The translations under genes were made by a program, and so were the position numbers. The notes under the pieces are model-generated. The model searched no databases. It worked only from the letters and a program-made list of their open reading frames with translations, and was not told the origin of the DNA. A stretch of 64,000 nucleotides of DNA from Octopus vulgaris (taxonomy: Eukaryota). The stretch is taken from the NCBI GenBank assembly GCA_951406725.2, contig OX597814.1, positions 85,188,001 to 85,252,000 on the forward strand, given 5' to 3'. Positions 1 to 64,000 of this stretch are shown here, in pieces; the stretch's first letter is position 1, and each line of letters begins with the position of its first letter.

Positions 1-714
1 TCAGGATGGACCTTCAAAGTATGAAGTGGGTAATCAAGAGTTTGTAATATTTGAACCTAAAGTTGTATCAGGCTTGTCAATATCAAAAGAGTTTTTTTTA
101 ATGCTTATACTGAAATGAACAGATGACAAGTAAAGGGAATTGAATTAAAGGGTATGATATCTAATCAATTTCTTTAGATGTTCAAATATTTGGCTTTTAT
201 ATTTGTCTTTTCAATAAAAAAAAAAGGCACACACCTGATATAATAAATGCAAAAACTAATTTTTGTGTGTCACATTTAGACCCCCTCTCTCACTATTCGA
301 TGACACTCCAACTATTCTTCATGAAAGAGTAATAGTAGGCATAGAGATGGTGAAGGCAGTGGTGATAACAGAGAGAAAGAGAGACAAAGAAATTTAGGGT
401 AGGTTGATGTTTTATTAAAAGTAGTAGTAGTGATGGTGGCAGTGGGAATAATAATAAAAGAAAGAGAAAGAGTGGGTATGTGAGAGAAAGAGGGGGATGT
501 ACAACTTCGTTTAACCATGTCTCTTTGACAGAAATTCCTGTCGCCAACATACTGAACACTATCATTTTTGTTTTATTTTTTGCTTTCTTTAATACATATG
601 CACACACACACACACACATAAAATACACTTTAATTGAAATAAAGTTTCCCCAATATGAAACATATCTAATATAATAAATGTGAATGTTAGCGGGTCACAC
701 TTTTTCAACTTTAA

Positions 715-933
715 TAAATCCTTTCTACTGGAAGCACAAGACCTCAAATTTTGGGAGGAGGAATTAAGTCGATTACATCGACCCCTGTATGTAACTGGTA
801 CTACTTTTATTGACCCAAAAGGATGAAAGGCAAAATCGACATCAGTGGAATTCGAACTCAAAACTTAACGGCAGACGAAATACCGCTAAGCATTTCACCC
901 GGCATGCAAACAATTCTGCCAGCTCACCACCTT
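715..933 (-). mobile_element. tRNA-derived SINE, family B (Nin/Deu-like central domain)
   Basis: Reverse strand reads ggtggtgagctggcagaattg...gagttcgaattcc (A/B-box-like), then gcctttcatccttttgggtcaataaaagtagtaccag; the same sequence recurs many times in the window. Confidence 0.8.
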
Positions 934-1112
934 AATATGCTATGATAATATAATAGTAACGATTTTTTGCCAAGCTAATGCGGCAGTCCCATTTTGGGAT
1001 GAATGCCACTGTTGTTTAGCCCAAGTGTCCTTATATTTTCAAAATGTGCATGTCAGTGTGTCACTATACTCCTAGAGGCCATAGCCCAACATATCATACC
1101 ATTTTGGAAGCA

Positions 1113-1405
1113 AGCTGACTCCGTGAGTAAATTAAAAACATTCTGGGCTGAATCCGGACCCACAATCCTGAAATTTTGGGTTCCCAAGCTTTCATTATTG
1201 TGATTGTCTTTGGCAATATTTTTATATGACTTTTTGTGACAAATTTTTTTGTACAATAACAATTTTTATATGAAGGCTAACTCTGATAGTAAATTAAAAA
1301 CATTCCAGGCCAAATCCAGACCAGCAATCCTGAAATTTTGAAATTCCTAGGCTTTCATTACTGCAATTGTTTTCAAATTTTTTTACATGATTTTTTGCGA
1401 CAAAT
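1113..1405. repeat. Diverged ~163-bp tandem duplication
   Basis: agtaaattaaaaacattc...caatcctgaaattttg...gctttcatta...gacaaat occurs at ~1125-1245 and again at ~1288-1405. Confidence 0.75.
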
Positions 1406-1804
1406 ATGATCATCATTGGGATAATACTCTGGAGGAAGCAATTGCAACAAATTCTTCAAAACAAGTCAGAGAACTGTTTGCAGATCTTCTCATTCAGGGT
1501 CAGTTGTTTAAAAGCTATATACTAGCTTAAAAGCTGCCCTATCGAGTGGCTTTTCAGCTAGTGTATATATAAAACAGAGTTATGCTTTGTAAGCTCTCTG
1601 TTAGTACACCAGGCTAACAATACTGTTTAGATTAGTAAGGAACTCCGCATATTCTTGTGACAGGATGCAAGGTTATAGTTCATCACCATTCTATATTGTA
1701 AATCTGTGGTTGTGCCCTAGTTGTACTGGTTTTTACACAGAGTGGTATACAAGACAAGGTATAAATAACAGTTATTACATATTTTTCTTTAATATATATA
1801 AGCA

Positions 1805-2022
1805 GAGACATGACTGTGGTTAAGAGCCACATGGTTTTCAGGGTCTTTGGGCAAATGTCTTCAAGTATAGCTCGTGGAGGATGGGGCAATGCCTGGTGAT
1901 TTAACTTGATAGCTAGAAACTGTGTGGAAGCCTATCCATATATGGGTGTGTGCATTTGTGTATGTCACACATATCCCCACCACTTGACATCCAGTGCTGG
2001 TTTGTTTATGCCCCCATAACTT
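1805..2022 (+). mobile_element. SINE family A, degenerate partial copy
   Basis: tgtggttaagagccacatgg...ttgggcaaatgtcttc...cacttgacatccagtgctggtttgtttatgcccccataactta matches the family A copies. Confidence 0.6.
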
Positions 2023-2265
2023 AACATATGTGAATGTTGAAGTGGTGCCAAAACTCACACTGAACTGCTTTGACAAATTCATTATTCTTCATGTAACTGT
2101 CATAGGTAAACATGTAATGCTCTATCGTCCATGATGCCATGGCTTCACCTGGAAAGAAAAAAGCTATAACACCACTTGTCAGACCTATGTCCTTCCCCCT
2201 GGGGCTGAGTAATAGCCACTTCAAAAACATCCACTCTCTCTGCCCCACTTGTGTATATATATATC

Positions 2266-2507
2266 CCTCTAGCGTCTAACGTCTGACCTCTGACTTCTGC
2301 CTGAAGTCAGAACGCCATGATAGACCGTTAGCTCCTACACGCATTTTTTCCTTCCTTGTTTCTTTTCTGTGTATCTTTCTGTCGAAGAGCATAGGCTCAA
2401 AACGTAAAAGACTTGTTCTATTTCTATTCCTGAGCGCCATACTAATACATTTGTTTGTACTCCACCTGCCTTCGTCTTTTGTTTATTTTCGTAAACCTTC
2501 CCGTTAC
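2266..2507 (+). mobile_element. Short microsatellite-flanked element carrying a degenerate minimal hammerhead (Penelope-tail-like)
   Basis: Bounded by (TA)n and (TA)(CA)n; contains tcttt-CTGTCGA-a-gagc atag gctc-AAAA-cg-TA-aaaga; a more degenerate copy lies at ~21780-21958. Confidence 0.5.
2374..2411 (+). ncRNA. Hammerhead-like motif, atypical or mutated core
   Basis: Stem I tcttt/aaaga and stem II gagc/gctc are present; the core deviates (CUGUCGA for CUGANGA, AAAA for GAAA). Confidence 0.4.
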
Positions 2508-2644
2508 ATATATACACACACACACACAAACAAACAGATGTATAAATTCATACACATATATATATGTGATGATTGTCTCCTCTTCTCAGATAATAGCCTT
2601 CACACATTGCAAAATGATAGTGAAGCATCTTCATGTCATTGGAT

Positions 2645-2846
2645 TTAAGCGACAAATGCTTGTAAAACACTTTTGCCACTCTCTTGGTCATCATAGTAGG
2701 TTTCAGTGACAAGCATTGCAAGATGACTGGTAACATTTTTGACTTCCAGTTTTATGGCAGAATATTCTCCTCCTAAAAGATCAGCCTTATCCACAGCTTT
2801 GTCAAAAATAACTGGAACCTCTTCTACTCCTGGAAATCTATTTAAC
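2645..2846 (-). CDS. Probable terminal coding exon of an unidentified host gene (LNRFPGVEEVPVIFDKAVDKADLLGGEYSAIKLEVKNVTSHLAMLVTETYYDDQESGKSVLQAFVA*)
   Basis: Acceptor ccttttttatag-like (agtcctttttatag|G, phase 2), protein-like composition, TAA stop at 2645-2647; not a repeat. Confidence 0.6.
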
Positions 2847-2979
2847 CTATAAAAAGGACTCTGACAGGTACTATTTTGGGTCAGAACATACCTAGGAGCA
2901 ATGGTAATAAAGGAGTGACTCCACATTCCCCACAAAACACACACACACATACATACACATACACACACACACACATACC

Positions 2980-3118
2980 ATTGCTTCAGCTCTCCCAGCA
3001 GTCAGAAATGTATTCCAGATCATTCTACTTTAGTCACTAGACTACTATGTATCAATCTTTTTGGTATTGAATTTCAACAGGATGTCCATTAGGCTCATCA
3101 AACATTAATTGGCTAACC
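2980..3118 (+). repeat. ~140-bp local dispersed duplication (copy 1)
   Basis: tcagctctcccagc...agtcactag.ctac.atgtatcaat...ggtattgaatttcaacag...ccattag.ctcatca; second copy at ~5929-6055. Confidence 0.7.
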
Positions 3119-3204
3119 AATAATTTATATATATATATACATTGTGTGTGTGTGTGTGTGTGTGTGTATGAATGTATATGTGTGTATGTGTATATATATA
3201 TACA

Positions 3205-3257
<53 letters not shown>

Positions 3258-3301
3258 ATTTTTTTCAGGATTAAATTAAAAGACAACAGAAAGTATGACA
3301 T

Positions 3302-3338
<37 letters not shown>

Positions 3339-3367
3339 TGTGTATATATATACAATTCAAAAAACGT

Positions 3368-3516
3368 AGGTGTGGCTGTGTAGTAAGAAGCTTGCTTCCC
3401 AACCACATGGTTCCAGGTTCAGTCCCACTGCATGGCACCTTGGGCAAGTGTCTTCTACTATAGCCTCGGGTCAACCAAAACCTTGTGAGTGGATTTGGTA
3501 AGCAGAAACTGAAAGC

Positions 3517-3572
<56 letters not shown>

Positions 3573-3779
3573 TGTGTGCCTGTGCTTGTCCCCGCACCAT
3601 AGCTTGACAACCGATGTTGGTGTATTTACATCCCTGTAACTTAGCACTTCAGCGAAAGACACTGAGAATAAGTACTAGGCTTACAAAGAATAAGTCCGGG
3701 GGTCGATTTGTTCAACTAACAGTGGTGCTCCAGCATGGCTGCAGTCAAATGACTGAAACCAATACAAGAATAAAAGAAT
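3368..3779 (+). mobile_element. tRNA-derived SINE, family A (internal microsatellite, LINE-like 3' tail)
   Basis: tggctgtgtagtaag A-box, ggttcagtccc B-box, caccttgggcaagtgtctt CORE-like motif, internal (TA)n, 3' ggtgctccagcatggctgcagtcaaatgactgaaac...aataaaagaata. Confidence 0.85.
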
Positions 3780-3815
3780 ATGATCATATACTAAATACAC
3801 GTGCATATGTATGTA

Positions 3816-3846
<31 letters not shown>

Positions 3847-4061
3847 TTTGTGAAATAGAAAGATGAATAATCTTGTTGCAGATTAATCAAAAGTTTAACC
3901 GATACCTTGGTAGCAAAAATCACAGCAGAAGACAGCACGGTTGGAGGTACAACCATATGGTGTTGCAACCGTGCGTTGGTGCGGATAATTGAATTTTAAT
4001 ATTATTAGTGAATTGAAGAAATGGAGTTGAACGAAGATTGAACAGAAATCGCTTTATTGCA

Positions 4062-4126
4062 TTCTACACGTGTTTCGAAAGGCACGATTGAATAAGGAGA
4101 CCATATTGTGTCTTTCTCTTCAGGAA
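4062..4126 (-). ncRNA. Minimal hammerhead ribozyme (copy 1; 15-nt deletion in loop II)
   Basis: Minus strand: ttc-CTGAAGA-gaaag acac...gtgc ctttc-GAAA-cacgtg-TA-gaa. Confidence 0.7.
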
Positions 4127-4296
4127 GAAATAGGAAATCCGTTGGAAAAAACAAAAACAGAACAGAGGCGGAGCAAAACAAATCGAACGAGGCTCCTAAG
4201 AGCCCATGGCCAAACTCTATATATATATATATAATATTATTAGTGAATTGAAGAAATGGAGTTGAATGAAGATTGAACAGAAATCGCTTTATTGCA

Positions 4297-4376
4297 TTCT
4301 ACACGTGTTTCGAAAGGCACAATTTACCAAATTCTGATTGAATAAGGAGACCATATTGTGTCTTTCTCTTCAGGAA
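4297..4376 (-). ncRNA. Minimal hammerhead ribozyme (copy 2)
   Basis: Intact CUGAAGA/GAAA core, long stem II, palindromic CACGUG stem III, GUA triplet. Confidence 0.72.
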
Positions 4377-4555
4377 GAAATAGGAAATCCGTTGGAAAAA
4401 ACAAAAACAGAACAGAGGCGGAGCAAAACAAATCGAACGAGGCTCCTAAGAGCCCATGGCCAAACTCTTTGGCCATGGGCTCTTAGGAGCCTCGTTCAAT
4501 TTGTTTTGCTCCGCCTCTGTTCTGTTTTTGTTTTTTCCAACGGATTTCCTATTTC

Positions 4556-4635
4556 TTCTTGAAGAGAAAGACACAATATGGTCTCCTTATTCAATCGGAA
4601 TTTGGTAAATTGTGCCTTTCGAAACACGTGTAGAA
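4556..4635 (+). ncRNA. Minimal hammerhead ribozyme (copy 3, C3U core mutation)
   Basis: ttc-TTGAAGA-gaaag...ctttc-GAAA-cacgtg-TA-gaa, followed by AATAAA at 4639. Confidence 0.6.
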
Positions 4636-4690
4636 TGCAATAAAGTGATTTCTGTTCAATCTTCATTCAACTCCATTTCTTCAAGTCACT

Positions 4691-4737
<47 letters not shown>

Positions 4738-5928
4738 ATTCAAAAAACATGTAGAAAATAAACATACGAACATATACTAAATACAAATGTGTGTGTGTGT
4801 GTGCGTATATAACGTAACATAATATAACATAATGTAATATATAATATCTATAGATTAAAGGGTCTGGAGCAATAGCATCTTTTAGCTAGTAACATAGGAT
4901 ATTGGACCACTTATTCCCAGGGAGAAAATGATGTTTTAATCAATGATTCATATTCTGGTTTAGTACCAAGATGTCCCACAGACTGTCTACACAGACCTGG
5001 GCAGACATAAAAAGACAATACCTTATAATAATAATAATTATAACTTACACCAACCCTGAATGGCAGTTTTCCAAACATCAGCAGATGAAGGCAGTTACTG
5101 GTGGAAAGCCACTTTATCAGACAGATCCTAATAGGCCAAATATTAGGCAGCCTACTACAGAAGAACATATATCTTTGCTATCATAATACCTTTATGGCAT
5201 GAGAAGAAGATTTTGAAAATAAAGATTGTGCTGATCAATTACTTGCAATCAATTACTGCCTTTTCATGTAGAGGTTTGTCACTTATTTCTTACTTATTTT
5301 TCATATGTTTGTGTATGCACATGCATGCCTGTGCATGCATGCATGCCAATGTAATGTTATAACTTCCATGCTATGTTCATGGTGGGTTATAGAAGATCCA
5401 AGAAATATTAACACAGAATTAACAGTAAATACATCAGCTAAGGTTACAAATTGAAACACAGCTTTTTTTTCTATTTCATTTTATTTTAGTCTTCTATTTA
5501 TTTTTCTATTCCTCCCCACACTACCATCTTCCTTCCTATTCACGTAGTTAAATAAGTTTGTAACCTCCCTGAAATAGATAAGTGCCAACTTTAAAGCAAA
5601 AAGAAAAATAAAGTACAAAGTTATTGATTCTGCAGGTTTCACTGTCTTTTCTTTTTTTATAGGTCTTTGCTCCACTGCTTCCCTAGTGCATCATGTTTGA
5701 TGTGTAAATCAATATCTGACAGTTAAATATCTGTTGTCAAACTCTAGCTTCATCTGATTTAAAGTTTCAAAGAGTTAATGATGCGATAACAGGTATTGGA
5801 TATTGAGGTGAGATGACAACTGAGTGATTAAGGTATATTCTAACTGTAAATAGGTCATGAGTTCAAATGTGTGGCTGGTGTTTCATAGTGTTTCAGGACA
5901 CAAAAAACATACACACACACACTTTTCT

Positions 5929-6055
5929 ATTACCTCAGCTCTCCCAGCTATCAGGAATGTTTCAGATCAGTCACTAGGCTACAATGTATCAATTCTCATG
6001 GTATTGAATTTCAACAGAATTTCCATTAGACTCATCAGATATTAATTAGTTAATG
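5929..6055 (+). repeat. ~140-bp local dispersed duplication (copy 2)
   Basis: Similar to 2980-3118; both copies follow a (CA)n run. Confidence 0.7.
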
Positions 6056-6064
6056 AGGGTAACT

Positions 6065-6228
6065 TGCTAAATATAACAGCCAAATCTCACTCAAACTATA
6101 CCCTATTTTCTTAGAAAAGGCCACATTAGATAATGTAGTCTCACATGCACTATACTTTGGATACAAAAATAGAGAGATGGATATGACTGGAATGCTTAAT
6201 CAATATCAACTTGAAGCTAAACAACATT
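6065..6228 (+). repeat. Unclassified short interspersed repeat, family D (ends ...ctaaacaac)
   Basis: agccaaatctc.ctcaaa...gataatgtagtc...gactggaatgc...ctaaacaaca; related copies at ~8030-8200(-), ~11820-12020(-), 12740-13808(+), ~22515-22700(-). Confidence 0.55.
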
Positions 6229-6682
6229 AACTCATCTTGCACAGTCCATTTACCCATAGGTGGACATCTAGCTGGGCCACAAAAAAATCCCAAGCTGACA
6301 GAGATAACTGAAAATGAATAAAGGAGTTACACTTATTTGGCAAAGAATCTGATCTGAGTTTGTATATTGAAACTGAAACAATTGCAGCCAAATTTGTTGT
6401 TTAAATACAAACACCATTATATTTACTTTTATGCTGTAATTGTCTTATATTATTAAGCATCTATGCATGTTGTAAGAGGTGTCTAAAAGTGTTAGCTAAC
6501 AGAAATGAGAGTATCTGGCCATAAAGCACACTGCCTCAGAACAGCCATCTAACTCAAGCCAACACCAATAAATAGGTGTATAACAATGATGAATGAGGAA
6601 GAAAGACTTTCATCATACATTTATAAGCTGGTCGCTTCCAATCTATTTATATTGTAACAATTTACAACAAAGATAGGATGGA

Positions 6683-6826
6683 AGGTGTAGCTGTGTGGTT
6701 AAGAAGGTTGCTTTGCAACCACATAATCTCAGATTCAGTCCCACTGCACAACATCTTGGGCAAATGTATTCTTTTATAACCAATGCTTTGTGGATTTGGT
6801 AGATATAAATTGTGTGGAAGTCCATC

Positions 6827-6860
<34 letters not shown>

Positions 6861-7105
6861 GAGAGGGGGAAGAGAAATTTAAATAGATATGTCTTTGTAT
6901 TTGTCCTCCACCACCACTTGACAATTGGTGTTGGTGTGTTTATATCACCCATTACTTAGCAGTATAGCATAAGAGGCTAACAGAATAAGTACCAGACATA
7001 ATTAAAAATGAGTACTGGAGTCAATTTGTTTGACCAAACTCCTTAAGATGGTGCCCTAGCATGGCCGCAGTCAAACTACTCAAACAAGTAAAAATAAAAG
7101 AAAAG
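6683..7105 (+). mobile_element. SINE family A
   Basis: Same head, CORE-like motif, internal (TA)(GA)n and ggtgccctagcatggccgcagtc tail. Confidence 0.8.
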
Positions 7106-7224
7106 ATATTAATACTTTAGAATCAAACAAATATTAAATATATAAGGTGATTGAGAAGCCCATTTAGCATTATTTTTTTTTATTTATTTTTTTTTTTGCA
7201 ATTTTGCTATTTTGTGGTGAACGT

Positions 7225-7590
7225 CAACCCTCAAAGGATGAAAGGCAAAGTTGACTTAAACAGAATTTGAACTCAGAACATAAAAAGCCATAAGCAAATA
7301 TCAAGAGGTATTTTGTTTAATGCTCTAATGATTCTGCCAATCCACTGTCCTTAAGATACTTTTATTACAATAAGTGCTAAGGCAGTGAGCTGGCAGTATT
7401 GTTACCATGCTGAACAAATTGCTTAGAGCAGTTGTTCCAGCTCTTTACATTCTGAGTTCAAATGCCATTGAGGTTGACTCTGCTTTCATCCTTTTGAGGT
7501 TAAGAAAATAAATACCAGTTGAGCACTGGAGTTGATGTAAATGACAGTCCTCTTTCTTCCAAAATTGCAAGCCTTGTACCAACTAGAAAT
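7225..7590. mobile_element. Head-to-head pair of family B SINEs (7225-7352 minus, 7380-7590 plus)
   Basis: aaaggatgaaaggcaaagttgac (minus) and ggcagtgagctggcag...gagttcaaat...gctttcatccttttgagg (plus). Confidence 0.7.
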
Positions 7591-8529
7591 AACTATGATT
7601 AATAACTATCTTTAAAAAAAAGGGGAGGAGAGTAAGGACCAAATATATATATTCAACTTAGAAAGTAAATCGAAATATTAAGAACACAACACAAGATATA
7701 TGCTGAAACTAATGAAGTAGCATTAGAATATTTCTGGTTCAAATTTTTATGTTACTGTTTTGACAAATCCATCAAATGTTTGATAGGAAGTTAACATCAG
7801 CCATCAGGTAGATATCTGCAAGTGGTGATAAGTTATTACAGTTGATAAAATAATATACCATTCAAATACTGGGGTTGGTTTAATTGACTAATCCCTCTCC
7901 TCAAGATAGCTAGTTTTAATGCTTAAATTAGAAACAATGTGATATGGATAATCTATATACTAGCTATCATGCACATCCTGCAATTAACCCAAAGCCTAGA
8001 GTTTCTTATCTCAATTTTTGATGTGGGTTAACACAGGTCAGTGCTGATCATGCATGCTTTTGATTAAAAGCATTCCAGCAGTAATCTTATTGCCTTTTTC
8101 TCAGACATAATGCATCTATATCTAGTACTGTATTATCCAATTTGTCTTTCCTTTATTATTGTGATTTGAGAGCAATTGTTATTTCTACCAGAGCAAGCAG
8201 TCATATAGATACTCTATTAAGAGAGGCTGAATGCTGAACTTTCTACTCATAGTCTTCTCCTGATCCTTAGGAGAAACTGAACTCAGCATTGTAAGGAAGC
8301 ATTTGTTACATATGCAGATTAACCATTCCTTTGCAACAGCAGTGAACTATACCCACATCTTGTAATTATTTGATAATTAGGGTGCTACAATTATTTCGCT
8401 ATGCAAGAGACGCTGTTTATCCATAACCGACCAATCTGCTTTCTGTATTGCTTCTCTATTCTTGGTAACATCAACAGTGTCCCTAAATCTAACATCATAT
8501 CTAGTTAGATCCTCATTAGCCTGTGAAAT

Positions 8530-10689
8530 ATGTCTTGTGTTTTAGCAGCTAGATTCCTACGGGACAATCTGCTGACAGCCACTGACCAGATCTGTGGATG
8601 GAGCAAAGTACCATCTCGACCCAGAGTAACATGGTGGTGGAACACTGTGGTTGACAGGGCTATTAGACAAAAGAGACAGGCTTGGAAGGACTGGAAGAAC
8701 GGTGGTAGCAGGGAATTGTATCAGACAGCCAAAAGGGAAGCTAGGAGACAGGTTTATTTAGCCAGAGGGGAAGCGGATAAGAAAAAATTTGCCAATGTTC
8801 TGAGCCGTGAGGATGAAAGACTTGAGGTATTTCGTGTTGCAAGACAGTGTGTGAGAGAGAATCGTGATGTGGTAGGAGAGAAGTGTGTTCGCATGGATGA
8901 TGGTTCACTTGCGCTAAATGAGGATGCAAAGAGAGAGGTTTGGAGATGCCACTATGAAAGGTTGCTGAATAAAGAAAATGAATGGGATAAAGAGAGTCTG
9001 CCGAATGTTGACCCAACAGAGGGACCAGCTATCCGAGTTGATAGTTCCGTGGTAGCTAAGGCAATTAGAAGCATGAAGACAGGGAAAGCCCCAGGCCCAT
9101 CAGGAATTACTGCAGAGATGCTCAAAATATCTGGCAGTGTCGGCTATAACCTAGTCACCCGTATAGTCAACCAGGTGATACACGAAGGAGTCATACCCAA
9201 TGACTGGTGTAGCAGCATACTAGTCAACTGCTACAAAGGTAAAGGTGATGCCCTAGATACAAATAATTACAGAGGTATCAAGCTGTTGGATCAGGTAATG
9301 AAGGTTACGGAGAGGGTCATAGCCCAACTAATTAGAGAGAGAGTTAGTTTAGATGAGATGCAGTTTGGGTTTGTCCCAGGGAAAAGCACCACTGATGCTA
9401 TATTCCTGGTAAGGCAGCTGCAGGAGAAATACCTAGCCAAAGATAAGCCCCTGTACCTGGCTTTCGTTGACATGGAGAAAGCCTTTGATAGGGTCCCCCG
9501 ATCCCTCATCTGGTGGTCAATGAGGAAACTAGGGATAGATGAATGGCTGGTGAGGGCTGTGCAAGCCATGTACAGAGATGCCGTAAGTAAGGTTAGAGTT
9601 GGCAGCATGTACACAGAAGAATTCAAGGTAGAGGTTGGGGTCCACCAGGGTTCAGTACTCAGCCCCCTCCTATTTATCATAGTCCTCCAGGCAATTGTGG
9701 AGGAATTCAAGACAGGTTGCCCCTGGGAGCTCCTCTATGCTGACGACCTCGCTCTAATCGCTGAGTCACTATCAGAACTGGAGGAGAAGTTCCAGGTGTG
9801 GAAGGAGGGTTTAGAATCGAGGGGCCTTAGAGTCAACCTAGCTAAAACCAAAGTACTAATAAGTAGAAAGTTAGAAAATCCACAAATATCCTCAGGAAGA
9901 TGGCCCTGCTCGATCTGTAGAAAAGGTGTAGGTAGAAACTCTATAAGATGTACCCAGTGTAAGCTATGGACACATAAGAGGTGCAGCAATGTCAAAGGTA
10001 GGCTAACTGGGAAGATAGTTTTTGTATGTGGCAGATGCTCTGGAGCATTGACCTCCGAAAATCTGCAGAAAACAACTTCCGTCACTTTCCGGGGGGAAAA
10101 ACTAGAAGTAGTTGATAGCTTCCGCTATCTAGGTGACCAAGTCAGTAGTGGGGGCGGGTGCGCTGAAAGTGTAACTGCTAGAATAAGAATAGCCTGGGCA
10201 AAGTTTAGGGAGCTCTTACCTCTGCTGGTGACTAAAGGCCTCTCGCTCAGAGTAAAAGGCAGACTGTATGATGCATGTGTACGAACAGCTATGCTACATG
10301 GCAGTGAAACATGGGCCGTGACTGCTGAGGACATGCGTAAGCTTGTGAGGAACGAAGCCAGTATGCTCCGATGGATGTGTAATGTCAGTGTACTTACTCG
10401 ACAGAGCGTTAGTACCTTGAGAGAAATGTTGTACCTAAGAAGCATCAGTTGTTGTGTGCAAGAGAGACGATTGCGCTGGTATGGTCATGTGGCGAGAATG
10501 GATGAAGATAGGTGTGTGAGAAAGTGCCAATCCCTAGCAGTTGAGGGAACCCATGGAAGAGGTAGACCCAGGAAAACCTGGGACGAAGTGGTGAAGCACG
10601 ACCTTTGGACGTTAGGTCTCACCATGGAAATGACTAGAGACCGAGACCTATGGAAGTATGCTGTGCGTGAGAAGACCCGGCAAGACTAG
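8530..10689 (+). CDS. RTE ORF: reverse transcriptase with an inserted PHD-type zinc finger (first few codons probably flanking DNA)
   Basis: Uninterrupted 719-codon frame; C4HC3 motif at 9901-10038. Confidence 0.9.
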   Translation: MSCVLAARFLRDNLLTATDQICGWSKVPSRPRVTWWWNTVVDRAIRQKRQAWKDWKNGGSRELYQTAKREARRQVYLARGEADKKKFANVLSREDERLEVFRVARQCVRENRDVVGEKCVRMDDGSLALNEDAKREVWRCHYERLLNKENEWDKESLPNVDPTEGPAIRVDSSVVAKAIRSMKTGKAPGPSGITAEMLKISGSVGYNLVTRIVNQVIHEGVIPNDWCSSILVNCYKGKGDALDTNNYRGIKLLDQVMKVTERVIAQLIRERVSLDEMQFGFVPGKSTTDAIFLVRQLQEKYLAKDKPLYLAFVDMEKAFDRVPRSLIWWSMRKLGIDEWLVRAVQAMYRDAVSKVRVGSMYTEEFKVEVGVHQGSVLSPLLFIIVLQAIVEEFKTGCPWELLYADDLALIAESLSELEEKFQVWKEGLESRGLRVNLAKTKVLISRKLENPQISSGRWPCSICRKGVGRNSIRCTQCKLWTHKRCSNVKGRLTGKIVFVCGRCSGALTSENLQKTTSVTFRGEKLEVVDSFRYLGDQVSSGGGCAESVTARIRIAWAKFRELLPLLVTKGLSLRVKGRLYDACVRTAMLHGSETWAVTAEDMRKLVRNEASMLRWMCNVSVLTRQSVSTLREMLYLRSISCCVQERRLRWYGHVARMDEDRCVRKCQSLAVEGTHGRGRPRKTWDEVVKHDLWTLGLTMEMTRDRDLWKYAVREKTRQD

Positions 10690-11320
10690 TGAAGCCATAA
10701 TCCGTGGCCCCTACCTGGGACGTAGTCAGTCCACCTGTGCATACCTTCCTTCTTGTGACACTTGTGAAGACCTGTTGAGGCAAGTGAGAATCGAATCGAA
10801 TCAAATCAAATCAAATCGAACCAAATCAAAATAGATGAACATCAATGGAATTTGTATCCTTGTGGTACCAGTGCCGGTGGCACATAAGAAAACCATCTGA
10901 ACGTGATCATAGCCAGTACCGCAACGACTGGCCTCCGTGCTGAGGGCACATAACAAACACCATCCGAGCGTGGCCGTCCGCCAGCCCCGTCTGGCACCTG
11001 TGTCGGTGACACATAAGAAAACACCATCCGAGCGTGGCCGTCAGCCAGCCTCGTCTGGCACCTGTGCCGGTGGCACATAAAAAACACCATCCGAGCGTGG
11101 CCGTCTGCCAGCCTCGTCTGGCACCTGTGTCGGTGGCACATAAAATCACCCACTACACTCTCGGAGTGGTTGGCGTTAGGAAGGGCATCCAGCTGTAGAA
11201 ACACTGCCAGATCTGACTGGCCTGGTGCAGCCTTCGGGCTTGCCAGACCCCAGTTGAACCGTCCAACCCATGCTAGCATGGAAAGCGGACGTTAAACGAT
11301 GATGATGATGATGATGATGT
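8548..11320 (+). mobile_element. RTE-clade non-LTR retrotransposon, 5'-truncated (no APE endonuclease), with 3' UTR and (GAT)n tail
   Basis: RT motifs KAPGPSG, NYRGIKLL, QFGFVPGKST, DMEKAFD, HQGSVLSP, YADD, FRYLG; RTE C-terminus RRLRWYGHVARM...GRGRPRKTW; tail ggacgttaaac(gat)n. Confidence 0.95.
10879..11150 (+). repeat. ~62-66-bp tandem minisatellite in the RTE 3' UTR (about 4.3 units)
   Basis: Repeating ggcacataa.aaacaccatccgagcgtggccgtc.gccagcc.cgtctggcacctgtg.cggt. Confidence 0.9.
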
Positions 11321-11364
11321 AACTGGAATGGGAGGTATTTTGTCTAAAATCATGATTTGTAAGG

Positions 11365-11708
11365 CATGACCTTATGATTAAGCAACTCACTTTGCAGTCA
11401 TGTGGATTCAGGTTCAGTCCCACTACACAGCAACATGGGCAAGTGTCTTCAACTATAGCCCTAGGCTAACCAATGCCTTATGAATAAAGTTAGTAAGTAG
11501 AAATTGTGTGGAAGCTTTGTGTGTATGTGTGTTCATCTCCCTACCCACTACATCCCTGTAACTTAATGGTTCAGTAAAAGAGACCAATAGAATAAGTATT
11601 AGACTTCAAAAAAATTAGTACCGGGGAATAATTTGTTCAACTAAACTGCTTAAAGCAGTACCCCAGCCTGGCCACAGTCCAATGATTGAAACAAATGAAA
11701 AATAAAAG
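11365..11708 (+). mobile_element. SINE family A, degenerate
   Basis: ggttcagtcccact...gggcaagtgtcttc...ccccagcctggccacagtccaatgattgaaac. Confidence 0.75.
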
Positions 11709-12504
11709 ACAGATATCCAAAATGAAATTGGAAGTTAGGAGGAACTGGAACCTCGTATTCAATTTGGCTTAATGGGAACTTATTCTACTCAATATTTAAA
11801 TGCAAAATTCTCACAAATAATTGTTACTGCTCAGCCCCAGGTCATCTCTGATGAAGCAAACCAATGATCAAAGAGTTTTCAGCCCTGACAATCTTGTCTG
11901 TTTTTGACACATTACACCTAGGACAACATTAACCAGTGGTGCTTCCTTTGTTTTGGTTTGGTTTTTATGAGACAATATAATATAAAATGAGGGAGATTCT
12001 ACTGCTATTTTCTAATAGGCCAAGCCAAACAACTGCACAACAGCTTCTCTCATAGGTTTGTGATTTGCGGGAAATGTAGCAGATATTTCCAGCAAATCTA
12101 GCACTAATAATTCTTTACAAAGAAATATATCAGTGATGCAATTGAAGTGAAAGGACTTGTTGCTTGAATTCAAATCAGAGTCACAGACATGAATCATCAT
12201 GAATTCACAATCTCTACTGTATGGCACTCATATATCTATGTCATGATCTGTGGAGTAAAATAGGCAGGTTAGTCTCAGTTGATTGTTAATATTACATGGG
12301 GAGTCATTTTTGTGCATTATTCATTGAATATGTAATGAAGTGTAAACAAACCAGTTTTGTATAACTCAAATCCTGACATTTTTTACCATGACAGTTTAAC
12401 TACAAACAACTTTTAAATTATTAAATCATTACTCATACAGAAAATTATATGCTGACTATGTCAAACCGAAATTAACAACTTTATAATTGTCAAGCCTAAT
12501 TTCT

Positions 12505-12632
12505 AGCCATGGGAACCATGCCAAATGAAACAGTAGAGCATGGCAAAATATTCTGACTTGCCAGCTTTTGTTAAAACATCCGAGCCATGCCAGCATGGAA
12601 GGAGGACTTAAATGATGATGATGATGATAATG
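12505..12632 (+). mobile_element. RTE 3'-tail fragment
   Basis: catccgagccatgccagcatggaaggaggacttaaa(tga)n matches the 3' end of the RTE at 11260-11320. Confidence 0.7.
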
Positions 12633-12842
12633 ATATACTAATGTTGTGTTATTTCTAAAATGGAAACTAGGTTTCATAAAGCACAAACAATATCACATGA
12701 CTCAAATAGGGAGAGTCTTCAAGTGAATAAATGATCATATACTAGAAATAGCAGCCAAATCTCTCTCAAATCTCAACCTACTATCTTAAACAAGGCAGGG
12801 AAGATTGAATAAAGTGCCTCTTCGATGATGTAGTACTACATA

Positions 12843-13704
12843 CAGGGTGAGATAGGTAAATTGTTGCGATTTTATATTTTTAATTTCATACATGCACATT
12901 GTATTTGATTTTGTTAGCTACACAGTGTAGTAGGGTCAGTTGGACATCATCTGTACGCAAAACAGCACCATTACACAATTCACTTTGCCAGAAATTTGGA
13001 AACAACATGGTGTACTGCTCGGCATTTGCACCGAAGCTCCTATACGAACATTTCAGAGTGTTTGGGTGTCAATCTGAGGACAGTGCAAACTGAGGTCATG
13101 TACTGAGAGTGATAAAAATCAAACATCTACCCAACATTATGGTGTTTGGAGTGATCACTACTGATGGCAATGTTATGCCTCCATTCATCTTTCCACATGG
13201 TCTCAGACTCAACACAGAGGCCTACATCAAGTGCCTGGAGGAAGTAGTGCTGCTCTGGGTCAAGAGGGTGTCTGCTGGAAGGCACTATACATGACAACAA
13301 GCAGGAGAACCCGATCATGGCTGTCAGACAATTTCTGTGGCCACATTACCCCTAACATCTGGCCCAACTAACTTCCCAGACTACAACCCCCTTGATTATT
13401 ACGTGTGGGGCACAGTTGAGTAAGAGACCAACAAAACTCCTTGTAACACCAAAGATGAACTGAAGGTAAGGATTATGGCAGCATTCACCAACTTAAACAA
13501 TGAGACCGTCCAGAAGAGTTGCAGGAGATTCTGAAGTCGTCTGGAGGCCATGGTTGAAGCTAAAGGTGATATTATTGAATATATTTACTCTTTAGTATTT
13601 CAAGATATTTTTATGTAATTTTGTAAATATATCTGTTAAAATGAGAGGTCAGAGTTATTTTCATTTTTGTGTAATTTAGATGACAGTTTATTCACTGCAC
13701 CCTG
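12843..13704 (+). mobile_element. Tc1/mariner-superfamily DNA transposon, maT (DD37D)-like, internally deleted
   Basis: TA|CAGGGTG ... CACCCTG ends; transposase remnants MVFGVITTDGNVMPPFIFPHGLRLNTEAYIKCL and PDYNPLDYYVWG, with stops and deletions. Confidence 0.8.
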
Positions 13705-14194
13705 TGTATTATATCTGAAAATCTGACTGGATAGTCAAGGCTGGAATATCTTTGATCATAAGTCAGGTCGATCAAAGCAAAACTGGGCCTAAATAACAAT
13801 AACAACACAGTAACCATTATGCTGCATTAAAATATCTCAAGAATCAATAATATGGAACTATATATACAGTGTACACCATGTATCTGTAAGAAAATGTTTA
13901 TATCTGAAAGAATGAAGTCAAGCATTGGAGGCAAGACATACAGATAGACAGACAGACAGAGAGGTAATCATTTTAACACCCTGAAATGAAGTTGTTGTGT
14001 GATAATGAATCAATAAATCTCTAAGAGGAGATGAAAATATCAAGATAGCAGCAAATATAATGAGGCTACAGTAATTAACCTAAAGATCAAGTAGTGAACA
14101 TCTCTTGCTGCAAGTGTTGTAATGAATATCACAAATATTGGACTCTTGAGAAATGACATGGTTTACAGGATTGATCTTTAAGGAATCAGAAGAG

Positions 14195-14260
<66 letters not shown>

Positions 14261-15053
14261 TGTCATGCTATAAACATAGCATGAAATTTCTACATGACTG
14301 CCTCTTATAATGTTTTACATTACAATTGTTATAAATTTAATCCAGGTTATTTTTATATTTTTGCTTGTGTTTTGAGGGTTTTTTTTTTAACAAATCCTGT
14401 TCACATAACTTACAAGATTTTTTACCAATTCTTTCAATTCAATTTGCAATAAACACTTTTTTTAATACCCTCTATTTTTCTTTTAAATTTATTCATTCAT
14501 TTATTTCATGTTTGCAAATTCCATTTATATAACGTATGACTTCCTTAACACTGGATTTCATATTGAAAATTTTCCACTTAAAAACTTCTTCAGAGCTGTC
14601 ACTTCAATCTCTCTCACTACACTCACAGATTATAAACAGTTCTCCAAGTTTCCCTAGTGACTGTTCAAAGCAATGCTATTTTCTCTGGCTCAAATAATTG
14701 TGTATGCTTTCTCTCCCTCTCTCTCTCTCTCATCAAACCAAACTTCTAGAAGGCATAAATCATCGTTGACTGTACATTCCCAAACTAACTACATTCAACT
14801 GAAATAAATACCAGAACTTTCTGTTATTTTTTTTTAATAGTTGATTAGCTTTTCTTTCTATTTTTTAACTCTTCTGTTTTCCCAAACCATTCAGAACATC
14901 CATAAAACTCATCAGAAGGGGGAAAAAATGGAAATGCCATTTGAAAAACACAGTGGAAAAAGAATGCAAATAAGAACATATGCACCAAGAAAAAAAAAAA
15001 TTTTTTTTCTTTTAAATAATTAAATCCAATAAAAAATGCTGAACAGTATTTAC

Positions 15054-15107
15054 CATTGTAACTATCACAGACTAGGCAGAAGGAACCAATAGGTTTCTTT
15101 TTATACC
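15054..15107 (-). CDS. Candidate 54-nt internal exon (YKKKPIGSFCLVCDSYN), phase 1-1
   Basis: Strong acceptor ttcctctttctttatctttgcag|, donor ATG|gtaaat, length divisible by 3, one open frame. Confidence 0.45.
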
Positions 15108-15220
15108 CTGCAAAGATAAAGAAAGAGGAAAAATATTATATATACATATATTTATATATATAATATACACACACACACACACAACAAAATACATACATTA
15201 CATTTTATATATATATACAC

Positions 15221-15259
<39 letters not shown>

Positions 15260-15661
15260 TACATATGCAAACACATATTATATAAACATATACGTATACA
15301 CACATGTGCACATACAAACTAAGTTGAACAAACATAATTTTTAAACTGCTGTTAATAAATATTAAAACGAATCTAACAAATCCAATATGAAAATGAAAAA
15401 TAATCAATCACAGGTTAAAATAGGAATCTATAAAAGAGGCATGAAATAAAAAATAAATAAATAAATAAATAAAATACCCACAAAATATACGAAAATGAAG
15501 GAAATTAAGTGTTTTCTTAAAGAACACTAAAATAACAACCGAACAGGTAAAGATAACGGCATCACCACAAAGTATAGTAAATAATATGCAATATATACAT
15601 GGACAAAAAAATAAAAAACTTTTTATTGATTACAAATATGTATAAGCCTGAAGGAACACTG

Positions 15662-15738
15662 TTAAAGATGACTCATGTTGAGCAAACATTCCTTCCTAAT
15701 GGCTAAACTATTGATGTAACTCCCCATGTCTGTTCCAT
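15662..15738 (-). CDS. Candidate alternative terminal exon (GTDMGSYINSLAIRKECLLNMSHL*), phase 1
   Basis: Acceptor tttgttgcttacag|AT GGA; open to TAA. Confidence 0.25.
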
Positions 15739-16094
15739 CTGTAAGCAACAAACCACCACCACAACCACTACTGTTGCTATTACTAGTGCTACTACCAACC
15801 CTATTACCTCTACCTACCACCACCAACATTTCAATCATTACAACTAACTCATAAAACTCTTCCACTGAAGTAATAGCTCAGCTTGGCTTGGCCTGGGTAA
15901 GGATTAACATTGTTAGTCGTAGTTTAATTGCTGTATGTTAATACCTGAGGAGGAGACATAAGGAGTTTCAAACATGGTCTTTCATTCTTTCAGGGTCAAT
16001 AACAAAGTATCAGTCAAGTACTGAGTTTGATATACTCAACTAAACCCCTTCTCACTGACACTCTTGGCCTTTACCGTGCCAATTAAAACACGAA

Positions 16095-16262
16095 GTAGCA
16101 TTTCTTCTGGTTCTTTACATTCTAAGTTCAAACGCCACTGATGTTGGCCTTGCCTCATCCTTTTGTGGGTCAGAAAAATAAGTATCAGTTGAACACTGGA
16201 ATTGCCATAATTGATTTAACCTTTCTCTGAAATTTCTGGTATTGTGCCAAAATTTGAAACCA
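16095..16262 (+). mobile_element. SINE family B, partial
   Basis: ctttacattctaagttcaaa...gcctcatccttttgtgggtcag...gtgccaaaatttgaaac. Confidence 0.65.
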
Positions 16263-16284
16263 TGATTAACATATTAATATTAAG

Positions 16285-16640
16285 CGTGAGAGCAATGCAT
16301 GCCATCAAAGTGACACTAGGGTACAATATACAAAGCAGAGTATACCCATCATGACAGCCTGTCTGATAAGGGTACACTAGGCACATGCATCACAACTACA
16401 TGATCACGATAAATAGCATATGACCTTGCAAACGGAGGCCAGTTAGAATTTTCTTCTGGTTGAGTAGCTCATCCTGCTCAAAAGGTCCCTGAATAATGTT
16501 TGTTTAAGGATGATGAACAAAACACCCATGTTTCCAGAGGTGAATTATTCAAACCCCAAAGAATCCCTTTCAACACATGGCTATGATGCTCCCCCACTAC
16601 TTTTGCTTGTGATCAGAGATGCATATATCATCAGCCACTA
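16285..16640. repeat. Unclassified interspersed repeat (probable retroposon fragment)
   Basis: GC-richer block with sharp boundaries between an AT-rich tail and a purine-rich run; no second copy in this window. Confidence 0.35.
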
Positions 16641-16711
16641 GAGGAGGAGGTCGAAAAGGAGGAGGAGGTCGAAGAGGAGGGGGGAGGTCGACGGGGATGA
16701 GGGGGAGGGGG

Positions 16712-16910
16712 GCAACAATCTGGCAAAATCATTATCAGACTGAACAAAGAGCTTAGCACAATTCATTCATCTTTATATTCCGAGTTCAAATTCTGCCATG
16801 GCTGACTAAGCTTTTTATCTTTTCCGGTTTGATAAAATAAGTACCAGTTGAGCACAGGGTTGATGTAATTGACTATCTTCCACCCACAAAATTTCAGGCT
16901 TTGTGCCTAT
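16712..16910 (+). mobile_element. SINE family B
   Basis: ctggcaaaatcatta...cgagttcaaattctgcc...tttgataaaataagtaccagttgagcac. Confidence 0.7.
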
Positions 16911-17131
16911 TACGCCAGTCACATTATCAAAGTTGAGGTTGATTCACTTGCACAGCATTGTTGGCAATATCACCCCTTTAACTTCTCCCTCTATGCCCAT
17001 GCTTTAGATGTTGCTTTAAGTAAAATATTATTTTATCATGGCAAAGTGAAGTAATTCAAAATGTGAAGAAGAGTTACCAACTATTTCAAACAACTGTTCA
17101 TAAATGTAGAGTTGAGAGAAAAGGAAATTGT

Positions 17132-17328
17132 TTAACCTTTTTTGATACTAATCCACCTAAGGCCAGCCCTGATTCTATGATACAAATTTTCTGTTCTAAA
17201 ATTATCTAAATGAAAATCTCATAGAAATTTCAATAGCAAAGTTATTTTATTAAATACTTTATAATTTTAAAAATTAACTGAAACAAATACAGTATATTTT
17301 AACAGTAATATGGCAACAGAATGATTAA
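17132..17328. mobile_element. TTAA-bounded MITE (piggyBac-like), type 1
   Basis: ttaaccttttttgatac ... atatggcaacagaatgattaa; homologous copy at 26630-26846. Confidence 0.6.
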
Positions 17329-17477
17329 TATACAAAGAATGTCTGCTATTCTGTATAAGGGTCAGAAAGGAAAGAGACAAATGTGACAAATATGATTAAA
17401 ATGAGAGATGGCATACAACAAAAGACAAAAGACCATTGTATCAATGGTACAAGAGGGAGAGGGAGGGCACAGTTTAG

Positions 17478-17570
17478 CAGTGTGTGAGAGGCCAAATCTG
17501 GCTAATTTAAACAAAAAACTGACAGAAAATTTTGGACCAGATATGACCAATTTAAATGCTAAAGGATTAA
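17478..17570. mobile_element. Right end of a TTAA-bounded MITE, type 2
   Basis: tttaaatgctaaaggattaa is near-complementary to the ttaaccctttagcatt start of 23123-23340; internal similarity gtgtgaga...tctgg...tttgg.c.gatat. Confidence 0.55.
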
Positions 17571-18124
17571 GGAGTGTTTGTGTAGTTGTAACGGTCAATA
17601 AAGTAGATGCATTTCCCTGTCTACCTAATTTTCTTGTTAATACATACTCAATTCCAGATCAACTCCTCACTGAATCTCATCAACATTTGAGGTTCTGCAT
17701 GGCCATGCAGCTTGCTAGAAGTAGCAAAATGCATTTCCCAAAACTCAGCTGGTTTGAAAATGCAAGACAACAGTTGATATAATCCAAGTTCAAAATACAC
17801 AAAATTTGAGATCAGATGGTCATGTCTGGAAAACCATTCAATATAAGTTGCTGAGATCAGAGCTGATGTGGGGGTTGCACACCAAGCCTCTCTTTTTAAG
17901 CACAAGGTCAACTATTCTCAAATGAATACAAAAACAGAGAAGGAAATTTCATCTAAGAAACTGATGCCAACAGAAAATAAAGCAACATCTAAAGCATGGG
18001 CATATATATAGTGTGTGTGTTCAGCTTTAAAGCTGTGGTCATGCTGAGACATCATATGTATATGTGTGTGTGTATGTGTGTTTGTGTGTGTATGAGTGAG
18101 TGTGTGTGTGTATATATTATATGA

Positions 18125-18169
<45 letters not shown>

Positions 18170-18708
18170 AAGAAAAGAGATGAATATTATATGGAAATTA
18201 TGAAGAAAACGAGTGTGTTACATAATAAAGCACAAAAAGAAAATGACTCTCCCCAGACACAACTTATCTTTATATATGTCCATATATATACATACTAGGG
18301 ATAAAAACACATGCATTCCAGAGAGTGCATCATGATTAGATTTAGTGAGTTATTTTTCACTAAATGTACACAACAAATATTCATAAAATTATGGATCATT
18401 TGGGGCTGCAACCCAAGTCTAAAGTTTAATGAATTGATGAGAAAAGGTAACCTTTCATACACAATCTAAAGAAAGCTCAGATTACAAATAAGAGCAACAT
18501 CAGCCTTGAATGAATAAATGATTTATATGAATTGAAAACTCTTTCTCAAATTTTTAAAAAACGAAAGTGTGTGCGTGTGTGTGTTTGTATGCACGTGCAT
18601 GCACAGACATCTCAAAAGTGAATAGACACCATATTTGAAAGATTTCTAGAAAACAAAATAATGTTACTTGATGCACAGAATCCCTATTTTAATATGTAGT
18701 AGACATAC

Positions 18709-18732
18709 CTTGTGCAGTTTTTAATTAGTAAC
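18709..18732 (-). CDS. Candidate 24-nt micro-exon (LLIKNCT), phase 2-2
   Basis: Acceptor tttgcaaacag|, strong donor AAG|gtatgt; phase compatible with the terminal exon at 2846. Confidence 0.3.
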
Positions 18733-19537
18733 CTGTTTGCAAATCATACTAATGAGTAGCCTCTGCACAGATAAACCTGTACGAGCGATGTCTATTTACT
18801 TTTGAAGTGTGTATGTGTGTGTGTAAGTGTGCATGTGATGTGTGTATGCTTGTTTCCTTTTGTCAAAACAGTTTTGAGAGAGACATAATATTTCAACAGA
18901 TAAAGTTGAATAGAAAGAGATTTTATAAACTAACACATTTCAAAATTGGCCATTATTTGCAGAAAAATACCTAAAGGAAATAAAATCTCTACTTATGTTT
19001 CTTTTCAAAATATAGTATACCTTCTTAACATCTTTTAATGGACACATTAGATGATGGCCTATCACATATGTTTACATGTCTAATGTATTTTTCTGCATCT
19101 ATGTATATGCACACAAAGATGTGTACATACATTTGTGTACATGCGTGTGTATACACATTTGAGTATGTGAGTGCATTTCATGTATGAATGTGTTTGTATG
19201 CACTTTTGTGCATGTATGAGTGCATATATACCTTTGTGTACATGTGAATAATTTTGGATATGTGAATGTTTGGATAAATGTGTGTATGCTTTATGAATGT
19301 ACACTTGAATGCACATGAATACTTTTTGCTGTGCACATAAATACTTTCTAATGTACATGCATGCTTATGTACCTACCCATAACAGTATGTTTATGCTTTG
19401 GTGTATATAACTGTATATATTTTTTTTGCTTATATATTGTGTACATATGTTCAATGTACACACCTTTTGGTAAAAGAATCTTACACAAGCATGTATGTTT
19501 GTTTAAATCTATGTGTTTGTGTGTTTTTGAGTGAAAG

Positions 19538-19866
19538 TGCATGGCTCAGTAGTTACGTAGAGCATCGGGCTCACAATGAGGTAGTGAGTTTGATTCCCGG
19601 ACCAGTCTATGTGTTGTGCTCTTGAGCAAGACACTTTATTTCATGTTGTTTCAGTTCACTCAGCTGTAGAGATGAGTTGCGACATCACTGGTGCCAAGCT
19701 GTAGCAACATTTGTCTTTCTTTTGGATAACACAGGTGGTGTAGAGAGAGGCAGTTGGTATGTATGGGCGACTGCTGGTCTTTTATAAATAACCTGGCCTG
19801 GACTTGTGCCTCAGAGGGGAACTTTCTAGGTGCAATCTTATGGTCATTCATGACTGAAGGGGGCCC
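19538..19866 (+). mobile_element. tRNA-derived SINE, family C
   Basis: gcatggctcagtagtt A-box, gagtttgattccc B-box, cttgagcaagacacttt and cactcagctgt; homologous to 29911-30227. Confidence 0.85.
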
Positions 19867-20292
19867 TGTTTTGTGTGTGTTTGCGTACATAGTTGTTGAG
19901 TGTGTATATGTATATAACCTCATGTTTGTATGCTTACACAGGTAGGGTAGTTTGTATATGCATGATTTTGTATGCATATATAGTTGTATGTATAGCCTTA
20001 ATATATGATGACACATGCATGCTTGTTTGTGTGCATATGTATGGTTGCATCTGCATAAGTGTGGTTGCATGCTAGCCCACCTTCAAACTGTTCAAACACT
20101 GTTACTGCACCACTGGACCACTTCTTTGTGTAAGCTAAGAACAACCCCTGCACCTAATCTTATGCTATACACCTGAATATCCTACTTTCAGTCCATCACC
20201 TTCCCATGCAGTGTTATTCTTCCTAGAATACATATTCAACACTTCATTCCAAACACTTCCTCACTTACACAAATACCATAGTCTCTCCCCCA

Positions 20293-20333
<41 letters not shown>

Positions 20334-20439
20334 CAGTTTTCTGCACAATTTCTATCTATCAAATTTACTCACAACATATTGGTTGGCCACAGACAACAGA
20401 GACACTTGCCTAAGGTACCAGACAGTGAGATGAAACACC

Positions 20440-21170
20440 ATTATCATGATCATCCTTTAATGTCAATTTTCCATGTTGGCATGGGTTGGATAGTTTGACC
20501 ATAGCTGGCATGCAAGAGAGCTGCACCAGGTTCCAATCTTATTTGGCTTGGTTTCTAAACTGGATGCCCTTCCTAATGCCAACCACTTTGCAGAATGTGC
20601 TGGGTGCTTTTTACATGACACTGGCATGGGTACTTGTACATGGTGCTGCCATGGTGTGTATTACATGGCACCGGCATGGTTGCTTTTTACGTGGCATCAT
20701 GAAACCATGTTGCTGCAAAGGAAACTCCTAAACAAGCAACCTCCACCCACAAACATTTTAGCACCACAGATGAGTTTCATGCAAAACAATTTTCCCATGA
20801 ACCAGATCACACACATAACAAAACACAAAATGCATAATATATAATTTAATTATTATCTTGTATAATCATTATCATCATCATTTAGCGTCCTTTTTCCATG
20901 CTAGCATTGGTAAGCCAGTTTGATTGGAACTGGTGAGCCAAAGAACTGCACCAGGCTCCAGTCTGACTTGATTTCTATGGCTGGATGCCGCTCTTAATGC
21001 CAACAACTCAATAGGGTGTACTAGGTGTCTTTTACTTGTAAGGTGTCTATTACGTGTCACTGGCACAAATGTCTTTTACATATCACCAGCACGGGTGATT
21101 TTTACGTGTCACCCCATGGGTACCCTTTATGTGTCACCAGAATGGGTGCCTTTCATGTGTTAATGACACT
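20440..21170 (-). mobile_element. Two RTE 3'-tail/3'-UTR fragments (20440-20700, 20866-21170)
   Basis: (atc)n-tttagcgtcc...tccatgctagcat...ctgcaccaggctcc...ctggatgcc..tc.taatgccaac is the reverse complement of the RTE 3' end. Confidence 0.75.
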
Positions 21171-21427
21171 GACCACAATTACGATTTCACTTAGCTTGTA
21201 CAAAACCATCTTAACTTTTTGAAAAGGAAGAAAACAGATAAATAAAGATATATAACAATCTTTAATGTAGGGATTCTCTGAAACATGAAAAGTATTTCAA
21301 GGGGTATCATCATTTTAATGTCCACTTTTTCCAGGTTGGCTTAGAGTAGATGCAATTCAATGAGGCAGATTTCTGGCAGGTAGATATCCTTCTTGTTGCC
21401 AACCTTCATCAGTTTCAAAGTAAGATA

Positions 21428-21590
21428 AGGCAGTGAGGTGGCAGAAATGTTAGCATGCTGGGCAAAACGCTTAGCACTATTTTGTCTGTCTTTATGTTCT
21501 GAGTTCAAATTCTGCCGAGGTCGACTTTGGAGTCAATAAATTAAATACCAGTTGCTTGACTAGCCCCCTCCCCAAAAATTTCAGAAATTT
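21428..21590 (+). mobile_element. SINE family B, internally deleted
   Basis: aggcagtgaggtggcagaaatgttagcatgctgggcaaaacgcttagc...gagttcaaattctgccgaggtcgacttt. Confidence 0.75.
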
Positions 21591-21974
21591 TTTTTTTTTT
21601 CTACTCTAGGCAGAAAGCCTAAGTAAGATAATACTTTCCCTTACTCAGACATGTTTACATAGAAGACTGGAAATGAATGACCTCCACATGTATGATGGTA
21701 ACACTCCCTTATATATCATATGATGTGAAGACAAGGAGACACACACAAACACGTGTGTGCATGTGTGCGTGCACGTAACTATTAATCCTGACACACTTTT
21801 GTCTCTCCATTTTTTCTCTCTTTCCATCCCCCCCCTCATGCTTTTCTATTGAAGTGTGTAGGTTCAAAACATCAAGGACTTTTCTATTTTTCCCAAGCTT
21901 CAAACCAATACACCTGCTTCTTGTTCCCTCACCTGTCTCTGTTTTTTGTTTTCTGAACACACACACACACATGA

Positions 21975-22125
21975 TGAGCTGCTTTCAATTTCTGTCTACC
22001 AAATCTACTTACAAAATATTAATCACTAAAATAGAAGATGCTTGACCAAGGTATCACACGGTGGGACTGAACCTGAAATTATGTGGTTGGGAAATGAACT
22101 ACGTAACCACATATCCATGCCTGCA
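21975..22125 (-). mobile_element. SINE family A, 5' half
   Basis: gtgggactgaacctgaaattatgtggttgggaa. Confidence 0.65.
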
Positions 22126-22898
22126 CCTCTCCAAGAATAAAAAGTTTGCAAAACACTGCTCCAGATTTTGAGTTCAAATTCAACTGAGACTGAATTTTCT
22201 TTTCATCCAAGTATGGTTAATGAAAAATTAACCAGTAAGTATGCTTTGTCAATTTGATCAACTGCATGTGTTGTAAAAGAGATAAGTAGTGTAATTAAGC
22301 TTGGCTAAACTGAACTTTTCAAGTCCTAGTCAGAGCTATTTCATCACTAGTACATTTATGGCAAAAGAAAGAGTGTTAAAATTCACATATCACATTGCCT
22401 TTCTATGCAAACCATGCTAATTACTCACTTATGTATACTTCTGATTATGAAAAGTCAAGCAACTAACTTTATCATATTTCCAACTGGTATGTAAAATGAT
22501 AATTGGTTGGTTGGCTGTTGTTGTTTAGCCCCAGGTCTGTCCGATTGAGTAGGCCTCTGATCAAAGGCGTTCCAGCATCAGCTATCTTGTCATTTTTCAG
22601 ATATAAAGTAAATCACATTTTTTAATCACTTTTTTTTTTTTGTTATAAATGAGAAAATGTGATTACAAGATTTAGCTGCTATCTCTAGTAAACTAAACTA
22701 CTACATAAGGGCTTCCTCATTAGAATGTTGACTATACAAGATAAAACACCCTTTCCAGACTGCAATTTTGTATGACATACAATAAAATTTAGATGGATGC
22801 TGGGTATAAATCAGTGCCCCACTTCCACTTCTCACTGAAGGTCAGGTCCATTATCTGCATGTATTTAACCAGCAAAGGTTTTAATGTTAGATTTAATA

Positions 22899-23112
22899 AG
22901 GTAGCAAGCTAGCAGAGTCATTAGCACACTGGGCAAAGTGCTTAGTGACATTTTGTCCATCTTTACATTCTGTTGTTCAAATCTCACCAAGGTCGACTTT
23001 GCCTTTCATCCTTTTGGGATTGATAAACTAAGTACCAATTGAACACTGGGGTTGATGTAATCAACTAATCTTCACCCTTGGAATTGTTGGCCTCGTGCCA
23101 AAATTTGAAATC
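22899..23112 (+). mobile_element. SINE family B
   Basis: aggtcgactttgcctttcatccttttgggattgataaactaagtacc. Confidence 0.8.
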
Positions 23113-23122
23113 AATATTAGAT

Positions 23123-23340
23123 TTAACCCTTTAGCATTCAGATTATTCTGTCATATGTACAGCTTATTTATTCACATTGTTTTAAATTAATCATACATTA
23201 TCTCAAAGCTTTGAGAGATCAACGATATGGTTATTTTTAGAGTGACATTGCAGAGCAGGTGTGAGAAATCAGATCTGGTCAGTTTCAACACAAAACAGGT
23301 AGAATATTTTGGCTGGATATAGCTGGTTTAAATAGTAAAA
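23123..23340. mobile_element. TTAA-bounded MITE (piggyBac-like), type 2
   Basis: Starts ttaaccctttagcattc; right end degenerate. Confidence 0.55.
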
Positions 23341-23682
23341 TTCTGCTTTTTGCTTCAGTAACCTGGGAAAGTACATCAACTGTCAGTTGGTCATTCATAT
23401 GAATGGAAGCATTGAAATTGAAATACTCTTTATGGAATATGCCTTCTCAAAATGAAAATGGATAATTGCATAATAGTTTGGGTTGTAATATTCCCAAGTC
23501 TACCTCAGCTTCACAACAATTGCTGTTTAATCCTCTACTGGGTCTTTTTATTTGTTGAATTTTATGTTTTTAACTACTGTTTTTTTTCCATCCAAATTAT
23601 ACACAACATTTATTTTTCCCTATAATCACATGCATCACATGAATTCTGCAAATGAATTTTAGCATGAATCGCTGCAGACACA

Positions 23683-24156
<474 letters not shown>

Positions 24157-24399
24157 GTGTAGTTCTTCCAGAAGTTAACACAAACTATATAAGCTACATA
24201 AAGTACTCCAGTTTTATCTTTCCATACTAAATTATCAAAAACTCTCCAGCTGTGACCTTCCCATATAATTAGGTGAGTTTACCTTCTCTACAACACAACA
24301 CCTGTTTCTGTCCCTCCATCATACTATAACCTCTCATCACCTGGCACAAAGTCATCTCCCTCAATACTATCCCACCTCAGTTGAGGGGTTATGTCTTGC

Positions 24400-24620
24400 A
24401 AATTACTTGATGACCTTACTGGTGCTGCTGCCATATCAAACACACCTTGTACACTCAGTAAAGTGCATGGCATTATGAAGAGCAACCAGGCCATAGAACC
24501 ATGCCAAAGTAGACAATAGAGCTTGGTGTAATCCTCTGGCTCACCAGCTCCTGTCAAACCATCCAACCCATGCCAACATGGAAAACAACTGTTAAATGGT
24601 GATGATATAGGCGATGATGA
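24400..24620 (+). mobile_element. RTE 3'-tail fragment
   Basis: aaaccatccaacccatgccaacatggaaaacaactgttaaatggtgatgat. Confidence 0.7.
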
Positions 24621-24925
24621 TTTTCAATGTGTCTTTTCAATATTTAAGATGGTAGGCTGTGATGTGAATGTGTGCTTACTATTTCTAGAGGGTTGAGTGA
24701 CTATACAGAAGTGCCTACATTCATATATGTGTGTGCAAGTTTTATGCTACGGAACTCCAACCTTACTCATCTTCTGCATTAGCTAAAATCTTTATTTCCA
24801 GCTCTTGATCACTTACAGTTGACCAACATGTTTTTTCTGTGACAAATTCTCAGAGTTCAACAACTCTTCAATAGTCTTTTATTCAAGCATAGTGTATCCC
24901 AAACTGCATTTTAGATATTCCCTCC

Positions 24926-24967
<42 letters not shown>

Positions 24968-25584
24968 GTGTTTGTGCGTGCTTGTGTGCATTTATGCTTA
25001 CACTAGAGTACTTGAGCCATCAATAATGGAGCTATTGTTGAAAAATGAACTTGATGAAACTTGCTTAAGAGAGTAAGTGGATGCAAATAAAAATGCCAAA
25101 ATAACAGGGAAAAAAATAAGAAAATTATATTTATCTTCCCCACATATTATACAGATTAGATTACTTTTAATATATACAATGTTATAGGCAATGATTCATT
25201 CATGTGTCAACACACGCACACACACACATTAGCTGTAAAGCTACATAACTCAAGGGCCAAGAATTTTATGTGTTGCACTTACTAAAAACTTTCTGTGATG
25301 TGTTTATATTAAGCATGAAACACAATAGCAGATAGACAAACATGAATGTGTGCGTGTGTGTGAGGGTGGTGCTGAATAGTTCCTAGCTTGCGGTAAAAGA
25401 AAATACAGAAGGAGCAGTTAATTATGATTTTTTCAACAAATTACTCTCCCAAATTCACACTTATTTCTGTTGTCCTTCAGTTTTTCTAAGCCCTGTCAAA
25501 GAACTAAGAAGATTGGGCCACCAACCAGGTTTTTTGCAATGTCCTTAATGTCAAGAACTTACACGCACATGTACACACACGGCA

Positions 25585-25728
25585 GTAACTTCCGCCTGCC
25601 GAATTCAATCACAAAGCTTCGGTCGGCTCGGGGCTATAGTGGAAGACACCTACCCAAAGTGCCACGCAGTGGGACTGAACCCGAAACCATGTAGCTAGGA
25701 AGCACGCTCCCTAACCACACAGCCATGC
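25585..25728 (-). mobile_element. SINE family A, 5' half
   Basis: gtgccacgcagtgggactgaacccgaaaccatgt...aaccacacagccatgc. Confidence 0.75.
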
Positions 25729-26629
25729 ACAAAACAAAAAACTAAAGTAAAGCAGTATCTACTCAGTGAAATCCACCAAGCAATTAAGGTACTGTACTCT
25801 GAAAACTAAGGTCATTAATTCAAATCCACTGCATTTGTTATTTGTTTCACTTGTGTTTCTGGCAGGAACACTTTATCAAACACACATTCATTTTATCAGC
25901 CAATTATTTTGAAACGATTACAAAGAGCCAATATCTTATCTCCACAATAGAATTCCTGATCAGTAATTCTTGCAGGTGACAATCTGGTCAAGTAGTTTGG
26001 CATCAGACTGTTTACTTTGTAGTATTTGTTCTAACTCTCTGGACAGTGAGTTCATATAACACTAAGGTCAACCTTGACTTTTATCCTTTTTGGCATCAAT
26101 AAATAATGTACCAGTCATGTACTGGAATCAATTTGGAGGCAGTAAGACACCACCAGATCTAAAAATGCCAAAAAAAATATATGACCAGTGACATGGCTAG
26201 AGTGTGGGCTCCTCAGGGCAACCCTTGAGTTCATGCCTCACCTCCTTGTACTGACTTATACAGCAGGCTACAAAGTACCATTCCCCCATAAAAGCATTGC
26301 TTGGGGCAGACCACCCTCATTGCCCTACCTCCCCACCAGCTAAGCTAGTGCACATGTCACAACAATACTCTTAAGACTCCTTCAAGATTTGAAGCCCCAT
26401 AGCTTTAACTATGGCCAATTCTCCAGGGACAGATTCATCTTTTATTTGCTTAAAATCTTGAATACCTTAGAACCCACCAGGACTTAAAACAAAGTTACAC
26501 TTCATCACAAACATAGTCTATTTTTGTTTTCTATTCATTAACATGAGGTGAAGGGGTGGTACAAAATGTCTTTTTTACATGCATTCCAAGATTGGTTACA
26601 TCAGGGTAACAGGGTGAAGTTAATATGGT

Positions 26630-26846
26630 TTAACTCTTCTGATACCACCCCTGGTTGAATTATGCAAACTTCCTGATTAAAAGTAATCTAAGTTAAAAAT
26701 CTTCCATCAAATTTTCATGTTAATTTATATTCATAACACCAGTTTAATAATGACAAAGGTATTATACTAAATTCTTCATTGTTTTGAAAAATAATTGAAA
26801 TAAAGACAATGTATTTCAATAAAAATATAGTAAACAAAAGGCTTAA
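26630..26846. mobile_element. TTAA-bounded MITE, type 1
   Basis: ttaactcttctgatacc ... aaatatagtaaacaaaaggcttaa; similar to 17132-17328. Confidence 0.6.
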
Positions 26847-26914
26847 TATCCTGAGTGAAATGATTTTGATGTCTCCGAAGGCAAGGAAGTTACAGAAGTT
26901 GTAGATACCTTTGA

Positions 26915-27055
26915 CTTGTTTTAGTCATGAGACTGTGGCCATGCTAGAGCACCGCCTTGAAGAACTTTTAGTCTACTGAATTGACCCCAGTACTTATTTT
27001 TTTTCTTATAAGCCAGATACTTATTCTATCAGTCTCTTTTGCTGAACTGCTAATT

Positions 27056-27102
<47 letters not shown>

Positions 27103-27128
27103 GCACACACACACACACACATACATAC

Positions 27129-27183
<55 letters not shown>

Positions 27184-27334
27184 TACATACACACACACAC
27201 ACATATATATATATAACAGGCTCCTTTCAGTTTCCGCCTACCAAATCCACTCACAAGGTTTTGGTCAGCCCCAAGGCTATCCCTGATCAACCAATACCTT
27301 GAGAGTGAATTTGGTAAATGAAAATTGCATGGAA

Positions 27335-27378
<44 letters not shown>

Positions 27379-27600
27379 TGTGTGTGTGTATTTGCATGCA
27401 TGCATGTCTTTGTTCTACGTACACACTGTTGGATAATCACTGTTGATTTCTTTACATCCCTATAACTCAGGATTTCAGCAAAAGAAAATAAAAGAACAAG
27501 TGCAAGACTTGAAAATAGATATCAGGGTTGGCTTGTTTGACTAAACCCTTCAAGGTGGTGTCCCAGCTTGGTTGCAGCCCAATGACAGAAACAAGTTAAA
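26915..27600. mobile_element. Inverted pair of 5'-truncated family A SINEs (26915-27281 minus, 27282-27600 plus)
   Basis: Tail agtcatgagactgtggccatgctagagcaccgcc on the minus strand; tail ggtgtcccagcttggttgcagcccaatgacagaaac on the plus strand. Confidence 0.75.
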
Positions 27601-27644
27601 GATATCTATTATATAATTTTTTTTATTACGTGGCAGCAGAATTG

Positions 27645-27820
27645 ATTAGTGCTGGTGCCATATAAAAAGCACCCAGTACACTCTGTGGAGCGGTTGGCAT
27701 TAGGAAGCATATCCAGTCATAGAAACCATGTCAGAAAGACAATGGAGCCTGATGCAACCCCTGGCCTTACCAGCTCCAGTTCTGGGTAAACTGTCAAACC
27801 CACACCAGCATGGAAAATGG
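27645..27820 (+). mobile_element. RTE 3'-tail fragment
   Basis: ggttggcattaggaagcatatccag...aaacccacaccagcatggaaaatgg. Confidence 0.7.
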
Positions 27821-27960
27821 AGGGAGGGAGGGAGGGAGGGAGGGAGGGAGGGAGGGAGGGAGGGAGGGATGGATGGATGGATGGATGGATGGATGGGTGG
27901 GTGGGTGGGTAGGTAGGTAGGCAGGTAGATAGACAGATAGGTAGGCAGGGAGGTAGACAG
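27820..27960 (+). repeat. Compound tetranucleotide repeat (GGGA)n(GGAT)n(GGGT)n(AGGT)n
   Basis: Seen directly. Confidence 0.95.
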
Positions 27961-28631
27961 GTTAGAGAAGGAAACTTTTTAATGAAGCAGGATTATTAAA
28001 TCAAGCAATTTAAGATATTGACATAAAGGCATTTTCAGAAAAACGAACTTCTAAGATTACTGGAATTCCATTTTCATCTAAATTTCAGCAGGATGACTTA
28101 TAAACTTATGAATCTATAACATATAATGTAATGAAAGTTTTGATTAGTGTCATATTTTTATATTATAAAATATTTTATATTTATTCTGTCAACAAATAAT
28201 ACCTATATCAAACTGCTTACTTTCATATCATGTACAGGCAACAAATTGACACGAAAAAAATTTGACTCAGTAATTTCCACTTTCAAACAGAAATATTTCT
28301 ACTACAGACTTATGTTAATTCTTCCAAACTAACTGCTAAATTATAAAGTAGGAAGTTCTAAGCAAGCAGCTTATTACCAATGAAGACGATTATATAATGA
28401 ACCAGTATTATTATTTATTAAAGGGTAGATTTAAAACAAAAAATACAAACCTAGACTAACCAATCATCAGTAAATGGCTTAAAGCTTACAAAGCAAGAAG
28501 AAAGAAGAAGGACAAACTAATGAGGTAGGAACATAAGATAAAAAGGAAAAAAATGTTTCCTTTAAACCATTTACAATAGAGAAAATAGCTTTAAAAAAAT
28601 ATGTACGTTTGTGTGTGTGTATGTATGTATG

Positions 28632-28722
<91 letters not shown>

Positions 28723-28979
28723 CACATATACACATAAACACATGCATACACAAATACACACATATATACATGTACACACACATATATATATGTATGTATG
28801 TATATGTGTGTATGCATATGTGTGTGTATGCTTGTGTGTGTGTGTGTGTGTGTGTGTGTAATCGTTGACATCATAAGAATTTAGAAACTTCAAGAGGATG
28901 TGAAATAATCTTTATTTCACATTCTCATAAAAGTTTATGAAATTTTTATGACATGAATAACATACAAGATGAAGATTGA

Positions 28980-29889
28980 ATAGGATGTCCATTTGAATTT
29001 GATGATAAGCTCCTCGAGGTATTACTTGAAGAAAATCCTGCATTATCAGTTGAAGAATTGGCAATAAAGTTTAGTTCAAACCATACAACAGTTTATCGTC
29101 ATCTTCAACAACTTGGAAAGGTTCCTGTATTTGGAAAACGGGTGCCTCATGAATTATCTGAAAGCAACCACAAATCCCGAGTCGACATCTGCTCTTCTCT
29201 CCATTCTTGTGAACACATTTCACCCTTTTTGGATAGACTTGTGACTGGTGATGCAAAATGGGTCTTCTATCAAAATGTTAAATGTCATAAACGGTGGCTT
29301 GGTAAAAGGGAAAAAGCTCAACCACAACCGAGAAGGGAACTTCATCGGAAAAAGGTTCTCTCTATCAGGTGGGATTGCAAAGAAGTAATTCACCTTGAAT
29401 TGTTACCACCTAAAGCAACAATCAATGCTCAAGTCTACAGTCAGCAATTAGAGTGTTTGAACCAAGCTTTGAAGAAAAAAAAGACCCACTTTAGTGAATT
29501 GAAAAGGAGTGATGTTTTATCAGGACAATGCACGACCCCACACTACAAAGATCATATCACAGAAGATTGGAGAGCTTGGTTGGGAAAAAATTCCTCATCC
29601 ACCTTATTCTCCTGACCTTGCTCCTTCAGACTACCATTTGTTTTGTAGTTTACAGAATCATTTGGGGGACATAACTTTCGCAAGCCAGGAGGAGGCTGAC
29701 ATTTCAGAGTTGTTCACTTTGAAACCAAGAGTTTTACATTGATGGGATTGAAAAGCTTGTAAATGGATGGAAGAAAATCATAGATAATCAGGGAAAGTAC
29801 ATTGATGATTAAATTTCAATTAAATATAACATTTGATCACTTGTTTTCTTTATTCAAAATTTGGACAGAACTTATGGGATGACCTGATA
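28980..29889 (+). pseudogene. mariner (DD34D) transposase remnant with right TIR; 5' end lost
   Basis: RVPHEL, LVTGDAKW, QDNARPH, HPPYSPDLAPSDYHLF; frameshift in the A-run near 29475; end gaacttatgggatgacctgata|TA. Confidence 0.92.
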
Positions 29890-29910
29890 TATATACATAT
29901 ATATCTATGA

Positions 29911-30227
29911 AGGCACATGGCTTAGTGGTTAAAGCATCGGGCTCACAATCATGAGGCGGTGAGTTTGATTCCCAGACCGGGTTATGTGGTGTTCTTGAGC
30001 AAGACACTTATTTCACGTTGCTCCAGTTCACTCATTTCTACATCACTAGTGCCAAGTTGTATTGGCCTTTGCCTTTCCCTTGGATAATATCTGGGCATGG
30101 AGAGGGGAGACTGGTATGCATGGGCAACTGCTGGTCTTCCATAAACAACCTTACCCAGACTTGTGCCTTGGAGGGGAACTTTCTAGGAGCAATCCCATGA
30201 TCATTCATGACTGAAGGGGGGATCTTT
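29911..30227 (+). mobile_element. SINE family C
   Basis: ggcacatggcttagtggttaaagc...gagtttgattccc...catgactgaagggggg. Confidence 0.85.
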
Positions 30228-30233
30228 ACCCTT

Positions 30234-59850
<29,617 letters not shown>

Positions 59851-59950
59851 NNNNNNNNNNNNNNNNNNNNNNNNNNNNNNNNNNNNNNNNNNNNNNNNNN
59901 NNNNNNNNNNNNNNNNNNNNNNNNNNNNNNNNNNNNNNNNNNNNNNNNNN
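59851..59950. other. Assembly gap (100 N)
   Basis: Run of N. Confidence 1.
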
Positions 59951-60089
59951 TATATATTAATAAAAAGAATTCCAACCTTGTCTGATTTTCACGTTTTATT
60001 TACAATCTTATAATGATATATTATAAGATAATATATTATAATTGAATAAAATAAAATGAAATAGTAGAATGTTAAATATTCATTCTGAT

Positions 60090-60134
60090 TGAACTAGTAC
60101 TTTCATGCATTGAATTCTGCAATCTTCGGGTTCA
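60090..60134 (-). ncRNA. Minimal hammerhead ribozyme in the Penelope 3' end (U4C core variant)
   Basis: Minus strand: tgaac-CCGAAGA-ttgca gaattcaa tgcat-GAAA-gtac-TA-gttca; 5-bp stem I, palindromic stem III. Confidence 0.65.
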
Positions 60135-60197
60135 TGTAGTAGTGTTGACAGTCATGCTTCACAATTTTTGACTGTAGCAAGATGAGTGATTCTGTGC

Positions 60198-60311
60198 TAT
60201 AAATACAGCTGGGTAGGCTCCAGAGTGCTAGGTTTTGCAAACTGTATTCTGACCAATCAGTGTGTAGTATCACTCAATTACTTAAGCTGATTGGTTGGTT
60301 GAGCTGATTGG
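60198..60311 (-). promoter_or_regulatory. Putative pseudo-LTR Pol II promoter: three CCAAT boxes followed by TATTTATA
   Basis: CCAATCAG motifs at 60307-60311, 60290-60294 and 60253-60257 (opposite orientation); TATA-like at 60198-60205, ~65 nt upstream of the hammerhead. Confidence 0.45.
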
Positions 60312-60628
60312 TTTAGGCATCACGCTTTGTTGGACAGGTCAAGAGTCCTGTATCTTGACCCTGGCCGAAGCAGCAATTGTTGGGTTATTTTTAGAAATGT
60401 TGTAAATATCCTTTGTCAGAGATTTTTATATTTTTATATTTCAATTGTCATCATCATCATTGTCAGCACCTTAATTATTGTTGCTAGTGGTGATGGTGGT
60501 GGCAATAGAACTTTTAACCCTAAATAAGATAATTTTCCTGCTATCTTCGTCTTGATCACCTTTAGTATTGTTGTTGTTGTTAGTGGTCATGGTCGTAGCA
60601 GTGGAAGTAATACCTCTAAGTATTATTA

Positions 60629-62435
60629 TTATTGCTTATTTAGCTTGGGTTCGAATTTATCAATAAAATTCTTTTCTCTGATTTTCCTCTCGATTTCACT
60701 TGGGCTGTGTAATTTGTAGAATGGAAATATTATATATATTTTCCGACCACATGTTGCTAGGTGGTTACTCAAAGGTATCTGACGGACCTCTGGGTCTCTA
60801 ATCTGTTGCCGGTGTACACGTGAGCGTTCTAATAGTGCGTTTCCCGTCTGACCTACATATATTTCTTCACAATTTGGGCATTTGATGCAGTAAATTAAAT
60901 TTCTGCTTTTGCAGTTCATATTCGCGTTTGTGAATATTTTCCCGGTTTTTGTGTTTATATATTGACCGGTATGTATGAATTGGCATGTGCCACATCGGCT
61001 ATCATTGCATTTAGATACCGTGAATGTTTGGTCTTTGTTGCTGAGGTCAAATTTTGCCTTTGTTAGTAATGTTTTCAAGTTTTTAGGCTGTCTTTTACTA
61101 AGCACCATAGCTCGATCCTTGATTATGTCTTTTAATTCATTACTTTGGGCAATGATTGGAAGGTTTGCTTTGGCAATGTTGAAGATATTCTGGTGACATG
61201 GGTTGTGTGTCACTATGAATGGTATGACTTGTTCTTGTTTTCCTCTTCCTTGGGTTGTCCTAAGTTGTTGTATAGGTATTTTTATAGCCCGCTGTATGCC
61301 ATTTTCTATAAGTAGAGATGGGTATTTTTGTTTGAGCAAAAATTCTCTTAGTTCTATTAGGCGTTTGTTCCTGATATTTGCATCTTCTACAATAGTACAA
61401 ATTCTTCTGGCTAGGCAGTATGGGATGTTACGTTTTGTATGTGGTGGATGGCACGACTTAAAATTTAGGTATTGATGTGTGTCTGTGTGTTTATAGTATA
61501 TATCTGTGGTGATGGTGGTGTCTTTTTTAATTACCATTATATCCAGGAATGGTAATTTGGTACTACTCATCTCCTTTGTAAATTTGAGAGATGGGTGTAG
61601 GTTGTTCAGGAGGATATTGAACTCTTCCAGAGTATTTAGAGATTCTGTCCAGATTATGAAACAGTCGTCTAGGTATCTCTTCCATGCCTTTTCAATATAC
61701 TTTCTAAATCCAGTGCCATAGTTTACCTCCACCTCTTGGTAGAGTTGTTCTTCTAAGTATCCCATTACAGAGTTGGCGTAAACGGGAGCAAACCTCGTTC
61801 CCATCGCCGTGCCTCTAATTTGGATGTAATTCTTTCCATTGAAGAAGAATGTGTTATTTTCTAGAATAAGTTTGACTGTGTCTAATATAAATGGCACTGT
61901 GAATCTGCTGGGAATCACTTCTCTATGTTTTTCTAACCAGTATTTAATCGCCTTTATTCCTAAATCGTGTGGAATATTGGTGTAGAGGCTTACCACATCA
62001 AAACTTAGCAAAACTGAATTTGTTTCTGTTGTTTTGGGAAGATGGGACAGGAAGTCGATGTCATCCCTGATGAAACTTGGTATGTAAGTACATAGTGGTT
62101 TCAAAACAATGTCAATAAAATTGCTTAGACGGTGTGTAGGGCATGCTGGACCAGCTATAATAGGTCTAAGTTTTAGGTCTTTTGGATGTAATAATTTTAT
62201 GTACTCACTTTCTTGTTCTTTTACTGCCTGTTGAATGTTTTTTTGATTTGTGTATTTTTGGTAAGCCGTAGAAGTTGCTGGGTTTTGGTTCAAAATTGGT
62301 GATGTAGTCTTTTTCATTATCCGTAAGTGAGTTGTGGTGTGTTGAAATCAGGTTGTTGATCTTTTTCATGATGTGGTGGTCTATATTTGCGGGTATTTCA
62401 CAATAGAAGGTTGTATCCTTCAGTTGGTATCCTTC
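60629..62435 (-). CDS. Penelope-like RT + Cys-rich linker + GIY-YIG endonuclease (one frameshift in an A-run near 62240)
   Basis: FYGLPKIHK, LRPII, SFDVVSLYTNIP, GTAMGTRFAP, RYLDD, PFLDI, linker CNDSRCGTC, endonuclease NLIYCIKCPNCEEIYVGQTG...R...H...H. Confidence 0.92.
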
Positions 62436-62451
62436 ATATATATATATATAT

Positions 62452-63088
62452 ATACACAAATTAGTAAATAAATGGCACAACTAAGTACCGATATTTACTG
62501 GAAATAGCGAACGTAAAAATACGACGCTAATGTGTAGCTTCACCGCGTATGTATTAGCAAAAATGCGTGTGTGCAACAAACTAGAGCAAAAAAACGTCTT
62601 ACCTCCAGGGAGAACATCTGAAAGATGAAACACCAGGAAAAGGATAATGTGTGACCTGCAGGTTTCAGGTTTTACAAGATATGTCTCTCACCCATATTTT
62701 GTTTTACCTTCATCAGCCAAGCATATACCAAGACGAAATCTACGATGTTACCACATTAATACTATCACACTCGACTGAAATGCGGAACGCTAACAGCACG
62801 AGAAACGGTGAAGAAGTTTCAAAATATCAGTAATGCAATACAAAGTATCGCCTTCCAGTAAAAAGTAGCCCGTGAGGGAAAAATACACAAATTAGTAAAT
62901 AAATGGCACAACTAAGTACCGATATTTACTGGAAATAGCGAGCGTAAAAATACGACGCTAATGTGTAGCTTCACCGCGTATGTATTAGCAAAAATGCGTG
63001 TGTGCAACAAACTAGAGCAAAAAAACGTCTTACCTCCAGGGAGAACATCTGAAAGATGAAACACCCGGAAAAGGATAATGTGGGACCT
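62452..63088 (-). mobile_element. 431-bp hammerhead-containing tandem unit (~1.5 copies); retrozyme or Penelope pseudo-LTR
   Basis: 62452-62657 repeats almost exactly at 62883-63088; bounded by TA-rich runs. Confidence 0.8.
62650..62719 (-). ncRNA. Minimal hammerhead ribozyme with canonical core
   Basis: Minus strand: tgg-CTGATGA-aggt aaa acaa a atatg[ggtgagaga]catat c ttgt aaa acct-GAAA-cctgcagg-TC-(a/c)ca. Confidence 0.8.
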
Positions 63089-63099
63089 TTTATATATAC

Positions 63100-63296
63100 T
63101 TTCATTCTTGTTTCAGTCATTTGGCTGCGGCCACGCTGGAGCACTGCCTTTAGTCGAACAAATCGACCACAACACTTATTCTTTTTAAGCCGAGTACCTA
63201 TTTTATCGTTCTCTTTTGCCGAATCGCTAAGTTACGGTGCCGTAAACTCACCAGCATCGGTTGTCAAGTGATGGTGAGAGGACATACACACACACA

Positions 63297-63341
<45 letters not shown>

Positions 63342-63503
63342 TGTACATATACGACGGGCTTCTTTCAGTTTCCCTCTACCAAATCCACTCACAAGGCTTT
63401 GATCGGTCCGAGGCTTTAGGAGAAGACACTTGGCCAAGGTGCCACGCAGTAGAACTGAACCTGAAACCATGTGGATCGGGAAGCATGTTTCTTACCACAC
63501 AGC

Positions 63504-63507
<4 letters not shown>
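63100..63507 (-). mobile_element. SINE family A
   Basis: ttcagtcatttggctgcggccacgctggagcactgcc tail; ctgaacctgaaaccatgtgg...accacacagccatg head. Confidence 0.85.
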
Positions 63508-63541
<34 letters not shown>

Positions 63542-64000
63542 TCTAGTGCGTAAAATAGCATCAGAGAAGTTTCTCGTTTCCAGAACCGGAAGATCATCAC
63601 CTGTACAGCAGACCTCATCGATCTTTCAGTCATTGAAGTATCGCACGTAACTGTCTGGCTAGCCGGTGCTGCATTGGGTTGTCCTATTCAATATCTTCTC
63701 CAATGTTGCAGGCCAAATTTTGCGCTATCTCAGACGAGCCAATCTCTACTGCCGCACAAAACCACCTCACACACACACATATACTGTAAGTCAAATCACA
63801 CACACACGTACATGCACACAAGCACTGAGACACATGTATAGATTCGTTACTGCAACTCCTAAGCGAATACATAAAACCTGATTTATGTGTCATGCTCATT
63901 TATATCTCTTTAGAATTCATGTATACTGTTGTGTATACAACATTGATATAGACTAATAAACTAAACATTACTCGTTCATTTGTCATTTATACACACATAC

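Follow-up and report, generated by a model that had tools for sequence, protein, structure and literature searches.

Two direct copies and one inverted copy of a hammerhead-bearing, probably Penelope-like repeat in a TA microsatellite of Octopus vulgaris

Results

Organization of the insertion

The DNA analysed in the current work (here named the window) is a stretch of 64,000 nucleotides of the Octopus vulgaris genome, near one end of which three copies of a short repeat are embedded in TA-rich sequence. The features to which the text refers are the following, given with their position in the window and their strand:

3824..3846, no strand: TA microsatellite (23-nt run) at the 3' end of the element and its likely target; a contig of run X8 has a loose end at 3851
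3847..3996, minus: 150-nt 3' extension of copy 1, resembling a long optional tail (from contig depth; single copy in the window)
3935..3974, minus: hairpin of the extension, its 9-bp stem being perfectly paired (z -2.76; an equally good fold in 3 of 200 shuffles)
3997..4218, minus: copy 1, with a 15-nt deletion in the stem II extension (from sequence comparison)
4062..4126, minus: motif of the type I hammerhead in copy 1; the core is intact and cleavage is predicted between 4065 and 4064
4218..4233, no strand: TA run (16 nt) between copies 1 and 2, a target remnant or slippage filler
4232..4470, minus: copy 2, left palindrome arm (from sequence comparison and contigs)
4297..4376, minus: type I hammerhead motif of copy 2, with a 6-bp stem II extension, predicted to be sequestered in the long hairpin
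4462..4470, no strand: head-to-head junction, a native 3-bp micro-palindrome with a 3-nt loop (from contigs)
4468..4698, plus: copy 3, inverted, right palindrome arm, five substitutions relative to copy 2 (from sequence comparison)
4556..4635, plus: hammerhead motif of copy 3, with U in place of C3 at 4559
4695..4730, no strand: TA microsatellite (36-nt run) that adjoins copy 3 at its 3' end and is its likely target

An earlier note on this DNA, made by a model from the letters alone, had described three near-identical units, of which two are in tandem with TA repeats between them. Both statements are borne out: blastn against copy 3 over 231 nt returns the other units at 97.8% (E 1e-112) and 91.3% (E 1e-95) identity, and copies 1 and 2 are separated by the 16-nt TA run. 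Relative to copy 2, copy 1 has a single substitution (at 4032) and the 15-nt deletion, and copy 3 has its five substitutions with no insertion or deletion, figures which fit the view that the insertion is recent. The palindrome of about 465 bp with a 3-nt spacer is likewise present, its arms (4234-4464 and 4468-4698) being 231 nt each, 98% complementary and 3 nt apart, while the supposed spacer appears to be native sequence of the element (see below). The outer ends of all three copies adjoin TA runs, as expected of an element with a (TA)n or AT-rich target. The insertion contains no open reading frame (ORF), and no further copy of the unit or of 3847-3996 was found elsewhere in the 64-kb window.

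The public material that was compared with the locus consists of assembled contigs rather than raw reads. Part of 3850-5900 is contained in 20 of the 24 listed runs, the best of which covers 0.80 of its words; four runs (X1, X3, X5 and X8) were aligned to 3850-4700 at 85% likeness, leaving out X20-X24, whose share is small or zero. The alignment took in 1289, 910 and 1213 contigs of the three runs that are DNA or unlabelled, and 86 of run X8, which is guessed to be RNA. Considering that 910-1289 contigs align per DNA run, the unit, searched in this way beyond the window, belongs to a multi-copy family, summed contig depth giving no copy number.

The left boundary, placed at 3997 by the earlier note, did not hold. 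The sequence 3850-3996 is itself repetitive, with a depth in the range of the unit in all four runs, and in a contig of run X8 another copy of the family also meets TA at the 3847 end. Because this stretch is covered as deeply as the unit and other copies abut TA there, the element extends to about 3847; copy 1 thus spans about 3847-4218 (about 372 nt) and ends in the TA run. Contigs crossing the ends of the aligned stretch number 7 (X1), 80 (X3), 68 (X5) and 3 (X8), and at a loose end at 3993 five X1 contigs pass into a variant of the unit start. The hairpin of the extension has four listed variant positions between its arms and none inside them.

An old, diverged duplication (3767-3825 and 4753-4811; 73% over 59 nt) lies on both sides of the insertion. 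Since it makes no contact with the insertion ends, it does not represent a target site duplication (TSD). A piece similar to it occurs at about 3345-3368, before a SINE-like repeat. Elsewhere in the window, 8527-10689 (plus strand) is a 720-aa open LINE-type reverse transcriptase (RT) frame with a PHD-like finger, which we take to be RTE-like; 28980-29740 and 12850-13700 (both plus strand) are, judging by motifs, presumably remnants of Mariner/Tc1-like transposases; and 40921-59801 is a (TAA)n array of about 18.9 kb with 98% matches and short (GT)n islands, followed by a gap of 100 N at 59851-59950.

Hammerhead motifs and their predicted folding

Each unit displays the layout of a type I hammerhead ribozyme, comprising a 3-bp stem I, the core CUGAAGA, a 5-bp stem II which opens with a G-C pair, GAAA, an 8-nt self-complementary stem III region, the cleavage triplet GUA and a downstream AAUAAA. 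The succession of CUGAAGA, GAAA-CACGUG-UA and AAUAAA recorded by the earlier note is therefore present in all three units, the core of copy 3 reading UUGAAGA; rare core variants reduce the hammerhead cleavage rate according to PMC7151607. A minimal-hammerhead descriptor (requiring the core, a stem II with four Watson-Crick pairs, a stem III that is palindromic and a stem I with three pairs) had two matches in the window, the motifs of copies 1 and 2, versus none in each of 50 shuffles, in agreement with the proposal that these two copies carry intact-core ribozyme motifs. The same descriptor matched 11 of 123 fetched Penelope RT loci (10 in sense, one in antisense) versus none in each of 20 shuffles. 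Rfam at the gathering threshold gave no match in the 64-kb window, which is no counter-evidence because minimal hammerheads can escape those models. Similarly, free folding of the three hammerhead regions was no better than that of shuffles (z 0.06, -0.09 and 0.81), which is unsurprising because the motifs are of the dimer type.

In copies 2 and 3 stem II is prolonged by a 6-bp CACAAU/AUUGUG helix. The 15-nt deletion of copy 1 does exist as described, but it is not confined to loop II and removes most of the 3' strand of this distal helix. On free folding copy 1 loses stem II and copy 2 keeps it, and the energy of the constrained monomer changes from -9.6 to -3.2 kcal/mol with the 15-nt deletion.

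The long hairpin formed by copies 2 and 3 has fold energies of -399 and -407 kcal/mol on the two strands. Transcription of the minus strand would yield the complement of copy 3 earlier than copy 2, and folding pairs the copy 2 ribozyme with this complement at probability 1.0 in seven of the eight positions sampled, the eighth being the C3/U3 mismatch. Forcing both stems II to form costs +76 kcal/mol, versus +6 kcal/mol for copy 1 alone. The copy 2 ribozyme is thus predicted to be locked in the long hairpin, which would leave copy 1 with no cis partner for dimer folding.

Conservation and inverted joints in the repeat family

The alignment of public contigs yielded 32 variant rows, 23 of which lie in the unit and correspond to 20 distinct positions after merging 4584 and 4586 with 4348 and 4346, respectively, and excluding 4471 at the junction edge; variant shares are biased because contigs are divided among the three copies. 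None of these 20 positions falls in the 35 core and stem positions (p 0.035), and all 10 variants within the ribozyme span fall in the 45 nt of the stem II extension and loop (p 0.002). Homologous copies consequently keep the hammerhead core and stems, on which the earlier note had made its reading depend. Family contigs carry a one-base insertion just beyond stem I (4127/4377), and at 4346/4586 all three copies share one allele, most contig depth showing another base. The zero depth seen at 4227-4255 in three runs carries no weight, as 4209-4244 was skipped as a repeat in the alignment. An exact 29-nt pattern of the unit had no match in metagenome contigs. A sister family, seen in X3 and X8 at the place of 4288-4380, shows about 86% identity in the hammerhead region and differs in its flanks on both sides.

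At the inner end of the unit, X1 and X5 contigs align through 4470 and carry on beyond it, and a loose end of 22 letters is seen at 4470 in two X8 contigs. Because contigs continue past this position, the head-to-head junction appears to lie on a native AAA-CTC-TTT sequence and the unit to be truncated on its 5' side. Left-pointing sequence is joined to right-pointing sequence in 10 of the 11 joints of the joint listing and in one further joint listed separately. Joint 4047-4288 was left out of the inversion count as a variant aligned across the tandem copies. The 11 other head-to-head joints have distinct breakpoints, an asymmetry of 22-181 nt and depths of 16-72; each represents a single contig, aligned at 85% likeness, whose shorter side has 21-30 letters, and was flagged as weak, so that the joints are weak singly and consistent together. 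The family therefore comprises 5'-truncated copies in partial tandem and head-to-head arrangement with variable breakpoints, as judged from one contig per joint. A foldback or MITE-like DNA transposon does not fit the contigs, as the 11 different breakpoints do not agree with fixed terminal inverted repeats; for this comparison it should be considered that near-perfect palindromes would be under-detected in contigs.

Probable relationship to Penelope-like elements

Taken together, the three copies represent the hammerhead-bearing end of an abundant repeat, likely the 5'-truncated pseudo-LTR (pLTR) of a Penelope-like element, which was probably reverse-transcribed into a TA microsatellite. The Penelope-type reading of the earlier note is supported by the architecture, the hammerhead type, the TA targets, the head-to-head joints and the conservation of the core, and each terminal repeat carries a type I minimal hammerhead conserved across copies, as in Penelope-like elements (PLEs). 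That the element is an ORF-less derivative stood in part: the insertion has no ORF, but this is unproven as a trait of the family, which extends upstream of the unit, so that the copies look like ends truncated on their 5' side.

The window contains a separate Penelope-like ORF at 60629-62347 (minus strand; RVT_1 E 2.9e-6, GIY-YIG E 5.1e-6), the best named relatives of which are bivalve proteins with 55-61% identity. The unit was considered and rejected as being linked to this ORF, in view of the lack of blastn similarity and of a credible tblastn match. In order to collect Penelope RT loci, a single-protein search of genome contigs (108 candidates, none confirmed) and a profile search (43 and 80 loci) were performed. 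The unit had no blastn match to the 123 loci, and tblastn of 120 Penelope proteins against 3847-4470 gave nothing credible (best E 0.005, on the opposite strand). Accordingly, the search for a linked RT/GIY-YIG partner that the earlier note proposed identified none via the window ORF, the 120 proteins or the 123 loci. A literature search of limited coverage returned no paper on this particular repeat family.

Several observations concern the Penelope-like sequences themselves. The 60629-62480 region (minus strand) holds a 572-aa open stretch; a further N-terminal portion, in a different frame, reaches as far as a TA run near 62440-62455. A second hammerhead module is located at 62455-63090 (minus strand), with a core at 62716 and a different, 10-nt palindromic stem III; by eye it holds a direct repeat of about 205 nt (62455-62660 and 62886-63090), whose upstream copy starts near the predicted cut. 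A decayed hammerhead-like motif was also noticed by eye near 60110-60145, downstream of the stop of the 60629-62347 ORF. The Penelope-type RT loci L001-L043 lie inside contigs labelled bacterial, which are likely host DNA binned with symbionts.

PMC13282606 reports 31 recently active Penelope-like families in Octopus vulgaris and quotes a calibration in which a distance of 0.09 corresponds to about 25 million years. If this calibration applies, the arms would be roughly 3 million years old or less.

Weighing of alternative explanations

Three other explanations of the locus were weighed against the Penelope-like reading. The palindrome might be an artefact of assembly or of long-read fold-back, given that no contig bridging this junction with at least 31 letters on each side is among the matches listed (32 pieces, with a further 3513 outside the listing), and that the window contains an N gap and very long simple repeats. 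A fold-back read would, however, mirror copy 1 past the right TA run, and the sequence there is unrelated; the arms, moreover, differ by five substitutions and no indels, two of these being transitions at CpG sites and one a family allele (4335), and inversions at other breakpoints occur in contigs from independent runs. An artefact is thus highly improbable. Somewhat better placed, yet still unlikely, is a non-LTR retrozyme, i.e. a 235-nt tandem monomer that is excised by successive hammerheads, circularised and reverse-transcribed as a rolling circle, one copy having later been inverted. Copies 1 and 2 do form a tandem dimer with 235-nt spacing and intact cores, each of the two units having a complete type I hammerhead, and thereby conform to the working definition of bioRxiv 10.64898/2026.07.22.740005; the size lies within the range given in PMC7229834, and the family also occurs in runs that are taken, as a guess, to be RNA (e.g. 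X8). Against this, the unit is not a closed head-to-tail monomer, for the family runs past both of its ends (150 nt downstream and further letters upstream); stem I has only 3 bp; and the tandem junction is a TA run, lying in the stretch 4209-4244 that was skipped as a repeat in the alignment. The same preprint derives retrozymes from pLTRs, and the Penelope and retrozyme readings therefore overlap.

The third explanation is that the insertion has been co-opted, its sense ribozymes cleaving a host pre-mRNA or its 231-bp hairpin being edited by ADAR or diced, with an effect on the host gene. The long hairpin is very stable, and exon-like stretches with canonical splice signals are found on both sides of the insertion on the minus strand (15054-15107, 6254-6307, 2648-2846 and 2059-2148), which may belong to one host gene. 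A crude exon filter, however, also flagged stretches antisense to a LINE ORF, and the exon-like stretches are devoid of a match to a known protein. For candidate exon 2648-2848, nothing was retrieved from Pfam or among 1.84 billion representatives, none of 18 candidates in a protein database was significant, and the best Atlas (0.83, chance level) and PDB (E 0.38) scores were unremarkable; two other exon-like stretches and one frame of the 150-nt extension also had nothing in Pfam. The call of a host gene was therefore left unsupported by a significant protein match to its candidate exon (2648-2846), and the designation of this exon as the last is questionable, as 2059-2148 lies further downstream. 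Cleavage of a pre-mRNA, also put forward in the earlier note, is disfavoured: with copy 2 locked (+76 kcal/mol to form both stems II) and copy 1 lacking a cis partner, it would be unlikely, and such ribozymes are reported to be poor cleavers, with no cleavage by single minimal motifs and low cleavage by dimers (PMC4209133), a requirement for protein in the anole minimal hammerhead (PMC11167929) and cleavage by one of nine Xenopus minimal dimers (bioRxiv 10.64898/2026.07.22.740005). The A>G and T>C changes of the run guessed to be RNA also occur in DNA runs.

Co-option is accordingly a remote prospect. Long hairpins of this kind, if transcribed, are plausible substrates of ADAR, and on its predicted fold this one may still serve as an ADAR or Dicer substrate. 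The ribozymes at the locus are predicted from folding to be mostly inactive passengers, presumably cargo that was selected in the parent element.

Proposed course of the insertion

Under the Penelope-like reading, a Penelope RT/GIY-YIG protein acting in trans would have nicked (TA)n DNA and cDNA synthesis would have been primed at two internal AU-rich sites, one at 3847 (the long end of copy 1) and the other, used for copies 2 and 3, some 150 nt further upstream; every cDNA would have stopped near one common 5' point. The cDNA of copy 2 may then have folded back on its terminal AAA/TTT and copied itself, generating the inversion, and copy 1 may have arisen by a template jump or by a second event on the same TA run from the same source. 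As described in PMC11167929, PAc (the Poseidon element of Anolis carolinensis) starts reverse transcription internally and nicks both strands at AT-rich DNA in vitro, its insertion in vitro being independent of ribozyme cleavage. Junction palindromes are interpreted as self-priming in PMC3846280, which leaves the template strand open.

Within the Penelope-like reading, fold-back of cDNA on AAA/TTT is the most likely origin of the inversion, with somewhat better than an even chance, as it would explain equal arms that end at the same site. The 3-bp junction stem is not predicted to be stable, which counts against it, and copy 3 holds four to five of the six private substitutions (chance 0.05-0.14 if the copies are equally old), an excess that is slightly awkward for a simple fold-back. 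Priming of another cDNA on the opposite strand, followed by joining through AAA/TTT microhomology, is the less likely of the two routes, though one with a substantial share of the same reading. A broader scenario is very unlikely to hold as a whole. It supposes a Penelope-derived family that lacks an ORF and is mobilised in trans, with an RNA whose 5' end is fixed, an unusually long optional tail of 150 nt and two internal priming sites complementary to TA; its snap-back copies would silence their own ribozyme, and its intronic, near-perfect hairpins of about 230 bp would feed ADAR editing or small-RNA pathways.

Discussion

Both the arrangement and the ribozyme type have been described before, and as a discovery the locus amounts to little. 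Its value lies in being a compact natural record of a Penelope-like inversion, with a junction on a 3-bp native micro-palindrome and arms that end at the same TA-like site, and in belonging to a high-copy family which could help to discriminate cDNA fold-back from two-strand priming, a matter left open by the papers cited. Its importance would rise only if this hairpin were shown to undergo editing or to alter a host gene.

Comparison with known systems

PLEs typically have two direct pLTRs together with an inverted one, palindromes at the junction and a tail on one side only (PMC3846280, PMC8557442). Pen2a and Pen3a of Adineta vaga (PMC3846280) and the scheme of PMC8557442 likewise present two direct pLTRs of about 200 bp with an adjacent inverted one, head to head, and they share with this locus the junction palindrome, an extension at one end and the AT-rich or (TA)n target. 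Unlike in that scheme, the direct copies are here separated by a TA run alone and not by captured DNA or an ORF, the extension on one side measures 150 nt versus the usual tail of 30-40 nt, and no TSD is readable in the microsatellite.

With regard to the ribozymes, truncated PLEs carry minimal hammerheads 100-700 bp apart on opposite strands (PMC4209133), and the dual motifs found here on opposite strands fall within this distance. The short stem I, the long stem II with G10.1-C11.1 and the palindromic 15.2-16.2 region suited to dimers agree with the metazoan PLE hammerheads of the same paper. Typical PLE minimal hammerheads differ in having an unpaired extra base after A9, which is absent here, and the 3-bp stem I also departs from them. 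The stem III palindrome is 8 nt here, versus 4-6 nt in the 11 PLE loci matched by the descriptor.

The locus resembles animal non-LTR retrozymes (PMC7229834; bioRxiv 10.64898/2026.07.22.740005) in its low GC content, in lacking an ORF and in holding a tandem dimer of about 235 nt whose units each carry a type I hammerhead; it differs from them in that the unit is open at both ends in a longer family, joined at a TA run and accompanied by an inverted copy. With PAc (PMC11167929) it has in common AT-rich targets, products of both strands and a pair of internal 3' end points located downstream of the hammerhead; the end points are about 150 nt apart here, in AU-rich stretches that match TA, whereas those of PAc are adjacent sites with no homology to the target.

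The locus is therefore an ordinary example of a known Penelope-like arrangement, larger than first described, and its departures from that arrangement are small, namely the 150-nt one-sided extension, a junction of near-perfect symmetry and the lack of the extra base after A9.
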